From Octopus sinensis (taxonomy: Eukaryota), in the NCBI RefSeq assembly GCF_006345805.1, contig NC_043016.1, forward strand, positions 30,504,001 through 30,568,000: a stretch of DNA of 64,000 bases, given 5' to 3'. A program made the position numbers and the translations under genes. Position 1 is the first letter of the stretch. The number at the start of each line of letters is the position of its first letter. Below the pieces are notes generated by a model. It did no database searches. It was not told where the DNA came from and saw only the letters and a list, made by a program, of their open reading frames with translations. Below are positions 1-64,000 of this stretch, piece after piece.

Positions 1-1153
1 CTGTAAAAATCCATGTAATTTGTGCAGCTGTGTAATTTATGCAGGTGATTTTCATGATAAAAATAGTTTAAAAAAAGCTTCTACTCATGTAAAATTTGCA
101 TACAAAAGTTTTCAGAACTGCCAATATGGCCAGGGGGAAAAGATTTTCAGTTTAGTTGTATTTAGTATAATTTCACTTACTTCTGATTAGATTTTATTAA
201 ATTTTCATTAAATAAAAATAATTTCTGCTTAACAGGTGTTGTTTATAATAAACTTTATTTTAGATTTCTTGCCCACAAGAAATTGTGTCCAATCTTTAGC
301 ATACTGGTGTATGTCTTCTCAAATCACGATTACAGGAAAAGTTGTTGATAAGAATTATCAACAAAAACAAAGCTGATAAATATGTACTGCTGTTGCAAAT
401 TAAGTTTAATTACCAATAAACATCAGCTTGGATGACACTTTACTCAACCGAGTAAAATATGTAAAATATGACCTGGACACTGATTACCAGCATGAACATC
501 AGACTTCAAAAAGTAAACTATTTAATGGTTTTAGTAAATTTATACAGAAAAAGTCAGTATTATACCCTCCAGCACAAATAAAAGTCAACTTCATTATATT
601 TAAACCCTTATTTTTTCTGTAAAAACTTATTCTGACATTAAATGTGTCAACTTCCGGTACAAATGTTTATGTTTTGTATGGCTTTTTACAACAAAAAAAA
701 ATTTCTAAAAAATTCCGGAAACAATCCACTGTGTGGCATCTTGGGCAAGTGTCTTCTGCTATAGCCCCGGGCCGACCAATGCCTTGTGAGTGGATTTGGT
801 AGACGGAAACTGAAAGACGCCTGTCGTATATATGTATAAATATATGTATGTGTGTGTGTGTGTGTTTGTGTGTCTGTGTTTGTCCCCCAGCATTGCTTGA
901 CAACCGATGCTGGTGTTTACGTCCCCGTCACTTAGCGGTTCGGCAAAAGAGACCGATAGAGTAAGTACTGGGCTTACAAAGAATAAGTCACGGGGTCGAG
1001 TTGCTCGACTAAAGGCGGTGCTCCAGCATGGCTGCAGTCAAATGACTGAAACAAGTTAAAGAGAAAGAGAAAAGTGAATGTAATTTATGCACCCACTAAA
1101 GTTTATTTTTATTTTCGTGAAAAAAATGCGTAAATCACATGTTTTTTTTACAG
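1..1153. mobile_element. TIR-bounded non-autonomous DNA transposon (pogo/Tigger-like) with a nested SINE
   Basis: Window start CTGTAAAAATCCATGTAATTTGTGCA is an imperfect inverted match to TGCGTAAATCACATGTTTTTTTACAG|TA ending at 1153; the left TSD lies outside the window. Confidence 0.5.
728..1072 (+). mobile_element. tRNA-derived SINE, family 1 (5'-truncated copy)
   Basis: Shares the core TTGGGCAAGTGTCTTCT...GCCTTGTGAGTGGATTTGGTAGACGGAAACTGAAAG...CTCCAGCATGGCTGCAGTCAAATGACTGAAAC with many other copies in the window. Confidence 0.85.
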
Positions 1154-1704
1154 TACTTTTTAAACATCAAACAGCTATGGGAGTCCACCAGAATATAACA
1201 GTCATCAAAGGGGTTTATAGGCAAAAATGGTTGAGAGTCAGCAAGTAAGAGAAGAAGAGGAAGAAAGAAATCTAAAGAGAAATATTTTTAGTTGAAAGAA
1301 GATTTAGGAGAGAGAGGGAGAGAGAGAGGAGGGAGAGAGAGAGGTAAGAAGGGGAGTTCTTGAGTTGCATATTTTTGGTTAAGTGTCTGGAACTGAGACT
1401 GTGTGGAAACTGAAACCATTGCATCTAGGAAAGCCATGACAATCATTTAATTTACATACATGCACACACACACACACACACACGCACACACGCACACACA
1501 CGCACACACACACACAAACCAATATACACTAATACATGAACACGTACACACACACACATGCACAAACAAAGTTTTATGCACACAAATTTTTGTATTGATT
1601 TTTGTTTATTTTGTAACAGATTTCTTTATATATCAAATTGTCAAATGTTTAAGAGTCATATGACTACAACTTGGTCATTGACACACCGACACTGTTCTAT
1701 AGGT

Positions 1705-2003
1705 ACATACATACATACATACATACATACATACATACATACATACATACATACATAGACACATACATACATACATACATACATACATACATACATACAT
1801 ACATACATACATAGACACATACATACATACATACATACATACATACATACATAGACACATACATACATACATACATACATACATACATACATACATAGAC
1901 ACATACATACATACATACATACATACATAGACACATACATACATACATACATACATACATACATGCATACACAGACACACATACATATACATACATACAT
2001 ACA
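1705..2003. repeat. (ACAT)n microsatellite with periodic AGAC interruptions
   Basis: Directly visible; explains the MYVC-type ORFs. Confidence 0.95.
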
Positions 2004-2399
2004 TTAATACTACATATGTATGTACATATGTACGTTCAAACATACATACTTACATACAAACATACATACATTCATGCTTGCTTGGTGAGGAGGGTGTTTA
2101 TTGGACACCCTGTGGGATGAAAAACAAAACCCGTCAAAGGGCGGAGGAACTCTTGAGAATCAACGGCCAACCAATATGTATGTAATTATATATTTTCTGT
2201 ATATTTCCCTTTTTCTCACTAATTTTTATATATTGTATATTTTTATAGTTTGCTCATTATATATATTTTTATATATTCCATATCATATATTTTACGTATA
2301 TTTTGTATATCAATATTTTTTTATATATTGTACATGTTTTTTTATTTTTTCTCCCTTATAACTATCTTATCCAGCTTATGGCTGTATCTTGCATGGGTA

Positions 2400-2940
2400 C
2401 ATAGAAATAATTGGACTGAATACTCAATAGTGCGGTTAAACCATTGGGAGCAAGTGAAGAAGGATTGTGCATGAGGGGACAGCTACTTTTGAGTTGCACA
2501 AGAGAAAGTAAGGAAGGATGTCAGGAAGGGAATCGCTGCTATACTTCCAGACAGTAAGGGTCTTCCTATGATGCTGAAATGCAGTGTCTTGCACAAACAC
2601 TGCCTCAGTAAAGCTGGACTCAAGAGTCATCTTCATAGTCATAAAGTGAGACAGATGATTGACAACCAGGCTGCTGGTTGTGATGCTACACACCATACTA
2701 ATCATATCTGTCAGGCATGTAGAAGGGAGTGTAATTGGCGACATGACTTAAATGACAGGCAAAGGTAAATGAAGCCCAGTTACAACTACAGCTAGCTATT
2801 GCCGGTAAAGGTTTTAGTTGCCAATTCTGTACAAGACATTATAGATCTTGAGCTGGGCTAAAAAGTTATGTTCAATCACAGCACCGTTAACAGTTAAGCC
2901 TTGTGCAATTGCCATACTCAATAACAAGGGAGTAGCCATC
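2400..2940 (+). mobile_element. Degraded 3' end of a non-LTR retrotransposon (RTE-like) with C2H2-like remnants
   Basis: Translation gives CSV..KHCLSKAGLKSHLHSH and HICQACRREC, with stops and frameshifts. Confidence 0.4.
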
Positions 2941-2959
2941 ATCATATCATCATCACCAC

Positions 2960-3780
2960 CACCATCATCATCATCATCATCATCGTTTAACGTCCGCTTT
3001 CCATGCTAGCATGGATTGGACGATTTGACTGAGGACTGGCGAACCAGATGGCTGAACCAGGTTCCAATCTGATCTGGCAGAGTTTCTACAGCTTGATGCC
3101 ATTCCTAATGCCAACCACTCTGAGAGTGTATTGGGTGCTTTTACGTGCTACCGGCACAAGGGCCAGTCAGGTGGTACTGGCAACGGCCATGCTCAAATGG
3201 TGTTTTTTACGTGCCACGTACAAAGGAGCCAGTTCAGCAGCACTGGCAACGACCTCACTCGAATGTTTTTTCACATGCCACAGGCACAAGTGCCAGTGAG
3301 GTGCAGCTGGTAATGGTCACGCTCAAATGGTGCTTTTTATGTACCACTGGCACAGGTGCCAGTCAGCTGCTCTAGCAATGACCATGCTCGGATGGTACTC
3401 TTAGCGCTCCACTAGTGCCAGTCATCGAATTTGACTTCAATTTTGCTTGCCTCAACAGGTTTTTGCAAGCAGAGTTTAGTGTCCAATGAAGGAAAAGTAT
3501 GCATAAATGGGCTTGTTACACCTCTGGTATAGGCCACAGGTTATGGTCTCACTTGGCTTGCCGGGTCTTCTCAAGTGCAGCATATTTCCAAAGGTCTCGG
3601 TCACTAGTCATTGTCTCAGTGGGGCCTTATGTTCGAAGGTCATGCTTCACCACCTCATCCCAGGTCTTCCTGGGTCTACCTCTTCCACAGGTTCCCTCAA
3701 CTGCTAGGGTGTGGCACTTTTCACACAGCTATCCTCATCCATTCTCGCCACATGACTATACCAGCACAGTCATCTCTCTC
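2960..3780 (-). mobile_element. RTE LINE 3' fragment
   Basis: (CAT)n tail followed by CGTTTAACGTCCGCTTTCCATGCTAGCATG, ~50-60 bp 3'UTR subrepeats, and a decayed RT C-terminus homologous to 5084-5368. Confidence 0.8.
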
Positions 3781-3936
3781 GCTAAATTATTTTATGCAGT
3801 ATTATTTCCGGTAATTTAGCGTGCCGAAACAAGGACTTTTGAAAAATAACCACAAGTGTAATAGGTAGAACCACATACATGTTCGACCTCGTGCAGACGT
3901 CTGGTGTGTAGTTCTTCAAATTATATTTGTATGGAC

Positions 3937-4014
3937 GATCGTACTGAAGATCTACAGACAAATTGCATTAGTAAAATTATGTAATCTCTTAATAGTGAAA
4001 CATTGTTTATGATT
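3937..4014 (+). ncRNA. Candidate type I hammerhead ribozyme with extended stem II
   Basis: GAUCGUA-CUGAAGA-[UCUA..UUGCAU..AUGUAA..UAGU]-GAAAC-AUU-GUU^UAUGAUU; 7-bp stem I including G-U pairs; U/U mismatch at the base of stem II. Confidence 0.55.
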
Positions 4015-4314
4015 AATCTTTATTTTTGTTACTTTTCATTTGTCTTGCTCACATATGTTTCTGGTGTTTGCTAAATTTTCTACAGAACATTTCTTAGTTG
4101 TAAGACCATAGCGGATCTACTTCTAGCATTAGGGTGTCCACTTAGTGGTAATCCCGCTCATATGCATGTAATACTATTTACTGAACCTCAGTTTTTTAAT
4201 ATGCTAGACCACTGGTGTTAAATTGATGCTATCAAATTAATATCCAATTTTTCACCCTCATTTTAATTTTAATTTTATATATGTATGTATGTATGTATGT
4301 ATATGTGTGTGTGT

Positions 4315-4351
<37 letters not shown>

Positions 4352-4482
4352 CCAGTGTAAGCATAAAAATGTGAAACAAGGTGGGAAAAATAGTACTCAA
4401 ATACTGGAGGTGGGGTAATATGCTTTATTATTAAAGCTGCAAAAACATGTGTGATGTTTTGCAGCTTTAATAATAAGGTATA

Positions 4483-5398
4483 TCATCATCATCATCATCA
4501 TCGTTTAGCATCTGTTCTCCATGCTAGCATGGCTTGGATGGTTTGACCGGGGATCTGGCAAGCCAGAAGGCTGCACCAGGCTCCGGTCTTATCTGGCAAT
4601 GTTTCTACAGCTGGATGCCCTTCCTAACGCCAACCACTCCATGAGTGTAGTGGGTGCTTTTTACGTACCACCTGCACTGGTGCCAGGCGAGGCTGGCATC
4701 GGCCACAGTCGGATTGGTGCATTTTACGTGCCACCTGCACGGAAGCCAGTCGAGGCGGCACTGGCTTCGGCCACGATTCGGATGGTGCTTTTTACATGCC
4801 ACCGACACGGAAGCCAGTTGAGGCGGCGCTGGCATCGGCCACGATTCAGATAGTGCTTTTTACATATCTCCAGTCCAGGGGTCCTGGCATCTGCCGGGTG
4901 CCAGTCATAGGATTGGTTCAATTTCGATTCCGATTTTGATTTCACTTGCCCCAACAGGTCTTCGCAAGCAAAGGGGCGTTGGCATAGGTGCCTGTCGTCG
5001 GATGAAGTTCGATATCGACTTCGCTTGCCTCAACAGGTCTTTGTGTGTCCAAGGGAGGAAAGGCATGCATAAGTGGGCTGGACTCACTTGTTCTGCATGG
5101 TCTTTTCACGCACAGCATATTTCAAAAGGTCTTGGTCGCTGGTCATTTCCTCAGTGAGACCTAAAGTTCGAAGGTCGTGCTTCACCACCTCGTCCCAAGT
5201 TTTCCTGGGTCTACCTCTTCCACGGGATCCCTCCACTGCTAAGGATTGGCACTTTTTCACACACCTATCTTCATCCATTCTCGCCACATGACCATACCAG
5301 CGCAATCGTCTCTCTTGCACACCACAACTGATGCTCCTTAGGTCCAACATTTCTCTGACATTACACATTCATCGGAGCATACTGGCTTCATTTTTCGC
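4483..5398 (-). mobile_element. RTE LINE 3' fragment with RT C-terminus
   Basis: ORF 5084-5368 (RRLRWYGHVARM...GRGRPRKTWDEVVKHDL) is a typical RTE-clade C-terminus; (CAT)n tail at 4483-4502. Confidence 0.85.
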
Positions 5399-5409
5399 GA
5401 TATATATAC

Positions 5410-6700
5410 ACGGGGCGTTCAATAAATAATGCCTCTGACCCACTTGCAGTTTTTTGATCTAGCTGAAATTTTGCATGTGCAATTATTGATATCTCTATAG
5501 ATTAAGTGGCAAATTACAGCTCTGAACTAATTGTGGTTTCTGATTTACAGGTGTTTGAACTGAGTCAAGTGTGAAATGGAGCCTGTTGAGTGTCGAACAG
5601 TGATCCGGTTTTTGTATTTGAAAGGACGCACACCATGGGAGACTTTTGCTGAAATGAAAGTAACTTATGGTGATGATGCCCCATCATATGACCTTGTAAA
5701 ATGCTGGCATCATGAATTCAAACATGGTCGGAACTCTGTGGAAACAGCTCCCAGATCTGGTCACCCCACTTCTGCCATTGATGAGGTATCTGTCCGTCAA
5801 GTTGAGGCTGCCATTTTGGAAGATCGACGCATAACTATTCGCCAAATAGTCCATGAGGTCAAGATTAGTACCGGGTCTGTGGAAACTATCATTCATGACT
5901 ATTTGCATATGCAAAAGGTGTCTGCCAGATGGATTCCCAGGTTGCTCACACCTTTCCAGAAGCAAGAACGCGTTAAGTGCTCGAGGATGAATTTGGAGAT
6001 GTGCCAAGAAGATGAGTCAAACTTTTTCAAAGACTGATTACACAGGATGAAACCTGGGTCCATCACTATGATCCAGAGACCAAAGCCCAGTCAATGCAGT
6101 GGAAGCACCGTGACTCACCTCCTCTAAAGAAGGCAAGTGTGCAGCCCTCCACTGGCAAGATCATGCTCACAATCTTCTGGGACCAGGACGGAGTAATGAT
6201 GACAGATTTCCTGGCAAAGGGTACCACAATTACAGGAGCCTATAGTGCTTCACTTTTGAGGAAATTAAGAGAAGCTATCAAAATCAAGAGGCGGGGCAAG
6301 ATCAGCAAAGGCATCCTCCTCCTGCAGGACAACGCTCCGGTCAACAACTCGTGTGTCGCCAGATCAGAAGCACAGGCGTTCGGCTATGAACTCCTCCCCC
6401 ATCCCCCTACTCTCCCGACCTTGCACCCTCTGATTTTCATCTCTTCCCAGCCATGAAGTTGTTTTTGAAAGGAAAGCGTTTCCCAGATGATGCAGCCTTG
6501 ATTTCTGAAGTTACGTCGTGGTTGGAGGACCAAGCTGGGGTCTTCTACAAAAACGGTCTCCAGAGATGCATCAAACGATGAGAGAAAGGTGTAACTCTGG
6601 GTGTTTCCTATGTAGAAAAAGACTAATAACTGCGCCAAGTTTCGTTGCTCTACTGCTATGGGAAGTGGGTCAGGGGCATTACTTATTGAACGCCCTTCGT
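5410..6700 (+). mobile_element. Full-length mariner (DD34D) transposon
   Basis: TIRs ACGGGGCGTTCAATAAATAATGCCTCTGACCCACTT (5410-5445) and AAGTGGGTCAGGGGCATTACTTATTGAACGCCCTTCGT (6663-6700); ~1.3 kb long and flanked by (TA)n. Confidence 0.92.
5576..6626 (+). pseudogene. Mariner transposase, frameshifted
   Basis: HTH region and WIPRLL in 5576-6037; ITQDETWVHHYDPE, LLQDNA and YSPDLAPSDFHLF lie in shifted frames (shifts near 6030 and 6405); premature TGA near 6579. Confidence 0.9.
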
Positions 6701-6855
6701 GTGTATATATATATATATATATACTTCAAGAATTTAGTCAAATAAATTGATCCCAATATATTTTTTTAAAGTCTGCTACTTATTCAGTTGGTCTCTCTTT
6801 TACAGAACTGCTATGCTATGGGGATATAAACACAACACAAACAACAACAACACAC

Positions 6856-6946
6856 AATATATATATATATATAGATATATATTATATATCATATATTCTA
6901 TATATGAATGCATGTGTACATATATACATATATGTATATATATACA

Positions 6947-7029
<83 letters not shown>

Positions 7030-7052
7030 CATATACATATATATATATGTAT
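6856..7052. repeat. (TA)n/(TACA)n low-complexity tract
   Basis: Directly visible. Confidence 0.9.
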
Positions 7053-8076
7053 GTCCGTGTCCGTTGCCAGCCTCGGCTGGCCCCCGTGCCGGTGACACGT
7101 AAAAGCACCGTCCGCTCGTGGCCGTTTGCCAGCTCTGTCTGGCAACCGTGTCGGTGGCACGTAAAAGCACCATCTGTTCGCGTCCGTTGCCAGCCTCGGC
7201 TGGCCCCCGTGCCGGTGACACGTAAAAGCACCATCCGTTCGTGGCCGTTTGCCAGCTCTGTCTGGCCCCGTGTTGGTGGCACGTAAAAGCACCATCCGTC
7301 CGTGTCCGTTGCCAGCCTCGGCTGGCCCCCGTGCCGGTGACACGTAAAAGCACCGTCCGCTCGTGGCCGTTTGCCAGCTCTGTCTGGCAACCGTGTCGGT
7401 GGCACGTAAAAGCACCATCTGTTCGCGTCCGTTGCCAGCCTCGGCTGGCCCCCGTGCCGGTGACACGTAAAAGCACCATCCGTTCGTGGCCGTTTGCCAG
7501 CTCTGTCTGGCCCCGTGTTGGTGGCACGTAAAAGCACCATCCGTCCGTGTCCGTTGCCAGCCTCGGCTGGCCCCCGGGCCGGTGACACGTAAAAGCACCG
7601 TCCGCTTGTGGCCGTTTGCCAGCTCTGTCTGGCAACCATGTCGGTGGCACATAAAAGCACCATCCGTTCGCGTCCGTTGCCAGCCTCGGCTGGCCCCCGT
7701 GCCGGTGACACGTAAAAGCACCGTCCGTTCGTGGCCGGTTGCCAGCTCTGTCTGGCCCCGTGTCGGTGGCACGTAAAAGCACCATCCGTTCGTGTCCGTT
7801 GCCAGCATCGCCTGGCCCGTGCCGGTGACACGTAAAAGCACCATCCGTTCGTGGCCGTTGGCCAGCTCTGTCTGGCACCGTGTCGGTGGCACGTAAAAAA
7901 CACCCACTACACTCGCGGAGTGGTTGGCGTTAGGAAGGGCATCCAGCCGTAGAAACACTGCCAGATCTGACTGGGCCTGACGAAGCCTTCCAGCTTCACA
8001 GACCCCAGTTGACCCGTCCAACCCATGCTAGCATGGAAAACGGACGCTAAACGATGATGATGATGATGATGATGAT
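7050..8076 (+). mobile_element. RTE LINE 3'UTR with an expanded GC-rich minisatellite
   Basis: ~61-bp units containing CACGTAAAAGCACC (7050-7900), then the RTE terminal CCATGCTAGCATGGAAAACGGACGCTAAAC and a (GAT)n tail. Confidence 0.85.
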
Positions 8077-8163
8077 ATATATGTATATGTATATATATAC
8101 ATATATATATATATACATACATATACATATATATATATATATGTATATATATGTATGTATATA

Positions 8164-8195
<32 letters not shown>

Positions 8196-8407
8196 CATAT
8201 ATATATACATACATATATATATACATGCATATATATATATGCATATATATGTATGTGTGTATATATATATATGTGTGTGTGTACATATATATATATATAC
8301 ATGTACATGTATATGTATATATATATATATTATATATACACATATACATATATGTATATATATATATGTATATGTATATGTACACATGCATTTATATATA
8401 GAATATA

Positions 8408-8450
<43 letters not shown>
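8076..8450. repeat. (TA)n-rich microsatellite tract
   Basis: Directly visible. Confidence 0.9.
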
Positions 8451-8451
<1 letters not shown>

Positions 8452-8794
8452 GTGTGTGTTCTGTGCATTGTGTTTACATCCCCATACCTTAGCACTTTAC
8501 TAAAAGAGAGACCAAGTGAATAGTAGAAGAATTCAAAAAAAATATCGGGGTCAATTTATTTGACCAAATTCTTGAAGGTAGTGCCCCAGCATGACCCCAG
8601 TTTAATGACTGAAACAAATAGAAAGCTAAATGATAAAGTGTGACGGTGGCAAATATGCTTGGAGGACAGACAGTAACAAGAATGTTGGACTGACACCAAT
8701 TGGATGTAGCACATAGGAAAGAGAGTGGTGAGTTACAGCAGAGGGATTGTGATATGGTATGATATGTAGTGATAGGTTCTACTTTTATAATTTA

Positions 8795-9305
8795 CTAGCA
8801 GTATCGCCCGGCGTTGCTCGGGTTTGTAAGGGAAATAACTATATAAGCATTTTTAGAGAGTTACTTCCCTTATAGATGCCAATTCGGGCTTTCTTAGCCA
8901 TTTCTGTTTTGGTGTCTTCAAGCCATGAAGTCGTTCTAAAAGAACGCTGGTCTCCTTGACAATGCTTTACGACGTTGATTTCCTTACACTCCCTTCCCCC
9001 ACAGCTTCACGAGGGAGGGAAGAAGGGGGAGAAGCAAACAGGTGCAGGTGTGACCATGGACGCCAACTCCGCCGCCATCGACACACGAAAAATTATGCAT
9101 TAAAATGGAATAAAAAATGATGTTAAATTATTTTTAAAATCGTAGACTCATCGTAGACGCGCGCTAATACTCAGACGGGCTCGATATGAATCACGACTAT
9201 AAGATACCCGAATTTGGTTAAACTGCACCACAAAATGTGGGAGGAGTTAGGAATCTAAATCGAAGGGGACAGACACTCACACAACTACAGTTTTATATAT
9301 ATAGA
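8795..9305 (-). mobile_element. Non-autonomous Helitron
   Basis: On the minus strand it begins A|TCTATATATATAAAA and ends with the hairpin CCCGAGCAACGCCGGG followed by GATACTGCTAG|T; A/T target and no TSD. Confidence 0.8.
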
Positions 9306-9545
9306 TTTAACATCAATGAGAATTTGATCACCAGTGTGACAATCAGAAGTGTGTTGCCATTGTTAACAATGAAATGAGTTGTGAGGAGAACTGGAAAAAT
9401 GTAACAAGGAATTGAATAAGCAAAGATGGTAACAAGGAAAAAAAGTTAAAATATGCAAAAACAAAAGAAAAAGAGTAAAGAATGTCTTGTGACAAGGGAC
9501 AAGAATAAAATGTGCTTGAGTGAAGTAATGATGATGGGAAGAGGT

Positions 9546-11777
9546 TAGTTAGTTAGTTAGTTAGTTAGTTAATTTGGCTCAAAAGCAAATAGCAAGGCCA
9601 TGTAGGGGGACATGGAGTTAAGTACAGGGTGGTGTTCATGTAAAGAGTTCAGGCCACTTGAGGTCCAGGGAGGCTTTGAACAAAGCGGTCGTTGGCATCT
9701 TCACCATCTCATCTGGCAGCTTGTTCCACGGATCCGCAACCCGGACGGAGAAAGCTCCTCTCCTTCGATTGAGATGAAATCGTCGCAGGTAGAGCTTTTC
9801 GGAATGACCCCGCAGCCGACGCTCCGGAGCAGGAGTGAAGAACAGCTCTTTCGAGAGGTTACACTTCCCGCTTATGATGTTGTGGGCGAGAATGAGATCA
9901 CCACGGCGGCGGCGTTTTTCAAGAGAATAAAGGTCGAGCGTCCTCAGCCTTTCTTCGTAGGACAAATTTTTGAGACCATGAACCAGGCGGGTAGCCAGCC
10001 TCTGGACTCTTTCGAGGTGCTGTATGTCTTTGAGGAGATAAGGAGAAGAGGCTTGAATCCCATACTCCAATATGGGTCTCACCAGCGTGACGTAGAGTGG
10101 CAGGAATATGGCTGCTGTGAGCTCTCCGAATGACCGTCGAATCAAAAACAGAATTCCGCGCGCTTTGTTGGCAGCATGGATGCACTGGGCCGAAGGTGAA
10201 AAGGAGGAATCCACCAAGATACCCAGGTCCTTTACCTGATCGGTCCTCTCCAGCAGCAGACGACCCGGCTTGAAATCAAGTTGAGTTGCAGGAGTAGAGC
10301 CGACAGGCAGATGACAGCACTTTGACACGTTCAGACACAGGTCCCAATCGTTAGACCACTTCCAAATTTGGTGGAGGCATCGACGAAGATCCTCTATACT
10401 ACCGCAAGGAGCGACCAATTTGATATCGTCGGCAAATAGAAGGGTGTGTTGCGTGAGGTCGTCGGGCAAGTCATTTATGAAGACTAAGAACAACAAGGGC
10501 CCAAGCACTGAACCTTGAGGCACGCCACTGCTCGCACTGGAGACGTCGGACCGCGAACCATTAACTTGAACTTGGAAGGAGCGATCTGAGAGGAAGGCAC
10601 CAACCCATCGTACAATATCCGGATGGAAACTATATGCTTGAAGCTTGACAAGTAGTAGGCGGTGGTTTACCGAGTCAAAAGCTTTGGCAAAGTCCAATAA
10701 AACGATGTCAACAGCATCACTATCATCGAGGATGCGCGTCACCAATTCTTCCATTACTAGTAAGTTGGTCAAGCATGATCTCTTCGGCACGAAGCCATGT
10801 TGGGAATCAGTGATCGAGGCTGTGCTTAGGAGGTGGAGCATCATACTTTTCTTAAGGATGGTTTCGAACATCTTGCTGATTATTGATGTAAGGGAAACCG
10901 GTCGGTAGTTAAGCGGGTCTTCGCGGCTCCCTTTCTTGAAAATTGGGCAGATTATCGCTGTTCTCCAGTCTGCAGGTATAACACCCGTCGCCAATGACAT
11001 ATTGAATAGTCGTGTTAAGGGCTCGCAGATGACTGGAGCCAACGCTTTGATAACCCGTGGGTGTATGCCGTCAGGGCCGTGACCCTTGTTGACATCGAGG
11101 CCTTGAATAACACGTTTGACTTGGTCCCACGTGATGATCAATCGAAGCATTGGAGGTACCGATCTATCAAATGGAGGGGGTTCACGACCATCATCTTGTT
11201 TGAAAATAGTTGAAAAAGCCTCGGCAAATAATTGACTCTGTTGATAAGGGTCCTCAATCGATACGCCTGTTGAGTCTACCAATGTTACAATCTGGTTGTT
11301 CAAGCGGGAATTCCGCTGGACATGGGCAAAGAAGGTTTTTGGATTGCTACTGGCATTTGCCGCGATTTTGTATTCATAACTGAAGCGTTCTTTCTTTTCA
11401 ATTTTCACGGCTCGGTCTCGTTGAGTTTTGTACACCTCAAAAGCTGCAGTCGAATCCAGATTTTTGAATTCAGCCCAAGCAATATCTCTGAGTCGACGTT
11501 CTCGTTTAACCTTCTTCGTCACCCAGGCTTGTGTTTCTTCTCTTGGGAAGTCCAATGGGAACTGCCTGGTCAGTCAAACAGATTACATATGCTTTGAGGG
11601 ATGACCATAGTTCGTCAACTGAGGACAACATCATCAGGGAACGCCAGTCCAGAAGCGTGGAAGCCTCGGTTAGAATTTCAAGATTAATTGCAGAGAAGAC
11701 TCTACGTGGCAGCGAAGTAATTGTGGGCGTGGAAAAAGGTTGTTCTTTTGGACTTGCAAAAATAAAAACAAAAATAG
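9546..11777 (-). mobile_element. 5'-truncated CR1-type LINE with a (TAAC)n tail
   Basis: RT ORF, short 3'UTR, (TAAC)n tail at 9546-9570, and a possible 6-bp TSD AGAGGT (9540-9545 and 11778-11783). Confidence 0.88.
9636..11555 (-). CDS. LINE ORF2 reverse transcriptase (CR1-type); endonuclease domain missing
   Basis: Motifs GPDGIHPRV, NYRPVSLTS, QHGF, LDFAKAFDSV, GVPQGSVLGPLLF, LFADD, LVRPILEY, LERVQRLATR. The frame continues upstream to ~11760 after a frameshift near 11525, so the annotated start is not genuine. Confidence 0.9.
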   Translation of the reverse strand: MDFPREETQAWVTKKVKRERRLRDIAWAEFKNLDSTAAFEVYKTQRDRAVKIEKKERFSYEYKIAANASSNPKTFFAHVQRNSRLNNQIVTLVDSTGVSIEDPYQQSQLFAEAFSTIFKQDDGREPPPFDRSVPPMLRLIITWDQVKRVIQGLDVNKGHGPDGIHPRVIKALAPVICEPLTRLFNMSLATGVIPADWRTAIICPIFKKGSREDPLNYRPVSLTSIISKMFETILKKSMMLHLLSTASITDSQHGFVPKRSCLTNLLVMEELVTRILDDSDAVDIVLLDFAKAFDSVNHRLLLVKLQAYSFHPDIVRWVGAFLSDRSFQVQVNGSRSDVSSASSGVPQGSVLGPLLFLVFINDLPDDLTQHTLLFADDIKLVAPCGSIEDLRRCLHQIWKWSNDWDLCLNVSKCCHLPVGSTPATQLDFKPGRLLLERTDQVKDLGILVDSSFSPSAQCIHAANKARGILFLIRRSFGELTAAIFLPLYVTLVRPILEYGIQASSPYLLKDIQHLERVQRLATRLVHGLKNLSYEERLRTLDLYSLEKRRRRGDLILAHNIISGKCNLSKELFFTPAPERRLRGHSEKLYLRRFHLNRRRGAFSVRVADPWNKLPDEMVKMPTTALFKASLDLKWPELFT

Positions 11778-12090
11778 AGAGGTACTTAAGGAAAAAAGGT
11801 AAATGGAAAGAGTAAGAGAAGATAGCTAATTTTTAGACAGATAGACAGATGGACAGATAGATACATAAGAAGAGAGAGATCTATTCATGGCAAAGAAAGA
11901 AGTCTTTTAAAACATTTTTGAAAAGGATGACAAGCCATGAGCTGCGTTGTGTAAAACTTTAGTCAAGTGAATGGAAAGTTGGATGAACAAGAAGAGCAAC
12001 CATTTGCTTCTGATTCATCATATGTTTATCATTAAAAGATGATCCTGGATAAGACTATCTAATGAAGAACTACAGAATAGTGACAGAAAA

Positions 12091-12321
12091 GGCGGTGAGC
12101 TGGCAGAAACATTAGCACACTGGGTGAAATGCTTAGCGGTATTTCATTTGCCATTACGTTCTGAGTTCAGATTCCGCTGAGGTCAACTTTGCCTTTCATT
12201 CTTTCGGGGTTGATAAATTAAGTACCAGTTATGCACTGGGGTCGATGTAATCGACTTAATCCCTTTGACTGTCCTTGTTTGTCCCTTCTATGTTTAGCCC
12301 CTTGTGGGCAATAAAGAAAAA
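12091..12321 (+). mobile_element. tRNA-derived SINE, family 2, with a 16-bp TSD
   Basis: GGCGGTGAGCTGGCAGAA...GAGTTCAGATTCC A/B-box-like head; TSD AGAATAGTGACAGAAA at 12074-12089 and 12322-12337. Confidence 0.88.
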
Positions 12322-12845
12322 AGAATAGTGACAGAAAGTTCTTTGCATGAAGTGGCTTGGTTGGACAGCTTCTGAGGCTATGTGTAAATGAGAAAGAGAT
12401 AGGGAGAGGGAGAGAGAGAGTATGGATGACTAAATGGATGCAATTGCCCATCAGCTCTCCACCCCATAGAGTAATTTATTTTTATAAATGTTTGTAGCAG
12501 TTTCAGTCGTTTTATGTTGCAGATCCTTCATGTTGACTAACTGGGTTGTCATACAACACCAGGACTTGAATATCACCTAACTTAATGCATGACTGCATCC
12601 TTTCTTCTGTTCTTTTATGTATCATTTTTCCGAGATCTTGTCTATCTCTGTGTGTCACTTCCTTCAGATCTGATCGTACATTCCACATTAAGTTCTCATT
12701 AAATAGCTCTCTGGCAAAGTTATCACTCAAAAATATGGAAATTGTTTACCAAGAATTTTGGGATGATAAATAACACTCGAGTTCAAACCAAAGTATAGAC
12801 CTGCTAGCAATAATACAGTAGACAAGGAGATAAAAGAGTGATGCA

Positions 12846-13053
12846 TGAGGGGGTGCTGAAAAAGTTCCTGGCTTTTGGTAAAAGAAAATACAGGAGGATC
12901 AGTTAGTTATGATTTTATATAGCATATTCCCTTCTCGTCTCATATTCACACACTTCAGTTTTTCTAAGCCTTGTAAAAGAACTTGGAAAGTTGGGCCTCC
13001 AGCCAGGTCCTTCACGATACCCTTAAAGCCAGGAACTTTTCAGCATCCCTTCA
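12846..13053. mobile_element. Mariner-type MITE
   Basis: TIRs GAGGGGGTGCTGAAAAAGTTCCTGGCTT and AAGCCAGGAACTTTTCAGCATCCCTTC; a second copy lies at 15850-16064. Confidence 0.8.
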
Positions 13054-13254
13054 TATATATATATATATATATATAAATAATAAATATTAGGGAATAAATC
13101 CAAATTTACAGGGAAAAAATCAGATTTAGGATTAAATCCAATTTTATAGTAAAATATTATAAAATATTATTAGAGACAAAACCACTATTTTGCAAAACAA
13201 ACAAGGAAAGACTTAATCAATACATAAAATTTTAATAAATAGTCAAAAAAACCG

Positions 13255-13296
13255 CCACTACAATTGTTCTTGTCTTGATCGACAATCTTCAGGTGG
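13255..13296 (-). ncRNA. Hammerhead ribozyme copy with one core A missing (GAAC)
   Basis: Minus strand reads CCAC-CUGAAGA-UUGUCGAUCAAGACAA-GAAC-AAUU-GUA-GUGG. Confidence 0.6.
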
Positions 13297-15400
13297 ACTT
13301 CCAATCTAAAATATCAATATTTAAAATATAAAAATAATAATTTTAAAATAATTAAAGTATGAATGAAAAAATATAAATATATAATCCATATATAACCTAT
13401 ATATAATCCATATATAATCAATATATACACATATATAAACTAAAATAAACCTATCAACAATTAAATATAAAATATAAAATATAAAATATAAAATATAAAA
13501 CAAAACAAAAAAATAATAATAATATATAATAAACTATATATACACCCATACACATATACCTAATTATATATAACCATATCTAACTACATACACTAAATCA
13601 CACACCTATATATATATCCCTATACATACACATAAAAACGTCTAGGCAACTATAAATAAATAAAATAGCTAAATACTTCAAACAATACTTATTCATACTC
13701 CCACACACACACACATACAATCACATTCACGCTCTAGAAAACGGACATCACTTAAAATTATGAACGGGAAATGGAATAAATGGAATTAAAAATTATATTC
13801 ACTTGGTAAAACGAACACTACTTAAAAATTATGAATGAAACAATGCAATAAAACAACAGACATCGCAAATAGACACAAATTACTACGAATTCCCTAACAA
13901 ACCTACCATGATAAACCAAACTCATAAAAACATATAATGATAAAATCTCCCTTTACTAAACTCTATAACGTACCTATATAGCAATCCCCCTAACCTAAAC
14001 ATTCACACACAAATACACACACGTAAACCACACACCCACGACATATACAAATACCCACACCACTTACACATACCTATACATACATATAAACCTCAACATA
14101 TACTCCAAAACCCACTCAACCCCACACAGACAAATAAACACAAAATTATGAATGGATTCTTTTATAAAACTACCATGATAAGCTAAAACTCACAAAACAT
14201 AAATGATAAAACCTCCCTTTACTAAACACTATAACATACTTATATAGCAATTCGTTTCCAGAGCGGTTATACTTTTTATACATATGTTAAGTTCCTTGGT
14301 AAAGTAATTTTGTTTGGTGTATATGTTGAGGCTTATATGTACTTGTGGGTGTGTGTGAGTGGGGTGGGTGTTTGTATTTGTTATGGGTGTGGTTTAAGTG
14401 TGTGTATTTGTGTGTGAATGTATAGGTTAAAGGGATTGCTATATAAGTATGTTATAGTGTTTAGTAAAGGGAGGTTTTATCATTTATGTTTTGTGAGTTT
14501 TAGCTTATCATGGTAGTTTTATAAAAGAATCCATTCATATTTTTGTGTTTATTGTCTGTGTGGGGTTGAGTGGGTTTTTGGAGTATATGTTGAGGTTTAT
14601 ATGTATGTATAGGTATGTGTAAGTGGTGTGGGTATTTGTATATGTCGTGGGTGTGTGGTTTACGTGTGTGTATTTGTGTGTGAATGTTTAGGTTAGGGGG
14701 ATTGCTATATAGGTATGTTATAGAGTTTAGTAAAGGGAGATTTTATCATATATGTTTTTATGAGTTTTGGTTTATCATGGTAGGTTTGTTAGGGAATTCG
14801 TAGTAATTTGTGTCTATTTGCGATGTCTGTTGTTTTATTGCATTGTTTCATTCATAATTTTTAAGTAGTGTTCGTTTTACCAAGTGAATATAATTTTAAT
14901 TCCATTTATTCCATTTCTCCGTTCATAATTTTAAGTGATGTCCGTTTTCTAGAGCGTGAATGTGGGTTGTATGTGTGTGTGTGTGGGAGTATGAATAAGT
15001 ATTGTGTTGAAGTATTTAGCTATTTTATTTATTTATAGTTGCCTAGACTTTTTATGTGTATGTATAGGGATATATATATAGGTGTGTGATTTAGTGTATG
15101 TAGTTAGATATGGTTATATATAATTAGGTATATGTGTATGGGTGTATATATAGTTTATTATTATATTATTATTATTTTTTTGTTTGTTTTATATTTTATA
15201 TTTTATATTTTATATTTTATATTTAATTGTTGATAGGTTTATTTTAGTTTATATTAGTTTATATATTGTTTATATATTGATTATATATGGATTATATATA
15301 GGTTATATATGGATTATATATTTATATTTTTTCATTCATACTTTAATTATTTTAAAATTATTATTTTATATTTTAAATATTGATATTTTAGATTGGAAGT

Positions 15401-15443
15401 CCACCTGAAGATTGTCGATCAAGACAAGAAACAATTGTAGTGG
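15401..15443 (+). ncRNA. Minimal type I hammerhead ribozyme
   Basis: CCAC-CUGAAGA-UUGUC(GAUCAA)GACAA-GAAAC-AAUU-GUA^GUGG; stem I 4 bp, stem II 5 bp, palindromic stem III ACAAUUGU; predicted cut at 15439/15440. Confidence 0.8.
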
Positions 15444-15528
15444 CGGTTTTTTTGACTATTTATTAAAATTTTATGTATTGATTAAGTCTTTCCTTTTGTT
15501 TTGCAAAATAGTGGTTTTGTCTCTAATA

Positions 15529-15566
<38 letters not shown>

Positions 15567-15570
15567 TATG

Positions 15571-15605
<35 letters not shown>

Positions 15606-15619
15606 GAAAAGAAAGAGGC

Positions 15620-15772
15620 TTGGAGTGGTTGGCGTTAGGAAGGGCATCCAGCTGTAGAAGCACTGCCAGATCAGACTGGAGCCTGGTGCAGCCCCTGCTT
15701 CCCAGACCCCGGTCGAACCGTCCAACCCGTGCTAGCTCGGAAAACGGACGTTAAACAATGATGATGATGATG

Positions 15773-15773
<1 letters not shown>
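15620..15773 (+). mobile_element. Short RTE 3' terminus
   Basis: GGAGTGGTTGGCGTTAGGAAGGGCATCCAGC...AACGGACGTTAAAC followed by a (GAT)n tail. Confidence 0.8.
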
Positions 15774-15827
<54 letters not shown>

Positions 15828-15849
15828 TATATATATATACACATACATA

Positions 15850-16064
15850 CAAGGGGGTGCTGAAAAGTTCCTGGCTTTGGGTTAAAGAAAATACAGGAGG
15901 AGGATCAGTTAACTATGATTTTATTCAAACATATTCACTTCTCAGATTCACACACTTATTGCAAATCAGTTTTTCTAAGCCCTTTAAAAGAACTCAGAAG
16001 GCTGGGCCTCCAACCAGACCTTTCATGATAACCTTAAAGCCAAAAACTTTTCAGCAGCCCCTTG
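15850..16064. mobile_element. Mariner-type MITE (same family as 12846-13053)
   Basis: TA|CAAGGGGGTGCTGAAAAGTT ... AACTTTTCAGCAGCCCCTTG|TA. Confidence 0.8.
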
Positions 16065-16602
16065 TATGATAGGTAAAAAAAAGGTGAGGATTAAAGGTTG
16101 AAAGTGGGAGAAGAACGAGAGATGGATACCAACAAGAGAAGGGATCAAAATAATAATGAAGAATGTATGTCAATAGGAAGTTGCTTGGTGGAAGGGACAC
16201 AGTTATCTTGTTGAGGGGAAAATGGGCAGAAAAGCATCTGGTATAGACTTGGTAGGGACCCAATTATGAACGTAGAGTATGCATACATTATGCTTTGAGA
16301 GCCTAATTCACAGAATGGTAATTTAGTTGGATGGATCTTCTCAAGGACTGCATCTTGCCTATCATCTTGGTCCTTAGTCATCATGTCCGTGATGTTCAAC
16401 ATCCTCCTGAGTTCAGCCTTCACAACATCATTTCCACATCTTCCTGGATTTTCCTTGAATGCAGGTTGTGCTACTGTAAGATACTAATCGATCAATGCTT
16501 CTTTATTGTCAACCCCAAGTACATCACATGCCCAAAATGCACAATTCTGATTCTCCTCAGTTCTGATGCTCAGTTTTTCCCGCAACACTGGGCATAATAT
16601 CA

Positions 16603-17585
16603 CTGCTGCCACTGCCACTACCACCACCACTGCCGCTGCCGCTGCAACCACTGCCACTGCTGCCACCACCACTACAACTGCCACTGCCGCCACCACCACT
16701 GCCGCTGCAACCACTGCCACTGCCACTACCACCACCACTGCCACTGCAACCACTGCCACTGCTGCCACTGCCACTACCACCACCACTGCCACTACCACCA
16801 CCACTGTCACCACCACCACTGCCACTGCAACCACTGCCACTGCTGCCACTGCCACTACCACCACCACTGCCACTGCAACCACTGCCACTGCTGCCACTGC
16901 CACTACCACCACCACTGCCACTACCACCACCACTGTCACCACCACCACTGCCACTGCAACCACTGCCACTGCTGCCACTGCCACTACCACCACCACTGCC
17001 ACTGCAACCACTGCCACTGCTGCTGCCACTGCCACTACCACCACCACTGCCACTACCACCACCACTGTCACCACCACCACTGCCACTGCAACCACTGCCA
17101 CTGCTGCCACTGCCACTACCACCACCACTGCCACTGCAACCACTGCCACTGCTGCCACTGCCACTACCACCACCACTGCCACTACCACCACCACTGTCAC
17201 CACCACCACTGCCACTGCAACCACTGCCACTGCTGCCACTGCCACTACCACCACCACTGCCACTGCAACCACTGCCACTGCTGCCACTGCCACTACCACT
17301 GCCACTGCTGCCACCACCACTGCAACTGCCACTGCTGCCTCTGCCTCAGTCACTGCCACCACCACCACCACCACCACCACTACAACTGCCACTGTTGTCA
17401 TTACCACCACTGCTGCCTCTGCCACTGCCACTGCCACAACCACCATCACCACCATCGTCCTTACCACCACTGCTGCCACAACCACTACCAGCAACCATCA
17501 CTACCACCTCACCACTGCCAGAATCACCACCAATGCTGTCATTGCCACCATCATCAGAAACATCACCACCACCACCACCACACAC
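16603..17585. repeat. ACC/ACT/GCC triplet-derived array with a ~129-bp higher-order period
   Basis: The marker CCACTGTCACC recurs at ~16801, 16930, 17062 and 17191. Confidence 0.9.
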
Positions 17586-18228
17586 TGGTGCTGATGATAG
17601 TCACTGTTGTGTTGGTGTGCATGTGGGTGTGTTTGGATAGTGGTTGTGGTGATGGGGTATGTGCAGATGTCAGGGAGGTGGATTTGATGGGTGCGTGGGA
17701 TGGGATTTGTTAGTGCGTTGGTGGTTAGGTTTGTTGCGGCGATGTGGTGTTGTGCAGTTGCTGCTGTTGTTGGGTGTCTGACTGTGATGGGTGTGATGGT
17801 TGTAGTGGCATTGATAATAAAAGTGGTGGTGGTGGTGGTGGTGGTTGTGGTGGTGGTGGTAGTCGTGGTGTTGGCAGTATTAACAATCATGATAAATGAA
17901 ACAACATGCTTAAAAGTTGGCTAATCTTATAATATCACATCAAGATTAATTCAGATTACCTTAATGCCACTTATCTTCGGTAAGAAGGCGATAATGGTTA
18001 TATTCTGTGTCTGTTTTCTGTTGATGGGAATACATTCACAGTGAGCTATCAATGGTAATACCTGATATCATATTCTTACTAAAATTCAGTATTGGCAATA
18101 CTCTACATCATCAATGTCATATCTGTTATTATTGGACAGTTCTTATAACGATAGTAATGATGAGGATGTGAATGTGTGTGTGTGTGTATGTGTTTATATA
18201 TATATATATATATATATATACTAACCTA

Positions 18229-18415
18229 GGTGCAGGAGTGGCTGTGTGGTAAGAAGTTCACTTCCCAACACATATGATTCTGGGTCCAGTTACACTGCAT
18301 GGCACCTTAGGCAAGTGTCTTCTACTAAAGCCTTGGGTCAACCAAAGCCTTGTGAGTGAGATTTAGTAGGCGGAAACTGAAAGAAACCTGTCGTATATAC
18401 ATATCTATCTATCTA

Positions 18416-18487
<72 letters not shown>

Positions 18488-18783
18488 TGTATGTATGTAT
18501 GTATGTATGTATGTATGTGTATGTATGTATGTATGTATGTATGTATGTATGTATGTATGTATGTGTGTATGTATGTATTTGTGTGTCTGTGTTTGTCCCC
18601 TCCACCATTGCTTGACAACTGGCGTTGGTGTGTTTACGTCCCAGTAACTTAGCAGTTCAGCAAAAGAGACTGATACAATAAGTACAAGGCTTACAAAGAA
18701 TAAGTCCTGGGTTGATTTGTTTCATTAAAGGTGCTCCAGCATGGCTGCAGTCAAATGACTGAAACCAATAAAAGAATAAAAGA
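18229..18783 (+). mobile_element. tRNA-derived SINE, family 1, full length with an internal (TA)n/(TATG)n expansion
   Basis: GGTGCAGGAGTGGCTGTGTGGTAAG head and family core. Confidence 0.85.
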
Positions 18784-19064
18784 GTGTGTGTGTGTGCGTG
18801 TGCGTGCATGTGCGCACATGTGTGTGTGTGTGTGTGTAATCTGCCACTGAGGGATGTATGGAATAACAGGAAAGATACACATAATAAACACAGACAGGGT
18901 CAAACCTCTCATCAGCTACCAACCAAATATCACCAGAATTTCAACACCCATAATATTATTCAGTTTGGCTGTATCAGAAACAAAGGTTGCTGGAACAGAA
19001 ATGAGCAAATGCAAAAGACAAGTACAAACAGGTACAATAACAGGAACAGATGAGGTCTCTAGAC

Positions 19065-19097
<33 letters not shown>

Positions 19098-20008
19098 TTA
19101 ACATCTGTTTTCCATTCTGGCATGAGTTGGACGGTTTGACAGGAGCTGCACCAGACTCCAATTATATATTTCAGCATGGTTTCTATGGCTATTCCTAATG
19201 CAAACTACTTTACAGAGCATACTAGGTGCTTTTTAAGTGGAACCAGTACCAGTACTCTTTACATGACACTAGCACCAATGCTTTTTATGTGGCACCAGCA
19301 TCAGTGCTTCTTACATGGCACAAGTGCCAGTGCTTTTTACATGGCACCTGTGCTAGTGCTTTTTATGTGGCAGCAGCACCAGTGCCCTTCATGAGTAATT
19401 ATTACATGAGTAATTTAGAACATCAACCCTACCTACCTATGGCAGTCATGAGATGTACCTCAGGGAAAAGCAGGAGATAACTTGTGGCAGGCACAGGGAA
19501 GGTGCTCAGGGAGAGAAAGTGTGGGAAGAGATGATATTGAGAATGAGGAATGGATGGATGTTAAAAGGAAGTAGTTCTAGAGACAGCTGGTCTTAAAATA
19601 TTCTGTAATGGTCTGTATGGCTGTGATAAATAAAAGGGAGCTGAGGACTGAGCCTTAACAGACCACCTACCTTTACACTAAGTCCATCACTAAAAACATT
19701 GTCAACTCTCACTAAATGCATCTATGTACATAACTTGTACAGTTCTCACAAACCATTCATTTGCTGAAAGTTCCCTTAGTTATGACCTGGTCAAAGAACA
19801 TCGAACCCTGTTAAAAGTCTTCTCCAAGTCAACAAATGCCAGGTATAGTAGTTGACTCTTACCTAAGTACTTCTGAGGTTGCTTCAATAGGAAAAGTGGC
19901 ATCAGTGGTACTTATTCTAGGCTTAAAGCCAAACTGCATCCTATTTCCCAGTTTACAATGATACTTTTACACCAAACGCTGACAACAACATTTTCCTGTT
20001 TTACTTGA

Positions 20009-20379
20009 CTAGCAGTATCGCCCGGCATTGCTTGGGTTTGTTTCAACCCTTTAGAATTGGAATTTTTGAAAAGTAAAAGTTTTGCATTATGTAGCTTGTT
20101 ATTCTCTTTAAGTGAACATTTTTCTGGTTGAAATACACTGAAAAATGGCGACACAGCAGACAAAAATCGTAAAAAATAGAGATGTTCATAGAAAAAAATA
20201 ACCTTTTTGATGTAAATAATTTTTGGTCTTAACATGGTCCGATTTGAATTTTATCTCCTACGGAATGAAAAGCAAGCCTTCTTCCATCATACTCTCAATT
20301 TTGGTCAACTTGTGCCCCAGGGTCTCGGAGGAGATAGTGTTAGTTGAAGGCTACCAAACCTGCCATACACAGACAACTT
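20009..20379 (-). mobile_element. Non-autonomous Helitron
   Basis: CTAGCAGTATCGCCCGGCATTGCTTGGGTT 3' end as at 8795; body nearly identical to 38398-38790. Confidence 0.8.
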
Positions 20380-20643
20380 ATTGATTAGCTATTCAGGTGC
20401 CCATCTTGTATCTTATACTTTGCCAGATATTTTGAGTATCTCAGCAACTATCTCTGATGAGTCAGTAAATTTTCCTTATCTTTGTCTCCTTAACTACTTT
20501 ATCAACTATTGTACTGCTGTCTAATTGAATTGCTAGTTCCTCTGTTTGACTAATACAAAGTAGCTTCTGTTTGCCCCACACATTTTCGTCATCCATCAAC
20601 CTCTCATTATAGCACTTTTATGCCACTTTTTTGTGATCTACAG

Positions 20644-20829
20644 CAGTGCTCTGCAACCTTTTTTCACTTGTGGTATACTTATATTCTTTTCAAAATTCAG
20701 CAGCACACCTGAACTAAAAATATAACTAAAAATATAGGGAAAAAAATTATATTCAGGTTACACTGTGGCACACCTAGCATTGTCTCATGGCACACCAGTG
20801 TTCCACGGCATACTGGTTGCGGAGCACTG
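20644..20829. mobile_element. hAT-type MITE
   Basis: TIRs CAGTGCTCTGCAACC and GGTTGCGGAGCACTG; 8-bp TSD ATCTACAG/ATCAACAG. Confidence 0.75.
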
Positions 20830-21639
20830 ATCAACAGCAATAATAAATGTCCCTTCATTATTTCAGATACACTTCTGCCCAATGACAGGTTGGTTCTCTT
20901 GCATACACTGTCTCACAATCTTGAACACCTCCTACTTATGATCTTCATGATACCTAATATTTGTGAATCTCTTCCTTTTCTCTTCATTCCCAGTTAAGTA
21001 TATCTGATACTTAGATTCCTTCCAGATTTTCCAAGTTTGTCTCTTAATTTTAGTAACTTTATCAAGTATGTCATTCGACTATCATGTCACCTTTTGTCTG
21101 GCTGGAATCAATGGCTTGCGAACAAACTTTACTTCTGGGGTGCAAACACAGGTGTACAAAATTTCAATTTTTTGCCAACAAGTTTTTATGTTTTTTTAAA
21201 ATTTATTTTTGTTCCGTCTTCTTTAAGACGAAACCTAACTTCAAGATACTTTTTCAGATTACATTTTACACAGTTTTCTAAACCTAAGAAAAATAAGTAG
21301 GGGATGCAATGCATCCCCAAACAATTTTAGGTGGTGTGCTTGCACCCATTGCACCCCCTGTTCCCAAACCCATGGCTGGAACCTGCACTAGTCATATGTC
21401 CATACAGTACCCCTCAGCAGGTTGTCTTGTAGGAATTCCCAATTGTCATTATAAATATCTAATTCTTTCTCCTGATAGTTATATGCATCCATTAGAATTT
21501 CTTTAAATCTATAACCAACTGCATGTTCTTTTAGCCAATATATCTTCTTTCTCTATTTCATTCTTTGCCTCTCAGACCACCTAACTTTGAAGTGCATTCT
21601 TCACTAAGAAAGGTTTTGGTAATTACAATGTCCTATTGA

Positions 21640-22432
21640 ATGAAGCTAGTATGATCTGGTGGATGTGTAATGTCAGTGTGCATACATGACAGGGTGTAAG
21701 TGCTCTGAAAGAAAAGTTGAGCATAAGAAGCATCAAATTTGGTTTGCAAGAGAGGCAACTGCACCGGTATGGCCATGTATTGCATATGAATGAAGACAGC
21801 AATGTGAGGAAGTGCCACTCCCTAACTGTAGAAGGAACCTGTGGAAGAGGTAGACTCAGGAAGGCATGGGATAAGGTGGTGAAGCATGACCTTCAAACAT
21901 TGGGCCTCACAGAGGCAATGACAGGAGACTGGGACCTTTAGAGATGTGCTGTGATTGAGAAGACCCAACAACTAAACTGAGATCGCAGCTACGCATGTCT
22001 GGCCCTGTTAAGAACACCTCTGATGCATCAGGTGATATGATATGCTTGAGAAGACCTGTTGAGTCAAGTAAAACCAATATCATAGCTGTGGCCAGTGCCC
22101 CCTGACTGGCTCCCATGCCAGTGGCACACAAAAAGCACCAACCAATCATGGCCAATGCCAGTACCCGCAGACTGGCTCTTGTGTCGGTGGCATGTAAAAA
22201 GCACCATCTGAACGTGATCGATGCCAGGCCTGCCTGACTGGCTCCCATGCTGGTGGCACATAAAAAGCACCCACTACACTCTCGGAGTGGTCGGCGTTAT
22301 GAAGGACATCCAGCTGTAGAAACATTGCCAGATCAGATTGGAGCCTAGTGGAGCTGCTGGCTCTCCAGACCTCAGTCAAACTGTCCAACCCATGCCAGTA
22401 TGGAAAATGGATGTTAAACGATGATGATGATA
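21640..22432 (+). mobile_element. RTE LINE 3' fragment
   Basis: ORF 21717-21941 (LHRYGHVLHM...GRGRLRKAWDKVVKHDL), 3'UTR subrepeats and a (GAT)n tail. Confidence 0.8.
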
Positions 22433-24041
22433 TTCATTCTTTTTTCCTGGAGAGAATGGAACTTTTCTGATTTATGTTTTCACCAGATTGGTAGATGATG
22501 AGTTGGTAGGCTGTTTTGTTGGAGTGAGTTTTGCAAATTATTAGATTGATTGCATCACAGAACTCCGGAAGTCTTATACCTTCTTCATTGTCATATCTAT
22601 ATAATCTACATAGACATCACAAGCTTCAGTGATATTTACCAAGATGGACGTTGACATCACCAGCAATGATAATGAGGTTGCTGTCATTTATTGCTGAGGA
22701 AGGGACTAAAAGAGATAGTCCTTTTGGCTATTTGTTAACCTGAATAAGGGGCATATGAGGAGATAACTATTGCTGTTGGGATGCCTAAAGCTAGTCTCAT
22801 CATAATTATCTCCCATCATATTTACAACCACTTTGCTACCCACTTAATTGTTACCCACCCAGAAGAAATTGTATCACTGCTCCTTTATTGCGAAGAATTT
22901 GGCCAATGGTTCTTCCTATTTTACCTCTTGTATATAGCACACATCGACATTTCTCCACTCCAACATCTTCACAATCTCACTAGACTTACTTTTTATCTTG
23001 CCTACAGAGATGACGGCAGCCCCTAGCTTTTTTAATTGACAAGAAGCAAGGTCAGCTGATGTACCTGTAAGGAAAAGAAAGCTTGTGCCATGGCTTACCA
23101 AGAACTGGAAGGGTCACACCATAGTTATATTTGTCATTTGATTCGATATCATTCATCCAATTTACAGTGTTTTACCTCATGTACTATAATAGTACTGTTC
23201 AACAAAACCTAATGAGCTGGAGTAACTGGTTTTGCTCTAGAGTTTCAGTTTTGGCATGGTTTCTATGGTTAGATGCCTGTTCTAACATCAATTACTTTAC
23301 AGTACTGGGTTTAATGTTTTTCGTAACACCAGCACTACAGGAGGCTTTCTTGCCATTGGAATGTTTATATAATCAATTCATCAACTGCTATATAGATATA
23401 GATTGCACTGGATACTTGCACAACTTGTAACTTGAAGGTCAAAAAGCTTTCAAGTAGCAGGTAGAGTATGATGGAAGGAACATTTATTCTTGCAAGAAGG
23501 ATGGTAGTAGAGATAGTAACAGATGAAGCAGCGTGGGTGGGGGACAGGGTAGGTGGTGGTAATGATAGAGAAGAGAGAGAGGAAAAGGAAAGGGAAAGTG
23601 TAGTTTTAAACGTTAATACCAGAAAGAAGGGCAGAGAGTTATGGGAGTAAGGGTTTAGTAGGGGGCCAGAACTGTCCCATCTTATACATCATCTTCATCA
23701 TTTTACATTTGCTTTCCAGGCTGGTATGGGATGGACAGTTCATCAGGTTCCAAGCCAATTTTTACTGGAGTTTCAGCTCTCTTGAAAAGGCTGTAGGAAC
23801 ACATCTTACTCACATACCTCAGTTTCAGTATGGTTTCTACAGCTGAATATCCTTCTCAACACCATCCTTTCCACAAAGTGAACTGGCTTCATTTTTTTAT
23901 TGCACCAGCACCAGAGAGACTATCAGGCCCTTGGCAAGACCAAAACAGTTCTTTCAATTTCACTACATGATTTGTTGACACTACTTGATTTTACATTATT
24001 TACATTTGACGGATATTTGTCCTCATCTTGTTTGTTGTTAA

Positions 24042-24082
24042 ACACATTTCAGCTGATATACCCTCCAGCCTTCATCAGGTGT
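24042..24082 (-). ncRNA. Degenerate hammerhead-like motif
   Basis: Minus strand reads ACAC-CUGAUGA-AGGCUG(GAGGGUAUAU)CAGCU-GAAAU-GUGU; stems I and II are present but the stem III and cleavage triplet are lost. Confidence 0.4.
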
Positions 24083-24524
24083 TTTGGAGAAATTTCAAAC
24101 CTGAGTTCTCATTCCTAAAGTATTTTTCAATGTTGTTGTTGTTATTATTATTATTATTATTATTCAGGTCACTGCCTGGAATCGAACTCGGAATCTTGGG
24201 GTTAGTAGCCTTCATTCTTAACCACTATGTCATATGCCCGTATATAGAACTGTACTACTCGATTTGTCAATTACTTTGCAGAATGTTAACTAGCTGCATT
24301 TTCATGGCACCAGCATTTGTGGGGTCACTTTGTAACTTATCACACCACACAGTTCTCTCACAACTGGTGAGAGATTGGTGAGAGATAGAAAGATAAATAG
24401 ACAGATAGATAGATAGATAGAGATAGATATAAAGTCATAAATGACAGTTTGATGAAATTTTATTTAACAATAAAATTATTTACATGCTTTAAGTTATGAA
24501 ACAATTTGTCATGATATGAGAATT

Positions 24525-24926
24525 TTCTTATTACTCTTTTATTTGTTTCAGTCATTTGACTGTGGCCATGCTGGAGCACCACCTTTAGTCAAGCAAATCG
24601 ACCCCAGGACTTATTCTTTGTAAGCCTAGTACTTATTTCATCGGTTGCTTTTGTCGAACCGCTAAGTTACGGGGATGTAAACACACCAGTATTGGATGTC
24701 AAACGATGTTTAGGGGGAGGCGTATAAACACAAACACACAAACATATACACATACATACATATATATATACATATACATATATACGACGGGCTTCTTTCA
24801 GTTTCCGTGGCTTTGGTCGGCCCAAGGTAGTAGAAGACACTTGCCCAAGGTGCCATGCAGTGGGACTGAACCCAGAACCATGTAGTTTGTAAGCAAGCTA
24901 CTTACCACACAGTCACTTCTACGCCT
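24525..24926 (-). mobile_element. tRNA-derived SINE, family 1
   Basis: Reverse complement of the family core. Confidence 0.85.
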
Positions 24927-25731
24927 ATATTGTTAAATAAAATTTCATCAAAGTATTTCTCTGTCATTTATTATTTTAATACATTCCTTATCATTTTCTC
25001 TTGAATTGTACTATATATTCTATGTTTTGTAGAATAATACATTTAGGAGCTTTTTTTATGAGTGCTACTGGATTACTTGAATCCATATACTGTGACTTAA
25101 ATTTATGTGTGTTTACGCGCGTGTATATGTATGTATATGCTTAATTATATATATATATATATGTATGTGCGTAGACGTAGGTGTATGAACGTGTTTGTTA
25201 CTCTCTCCTTGACATCGCATGATAGTTGCATGCAAATCTCACCATCACGCAAGTAGTGTCCTTCGTTTCCAGTCTTGTATGAATATTTGTTTGGTCCTCG
25301 AAAAAAAACAAAAAAAAACTACCTTACTGGGAAACAGGTGAGAGTTGGCAACAGGAAGGGCATCTGGCCCTAGAAAATTTAACCCTAACAAATCCCATCT
25401 GGACCATGCAAGCATGCAAAAGTGGACGCTATAACGATGATGATGATATATCGATAGATCTACGCGTGTATATAATGTAACTTAGAGGTATGTGTGTGTG
25501 TGAGCATTGACACACAACGTTTAGCAACACAAATCAATAATATATATATATATATATACACACATAAACATATATACACACACAAACACATATATATATA
25601 TATATATAAACATATATACATACATACATATATATATAAACATATATACATATACATACATACACATATATCTATATATATACATACATACACATATATC
25701 TATATATACATACATATATATGCATACATAC

Positions 25732-25762
<31 letters not shown>

Positions 25763-26317
25763 CACACATTTATTATATAGCATATATTGATATAGCTAAG
25801 TAAATGTATATATGTGTGGCAGTCCGTATGTTTACGTAAACACGGTCATTGAAACACCTAATCTTTGTATGTATGCCATTACTAATCTGGGGATGAGCCA
25901 ACGTTTACTTCCTCAGTCGACCTAGCAGGAATAACAAACAAATTTTATTAAATCACACCTCAAACCATATTTATAAAAAAGCAAAACGGGAAAAAAAAAA
26001 AAAAACCCAATATAGATAATGGACAAAGTCCACCATAAGAAGAAAAGAAAGATGGGATGGTCACTGCTGGAATGTCTGTGATCATTCGTGTCTGGATTGC
26101 TCAATTACAATTGACCTCGGGCTGAACAGCAACTAATCTGGCCAGCCAGTCTGTATGGTGTAATTATAATTACAAGATATAAATATTCATGACACTCATT
26201 GTCATATGACTTTGGGACTACTTTAGTTTTTCAGTTGTTGTTAGAAACATTCAATGACGTACTATTTCTTCTCCTCCTCTCTCTCTCGTTCTCATTCCCT
26301 CCCTTGTTCTCTCTTTA

Positions 26318-26354
<37 letters not shown>

Positions 26355-26459
26355 TAAGTCTGTCTGCCTCCCCCTCTCTTACTATATTACATTTATCTTG
26401 CTTGAACTCATTGAAATAAAACGTCCTCCTTTTTTTCTGTCTGTCTGTCTGTCCTTCTC

Positions 26460-26562
<103 letters not shown>

Positions 26563-27079
26563 GTATATATGTATGTAAATATTTATGAAATAAATAAACA
26601 CACATATTCGTGCGGATGTATTAAATATCTAAAATGTGTGAGCCTTATATAATTAAACTGATGATATATATATATATATATACACACATATATATATATA
26701 TGTGTATGTGTGTGTGTGTGTGTGCGTGCGTGTAATGTATGTATAATTATATATATGCGTGTGTGAGCGTGTGTGTGTGTGTGTTTGTGTCTGTATGCGC
26801 GCAAAATGTAAATAAAAACACGAAAGTAGGTATTAGTAATTAAATTAGATGAATATAGTCTCACATTGAAATTAAAAGAAAACAAGCATAAACCCCCCCC
26901 CCCAAAAAAAAAAAAACAAATGGACAAGAACTACAAAAACAATAATATCAACATTCATAATACAGTGCTTCACCGAAACTATATTGCTCATAATTATTAA
27001 CATACATTATATCATTATTTGATTTTGTTGTTATTATCATATATTATTTTATTATCATATTTTATTTGCTAACGATATA

Positions 27080-27181
27080 TATTATTATATATATTATATT
27101 ATTATATTTATTGTAATTATTATATCATATTAAATTTTGTTATTACCATATAGTGCATTATTATTATATCATTATTATTAT

Positions 27182-27219
<38 letters not shown>

Positions 27220-27668
27220 TTATGATTATTATACTTTGTTAATGTTACTATATATTATGTATTTATTATTATATATATTATATTATTATATTATTATATT
27301 ATTATATTTATTGTAATTATTATATATTAAATTTTGTTATTACCATGTAGTGCATTATTATTATTATTATTATTACTATTACTACTATTATGATTATTAT
27401 ACTTTGTTAATGTTACTATATATTATGTATTTATTATTATTATATTTATATTATTATATTTATTGTAATTATTATATATTAAATTTTGTTATTACCATAT
27501 AGTGTATTATTATTATTATTATTATTATTATCATTATTACTATTACTACTATTATGATTATTATACTTTGTTAATGTTACTATATATTATGTATTTATTA
27601 ATATATATATATTATATTATTATATTTATTGTAATTATTATATTTAAATTTTGTTATTACCATATAGT

Positions 27669-27699
<31 letters not shown>

Positions 27700-27775
27700 C
27701 ATTATTACTATTACTACTATTATGATTATTATACTTTGTTAATGTTACTATATATTATGTATTATTATTATATAT
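27080..27775. repeat. AT-rich minisatellite (~150-200 bp units with variable (TAT)n)
   Basis: AAATTTTGTTATTACCAT recurs at ~27132, 27329, 27481 and 27646. Confidence 0.85.
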
Positions 27776-27820
27776 CATATTCTTTTTATATTGTTGTTGA
27801 TGCAGAAAAAAGAAAAGCAA

Positions 27821-28005
27821 GGGGCGGTAGAGGCGGTGAAGGAGGGAGGAGGGGGGAACAGAGTGCAGGCGTTCTTTGTTTCGGCGTATGAATACAATGT
27901 TTACAGCCTCTTGATAACAGGAGCGAATAGAGCGAAGAAGCCTCATTTATTGGATAGCCATCTTTGTTGATAAGTCTGTCGTTGTTTTTCTAGTGAATGT
28001 CTTAA
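27821..28005 (+). promoter_or_regulatory. Putative GABARAP proximal promoter/5'UTR
   Basis: Locally GC-richer island with GC box GGGGCGG (27821), forkhead-like TGTTTAC (27898-27904), ATTGG (27949) and YY1-like GCCATCTT (27957), directly upstream of the ATG. Confidence 0.5.
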
Positions 28006-28113
<108 letters not shown>

Positions 28114-29119
28114 TGAATATTTTTTAATTTTGTTCCAAGTTGTTGTTGTTGTTGTTGTTGTTATTTTTTCCTTCTTTTTCTTTCTTTCTTTCTTCTTCCT
28201 CCTTTATTTGTGCTTTAAACGTTGTTGTTGTTAGTCCTGCTCCCCCCCTCCTTCCTTTGATGCCAACGAAGAACTTTGTAAATCCAGACATTCGTTTAAT
28301 CCGTGGATATCTTTGTATTATTATTAGGAGTTTTTTTCTCCCCCCCCCTTATGTGTAATAATGCCTAATTACATTAATTTGACGAAATTAGTTAATTTAC
28401 TTAACGGTGTTATAATATTACTCGATATATATGTCCTTCCTTTCTCCATTGTATTATTATTATTATTATGAGTGTGACTTGGCTATTATTTCTAACAACT
28501 GGAGTGATCGACTAGAGCCAAGGTTTTTCCTAGTATCGTTTAATGACTCTTTTAAGTATTTTAAAGCATTTATATAACAATAATAACCGAGATGGGAAGG
28601 AAGACAAAAACGGCTTCTAATTTATTTATAAATTAACTTTAATATATCTATATATAATATATATATAATATATATATATATATATCTATCTATCTATAAA
28701 TATATATTAAAGAACATATATATATATATCTTAAATATATATTAAAGAAACATATACATATTTATATATCTTAAATATATATATAAAAAGAAACTATATA
28801 TATCTTAAATATATAAAGAAACACATATATATATATAAAGAAACATATCTATATATCTATATATAAATATATATAAAGATATATTATATATATATTCTTC
28901 CTCTCTTGCTTATTGTAATGGCTGGTTTTTTGTTGGGGAAAAACACACTCAGAAGCGGATTTTTTTTTTTTTTTTTCTTTTTTTGTGTTAAAATATTTAA
29001 AAAAAAAAAAAAAAGAATTTTTCATTTTAAAATGTCCACCAAATGAGGTTATTAATTAATTACACAACGGCAGTAAACTAAGGTTTGGGTTGTTAGTTTG
29101 TCCAGTTTCAATCGACACA

Positions 29120-29175
<56 letters not shown>

Positions 29176-29215
29176 ATATAAAATGTATTATCAATTAAAC
29201 GTTATAGCCAAGAAT

Positions 29216-29273
<58 letters not shown>

Positions 29274-29393
29274 GTGTGTGGTGTGTGTGTATTCTTTGGC
29301 TATAACGTTAATTGATAACAATTTTTTGTGTGCGTGTATATATATATATATATGTGTATGTATGTATGTGTAATGTATGTATATATGTGTGTG

Positions 29394-29438
<45 letters not shown>

Positions 29439-32239
29439 CACTTATCTATGACATAATTGAATTATAAGTATGCGTATGTGTGTAAATTGCATGTATGTAT
29501 ATTTATACATGTAGTTATATGTATAGGTATATAATCACACACCTGCGTATTTAGTTAAGCAATTTATTTAACCAAAGCTTTCAGTCGACTCCAGCTCTGA
29601 TTGAGGAAATGGGTAGAAGGAAAACAGTAAAAATGGTGGCAGAGTGTCAGAATAGACCTATATATAAGCTCTTCATGCAAATAAATGTCCAGCTCTGAAT
29701 TCTGTCTCCGGAATACTCAGCTACCTATCTACCTATATCACTATGCTTATGCGACCAAGCCGAGTGCTTAAGATCTTATTTTTCCTATCACGGGATTCCT
29801 GGTTCGGTCTCACTTTAGCATCTTGAGGGAAATGTCATTTTATTTCATTTTTTTAAAATTTACCCTCAGATCGACGACCCAAGATCTCGTATATGAAACT
29901 TAAGTTGCTGAAAACTTGGTGGTAGTCAATTGGTTGAGCCAGGATTGGTGCGAGGTGTGTACGGAATACTCAGTTTACAATGAGCCGATGATTCATTTCA
30001 TTGAATAAATGATATGATACTCGTCATGGAAAATAACATTATATTGCTTTTTTTTTTTTTTTTTTTTTTTTTCCATAATAAGCTATATATTTTAAATCCG
30101 ATGTGGGGGACTCAGTTCAGGTAGTTAAACCAAAAAGGTGTCGTCTGTACCTGTGTGTGTTAGAGGGATCGGATAATCCTTTGGATAGTTTCTATTGTTG
30201 CCTGGAAGATCGCATGAATTGAAAAACCTCTGAGTGAATCAGCAGCTTTGTGTGTGTGTGTGTGTGTGAAAACTCACAACACACACACACACACACACAT
30301 ATCTGTTGTGTTTTAAATAGTCTTTCATTTATTTTACTTTTCCTGATTAAGAATCTTTTGACAAATGAAATAATTTTGGAGTGGCTTTCTGCTTTCCAAT
30401 TATTCAAATTGCCTATCAATCAATTCCTACTACTGTTTAGACATCAATCTAATGCGTGAAATATATATATATAGTCTGTGTGTATACACACGTATCTATG
30501 TGTGTGTGTGTTCACGCACACGTATACGTGAATATGTTGGTTCATTCTGTCATTACTCCGAGTTTTTAGCTTTTGTGCATTACTTCTTCTAACATAGTGT
30601 GTATATTCTTTCATTCGATACAGATGATGCTCTCAAGTGGTTGGTATCTATTTAAAATGGTGAAATTGATTTCATTTTCCCAAAGGATGCCACTAGACGC
30701 TATCATTGCGCGCGCTATTAGAAATTTTATGATGTGTCTGTAAAACTCTCATACTGAGAGAGAGATTTTATGTACAAAAAAAATTATAAAAATGGCATTA
30801 ATTTGGGGGAAGAGATGCTGCGTAATAATTTCTATCAGCAGGCAAACTTGTTTATTATATTATCTATCACTTATGTCCTTTAAACAGAATGTAGAAAAAT
30901 AATAATAATAAATAAGGCCAAGGTTAAAGTGTTTTCGTCTGAAATTGTAATTAACATCCATTTGAACCTGCTTTGATTTTCCCCAGTAACAGATTTGATT
31001 TCTAAGTAGATTAAAATATCTGCATTATATTACTTAGATTGCTAGTTTTCTTGCATATGAGGGCACTAGTGGGTTTTTTTTCTTCTTTCTTTTAAATCTC
31101 TCCCACCCTCTCTCTCTCATCCACCTGTCTCTTTCTTTCTCTCATTGACAGTCTGTCTATTGCAACTGTACTTAACTACGCACACACATAAGTAAATTTC
31201 TGGTTTCTATAACTATCACCATTTTAACTCGTCAGTGTTAATAAATATGTTTATTTATCATTGATTTTATATAACCATACCCTATTTTTAATGGTCTTCC
31301 TTGTTAAGCAAATAAATTACATGACAGGTTCTCTCTTCCACCTTTTTTTTCATTTTGTTAAAAATGGAAATGTATATACATCAATGTTTCTTTTATTTGT
31401 AGAACAAGTGTAAATTAATTTAATTTAAAATATAATTGATCTGTATTGTTTTACCTCAATATGTAACCACGAAAGAGAATTAGAGAAAGGAAAAAAAAAG
31501 CGAAGGACTTCTTTGTTCCTCGCAATTATGATTAATATAGCTTCTTTGCCTATTTAAAAAAAAACCTATAGTGTTTTTCTTTTATTTTAGCCAAGGTGGG
31601 TTTGGTACAGCTCAGTCTCTGGCCATATTTATTTTACGACCAGTTTATTCTTTTAAATAATAAACACAACCTAGAATTATGACATAAGGAAGTGGCTTTT
31701 GTGTTGCTAACAATAACAATGTTATTCTAAATTACTTGTTGAATAATTCCCTTCAGTAAGCTTGTCTTTAGATTTATTTATTTTATTATTATTATTATTA
31801 TTATTATTCTCATCCATTTTCTAGTCTCTGACCGAATTTGAATTATTTACTTCGTTCATTCGACCCGAGTAGCCAAGATTTATGAATCTGTTTATTCTAA
31901 GATATGACGAAATACTCCCCCTCTCTCTCTCATTCACTCTCTCTCCCTCCTCACGCTCTCTTACCTCACACTTCTCTCCTCCTCCTCCTCTCTCAATTCT
32001 TCTGTCATTCTAGTTTTATAAAAATACATAATTCTAGATGTTTGTATTCTATCAGTGAAACCAAACCGTGCTATTTTATTGATTGCATTTTTGGAAGTGT
32101 GTCACCTCATAGGTTATTATTTTTATTATTATTAAAAACCAGAATTATTATTATTATTATACATCGATTTTACGTGGCTCATTTACTGCTGCCAGTTTTT
32201 ATAAGATTAATTTATTCACTATAAAATCTCATGGCATCA

Positions 32240-32477
32240 GTCTGTTGCTACTCCATTTAATAATTGTTGAATTATATTTGTATAGAGTGCGGCCATGCTT
32301 GGGCACCGTCGCGTAGAGTTTAGTCGAACAAATCGACCCCAGTACTTGTTATTAAGTCTGCCATTTATTCTGTCGGTCTCTTTTGTTGAATTGCTAAATT
32401 ACAAGGATGTAAACAAACCAGCACTTGTCAAGTTATAGTGGGGGAGGGGGGTTACTAGTACCCCCCCCACTAGTATA

Positions 32478-32515
<38 letters not shown>

Positions 32516-32665
32516 CGACAGGCTTGGTTCTGTTCCGTCTGTCAAATCTACTCTAGGCTTTAACTTGGGGCTATAGACGACGCTTACCTAAGGTGCTATG
32601 TAGTGGGACTGAACCTGAAACCATGTGATTGGGAAGCAAGTGTCTTATCAACACAGCCATGCCTC
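32240..32665 (-). mobile_element. Degraded SINE, family 1, antisense in GABARAP intron 1
   Basis: Reverse complement of the family core (GCGGCCATGC..., GTGGGACTGAACC..., CACAGCCAT). Confidence 0.7.
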
Positions 32666-33168
32666 TCTCTCTGTGTGAATGAATGATAAGAACCTCTGAC
32701 ATATATACCAAACAATATCTGCTTCCTAGATAATTTATTTTCGGCAAACGATTGTTAAATCTCTTATCAAGTTTGTTTTCATATAATTAAAACTGATGAC
32801 TGACAACCTTGCACATATTTTGGTTTTGTCAGAAGGAAAGGGAAAATGTACACATTTTTTCATCTGGAAGAATTAACGGATTATATCCAAGAATTAGGAA
32901 TTTAGTACAACCTAATCAAAATATACATCTTAGTGATATTGCTAATGATAAAAAAATTTTATGTAAATAGTTTCGACTTCTCTAGCAATTATCTAATTTC
33001 GTAGTGTAAACATTGAAGGTAAGTTGAGTGGTAGAAAAAAGTCTTGATGTTCATATTTTTGGTTTAATCCTTCTACGTCGCGAGTTCAAATTATGCTTGA
33101 TATAGTTGATATTGCCTCTCATCCGACATCGTTGAAATATTTGAAGTCGTCGACTGGAATCCATTTAA

Positions 33169-33420
<252 letters not shown>

Positions 33421-33743
33421 TGATTTTACTGGGGTTTAAAAAAAAAAAAATTTTTTTTTATAGATTCCTCAAGTAATTTTCTTCTTATAATTATATCTTT
33501 AAACGCTTTAGTGTCTGAAATGTGGGAGTGATAAGTTAAACATATTTCGATGTTTTCTAAATGGTTATAATTTTTCAAGGAAAAATTTGAATTCTTTTTA
33601 AGCCAATTTGGAATATTTCTTGAAATAAAAGACATTGCGTTATGAATGTATTATAGATTCTGCGATTTAATTTAAGGTTTAAGACTATTAATGTTTTTTT
33701 CCCCTTTTCTTTTTAACATTTGCTTTTGTTTTAATTTTCACAG

Positions 33744-33809
33744 GAACACCATGAAGAAGATTTTTTCCTATATATTGCCTATAGCGATGAGAGTGTCTAT
33801 GGACAGTAA
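33744..33809 (+). CDS. GABARAP: GABARAP/ATG8 exon 3 (EHHEEDFFLYIAYSDESVYGQ*)
   Basis: TTTTCACAG acceptor; conserved lipidation Gly116 followed by a single residue for ATG4 removal; total protein 117 aa. Confidence 0.97.
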   Translation, partial: EHHEEDFFLYIAYSDESVYGQ

Positions 33810-34166
33810 TTTGAAAACTTTTTTTTTAATATTCAATGTTGTTTCTTATTTATATTATATTATCATTTTGTGAGTTGTTGGTTGCTTGAATCGCAGCTGA
33901 TATGTAAATATAAAGCTACATGTGATAGTAACTCAACTATCACACTCAATCATTATCAGTGTAAGTGGAATCTGTTATGAATAAACTACAACTGACAACT
34001 CCATCATTGGTTGCTCCTTTTATCACTAACATTGCAGTTCTATGAAATAATGCTTGCTTTTTGCTTTATCGTTAAGGAATTCTTCTTGCAAGAAATAGTT
34101 ATAAGTTTTTATCTACTTTAAAACGGAAACAAACACCCACTGAATGTTAGCTTGTTACTACATTGC

Positions 34167-34172
34167 AATAAA
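34167..34172 (+). terminator. Candidate polyadenylation signal of GABARAP
   Basis: AATAAA followed by a GT/T-rich downstream stretch; an alternative AATAAA lies at 33980-33985. Confidence 0.45.
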
Positions 34173-34467
34173 TGGATATTAAGATGGTTTTGTCATGTGC
34201 TGAGTTTCTTTTCACCGTTTCTCTTATCATACTATTAAAAAAAAAAAAAAAACGGAATGCAGTTTGAGCAAAGACAAATTGTTTTTAGCACTGTATTTGT
34301 TTATATTTTATAAATATCTAGATTTCTACTTCATTATTGTCATCTTCAAAAAAAAAAGGGGTTCTGTATTAGAACTGTTCAAATGAGATATTTGGAACCA
34401 CTGAAGAGGTTTTTATTTATTTTTTTTCTTATGATAGGGCTTGTAGAGAAGCCTGGCCAAGATTTAA

Positions 34468-34680
34468 CCCTTTAGTATATAAACCAATCGTGTCTGGCCC
34501 AAATAGTCTACCTTTTTTATGTTTAGACTGACCAAATGTGACCTCCCACATCTACCCTGCAATGTTGTAAAAATAAAGTCGTCATCAATATCTCAAAGCT
34601 ACGAGCTAATAATGTATTACTAATTCAGAACAGTGCAAACAAGCACTACATTTGGACCGAATAATCTGAATGCTAAAGGG
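34468..34680. mobile_element. piggyBac-type MITE
   Basis: TTAA|CCCTTTAGTA ... TGCTAAAGGG|TTTAA; related decayed copies near 46400-46620 and 60500-60703. Confidence 0.6.
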
Positions 34681-36791
34681 TTTAAGCAACAGTAGTCGTA
34701 ATTAGAAAACCCCCCTAACAACTTCAGTAAAGTGGTTTTACTCCACTTAGTAGGAACAGTGAAAATAATGGGTGCAGAAATGCTAGCAGATGTGTAAACT
34801 GATAAGGAGTAGCCAGGCATTTGGTATGCCTGCACCTGGATATACCATATTGGTTTGGTTAACAATACGTGCTACATTAAAGTGGCTTTGCAATTAGTAA
34901 CGTTATGTCTGTAAGATGGCAGCAGGAAGTTTAGAGAACTTTTATCTCTGTTGGTAGCAGTTTTCTAGCAGCGGCATGTTATTGGTACTCTGTAGAGAAT
35001 TTAGTGCTTATTTTACATGACAATTGGTGAAACAATGGTTCTAGTTTTCTAATGACCAATCACCTATTCTCTATATTTGTGATGGTGAGAAGGATCAGGT
35101 ACTATTTTGATATCAAGTTGAACAAATATTTATTGCAATAGTATTTCTATCCAAGAACACTTTTTTCAATTTGCTGGTGTACATCAGCAAAACTATACAT
35201 GCACACATATGTTTAGAAAGGGCTTCTTCAGTTTATTTTCTGCTAAATTTCACTCACCTGCTGTTGATCAACGTGAGCTTACAGTAGAAAACCCTTGTCC
35301 TAGCTGTCCTCCAGTAAGATCAAGTACAGGACCACATGGTTGCAGCATGAACTTAATCACATGACCATGTCTGCACTATATAACCGATACAGAATACAGC
35401 ACTAGAAATACTACTGGGCATTTAATGTGAACAGGTGTTGCACTCTGGGTGGAAAATGTATAAAAGGACCTTTTTTTTTTTTTAATTGATGGAAGATGCT
35501 ATCTCTAGAATTAGACTTAGTATACAAGTTAGAGTGGATTTCACAAATATGACAATAACTTTACATGGCAAGATATGGTAGTCTGTATCTTGTCAAATTC
35601 CATAATAGAAAACAGATGATGATCATAAGGTCCACATAACTCTTAACCAAAAAAAGCATCATGTCTATTTCTCAAACTGATTTCCTTTGTAAATATATCT
35701 CTATTACAATGTATAAATGACATTCCTCCTTTCCCCCAACCTTTTGTTTTTTTACTTTTTTTTTTTTTTGTTTTTACTTTTTACCATCATTCAAAAACTT
35801 AAGCGGTTTTTCTAACACAAAGTTTTTGTAGATGTGGGATGGCAAATATTTTGTTTTATGTTGGGTGTCTTATTTTTTAAACTTTTGAATATAGAACTGT
35901 TACTAATTAATCTCATTATCAGCGGCGTTTAACAATCTGTTACAGACAGCATTGGAATTTATGAGCAAAAAAGAACAATAGGTGGAGATTAGATTTACAT
36001 CATCAGTTAGCTTTAAATGATGTAGTGTCTAATTTGATGACCTAGCATTATTACTGCTAGAGTAATGGAGAGTATCAAAGATGATACCTTGGAAGTTTAC
36101 AAATTCCACTACAGTTTAATTTTACTGTTTTAAACTGATATAAATAATATATTGTGTTGAATTTTTATTGTCAGCATAAAATTGAACACTTACCAATTTA
36201 ACCTATGACAAATAATAAATACACTTCAGTGAATGTGATTAGTTATTAACATCCTGTCAGGATGTCTGCTTATCTTTCAATTTTCTGGTGTTAATAAAAT
36301 ATGTGCCAGTTGTCATAGTAATATGTTGTTAGTCTGTGAATTTCACTAGGTCCTTGCCCTTCAGGTCTGACTAACATCCAAAACGGATATCCAATATTTT
36401 CGTATTTGACTGTGGCAAAGAACACAGTAAATTCTTAACGAGTCAGTTCACTTGCATAGAATATCTTCTTGGAAAGGCATGGAAGCTGATATGTATTTCA
36501 CCTACAATTATGTGACCCGTCAAAAAAAAATCATGACAGTGTTTTAACAAATTTTTTATGAAGTTAACTGGTGTTATATAGGAAATTTAATATTTTCACT
36601 GTAAGGGATAATATATACATTTGTGTGTGTATTATCATCATTTAACATTCATCTTCATGCAGACATGGGTTGGACGGTTTGACAGGACCTGGCCAGACAG
36701 AAGACTACTCCCAGGCTACTGTGTCTCTCTTGGCGGGGTTTTTATGGCTGGATGCCCTTCCTAACACCAACCACTCTGCAGAGTGTATATA

Positions 36792-37012
36792 CAGAGTTTG
36801 CCAAAAGTCACCTGACAGTAAAAACTATTTAATTCCAAGATTTACTTGTTTAACAATTGAATGAATTTATTAAAAGCATCTAAATATGAAACATGAAAAT
36901 TGTTCAAACTGAAGTCCTTCTTGAGTGACGCATTTTTCCATTTGACTCAATACAGAATTACAGATATTTATGGAATTATGATTTACTGCTGGGTGACTTT
37001 TGGCCAACCTTG
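36792..37012. mobile_element. Tc1/mariner-type MITE
   Basis: TIRs CAGAGTTTGCCAAAAGTCACC and GGTGACTTTTGGCCAACCTTG; same family as 48651-48868. Confidence 0.75.
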
Positions 37013-38397
37013 TGTATACACACACACACACACACACACACTGAGATGCATAGGCATGGATGTGTGGTAAGAAATTTGCTTCCTGGCCACATGGTTTTGC
37101 GTCTAGTCTGATTGTGTAGCACCATGTTCAAGTGTCTTCTACTATAGCTTGCAACTGAACAAATCTTGTGAGTGGATTTGATTGACAGAAACTAAAAGAA
37201 ACCCATCAAGTGATAGTTGGCCTTTGTTTCGAATCTTACATGAAAACACGTCTGACCATCGAGTAAATATTACTTCACATGGAAACAGGATAGGGTTGGC
37301 AACTGGAAGGACATCCTACTGTAGAAAATCTGTCTCAACAAATTCCAAGTATGGAAAAGTGGACATTAAAGATGGTGATGTATCATCATACATTGGCTCT
37401 AGCTCAGATTTTGAGGGAGAATGTTGTAGTGTCAGTCAATCTTTGGATTGGACCAATCTGTTCCCAAAGGTTCTTCAAATTTCTGATAGTATCTGTTGGC
37501 CCCAGCTCCTGATAGAAGTGAGATTGTCTTTGGTGACAGGACATCTGGAATTCAGAGCATGAAGTTCTCCCTCTCCACTCAGTTCATAGTTTTTCAAGCT
37601 GCATGGCGAACCCACTTGTACTGGTAGTGTGAAAAAGAAACAAAAACCCCAGTGTGATGCTGTAAAGTGGTTGGTTTTAAGAAGATTCATCCAGCTGTAG
37701 AAATTGTGCCAAAGCATACACCAGAGCATGATGTAATCCTCAGACCCACTGGGTGCTCTCAAACTATCTTAGCCATACCAGCATGGAATTAAATGATGAT
37801 GATGGCAGAAAGCTAGAACTGATTCTGCAAGGCATCGCACCTGTTGCTCTAACAATTCTACCCATCGACTCTTCTGGACTGATACATTTGTTTTATCCAC
37901 ATCACACATCATACACCCACCTAAAAGGATAAAAGGCATATCAACATCAGCAGAATTTTGAATTCTGTGTGGAGAACAACTACAAGATTAATTTATCCAA
38001 TACTAATGACTTGGTCAATTCTGCCTCACAAAGGTTATATATTCCTGTATATGTTTATGAAATAAAAGTTGACTCTAGCAATGTTTGAACTCAGAATGAA
38101 AGGGTACAGAGTTAAATACCTTAAAAGCATTTATTTTGTCCAGTACACTATCATTTCTATATATCCTTACACAACCTGTTGTGTATAAAAATTTAGGGAA
38201 CATTTATAGTATAACACTGATGTTTCTTCTCTCTGTTCTACTGCGACTGTTACGGCTTTTTCTTGTTTAAATTTGCTGACTGCCGTCTTTTCACCCCGGC
38301 CCATCCAACCATTCTCTTGTATTCCTAGCTGAATCATCTTGATCTTACTCTAAACTTTTCCCTGCCAGTCTCTCCTTTTCAGAATTATTATCTGAAA

Positions 38398-38790
38398 CTA
38401 GCAGTATAGACCAGCATTGCTTGGGTTTGTTTTCTTTTTGACCCTTTAGAATTGGAATTTTTGAAAAGTAAAAATTTTGCATTATGTAGCTTGTTATTCT
38501 CTTTAAGTGAACATTTTTCTGGTTGAAATACACTGTGAAATGGTGACACAGCAGTCAAAAAGTTGTAAAAAATAGGGATTTTCATAGAAAAAAAGCACCT
38601 TTTTGATGTAAATAATTTTTGGTGTTAACATGGTCTGATTTGAATGAAGAGCAAGCCTTCTTCTATCATACTCTCAATTTTGGTCAACTTGCGCCACAGG
38701 GTCTCGGAGTAGATAGTGTTAGTTGAAGGCTACCAAACCTGCCACACACAGACAACTTCAGCTTTATATATATATATATATATATATAGA
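38398..38790 (-). mobile_element. Non-autonomous Helitron
   Basis: Minus strand starts TCTATATATA and ends CTAG|T; shares its body with 20009-20379. Confidence 0.8.
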
Positions 38791-39000
38791 TATACTTGTA
38801 TTTTCTTTTTCCTTTTTACCTACAAACTTTGATCTGAATTGTAGTTGCATCAGTCTCGCTAGTCTGGTGGCAATGGCAACAGAGATGGGAAGGTGGAAAG
38901 CAATACCACTATTACTCCTAGTTTTTCAAAAATTTCCGCATCACAAGTCTGTTTTTACACTTTTGAACTGCAGATATATTTTTAAAATTTGATTGTAATA

Positions 39001-39366
39001 GGTGCAGAAGTTGCTGTGTGGTAAGCAGCTTGCTTACTGACCACATGGTTCTGGGTTCAGTCCTACTGCGTGGCACCTTGGACAAGTGTCTTCTATAACC
39101 TCAGGCCAACCAAAGCCTTGTGGTTGTATTTGGTAGACGGAAACTGAAAGAAGCCTGTCATATATACAAATGTGTGTCTGTTTGTCCCCCCCCCTCCACT
39201 ATCGCTTAGCAACTGATATTTGTGTGTTTACATCCCCATAACTTAACGGTTCAGCAAAAGTGACTGATAAAATAAATCCTAGGCTTACAAAGAATAAGTC
39301 CTGGCGTCAGTTTGTTCGATTAAAAAGCAGTGCTCCAGCATGGCTGAAACAAGTAAGCGGTAAAAG
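39001..39366 (+). mobile_element. tRNA-derived SINE, family 1
   Basis: Head with GGTTCAGTCC B-box-like motif, plus family core. Confidence 0.85.
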
Positions 39367-41401
39367 ATGACATATTGTATAAAATTTAATCTTTAGCCAT
39401 CAATTAGGATATTTTGAAAACAAATTGGCTGACACATCATCATCATCGTTTAATGTCTACCTTCCATGTTATCATGGGTGGGATGGTTTGACAAGAGCTG
39501 GCCAGGCAGTCCTGCACCAGACTTCTGTAACTGTTTTGGCAGGATTTTTACAGCTGGGTGCCTTTTTCTAACACCCACCACTCAGCAATAGAACATTATT
39601 AGAAAAGTTTTATTGCAGCTAATTTGGTACTGCCTTGTTTTAAGTTCAAAGATTTTTGGAGGTCAACTTAGCATTCCATTCTTCTCAAAAGCTTGTCAAT
39701 TGAAATTGAAGAAAAAGGAAAAAGAGACATCTCATATCTTAGAAAGTCATTTACTTAAACTCTTAATATTGCATCCTACCAAAGATCACTTCGCCTCTAT
39801 GGTAGAGACTTCATGTTTTAAAGCAAAGCAATCTAAGTTAAAACCATCCATGAAAATTTCATGTTAATCCATGTTCCAAACATGAGCTTAATAATTGCAA
39901 AATTATTTTTAAAATGAATTGAAACAAGGCCAGTGTATTGCATCAGAAATATGGTAACAAAAGGGTTAAAAGTGATCTAAACTATAACCTTCTGTCAAAA
40001 TTTGATGTCAATTTATGTTCCAAACACCAGCTTAATGATGTCAGATTTTGGCACAAGGCCAGCAAAACCAGGGAAAGGGGTAAGTTCATTACTTTGAACC
40101 CCAGTGCTTAACTGGTACTTACTTTATTTACCCTGAAAGTTGACCTCAGCAAAGTTTGAGAAAATACCAACTTAATAATAATGAAGTGGCAGAAACTATA
40201 GTGCTACAATTGGTCTATTAATATATTTTTAGCTTTGTTATGAGTTCAGTTTTATTCTGAAATCAATATACAGGTCTAGGTTGATTCAGCTGTCCTCTTA
40301 GCTTTTTTTCTTTTTCTCCCCAAATGATCTTATGCTAAAGTTATTTAAAATAGAATTCTTTCAATATTGAAAAAAGATTTTAATCCTTTACAAATTAATT
40401 TCAGTAAAGGGATGTGCATCTTCATCATCATGTCCATTTTCCATGCTGGCATGGGTAGAATGGTTTGACAGGAACTGGAAAATCAAAATACTGCACCAGG
40501 TGGAAAGCACTCTTACTCATAGTAAGACTATGGTGGGGGACACACACTCACACATATATATACATGTGATAAGCTTCTTTCAGTTTCCATTTACCAAATC
40601 CAATCACAAGGCTTTGGTCAGGTTGGCCCAAAGCTATAGTTGAAGACACTTGCCTAAGATGTCATATAGTGGGACTGAACCCAAGATCATATTCTAATAG
40701 TTAGATACCAGCTGTTACCCTTTTCCACATAGAACCTAATATTCTGTAATCATCTTTAGATTCATTAAATTGTAATATATGCTGATAGAGTATTGCTATT
40801 TCCAAACATTGAATTATTAAATTAACTGGCTGCAAGCAGTTCTCCAGTGATACTAGTCTTTAAAAATTTCATATGGATACTTCAAAAGACCATTTCGGTA
40901 ATTTTTTTTCTCACTGTCAATGTCTTGATAATTGTTGATTGTGCATATGTTACTCCCTCCACTACCATTCATAGTTGACTTCCATCTTCCTCACTCAGAA
41001 TTCTGTTTTGAATTTCCATACCAACAATCATATAGGTGACCATGTGCAGACACTCTCCCTCTTTCTCTCTCTCTCTTTCCTAAATCATTTAGTCACTCTG
41101 TGCATTTTCTTTGTTTTCCTTAGTTACCCACTTAGATCTTTCCTCATTTTCACTCCTATTTGCTGATACTGGGACCATAACAGAATACGCTTGCAACACT
41201 CTGAAGTTGCTGGTAATAGGCAGGGCCTCTGGCTGTAGAAACAAGCCAAAAATGGGACCTCAAGAGAGGTAGCCATCGTGAATAATAATTTAACTTGGGA
41301 CAATGACCCATTCAATCCATGCCCGTGAGAAAGTGATAGTAAAATTGATGAGAAATGTTGGATTCAATAGTATCAAAAATAAATAAATAAAAGTATTCAG
41401 T

Positions 41402-41772
41402 AGGCATAAGTGTGGTTGTGTGATAAGAAATTTACTTCCAAGCCAGGTTCAGTGCCCCTGCATAGCACCTTGAGCAAGTATCTTCTACTAAATACCTCAA
41501 CCATTGAAAGCCTTGTGAGTGGATTTGGTAGACAGAAACTGAGAGAAGCACATTGTGTGTCTTTGTATTTGTTTCCCTCCACTGTTTGACAAATGGTGTT
41601 GATTTGATTATGTCCCTATAACTTACTGGTTCAGTATAAGAGACCATAAGAATAAGTACCAGGCTGAAAGAAAAATATAAATAATAAACTGGGATTCATT
41701 CGTTCAACTAAAACTTTTCAGGATGGTGCTCCAGCATGGCTGCAATCCATTAACTTAAACAAATAAAAGAAT
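41402..41772 (+). mobile_element. tRNA-derived SINE, family 1 (diverged)
   Basis: Family core is recognisable. Confidence 0.7.
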
Positions 41773-42194
41773 AATGGAATACATGATGACTAAGTAATTT
41801 GCTCAGCCAGAAGCCATAAAGTTCTAGATATGACTATTTTATTCTTAGTTCAGGCAACCAATTGACTCATTTATTTTTAAAGATGATAGTGTGTTTTAAA
41901 GGACTGGAGGAAGTTGTTTCTAGCAGTTCAAATGATTAACAACATAGAAGTTCTTGATGCAATAATAGTTTCCCCACCACACACACATGCACACTGATAA
42001 GAAGAGGAAGACCAGTACTTCTAAAATAGGAGGAAGATAGACATACTCAAATCAGATACCCAACCTGAATGCTTGCAACACTGGAAACATTTCAGGTCCA
42101 GATGATGAATTCAGTTTACCATCAAAGCACAGGAATAGTTCCTTTAAATGTGGCTGTTGGAAGGAGAGTTATTGAGGTATCTCAAGGAGCAACA

Positions 42195-42687
42195 CCATAA
42201 ATCCTCGAGTATAATCCGCATTTTTTCCCCAAAAATTTAACGGTCAAAATCCCTAGGTTAAAAATGAAAAATATTTTCTAAGCATTGTCCGAGTCTCTAT
42301 TTGCTGTCCAGCAATGTTTATTCAGACACATTTTGTGATGTCGGGCACGAAAATACCTTCAGCTAAGCCTGAAAGCAATAAAGTCATAAAAGAATCATCC
42401 ATAACTTGCAGTAAGCAACATTTATTAAAATAATAGTATTCAGAACACAGAATAACATGTAACAAAAACAATTTGCAAACATATTTACATTCTCATATAA
42501 CAGTTAAAAACATCACCATTATTGTATTACGCATGCGCGGAAGTGTTTGTTCAACTAAGTGCTGCTGACTTAATTATGCACGACTCAAGTTAGAGAAGGG
42601 GTGCGTATTATACACAAGGTTTAGGTTTTTCAGAGGTACAGACCCTTAAAAATCCCCTGCGTATTATACTCACTCGAGGATTTACGG
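42195..42687. mobile_element. pogo/Tigger-like MITE
   Basis: TIRs CCATAAATCCTCGAGTATAA and CTCGAGGATTTACGG|TA; an internal fragment recurs inverted at ~45718-45840. Confidence 0.7.
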
Positions 42688-43861
42688 TAATTACAGGACT
42701 AATAAGGGTAGCAATTGCCAGTTTAGAAGAAACAGGGTTTTTTGTTGTAGCTGTAAGGCTGGGGAGAGACTGTGATCATGGTCCATAGTCAGATTTAGGC
42801 TTTGAAATATATTGTGAAGTGGTTGGCATTTGGAAGGTCATCCAACTGTAAAGACCATGCCAAAACTGACCTTGCCTGTGCTGGTGCCACATAGAACACT
42901 CAGTCCAGTCTGCAGGGTGATTGGTGTTAGGAAGGGCAGCCAGCTGTAAAAAAACCTGCCAAAACAGACACAGTAGCCTGGGGTAGTCTTCTACCCAGAC
43001 AGCTCCTGTCAAATTATCCAACCCATGGAAGACAGACATTAGATGATGATGATGATTTAGCTATAGATTTTAGAGGTAGCCAGCTAGGAGATGGCATTTC
43101 ATATTTTTCCATCTGCGACAAAAACACTAAACTCAAATGGATTGGTCCACCATGGATGACAGCTGGTATGATATAATTTAGGTTTTCCTGGTTTAGGCTC
43201 ACTCACTCAAAATATATAACCTAAGATTTCATGACCACAACAGGTTACAAGTGTCTTATGCAAGAAATCATTTGGGAGATGAAGAGAAGATGCACCATAG
43301 AGCAAGTGAACACCAGTGTATAACTGGTGTGTGTTTTATTAACTGGAGAGGAAGAATGGCACTATACTAGCCAGCTCCCTAATTTTCTTCAGCTCTGATA
43401 ATGTCCAAAGATTGTTTCCATATTTAATCATTAAGAACCCCCACTCCTGTTCTCTCCTTAAACCCTGGTAACCTTTGTTAAACTATAACAGTTAGAAATT
43501 TTCCTGTTGGCATTTATTCCTATCATTAGTGACACCTTCTAATGACCAATTTTATCATCTCTGAAATAACTCTTCCCAAATCCCTTCTTTATATATTTTT
43601 TACCATTTACTCTGAATTCCATACGAGTGTGTATAAGTCTCTCTCTCTCTCCCTCACTAAGTCAGATGTAACTATAATAAAAAATGTTACACTTATGACC
43701 ATCTAGCAATAGAGATCTGCCTGCTGTTTCTAGCAGTTAGTGAACATATAAAGTGTGGCTCAGTAGTGTTTTGAATTCCTAACCCTTCATATATCAGTGG
43801 CACAACTATGTTAATGTCTTCTGATCTCTACTTACACTGCTTCTATATGTGGACAGTTATG

Positions 43862-44390
43862 TATGGGTTTCTGGAAGTTTTGTGCCGATTTTTAAAGGAA
43901 AGAAAAAGGTCAATAAATACTTGCCATTACACTTAATCAACCAAATATGAACCATTTTGTTCCACAATGTGTCTCCATCTTTCCTTTAACTTGAAAATAT
44001 CCTCTTCCCAGAATTGAGGTGGTTTCATGGCAAAGAATTCATCAAGGTATCTTTTTACATCATCCAAGGAAATGAAATTTTTACCATTAAGACTATTCTG
44101 AATAAGTGGAAATCCGAAGGAGCAATATCTGGTGAATATGGAGGGTGGAGTAACACATCCCAGCCGAGCTGCAGCAATTTTCATCTGGTTCCCAAAGTGC
44201 CGAAAATGAACTTTCTTATCTTCCATTTTAAAGGGTTACGGAATTAACACAGGTTATAAGGACATAAACCTTCTTCCACGAAAAGATAGCTTAAACTGTG
44301 CTCTAAATGGAGGTGTAGTCAAATCCTATTTTATGGACTCAACCATGTTCTAAAATAAGTCGAAAGGTAAGAACTTTCCGGACAACCCAA
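43862..44390 (-). mobile_element. Internally deleted mariner
   Basis: TIR TTGGGTTGTCCGGAAAGTT; start MEDKKVHFRH fused to a PPYSPDIAPSDF remnant and the C-terminus LKERWRHIVEQNGSY. Confidence 0.8.
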
Positions 44391-44784
44391 TACATCAGGG
44401 AAATATCTCACTGAGGTGGAAAAATCGAAAAATTGTCTCAACAGTTCACATTCATTCTTTTCTTCATCAGTCTTCTGGAAGCATAAGTTCATATCCCACT
44501 GCTGCCCTATGTAATATTTTTTGTAAGATGAATTGGTAGAAGCATTAGAATGTTAGGTAGAATACAAGTAATTTTTCTGACAGCCTTAATTCAAATTCTA
44601 CCAAGTGAGAAGAAACTCTCAAGAAAGCTGAATAACCAAAGGTATTCAGAGAAGAGTTATCACTTAGGCAAGTGTTCCTGCCCTTAACTTCTTACACTCT
44701 AAGAGGGCTGGACTGCATCCAGGTCACAACACCTGGGCTTCCTCCTGCTGACATCTTCATCCAGTCTGCAATTCTATCTATCTA

Positions 44785-44821
<37 letters not shown>

Positions 44822-44993
44822 TTACAGATATAGGGTAAAAAATTATTAATTTAAATAATTAATAAATTTTCAAGTAGTTTTGGTATGGAAAAGAACCATA
44901 TTCTGTAAAAACTTATACAAAATGATTTTTTCATATATATATAATTATAACTATAATTAAGGGTTTAGCAACAAGTTGCTTCACCACATACCA

Positions 44994-45540
44994 AAGGATG
45001 ACCTCCCTTTGCAAATACCGATAGGCCGCAGTAGTGTGTCAATAGCCAGCTGGAGAAGATGTTCTCCTGGGGCTACAAGCTACTGTAACACCCACCCTTA
45101 GTGGTTAGCCATATTGAGATGGAAAATATACCTCACATTGTCGTGCAGTTACTGTTTATACCTCGTTCAGAGATTTATTATTGCTTGTATACACTTTTTC
45201 GAGATCAGTGACGTAAAGTTACTGGAAAAAGGATATTAATATTTGCATTGGGACTCCCTTCCATCAAAAACTGGTGATTGTCGTGCGCTGATGACGGATC
45301 AATACCCAGAAACTTCAGTCCGTGCGTATCACTTAGGTTGACGAGGGAAGGATGACCTCCCTTTGCAAATACCGATAGGGCACAGAAAGTGTGTCAATAG
45401 CCAGCTGGAGAAGATGTTCTCCTGGGGCTACAAGCTACAGTAACACCCACCCTTAGTGGTTAGCCATATTGAGATGGTAGATATACCTCACATTGTCGTG
45501 CAGTTACTCTTTATACCTCGTTCAGAGATTTATTATTGCT
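44994..45540 (+). mobile_element. ~355-nt partial tandem unit (Penelope pLTR- or retrozyme-like) containing a hammerhead
   Basis: ~192-bp direct repeats at 44994-45185 and 45348-45540 flank a hammerhead motif. Confidence 0.65.
45282..45326 (+). ncRNA. Candidate type I hammerhead ribozyme
   Basis: CGUGCG-CUGAUGA-CGG(AUCAAUAC)CCA-GAAAC-UUCA-GUC^CGUGCG; 6-bp stem I with 2 G-U pairs; weak stem II (C/A mismatch). Confidence 0.6.
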
Positions 45541-45549
45541 TATATATAT

Positions 45550-45922
45550 ATGTGGCTGTGAGGTAAGTAGCTTGCTTCCCAACCACATGGTTCCAGGTTC
45601 AGTCCTACTTCGTGTCACCTTGGGCAAGCATCTTCTACTATAGCCTTAGGCTGACCAAAGCCTTGTGAGTGGATTTGGTTGATAAAAACTGAAAGAAGCC
45701 CGTCGTATATATGTAACCCCTTGTGTATAATACGCACCCCTTCTCTAACTTGAGTCATGCGTAATTAAGCCAGGAGCACTTAGTTAAACAAACACTTCTG
45801 CGCATGCGTAATACAATAATGGTGGTGTTTTTAACTGTTATATGTGTGTGTATGTTTGTGTGTCTGTGTTTGTCCCCCCAACATCGCTTGACAACCGATG
45901 CTGAAACAAGTAAAAAAGTAAA
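45550..45922 (+). mobile_element. SINE, family 1, carrying a captured MITE fragment
   Basis: Head and core present; 45718-45840 is the reverse complement of ~42500-42622. Confidence 0.75.
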
Positions 45923-45929
45923 GAGTAAC

Positions 45930-46338
45930 CTTTTATCTTTTGCCAGTTTTAGTCATTTGATTGTGGCCATGCTGGGGCACTACCTTAAAGGATTTTTGTG
46001 AAACAAATCAACCCCTGGGGTTTATTTTTTAAGACTAGTACTTATTCTATTGGTCTCTTTCACTGAATCACTAAGTTATGGGGACATAAGCACACCAACA
46101 CTTGTTGGCCATACAGTGGTGGGGGACAAACACAGATACAAAAACGCACACACATAGATATATACATACATATATATATGACGGGCTTCTTTCAGTTTCC
46201 ATCTACCAAATCCACTCAAGGCTTTGGTTGGCCCAAGGCTGTAGTAGAAGACACTAGCCCAAAGTGCCACACAGTGGGACTGAACCTGGAACCATGTGGT
46301 TGGGAAGTACTCTTCTTACCACACAGCCATGGCTGCAC
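45930..46338 (-). mobile_element. SINE, family 1 (antisense)
   Basis: Reverse complement of the family core. Confidence 0.8.
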
Positions 46339-48604
46339 CTATAAACTATGTCATACTATTATAATTGTTATGCTTTTATAAAACAATATTTCTGCTTTAT
46401 TTATCCTTTTAAAATTCAGATTATTCTATAAAATGTAAGGCTTATTTATTCAGAATGTTCTGAATTAATCATGAATAATCTCAAAGCTTTGCTTGTTTCA
46501 ATGACATGATTGTTAAGTTTTTATAACAACATTGTAGGATAAGAGTGAGAGGCCAGAACCAGCCAGTTTGAACATAGAATATCAGGGCCAGATATAGCTG
46601 GTTTAAATGCTAAGGAGTTATAAATGTTCAAAACACCACCATTTCACTACTCCTGTTTATAATCCCCTTTTCCACTCTCCCTTACTTTCAGACCTCCTAC
46701 GAAAGATAACCTTTGATGCTAGCTATATTATTTTCACTCGCAAATGTGGAGTTAGCTTGGATAATAGTTTAAAGTGCTGTGGAAATGATGCATTACTGTA
46801 CATGTATCACCATCATCATCATTTATCATACATCTTCCATGCTAACGTGGGTTTGACAGTTCAAGAGGATTCGATGAATCAAATGATTGCTCCAAACTAT
46901 GATGTCTGCTTTGGCATGATATCTACAACTGAATATACTGCAGTTAGAAATTATGTCCCTGGATCTTGAATTCATAGTCCTGTTTAGCTTGATTCAACTT
47001 TACAGTATCCCGTTATATATCTCTGGGTCAATGTTGAAGCCCTACTGATGTCAACTTTGCTTTTGGAGTTAATATGTCAGTACTAGATTTGTGTTCAGTA
47101 TTATTATCCTTCAGTTTTGTTTACCAAAATGATAAGAATCAATATTAAATGCTGTTGGGAGTCAGTTTTACACTTTTATCCCTTTAGGGACAATTCAGTT
47201 GATCCCTTGGGGATCAATTCAATGAGTGCTAGCTATATACTTGGAATCAATTCAATGTTCCATACCTCTTTTTCTAAGATATACCCTGTTACAATGTCAG
47301 GAATCATTATTACGAGAGCAATACAATGATGAACCATTGTACAAAATCTGTGGCATTTAGTTTGTGTTCTCACATTGACTTCACCTTTTCATCTTTCCAG
47401 GATCAATAAAAAGGAAAATGTCAATTGGAGAACTGTGATTGGCTTTAATTAACTGGCTGGCCTTGTACTTCAGTTACAAATTTTTTATTGATTTTCATTG
47501 ATGAAAACTTCCGCTTGTTTGCTACGGAATATATCTTCAGTTGTTATTGTCTAATTGTATTTCAGAATATGAACTAAAATGTTTCCAACCTACAAGGTTT
47601 TTTTTATTCCCCCAGAACCATATTATCTTATGTGTTCTTTTCTAAATCAACAGGGTATAATTTGAGGGAGAATAAGTTACTATTCTAACAAATCAAACAT
47701 CCAAGTGTGATGCTCCATAGTTGGCTTGAAGCAACAGTAGCTATCTAGTTCCAGGTCACCTTTGATCAAACCGACCTATCTTCAGAGGTATCCTAGTTAT
47801 GTAACTATCCAGTCTCTTTATATATTGTTCTGTGTATCTTTCCTTCTTAAGATGAGAGAATGTAATTTCAGAGAAATCTAACTGCTATTTCTGAGACTCC
47901 ATTGTTATTTCAAATCAACTCTATTTTTAATAATTGGTTCTTATTTTTATTACTCCTGAGAGATAAAAGTCAGTTGATTTACTCAACGATGTCACTGACC
48001 CTAAAATCTCTGGCATTTTCACATGTTGTAAAACTAGAAGCAAGCAAACATCTGATGATTTGTTTACCAGTTACATTGTTCACTTGTAGAAATGAGAAAT
48101 GGCTTTAAAAGAAAAAATGGTTGCGTGAGCTTTCTTGTTATTCTCTGTTACATTTGTATATAAATCAACATCGTTTATGTTTTATCTGACTATATGACGT
48201 TATAGTTTATGCTGAAGAGGATAATCCGAAGCTTTATATTCTTTTATAAGTATATTAATGTCATAAAGGAAGAAAATTGATTTCAACTAAAAATTGAATT
48301 TGGTTTGGAAGATTTCATGTTGGAAGTCTTTGATGTTTTTGCTACGTTACTTGCTTATCTCCCTTTACAAATGTCACCTAATGCACTGAGCACAACAGTA
48401 ATAATAAACTTAATGTTGATTACGTCCCTTCCTTTAAAGCCATTTCTCATTTCTACAAGTGGGGGACACACACACGCACAGCATGTGTGTGTGTGTATTT
48501 ATGTATTTTTAATACAGCAACTACTTTCACACGGGTATATCTTTCTGAGAAGTTTTAGTATTGGTTTCCTTATATTAATAATAAATATATATTATCAAAA
48601 AATA

Positions 48605-48650
<46 letters not shown>

Positions 48651-48652
<2 letters not shown>

Positions 48653-48865
48653 GGGTTGGCTAAAAGGTCACCCGACAGTATGTCAAAATATTCAATTTTA
48701 TTTATTCATTTTTTGAAAATGGTGTCGCTCACCAAGGACTTCAATGTGAACAATTTTCATGATATTTCATATTGAGATAGTTTTATTAAATTCATTCAGT
48801 TGTTAAACAAATAAATCTTGAGAATTAAATAGTTTTGATTACTGTCAGGTGACTTTTGCCCAATC

Positions 48866-48868
<3 letters not shown>
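48651..48868. mobile_element. Tc1/mariner-type MITE
   Basis: TIRs TAGGGTTGGCTAAAAGGTCACC and GGTGACTTTTGCCCAATCCTG|TA; inverted relative to the 36792-37012 copy. Confidence 0.75.
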
Positions 48869-48920
<52 letters not shown>

Positions 48921-48922
<2 letters not shown>

Positions 48923-49601
48923 CCGCAAGACTAGTGAAGCCATACCCATGGCCCCTACCTGGGACGTAGTCAGTCCACCTGTGCATACCTTCCTGCTTGT
49001 GATACTTGTGAAGACCTGTTGAGGCAAGTGAAAGTCAAATCGAATCAAATCAAAATAGATGAACATCAATGGAATTTGTATCCTTGTGTACCAGTGCCGG
49101 TGGCACATAAGATAACCATCCGAACGGGACCGTAGCCAGTACCACATTGACTGGCCTCCGTGCTGTGGGCACATAACAAACACCATCCGATCGTAGCCGT
49201 TCGCCAGCCTCGTCTGGCACCTGTGTCGGTGGCACGTAAGAAAACACCGAAAACACCATCCGAGCGTGGCCGTCTGCCAGCCTCGTCTGGCACCTGTGTT
49301 GGTGGCACATAAAAAACACCATCCGAGCGTGGCCGTCTGCCAGCCTCGTCTGGCACCTGTGTCGGGGGCACATAAAAAACACCATCCGAGCGTGACCGTC
49401 TGCTAGCCTCGTCTGGCACCTGTGTCGGTGGCACATAAAATCACCCACTACACTCTCGGAGTGGTTGGCGTTAGGAAGGGCATCCAGCTGTAGAAACACT
49501 GCCAGATCTGACTGGCCTGGTGCAGCCTTCGGGCTTGCCAGACCCCAGTTGACCCGTCCAACCCATGCTAGCATGGAAAGCAGATGTTAAACGATGATGA
49601 T
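48921..49601 (+). mobile_element. RTE LINE 3'UTR
   Basis: ~63-bp subrepeats (GCCAGCCTCGTCTGGCACCTGTG), terminal CCATGCTAGCATGG and a (GAT)n tail. Confidence 0.85.
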
Positions 49602-49986
49602 ATATATATATGTATGTATTTTCAAGAAAGTTAGAGGTTGTGAATCCAACCAACTAAGGGATAGTATCTATCTAATATACTGCTTGTAGAATACCCAATT
49701 ATTAATACAAAAGTGTTTTTTATTACATTGCCGAGTGTACTAAATGGGTGAGGGTAAAGAGATATTTCACCATTAATTTATAGAGCAATAAGAAAATGGA
49801 GGGGATCAATAGGTGGTTCATTAACTTTTAGACATTATATTATGTCAACTTATTTATTTATTTACTAAAATGACAATTATAACAATATACGTACATGTAT
49901 AACATAGTATGCTTTACGTATATAATACATAAAGATATCAGTAATTATTAAAATATATAACATACAGGAATAGAAATTAGGAAAAT

Positions 49987-50110
49987 ATCTTACAGTTGTT
50001 TCAGCCAAGAGGCAAAAATACCTCATTCAACCTTTATCCCTCCAGTAGACTGAAGTAATTAGTAGATGAAATTGAGGTACTTGGGTGTTTCTCTGGGCTT
50101 CATCAGAGAT
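49987..50110 (-). ncRNA. Type I hammerhead ribozyme with a ~100-nt stem II
   Basis: Minus strand reads AUCU-CUGAUGA-AGCCCAGAG...UACCUCA...UGAGGUA...CUCUUGGCU-GAAAC-AACU-GUA^AGAU; the core is intact. Confidence 0.7.
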
Positions 50111-50643
50111 TTTAGAAAGTACATTAGGTTAAATTATAAATATGTCTATAGATGGGTAGAGTGGTGATTTCAGAGTATTTAGAATGCTTTTTATGCTCTG
50201 ATACTGGTGATTCCTTTCCATCTTCAATCTTTAACTCCTTACGAACTTTGTAGGCAAAAGATCTGGCAACTTTTAAAAACCAAGATATTTCTAAATTGCT
50301 ATGCTCAGTCTTTATAACCACAATAACACATGTATAACCACATTTCTTGAGTAAGCTGAAGGTCTGCCATTATTATTTTCTGAAAGAAAAATTATTCAGA
50401 GTTAGCAAAAAATGCAGCAATGACCAAAACAAGGTATGTCCTCAAATACCTTATGTACCCTGTATAAATATATATATATATATATTTAACCAAGATATCC
50501 TTGGCCTGAACAGTAGCCGGTGGTATACAACTTGCTTGGATTTTTACCACTTCTGAAGTTCTGTCCACTATAAAACATATATAGCCTAGATCTTACCTAC
50601 TCTATTCCGTAACACTTGTGTATATATATCTATTAGTGATATA

Positions 50644-50675
<32 letters not shown>

Positions 50676-50681
<6 letters not shown>

Positions 50682-50892
50682 TTTATTGCCCACTGGGGGC
50701 AAAACACACAGGGGGCACACAAGGACTGACAAAGGGATTAAGTCGATTACATTGACCCCCAGCATGTAACTGGTACTTTATTTATCGACCCTGAGAGGAT
50801 GAAAGTCAACCTCAGAGGAATTTCAACTCAGAATGTAATGGCAGACAAAATACCACTAAGCATTTCGCCCAGTGTGCAAACAATTCAGCCAT
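50676..50892 (-). mobile_element. tRNA-derived SINE, family 2
   Basis: Reverse complement of the 12091-12321 body. Confidence 0.75.
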
Positions 50893-50902
50893 ATTTATAT
50901 AT

Positions 50903-51125
50903 ATAGGGTTGGTGCATAATTATTGCGGCTTTTTTTCAACAAATTTTATTCAACAAAAACAATAATATTTAGCAAAAAAATCTTTAAATGATGGTTTGAC
51001 CATCTGCCAAGCAAATGGGAAGCAGTAATTGAAGTAGGTGGTGAATATGCTCCAGAATAATCATTTAAAGATGTATCTGTTACATGTTGTTAAAAAAAAG
51101 CCGCAATAATTATGCACCAACTCAA
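50903..51125 (+). mobile_element. Mariner deletion derivative (MITE)
   Basis: TIRs GGTTGGTGCATAATTATTGCGGCTTTTTT and AAAAAAGCCGCAATAATTATGCACCAAC; internal HLPSKWEAVIEVGGEY transposase tail. Confidence 0.8.
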
Positions 51126-51609
51126 TATATACATATAGTGGAAAATGAAGGTAAACCCCAGTATAAATATCAAATTCTTATGTACATTTCACCATTGCAG
51201 TTATTTGGAACTCCTCATTGGATATTCTATGCACATCTAGGTAAGCATCCAGATGCACAAGGATGATCATGGGTATGTTTTATTCCCATGATCAAATATC
51301 TGAAGATAGACACATGGTGAGGTAATTTATGTGTATTTAGAGAAGGAAGTAAAAAGCAAGCAAGAAAGTGGTGGAGAGAAAAAAAAAGGAAGAAAAAAAA
51401 GACTGAACTAGATAGAAGTAAACAAGTTTAAAGAATAAAAATATTCCAATGGATAAAAAATGGATAAATACATTAAAAAAAAAAATTAAATGAAATAGAT
51501 AATTAAAATAAATAATTTATGTAAAATATAATATTTAAAATAAATGAAATACATAAACAAAATAAAAAATAAGAATAGGTGAAAAATAAATACATTCTTT
51601 TATTCTTTT

Positions 51610-52055
51610 CTTTTATTCTTTTACTTATTTCAGTCATTTGATTGCGGCCATGCTGGAGCACCACCTTAAAGGAGTTTTAGTCAAAGAAATCGAATCCAAG
51701 ACTTATTCTATGTAAACCTATTACTTATTGTATTGGTCTCTTTTGCTGAACTGCTAAGTAAGAGGGATGTGAACACATCAACATTGGTTGTCAAGCAATG
51801 GTAGGATGAGGTGTGAAGGCAAACACAGACACACACACACATAAGTATATACATATAGATACATATATATACATGTATATATACATGTATATATATATAT
51901 GTGATGGGCTTCTTTCAGTTTATGTCTACCAAATCCACTTACAAGCCCCGAGGCTATTGTAGAAAACACTTGCCCAAGGTGCCACGTAGTGTGATTGAAC
52001 TCGAAACAATGTGGTTCAGAAGCAAGCTTCTTACCATATAGCCGTGCCTGCACCT
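51610..52055 (-). mobile_element. SINE, family 1 (antisense)
   Basis: Reverse complement of the family core. Confidence 0.8.
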
Positions 52056-52224
52056 ATGATTTACTATTTGGTAGCGGAGGTATTCAATTTTTGCATTTAT
52101 TTCTCATTTCTCTTCTATCTCTTACCTGTTTCAATCATTAGACAGTGGCCATACTTTGAAGAATTTTTAGTTATGTATTTTATTCATTTTAACTATTTTG
52201 TGTGTGTATATATATATATATATA

Positions 52225-52487
52225 TCATCATCACCATTTAGCATCCGCTTTCCATGCTAGCATAGGTTGGATGGTTCAACTGGGGTCTGTGAAGCCAGAA
52301 GGCTGCATCAGGCCCAGTCTGATCTGGCAGTGTTTCTACAGCTGGATGCCCTTCCTAACGCCAACCACTCCGTGAGTGTAGTGGGTGCTTTTTACGTGCC
52401 ACCCGCACAGGTGCCAGACGGAGCTGGCAAACGGTCACGAACAGATGGTGCTTTTTACGTGCCACTGGCACGAGGCCAGTTGGGGCG
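52225..52487 (-). mobile_element. RTE 3' terminus
   Basis: Same terminal sequence as the other RTE copies. Confidence 0.8.
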
Positions 52488-53007
52488 ATAGATATATGTA
52501 TATATATAAATGTACATTTTTTTTATTGCGTTTTATGTATTTATTTATTTATTTATTGTAGTTGCTATTTAAAAGGGTTGATCAGAAAACCACTTGCTAT
52601 AAATCCATAATGGGAAATATGAATAATATTAAAGGAGTTATATTTTTAAATATTCGACTCTATTTTAAACATTTGACTCTATTCCTTAGTTAACTGAAGA
52701 ATGGAGTTAACTTTAAGTCAGGTCTGAATTAGGAGTTAAACAACAAAGAAACAAAACTACTATATTTCTTAAACAGACTGGTTGGTCAATAGTAAAAAAA
52801 AAATCTTAATGGCCATAAATATGGAGGAAAGATAATAGCTGTTTAACCAAATGAAATTTTGCTAGTCTCTACTGTGGCTATCTTTGGAATCTAGTGGATG
52901 GTAGAAAACTGTAACATCTTCATACAACAAAAAACTTCATCTTGGAGCATGCTGTATGATGCTCAGCTTATGATGTATATGTCAATGTGGATGTAGAGTA
53001 ATGAATT

Positions 53008-53392
53008 TGTGGTAGCTGTGTGATAAGAAGCTTGCTTCCCAACCTCATGGTTCTGGGTTCAGTCCCACTAGATGGCACCTTGGGCAAGTGTTTTATACTA
53101 TAGCCTTGAGATGATCAAAGCCTTGTGAGTGGATTTGGTGGACAGAAGTTGAAAGTAGCTCATAGTATATATGTGTATGTCACTGTGTCTGTGTTTGACC
53201 TCCACCACTATTTAAACAATGGTTTTGGTATGTCTACATCCCTGTAATTTAGTGATTCAGCAAAAGGGACCAATTGAATAAGTAACAGGTTTTAAAAAAT
53301 GAGAAAGGATTGGGGTCAATTCATTTGACTAAAAATTCAAGGCACTGTCCCTGCATGGCTGCAATCTAATGAGTGAAACAAGTAAAAGATTA
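53008..53392 (+). mobile_element. SINE, family 1
   Basis: Head and family core. Confidence 0.8.
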
Positions 53393-54226
53393 AAGATACC
53401 ACCTTTGTATCTTGACTTTTCAACCAAGGTTATAATCCATTCACTGACTGTCCAAGCATTTCCAATTGTTGCAGACTGCCAAAGGGATCTTGACCAAAAG
53501 TAAACTTTATCCAGACAATTATAAAAACCTTGAAAATCAACAATCAAGAAAAAAGAAAAGAATATTGTAAATTAAGCATATGTTGTGATACTATATACAT
53601 ACTGTATGCATTCTATATACTTGTTCAGGTGTTACTTTCATTTCAAACAATGCTGCAAGAATGACATCAATAGGATATTCAAATAAAGAACATCAAATGA
53701 GATACTTACTGCAGGTAAGTTTTAAAAGGTGTTCCTCGTCAGCCAAATCATAGCACTACAAAAAATATAATCAGTCAGCCACCCCGAGTTTGCATTTATA
53801 ACTCAAAAAAAAAAAAAATAAAAAACAAGAACAAACTATTGATTATCATCATTTATATGACAATAATAGTTATTTAAATCTATAATGAGTTTAAAAAGTT
53901 TAATTTGTTAAGAATTTAAGAATAATTACTATACAAAGTTGATGATTCTGCAGTGCAATGAGAACAGAAATAAATAACATTCTACTGTTTTTTTATGTGC
54001 AACATCTGACAGGCTTGCTATACAGTGTCAGAGGTACAACATTATTGTTACAATTTACAATAATTTAGCGAAAAGGAATATGTTTTACTAAAGAAAAACA
54101 CAGGGTACATTTGGGAAGAAATTAGATATTTTGTTATAAACTCTTAGCTTAAATGACTCTATTTTTTTTTCGCTCAATTTATTTTATTTTATTACATATA
54201 TAACACGTGTATATATGATACATATG

Positions 54227-54463
54227 CAGGGTGCAGCAGAAAGGTTTCCCCAATTTCAAAGGTTAATAAAAGACAAACACATGAAAATACAAGAAAAAAC
54301 TTTGTATTTCTAACAAATGCATGATGCTCTCCATGGTGGGTACTACCTGAAACAGAAAAAAAAAAAAAAATGACATTTAATGAACTTCATAGAAATACAG
54401 AGTTTTTTCATTCATCTTCTTGTTTGTTTTTTGAAATTAAAACAACCTTTCTGCCGCACTCTG
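54227..54463. mobile_element. Tc1/mariner-type MITE
   Basis: TIRs CAGGGTGCAGCAGAAAGGTT and AACCTTTCTGCCGCACTCTG|TA. Confidence 0.7.
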
Positions 54464-54699
54464 TATAATACAAAACCGCATTAAAATACTAATCTAAAAC
54501 TGAAGAAAACACAAGCATGAGTTGAGTTATGAAAGCATTTTGGTAAAGATCTAATGGAATTGAGCATCATTCACATTTTTCAATGTCTTGAAATTTCGGG
54601 TTTGATTGAGAGGTAACAGAGGTTCTTCAAGGCCTGTGAAATCAATACAGCTGATATTCATCAGTAATATCTGCTGACTGATGTCCCCAAGGGGAAAAA

Positions 54700-56890
54700 A
54701 TTACAAATATTTGAATGTTGTGAAGAAAGGATTTGGTTAGAGAACATTATGTCAAGTGGGCTTCAGAGAATCTGGTAAGCAATTAACAAGGGGAACAGTG
54801 GCTGTTGCATAGTGACAGAATAGGAAAAGAGAAAAAATTGTCTATGAATCAACGACTGAACTGTGTTAGTTTTGATAAATTAGTGGATAACCTCCCTTTA
54901 CATGCTGTTGAACATGTTTGTATGTATAAAGCATTCGGAACCGGTATACGTTTTAGGATTTTATTTGTGCTTTGTAAAGAATTAGTACCTGATCAAAGCT
55001 GAAGTATTTTCTTGTACTAAAAAAAGACCAATACTAATAGTCAAGCTATGTAATAAATAATGTGGGTCTCCAGGAGAGAGCCTCAGAGCGTGTAACCATA
55101 TTGAATGGTTAGAGAGACTGGTTTATTAGAGACCCCACCCTCCACAATTTTTTTAATTTTTTTGGACCAGGAGGAGGTAGTGAGGTTCTCGAGTCTTGCT
55201 TTGGTTGAGTTTAAATAATATAAATTTGTCCTCTTGTGAAAAGCAGTATTGATTGCAAAGAGAAATATGTTAAAATACAGAAGGAAGAGTGTGAGAGATA
55301 TAATAATGGAATCTGAAATATAATGGGCAGTTTCCTGTACAAAAAAACTAAAGACAAATAAATCCACAAGATATGGAGCTCAACTAGATATTCTCACACC
55401 AGATACAATCAAAGAATTTGTTGATGCTCAATATAAAGATTTTACTTTCAATGAACTTCTCAAGATTGAGACTTCTGATTAGTGATAAGACAGCATGTCT
55501 CTGATAGATCTAGCCTTATAAGATGCACCGTTGATAGTCACTGAAGAGGGAACAGGACTGAAATTTTGAGAGAAGTCATTGGTAACGAATGCTTTGTTTA
55601 TTTCTGAGATGTGTTGGTTTTTTAGATGTCAGTGGTTACCAATACATCACAGGAGATTGAGCAGACAGTTCAGAAACACAGGTGATTGGTCAAATATAGT
55701 AACAACTTAAGAAAATCCTTACAAGGACATGCAATTGACAAAAAAAAGGGGGTGGGGATTCAACTTCTATCGCACAAATTAACTAAATAGTTGAAAAAAA
55801 TTTTTGAAAAGGCACCAATTTTGAAAAAAGTGACTACTCTCGATGGGAGTTGTCACTTTCCTTGCACCCCCATTAGCTATGCCACTGTCAGAGAGTAGTA
55901 TATTTCTGAAGCATGTAAGATATACCTTTAGGGAAGAGAAAGATTGAAAAGTATGGTATTTGGATGATCATTGGAGAGCAGTATTAGAAGTTAATAGATA
56001 TGAAATTGTCAGGGTCTTGTAAGTCTGACATGACTGGAGATACTTATAACACTTGGTAGTGGTAATTGACTAGAGAAAGAAAATTTTGAAGGAATTTCGA
56101 TGAAGTAAAATGAAGAGCAAATTGGAAGCATATTCCATGTAAGTACTGCTGCTAAAACCATCACAGTAAAGGATTTGAGAACAGGAGCATTATGCAGTAT
56201 TAATAGAGACCAAAAAAGACTGCTGGAATTAAGGTGTCAGTTACTTGAAGATTGTGTGATACATGTAGACATCTTTTGTAGTTTCAGATTGCAGTCTTGC
56301 AGAAATTTTGGGTAATGGAGGCAGCTTGGCCTTCCAATTGGAGGAGGTTGGTGACTTTTACCAGTTGTTTTAGACCTTTCTCCATTTGTATTCTCGTAGC
56401 ACCTCTGGATGTGACTTACCTAGGAAGCTCATAGTATCAGCTTTGATTCTTAGGAATGGGAAGGGACATGTCTAAGAGAATGATTTAGGTTATCTACATT
56501 GTGAAGAATAAAGTAAAACTTGCAGGGAACAGTAAATATTTTTACAAACTACTACCTTAATCTAAGTAACCTGCTAAATGTACATGTTAATTATATCTGA
56601 TCTTAAAGATGTTCTCTGCAAGTCTTGAGTAATTCCTTCCCAAAAGAGGATGAACCAGTTAGACCAGCTATGGAACTCTCATACAAAAGCTGTATTTCCT
56701 TGAATTCCAAAACCGAATGTCCTTGCCCAAATTTTGCCCATCTTTCAGAAAATATTGCAAGGAAAAACACCTCTCTCTCTTCCATGTACTTAAGCTTCTC
56801 CTCCAAGAGGTTTTTGAAAAAGTTGATAAGGATAGGTGAGAGAGAAAATACAATTCTCCAGTCCTCTTATTTATCATACAGTGAAGGCAT
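54700..56890 (-). mobile_element. Heavily degraded LINE remnant (CR1/L2 group); boundaries uncertain
   Basis: Minus strand near 54950-55035 reads RKYFSFDQVLILYKAQIK, resembling an RT thumb LYKAQIRP motif; the remainder is too decayed to read. Confidence 0.35.
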
Positions 56891-57449
56891 TTAACTCATT
56901 GTTTAGGGTATTCAGTGTACAATCGTAAGGTTGCTAGTCTGATTCCTGGTAGTGTGTTATTTCCTTGGGCAAGACACTTTATTTCATGTTTATTTTATTC
57001 CACTCAGCTGGTAAAAATGAGCAGCACCTGTATTTCGAAGGGCCTTGTCACACTTTGTATCATGCTGAATCTCCCTGAGAACTATGTTAAGGGTCTACAT
57101 TTCATGTCTGTGGAGTCACTTGCATGTTAATTTCATGAGAAGGCTGTCCCCTTGATTAGATTGACATAATGCCAGTTTTTTCTTTATATTTATCCTACAA
57201 CCTCTTTTCACAATGCCATCAGACAGGAAAACTGCCAAATGTAGGTGGATGGGTAGAATAGACTTCACAATGGATTTGGCTCAGAGTTTGATCTTTCCTA
57301 TATGTGAGGACAGCTGTTAAGCAACGTTTGGCCACAGGATGAATTTATAGATTCTACACAGGCCGTACTTATGACAATTGTCTCTCAGCTAAAGGCATCT
57401 GAAAAAGACTGCTCAGTTACTCCAAGAATACCCTACAATACCTAGAAAA

Positions 57450-57677
57450 GGCAGCGAGTTGGTAGAATTGATAATATGCCATGTGAAATGCTTAGTGGTA
57501 TTTCATCTGTCGCTAGGTTCTGAGTTCAAATTTCGCCGAGGTTGACTTTGCCTTTCATCCTTTCAGGGTAAATAAATTAAGTACCAGTTACGCACTGGGG
57601 TCGATGTAAATCAACTTAATCCCTTTGTTTGTCCCATCCATGTTTAGCTCCTTGTGGGCAATAAAGAAATAAGAAAT
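57450..57677 (+). mobile_element. tRNA-derived SINE, family 2
   Basis: Matches 12091-12321; flanked by the duplication AAGAATACCCTA(C/T)AATA. Confidence 0.85.
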
Positions 57678-59437
57678 AAGAATACCCTATAATATCATCA
57701 CTAATGTTTACCTTAAATCTTCTGTGGAATGCAAAAGTTAACATTCCATAAGATATATTTCCTAACTTGCACTGCATTATTTTATGCGTTTCTGCTTTTT
57801 TAAAGATGGCAATGTGGTATAAGGCAATTTGACTGCTGTTTCAAACAAGTTGAGAAACCACTATAAAGACTTATTTGTTGGCCCATAGCAAAAACAAAAA
57901 AAAATCTCTGCAAACTAAAAATAAAAAAAATATCTATCTGTGCCATCCTAACTTCCATCAAAATCAGAAAATCTATGAATCCAAACTCTCTGAATCCATT
58001 AGGGGCTGCTCATAAAATACTCAACATTTTCCCTTATGTAGCACCACAAAATACTGGTTTCTAAATTATCCCTTTGACCATGTACATGGATGAACATGGA
58101 CGTACATAATGTACATTGGATGAAGTCCATGTACATTATAATCCTTTCTACCATAGGCACAAGGCCTGGAATTTCACGGGAGGTGGATAGTTGATTACAT
58201 TGACCATAGTACTTGACTGATACAGATTCTATTGACTCCGGTAGCATTTGAACTCAGAACGTACGTAGTGATAGGCAAAATGCCACTAAGCATTTTTCCC
58301 GGTGTGCTAACTATTTTGTCAGCTTGCTGCCTTGTCCAACATTTCCAGAATTGCGTTAGAGACTTAATCTTGGGTGTGTTTAACCCAGAACTCAATCAAA
58401 GAACGGAGCTTAAAAGATATATGTTTGATGAAAAGTGACTGCTCATTGGTTATGAAACTATCAACTCATTTCTGGGTGAGACTAACTGTCATTTTCAGTA
58501 TCAAGTTTTCCTTTTGGCGTAGTGTCGCACTTTCTCTACCATTTCAGCAACTTCTCAGAACGATGTTTCCAAGTTTCTTTCTTGTTGGTGTCACAAAGGG
58601 CAAGGATGCTACTGTCGTTCCATATACACATTTCCTCAGCATTTTGTTTCACAAATAGCTTTGCAATCAGAGACATTTCACACTACTGATCCTTTTCAGG
58701 CCCATCACCAGACTTTGGTGCCTGGAGGCACTTCAGAATATTTCAGGTTGGCACAACTTTGTAATAATGCTAAAGTGGAGTTTTGAAATCAATGTTTCAC
58801 TGTAAATCTGAGGGCGCATCATTGAATGGTGAGGGGGCAGTGCCATCCATTGCACCTCTTTGGCGATGGGCATGATTCTCTCATTACTGAATATTGGTCA
58901 ATCACTCACTTTCAGCTTCCCTCTGTCCAATGTATATCTAATGTCTAGCTTCTCATCTAGCTATTTGACAATGGTTTTTACTGGTCTTTTTCTTCCAATC
59001 TTAGAACCAATACTACTATTACAACACTATGACACCTTCCATTTAGCTGGTATCTTGGTTCCAACAATAGATATGGTTTTGCAGCAGGTTGCCTCATAGA
59101 AATTCTATAGATATCTATCCCTGCCACCTTCTCAAAATACATGTCATCTTGTACCTGTCTGCACATAATATATTTATTAGAAAAATCTTTACTTTTTACA
59201 CATTCCTTCTCCAATGTTACATCTTTTACAGAAAATTTTTTAAAAATCATTGTTTAATAGAAGAATTAAAGTGCAAAATTAGCAAAAATAGCTTACAGTT
59301 TGAACTTATCTAATGCTTACAGATATTCTTTGAGAATATGCTTACAGATATTCTTTATTAAGTAGACTGCTGATTTGCTTCTTAAACTAATTTTTATGAT
59401 AGTTAATCCAAAATTTATGGAGTTTCTTGATAATTAA

Positions 59438-59658
59438 CCCTTTCATTACCAAACTGGCTGAAACTGGCTCTGGCTCTGAGTACAAACGTCTTGTTTTTAT
59501 AAGTTTTGAATTAAATTCTTCCATCAAACCTTAGTCGCAATTTTATGTTCCTAACACTAACTTAATAATAACTAAGTTATTTTACTAAATTCTTTGTTAT
59601 ATTTAAACTAATTGAAAGAAACACAGAGCATCTCAAAATTAATACCGTAACAAAAGGG
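59438..59658. mobile_element. piggyBac-type MITE
   Basis: TTAA|CCCTTTCATTACC ... GTAACAAAAGGG|TTAA; related fragments near 39830-40040. Confidence 0.7.
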
Positions 59659-59744
59659 TTAAATAATGTATCTCAATCCCACCCCATCTCTAATCATCAA
59701 TCATTCCTTTAACTTAATGTACTTACCTTTCTGCTCCTCTGTCC

Positions 59745-60006
59745 CTGTGGTTCTCAACCATTTTTTTTATCTATGGACCCCATTGATTCCTATTTTACTC
59801 TACTGGAACTCTAAAGTTGGTCACTGTATATATATAAAAAAAATCTTACTGTATTTTTATAAATAAATATTATTAGGAATTTTATAAAATAAAGGAAAAT
59901 ATTTTGTGTATTGTTAAAGTATAACCAATTTATTGTAGATAAATTTTAATAGCAAAATCTTAATTGGACCCACAACAGCCATATGGACCCTGGTTGAGAA
60001 CCTCTG
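59745..60006. mobile_element. hAT-type MITE
   Basis: TIRs CTGTGGTTCTCAACCA and TGGTTGAGAACCTCTG. Confidence 0.6.
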
Positions 60007-61434
60007 CTTTACCCTTACTCCCTTTTCTATATTCCCCTTGTACCTTGACCTCACATCTCTCTCAATTTCTTTCTTGATATGAAAGCTAGGTATTCAACTT
60101 TATGGAGAACACCTGCTCCTTCCCCACCTATCATACTTTCAAATCCTTCAATACTATATCCCATTCAGTTGAGGGAGGAAGGGTCTTGTCTTGAGAGTAA
60201 CTGGTGACCTCATCAATGCTGGTACTGTACAAAAAAAAAGGCACCCAGTACACTCTAGGAAGTGGCTGGAATTAGGGAAAGGCATCCTGCTGCAGAAACT
60301 ATGTCAAAGTAGACATTGGAACCTGGTACAGTCCTCTGGTTTGTCAGTTCATGCCAAACCATCTAACCCATGCCAGCATGGAAAAAGGGATGTTAAATGA
60401 AGATGATGATGATAATGATCTCATTTCTGCTAGTGTGCTTTTTTCTCTTTTTTCATCTTTCTGTATATTTTAATACTATATTCTTCTGTTCTTGATTTAA
60501 CCCTCCAGCATTCAAATTACAACATCAAATGTTTTGAATTAGTCATACATTATCTGATAGACTTGATATTTTGATGATATGATAGTTTTATTCTTAGAAT
60601 GACATTGAAGGACAGGTTGCAAAGGTTGGATCTGGTTAGTATGAACATAAAACAGGTAGAATATTTTGACCAGATTTGGTCAGTTTAAATGCTAAACGGT
60701 CAACCATTTTGGATCTTCATAGTATTATCTTCTTTCCTTAAATAGTTTACTAATTCTTTATCTTGAATGAAAAAAAAAATGCCAAGAAAATAAGTATAAA
60801 AAAACATATATCTATAACCAAGTAAATTTATTATTCTGCACTTTATTTTCTGTTTTACAATTCTTCTTGAAAGGGGAAATGGTAATCTGTCATGTTGAAA
60901 AGGACTCTAACAGTACCTTATTATATAGCCATAATTCTAACAGTAATGGACCTGTTTTAGTACCCTTATGCATGCTGCCTGAATACAACCAATAATGAGA
61001 GATATGAATAGGGCACCATTCATGCACAAGGTTGTACTGCAATGGAATTGGAAGAGCTTTGATTTACATAATACCTGTTCATTCTTAGCCTGTTAATTAT
61101 TAATACAACATCCACTAATATATTATAGTTCTCACCAGCCCCAGTGCAATGTGATCAAGTGAGTGTAGTGAGAGTTTGTTATGAAAGAGTTGGTATTATG
61201 CTCTTTCACTTTCTGAAAATTTGAAATAGTGTTGTTTTGAGATTTTATTTTTTTGTTAAGGAAGAAGATGCAACGACAAACTAAAGATGCAAACAGTATA
61301 TGTTTATTGTCTTAAAACAGTAAAACATATATTCTTAAACTTTTGTATTTGGTCATCATTTGAATTGAAAATATTGTGAGAAAGTGAAAGAGTACCTTAC
61401 TATAACATCCACTCACTGTTTTCACTTGTCATTA

Positions 61435-61850
61435 CCTATTTCTTCACTACCCACAAGGGGCTAAACACAGAGCGGACAAACAAGGACAGACAAACGGATT
61501 AAGTTGATTATATCGACCCCAGTGCGTAACTGGTACTTATTTAATTGACCCCCGAAAGGATGAAAGGCAAAGTCGACCTCAGCAGAATTTGAACTCAGAA
61601 CGTAACGACAGACGAAATACCTATTTCTTTACTACCCACAAGGGACTAAACACAGAGAGAACAAGGACAGACAAACGGATTAAGTCGATTATATCGACCC
61701 CAGTGCGTAACTAGTACTTATTTAATCGACTCTCGAAGGATGAAAGGCAAAGTCAACCTCAGCGGAATTTGAACCCAGAACGTAGCGACAGATGAAATAC
61801 TACTGAGCATTTCGCCCGGCGTGCTAACGTTTCTGCCAGCTCGCCACCTT
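61435..61850 (-). mobile_element. SINE, family 2, with its 3' part (~180 bp) tandemly duplicated
   Basis: ACTACCCACAAGGG...GAAATAC occurs twice, and the head appears once at 61800-61850. Confidence 0.8.
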
Positions 61851-62514
61851 TCACTAGGCATTGCCACCATCATCATCATCATCACTATCAACATAGTTAC
61901 TGCTGCCACGTCCTCCTCCTCCACATGATGTAGATGGTGGTGGTGGTTAGGTAAGCATCCAGATCCACAAGGATGATCATGGGAATGTTTTATTATATTC
62001 TGTTACAAAGATGAAATATCACATGGTGAGGCAATTTATGTGGTGGTGGTGGTGGTGGTGGTGGTGATGATGATGAATGGTATATCCAGTTATTGGGGTG
62101 CCACTCAAGAATTGAGCTGTTGTCGTTGTTGTTGTTGTCCCTTGTCCTCCATCACACACAAAAGAGCCAAGGTGCTATGTTATTGAGACTAACATTTTTT
62201 TTGTTGTTTCTTCTTTTGTCTTCTTTCAGTTGTGTTCCGTAAAATGGTTTTGGACAGGGACTCGAGGGTGGATACACGTTCCTATTGGGGAAATATTCAG
62301 TGGTTTCATGGTATTTGTCCCTTGACAAACCTGTTTGTCTTGTCCTTTATGTAACTATCTCATTTTCATTATAAATGGTGAAAGGTACCATACTGCTGCT
62401 TTCATTGCTGAACGCATGTTTCTTTCATCATTTCACTTGGGTATCCTACAGTAAAGTTCTTTTGCCTAATGTAAATCAGTCTTTTTGTCACTTCTAATGA
62501 TGATGACGACGACG

Positions 62515-62951
62515 ATGATGAATGTATCTGTCAAGATCTGCCAAAAACTGAGCAAGCATAAAGATCTTGAAATAGAAATTGGCAAAATGTGGAACCTGAA
62601 GACTAAAACAGTACCTGTTGTCATAGGTGCCCTAGGAATGATAGCAAAAGGGGCTGATTGCTACCTAGTTAAGATACCAGGAAAACCCAAAATGGCAGAA
62701 ATTCAAAAGATAGTGTTCATGGGAACTGCCCATATCCCATGTAAAATGCTGTCTATGTAATCTCAAATTTTAAAACAAACTTATTATTTTCTTATGTTTT
62801 CTTAAACATTCTCTAGAACAATACTATATGCAAAACTAAATATATGACACCCTAGGTATAACACCAACTTGAACTTCTAACTTGTTGACTCTTGAGGTCT
62901 CTGGGTGAGACTTGGAGCCAACTTGTACAAAGGCAAAGCAAAAGTCAAAAC
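62515..62951 (+). mobile_element. Dong/R4-clade non-LTR retrotransposon, 3' end
   Basis: KLSKHKDLEIEIGKMWNLKTKTVPVVIGALG...IQKIVFMGTAHI restriction-like endonuclease C-terminus, then a 3'UTR ending in (TAA)n. Confidence 0.8.
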
Positions 62952-62978
62952 ATAATAATAATAATAATAATAATAATG

Positions 62979-63030
<52 letters not shown>

Positions 63031-63050
63031 TGATGATGATGATGATGATG

Positions 63051-63087
<37 letters not shown>

Positions 63088-63096
63088 CAACAACAA

Positions 63097-63651
63097 CTGC
63101 CCTGATGCAGTACCAGGCAGTGGCTCTCATGGCTTCTGATCTTAACTGATTGGAAGTGTTATCATGTACATTGTTTTGTCTTGGTATAAAAGATGGGCTA
63201 CAGCAAATATTCTGCTCAATACCACAGATTTGCTTGTCAGTTGTTTGACCTTAACCAGTTGAGCATGTCCCTTAGTGGCTGACGATATGTGCATCTCTGA
63301 TCACGAGCAGAAGTAGTAGGGGAGCATCATAGCCATGTGTTGAGAGGGATTCTTTGGGGTTTGAATAATTCACCTCTGGAAACATGGGTGGTTCTTTCAA
63401 CATCCTTAAACAACCCTTATTCAGGGACCTTTTGAGTGGGATGGGCTACTCAACCTGAAGAAAATTCTAACTGGGCCCCACCTGCAAGGTCATGTGCTGT
63501 TTATCTTGATATGAGATCACCATGTCGCGCACATATGGTTGTGATGCATGTGCCTGGTGTACCTTTATCAGACGGGTAGTCATGATGGGTATATTGGGCT
63601 TCGTATATTTTACCCCAGTGTCACTTTGATGGCATGCACTGCTCTCTCATC
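63097..63651. mobile_element. Non-coding ~555-bp insert between (TAA)n tracts (probable 3'UTR or non-autonomous partner of a TAA-targeting element)
   Basis: GC-richer segment bounded on both sides by (TAA)n and lying between two Dong/R4 fragments. Confidence 0.5.
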
Positions 63652-63707
<56 letters not shown>

Positions 63708-63709
63708 TG

Positions 63710-63801
<92 letters not shown>

Positions 63802-63802
<1 letters not shown>

Positions 63803-64000
63803 TGTTTGATAAAAATATAAATCATCTCGTTTACATGGATGATTTAAAGCTTTTTGCAAAAAATGATCAACAACTCAAGGGCTTACTAGCGATAGTCAAA
63901 CAATTCAGTGACGACATCAGAATGCAATTCGGCCTCGATAAATGTGCAAAAGCTACCTTTATCAAAGGAAAAATGACAGAAACATCTAACGTTAACCTTG
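63802..64000 (+). mobile_element. Dong/R4-clade RT, 5'-truncated, running off the window end
   Basis: MFDKNINHLVYMDDLKLFAKNDQQLKGLLAIVKQFSDDIRMQFGLDKCAK begins directly after (TAA)n. Confidence 0.85.

What the first reader, a model, noticed from the sequence alone, without database searches (positions are those of the whole stretch)
13158..15538. 2.4-kb foldback with a minimal hammerhead ribozyme near each outer end
Seen: ~1.1-kb arms in inverted orientation, strong A/C versus T/G strand asymmetry, a ~265-bp internal subrepeat, (TA)n flanks and no recognisable protein coding. The + arm carries an intact type I hammerhead (15401-15443) with a palindromic stem III, ACAAUUGU; the - arm copy (13255-13296) lacks one A in GAAA. 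Known: Penelope-like elements carry minimal hammerheads with palindromic stem III in their pLTRs, and they often insert with inverted pLTRs. Inference: this is a non-autonomous PLE derivative. A read-through transcript from either strand would form ~1 kb of dsRNA (a possible ADAR or siRNA substrate in an editing-rich cephalopod) with a cleavage site near its 3' end.
Basis: partly seen in the sequence, partly recalled or inferred. Interest (0 to 1): 0.72.

Follow-up and report, generated by a model that had tools for sequence, protein, structure and literature searches.

The report
Head-to-head intron-retaining Penelope retrocopies
The 2.4-kb hairpin is two broken-off tail ends of a common Penelope-type jumping gene joined head to head, an already described kind of insertion that is likely inert here, but its sister copies come with and without a predicted intron in a pattern that likely shows how these elements copy one RNA twice and why long copies keep their introns.

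Summary
The foldback and hammerhead are real. The arms are two 5'-truncated copies (97% identical) of the 3' end of a 6.3-kb Hydra-clade Penelope-like element that encodes RT plus GIY-YIG elsewhere in this genome. They abut with a 1-nt overlap; the junction occurs once in the genome, so this is a one-off insertion, not a non-autonomous family. One end carries an 80-nt tail, as in nearly all sister pairs examined. Most of each arm is a retained 1.8-kb GT-AG intron ending 9 nt before the hammerhead. Genome-wide, 1,559 copies lack that intron exactly and 1,185 keep its acceptor. Intronless copies stop at one nucleotide, 143 of 275 with an extra G (likely the cap). In 57 sampled inverted pairs both arms always share splice state (28 mixed expected). 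This favours a sense RNA copied twice from two start sites. In a read-through transcript the hammerhead is predicted to be buried in the duplex, and copies show no pile-up at its cut site. The missing A is likely a sequence error or private mutation. No RNA or read data were obtained. The scan noted the intronless copies before, in this genome and others (unreviewed).

The parts
13053..13075 (.). (TA)n target, left side
   Evidence: sequence
13076..14251 (-). Left arm: 5'-truncated copy of the element's 3' end, with the long end (matches L032 6896-8075, 96.9%)
13076..13157 (-). About 80-nt tail present on this arm only; it is also the 5' leader of a downstream unit in tandem copies
13255..13296 (-). 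Hammerhead copy lacking one A of GAAA; variant seen 24 times in the genome against 853 intact
13306..14251 (-). 3' part of the retained intron (inferred), left arm
14251..14251 (.). Head-to-head junction, 1-nt overlap, unique in the genome
14251..15538 (+). Right arm: 5'-truncated copy with the short end (matches L032 6716-7997, 96.8%); reaches 186 nt further 5' than the left arm
14251..15391 (+). 3' part of the retained 1,817-nt intron (inferred), T/G-rich, ending in the acceptor AG at 15390-15391
14313..14818 (+). Two ~245-nt copies of the intron-internal subrepeat (spacing about 265), inherited from the full element
15392..15538 (+). Exon 2 of the element's leader (inferred): hammerhead plus pLTR up to the short end
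15401..15443 (+). Minimal type I hammerhead, palindromic stem III, predicted cut after 15439
15539..15569 (.). (TA)n target, right side

Best explanation
The foldback is two 5'-truncated copies of the 3' end of a 6.3-kb Hydra-clade Penelope-like retrotransposon joined head to head in a (TA)n tract, likely made in one event by copying one unspliced sense RNA twice, and likely inert at this site. Shown: colinearity with the coding element, unique junction, one long and one short end, exact absence of a GT-AG stretch in 1,559 sister copies, concordant splice state of paired arms. Inferred: the element's nuclease cuts both target strands; each 3' end primes reverse transcription inside the pLTR, one at the short-end site and one about 80 nt further 3' (the tail); both polymerases run towards the 5' end, the trailing one displacing the first cDNA; both stop early and the two cDNA ends join over 1-3 nt of microhomology. 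When priming uses the pLTR at the far 3' end of a long transcript, whose intron copy is usually left unspliced, long intron-retaining arms like these result; when it uses the identical pLTR in the capped, spliced 5' leader, only 170-250-nt arms result, which cannot carry the ORF. The hammerhead travels as cargo: it is predicted to need a second sense copy to fold and to be masked in this foldback.
For: Full units with ORF in L031 and L032; 136 RT matches in the genome, the top 20 at 95-100% identity. Junction 1 match. Two fixed 3' ends about 80 nt apart; one long plus one short end in 31 of 33 intronless pairs, 2 with an arm unclassified, and in the window plus 15 intron-retaining pairs read. 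Intron 1,817 nt, GT to AG, acceptor kept at the same distance in two diverged subfamilies; a second donor 4 nt downstream is also used. 1,559 intronless junctions against 1,185 retained acceptors. 275 intronless copies reach the putative +1 A, 16 extend 7 nt or more beyond it (first donor only), 143 have G before it whereas intron-retaining copies have C in 99 of the first 100 listed of 571. 57 head-to-head pairs on contig C1: 0 mixed spliced/unspliced (28.0 expected, minimum 14 in 20,000 shuffles) and 0 mixed donor (7.1 expected). Neither arm is a subset of the other in the window and in 9 of 29 classed intronless pairs. Two internal RT start sites that define the tail, and extension of both target strands, were shown in vitro for another PLE (PMC11167929, main text read). 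Hammerhead paired with the opposite arm in both strand folds; dimer with swapped stem III is the cofold minimum, -22.0 kcal/mol. 2,038 copies read through the cut site; truncations at it 13 against 12, 6, 8 and 5 at four neighbouring positions.
Against: No RNA evidence: splicing, start site and cap are inferred from genomic copies. The G is confounded by junction microhomology: in most of the 17 G cases among 24 sampled copies it also fits the opposite arm. Concordance could come from two RNAs of the same isoform held by one protein dimer; only 4 pairs use the second donor, two of them a local duplicate and one set by a source mutation. 16 intronless copies run past +1 (up to 380 nt in L153), so the 3' intron copy is sometimes spliced. 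In 16 of 29 pairs the tail arm is also the 5'-longer arm and 4 tie, which fold-back copying would equally explain. An antisense template for the long class is not excluded directly. L079 has three arms (long, long, short) and L081's minus arm runs into a further copy. Pfam found no RT or GIY-YIG family in the element's own protein; no fully intact ORF copy was seen among the 40 long loci fetched. Strand displacement by an RT without RNase H is recalled, not tested.
Confidence: 0.72

Rival explanations
1. Same element and insertion, but the second arm was made by fold-back self-priming on the first strand or from an antisense RNA, as proposed for rotifer PLEs, which would also explain the retained intron.
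For: Gives identical splice state in both arms automatically and 1-3 nt junction overlaps. Proposed in PMC3846280 (Discussion read).
Against: A copied arm should be a subset of its template, but here the right arm has 186 extra 5' nt and the left arm 80 extra 3' nt; 9 of 29 intronless pairs are alike. Intronless copies need a sense, spliced template and show the same ends and geometry.
Confidence: 0.17
2. The foldback is a self-propagating non-autonomous PLE derivative.
For: No coding sequence; both ends intact; non-autonomous PLE derivatives exist (PMC8557442 passages; bioRxiv 10.64898/2026.07.22.740005 passages).
Against: Junction unique; long sister pairs each have different junctions; arms colinear with the coding element.
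Confidence: 0.04
3. The locus is transcribed and acts as a dsRNA (ADAR or siRNA substrate) with an active ribozyme end.
For: Predicted duplex is very stable, -1,739 kcal/mol, 93% paired.
Against: Hammerhead sequestered in the duplex; no host gene recognised among the window's open frames of 100 aa or more; the arms lack the element's putative start site.
Confidence: 0.04
4. The inversion is an assembly or chimeric long-read artefact.
Against: Different flanks on the two sides, asymmetric junction, one long and one short end obeying the family rule; a mirrored read would repeat the same end and flank.
Confidence: 0.03

Closest known systems
Hydra clade of C-terminal EN+ Penelope-like elements (Craig et al. 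2021, PMC8557442; includes Hydra-1_Obim)
   Same: RT followed by C-terminal GIY-YIG, DKT motif, CxCX5C linker, no CCHH, CxxC and CxH around E and N, canonical hammerhead, (TA)n targets.
   Different: Unit 6.3 kb against generally under 3 kb; KWK for RWK; Asn-rich insert; hammerhead sequence and length differ from Hydra-1_Obim (2,507 bp; supplement rows), so a separate family.
Inverted 5'-truncated PLE insertion with one-sided tail (PMC8557442 Fig. 2 legend; Pen2a_Av in PMC3846280)
   Same: Head-to-head inverted copies, tail on one end only.
   Different: Tail about 80 nt rather than 30-40; both copies truncated within the intron; target duplication not readable in (TA)n.
Drosophila virilis Penelope leader (PMC2377424 passages; PMC4209133)
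   Same: Start site in the pLTR region, short first exon, 5' UTR intron ending next to hammerhead helix I, intron retained in coding copies.
   Different: Intron 1,817 nt against 75 nt; here intronless genomic copies outnumber retained ones; I saw no report of such copies in the passages read.
Poseidon PAc of Anolis, in vitro mechanism (PMC11167929)
   Same: Two RT start sites defining the tail, both target strands extended, hammerhead not needed for insertion.
   Different: There the sites lie inside the ORF; here both inferred sites lie in the 5' UTR; inverted joints and splicing were not addressed there.
Minimal dimer-type hammerheads of metazoan PLEs (PMC4209133)
   Same: Short stem I, palindromic stem III, predicted dimer.
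   Different: Stem II 5 bp; activity of this sequence untested.

Membership tests
EN+ Penelope-like element | RT plus GIY-YIG in one reading unit linked to this sequence | tested here: met
   ORF upstream of the same 3' end in L031, L032, L051; YRDD, PMG, YIG, R..H, E, N conserved in 39-40 of 40 homologues at the key columns; 3 of 41 aligned proteins hit Pfam GIY-YIG; atlas neighbours carry GIY-YIG and RVT_1 in minorities of members. No Pfam or PDB hit for the protein itself.
EN+ Penelope-like element | pLTRs from tandem or inverted truncated copies, one-sided tail | tested here: met
EN+ Penelope-like element | Hammerhead in the pLTR region | tested here: met
EN+ Penelope-like element | RT phylogeny with reference PLEs | not tested
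   Reference proteins were only viewed in the supplement; similarity judged by eye.
Hydra clade | DKT motif | tested here: met
   SDKTRN; D and K in 40 of 40 homologues; feature
Hydra clade | RWK motif, no GxKF/Y | tested here: inconclusive
   KWK in this family, R in 40 of 40 homologues at that column; GxKF/Y not seen by eye in the N-terminus
Hydra clade | CxCX5C linker | tested here: met
Hydra clade | CCHH absent; CxxC and CxH beside E and N | tested here: met
   One C only between the GIY and YIG equivalents; CYLC before E; CRH after N in L032 (CRN in L051)
Hydra clade | (TA)n insertion preference | tested here: met
   Ends listed run into TA-rich repeats except internal pLTRs
Hydra clade | Generally under 3 kb (typical, not diagnostic) | tested here: not met
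   6.3-kb unit
Minimal type I hammerhead | Core CUGANGA, GAAA, UH with stems I-II and palindromic stem III conserved | tested here: met
   N varies A/C/U, loop 2 varies in length and sequence, stem III variant ACGAUUGU still self-pairs (-5.8 against -6.4); only one compensatory change seen, at the first stem II pair
Minimal type I hammerhead | Self-cleavage | not testable with these tools
   No genomic pile-up at the cut site
Non-autonomous PLE family or retrozyme | Repeated as a unit, or tandem hammerhead monomers | tested here: not met
   Unique junction; motifs divergent, not tandem

The most novel reading that the evidence does not exclude
This family is a genomic fossil record of the Penelope cycle: one sense RNA is copied twice from two start sites into both strands of a cut, and intron retention is a sorting effect, because the spliced capped leader yields only tiny non-coding foldbacks while full-length copies must start from the usually unspliced 3' pLTR. 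This would answer why PLEs keep introns and remove the need for an antisense template.
Probability: 0.55. Interest if true: 0.7.

Novelty: new member of a known kind. Interest (0 to 1): 0.45.

Why it matters
The locus itself is ordinary. The family matters because the literature read here calls the meaning of PLE intron retention unknown (PMC8557442, passage) and leaves sense versus antisense template open (PMC3846280). Thousands of young copies in two splice states, with a mappable start site and two fixed ends, make both questions testable by counting and by one reporter assay. It also warns annotators that short hammerhead 'MITEs' and long foldbacks in this genome are by-products of one element.

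Tried and rejected
Rfam gave no hammerhead, only simple-repeat matches. Fold z-scores of the motif were not significant. Pfam and PDB sequence searches did not name the element's protein. A structure prediction had not finished at the last collection, so no fold search was run. The 859-aa frame in L051 first looked intact but is 5'-truncated and fused to an inverted copy. Idea that copies start at the ribozyme cut site (prompted by L038): rejected, no excess over neighbours. Idea that the missing A marks a subfamily: rejected; it occurs in both intronless and intron-retaining copies, and the partner arm has intact GAAA in the window and in 5 of 5 other inverted pairs with both arms in view among the 18 of 24 carriers fetched. 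Literature searches for intronless genomic PLE copies listed nothing on it; the library lacks most subscription papers, including Arkhipova 2003, and bioRxiv supplements are closed, so absence from print is not established. Repbase could not be checked.

Full report
OBSERVATION. The foldback is in the sequence as described: 97.0% over 1123 columns between 13154-14257 and 14429-15543, strong strand skew, a subrepeat at about 265 bp spacing, (TA)n on both sides, no coding frame. The hammerhead at 15401-15443 has the stated anatomy and the left copy lacks one A. Alone the motif is not significant; in the genome a pattern for it has 3,853 exact matches and the reversed control none.

WHAT IT IS. 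A search of the own genome with the hammerhead region gave 641 candidates, 40 scored. Of 20 long stretches fetched around top matches, L031 and L032 hold a whole unit: pLTR, a frameshifted ORF, about 3.5 kb of non-coding sequence, hammerhead, pLTR, 6.3 kb in all. The window's right arm 14251-15543 matches L032 6716-7997 and the left arm 13076-14257 matches 6896-8075, both 97%. The arms meet at 14251 with a 1-nt overlap; the 'loop' is the 186 nt by which the right arm reaches further 5'. The junction has one match in the genome. The protein has the motifs given for the Hydra clade in section 11 of PMC8557442: DKT, CxCX5C, no CCHH, CxxC and CxH around E and N, with KWK for RWK. It is not Hydra-1_Obim, whose length and hammerhead differ. 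Pfam and PDB did not name the protein, so RT and nuclease calls rest on motifs, 3 of 41 homologues hitting GIY-YIG and atlas neighbours. None of the 40 long loci showed a complete intact ORF.

ENDS. All classed copies end at one of two sites about 80 nt apart. The window has one of each; so do 15 other intron-retaining pairs by my reading, and 31 of 33 intronless pairs (2 unclassified). Exceptions: L079 (three arms) and L081 (one arm continues into another copy). This is the one-sided tail of PLEs, longer than the usual 30-40 bp, and PMC11167929 ties the tail to two RT start sites.

THE INTRON. Short inverted pairs join L032 6027 directly to 7845. The skipped 1,817 nt begin GTAAGT and end TTTTAG, 9 nt before hammerhead stem I; a second GT 4 nt downstream is also used, and two diverged subfamilies keep the acceptor at the same distance. 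Exact-pattern counts, all lower bounds: 1,559 intronless junctions, 1,185 retained acceptors (a stricter pattern gave 453). So 1,141 of the right arm's 1,288 nt are intron, which accounts for the T/G skew and the subrepeat. The layout parallels D. virilis Penelope (PMC2377424 passages; PMC4209133).

START SITE. 275 intronless copies reach an A 23 nt before the donor; 16 extend 7 nt or more beyond it (first donor only); 143 have G before it, where intron-retaining copies have C in 99 of the first 100 listed (571 in all; the pattern excluded A). The context resembles an initiator and an extra G is the known trace of a copied cap (both recalled). Caveat: the G often also fits the opposite arm; it looks non-templated in L149 and L170.

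ONE TEMPLATE, TWO COPIES. Using the 98 intronless and 100 retained sites listed for contig C1 up to 177 Mb, 57 adjacent head-to-head pairs within 15 kb were found: 33 intronless, 24 retained, none mixed (28.0 expected by shuffling), none mixing donors (7.1 expected, but only 4 second-donor pairs, not all independent). The tail arm is 5'-longer in 16, the short-end arm in 9, tie in 4 of 29. Where the short-end arm is 5'-longer, as in this window, neither arm can be a copy of the other, so both likely came from RNA.

HAMMERHEAD. Monomer stem III costs energy (-5.4 against -6.2 without it); the cofold minimum is the swapped dimer at -22.0; the common variant ACGAUUGU still self-pairs. In the folded read-through RNA of either strand the motif pairs with the opposite arm. 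2,038 copies read through the cut site and truncations there (13) do not exceed neighbours (12, 6, 8, 5), in line with uncleaved templates reported in PMC11167929. The missing A occurs 24 times against 853 intact, scattered, with intact partners where seen; with 14 of 17 arm indels being single bases an assembly error or private mutation is likely.

MECHANISM AND RIVALS. See Best explanation. Shown: structure, counts, concordance. Inferred: splicing, cap, double priming, displacement, why the 3' intron copy mostly stays unspliced. The main rival is fold-back or antisense templating (PMC3846280 Discussion), which the intronless class does not need and non-nested arms disfavour, but which is not excluded for long copies.

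NOVELTY. The insertion type, clade and ribozyme type are published. Intronless, cap-marked retrocopies with concordant arms were not found in my searches, which cover only part of the literature. I noted the intron before the look-up that showed the scan had recorded the same idea, unreviewed, in this genome and others; look-ups near the locus and by sequence were empty.

PAPERS SEEN. PMC8557442: abstract, sections 3 and 11, passages, supplement rows and passages. PMC11167929: parts 1-2 of 4 and passages. PMC4209133: parts 1-2 of 4. PMC3846280: passages and Discussion. PMC2377424: passages. bioRxiv 10.64898/2026.07.22.740005: passages only. Arkhipova 2003: reference-list entry only.

VERDICT. 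Observation confirmed; interpretation partly supported; new member of a known kind; interest 0.45, carried by the family-level evidence rather than by this locus.

Noticed in passing
window 9636-11573 (-): 645-aa open frame with an RVT_1 domain (E 8e-32), a non-LTR retrotransposon fragment.
   Followed up: partly
window 5564-6456 (+): Mariner-type transposase split over two frames (HTH_48, Transposase_1).
   Followed up: partly
window 12848-13049 and 15852-16060: Two 80%-identical copies of a ~210-bp repeat with inverted-looking ends flank the locus in direct orientation; likely MITE copies unrelated to the insertion.
   Followed up: no
L032 4804-5245: The full element's 3' region holds an old inverted copy (71-78%) of its intron repeats, perhaps a fixed ancient head-to-head junction.
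   Followed up: no
L032 about 3360-3660: Asparagine-rich insert between RT and nuclease, like those described for rotifer PLEs in PMC3846280.
   Followed up: no
L031 4744-5460, L032 5160-5761: A GC-richer part of the 3' region is stop-free for 135-239 aa on both strands in several copies; no Pfam match.
   Followed up: partly
L109: Both arms join exon 1 to a point 9 nt upstream of the usual acceptor, a shared odd junction supporting a common template.
   Followed up: no
G000:C1 78171084-78181468 and similar: Some copies carry the start-site and donor module two or three times, 0.8-1.0 kb apart.
   Followed up: no
L048 4081-6901 (+) and L033 894 (+): Another PLE-like RT/nuclease frame with a different Cys linker, and a different hammerhead with a 6-nt palindromic stem III.
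   Followed up: no
window 16600-17500: GC-rich trinucleotide-based array with a 129-bp higher-order unit at 97% identity.
   Followed up: no
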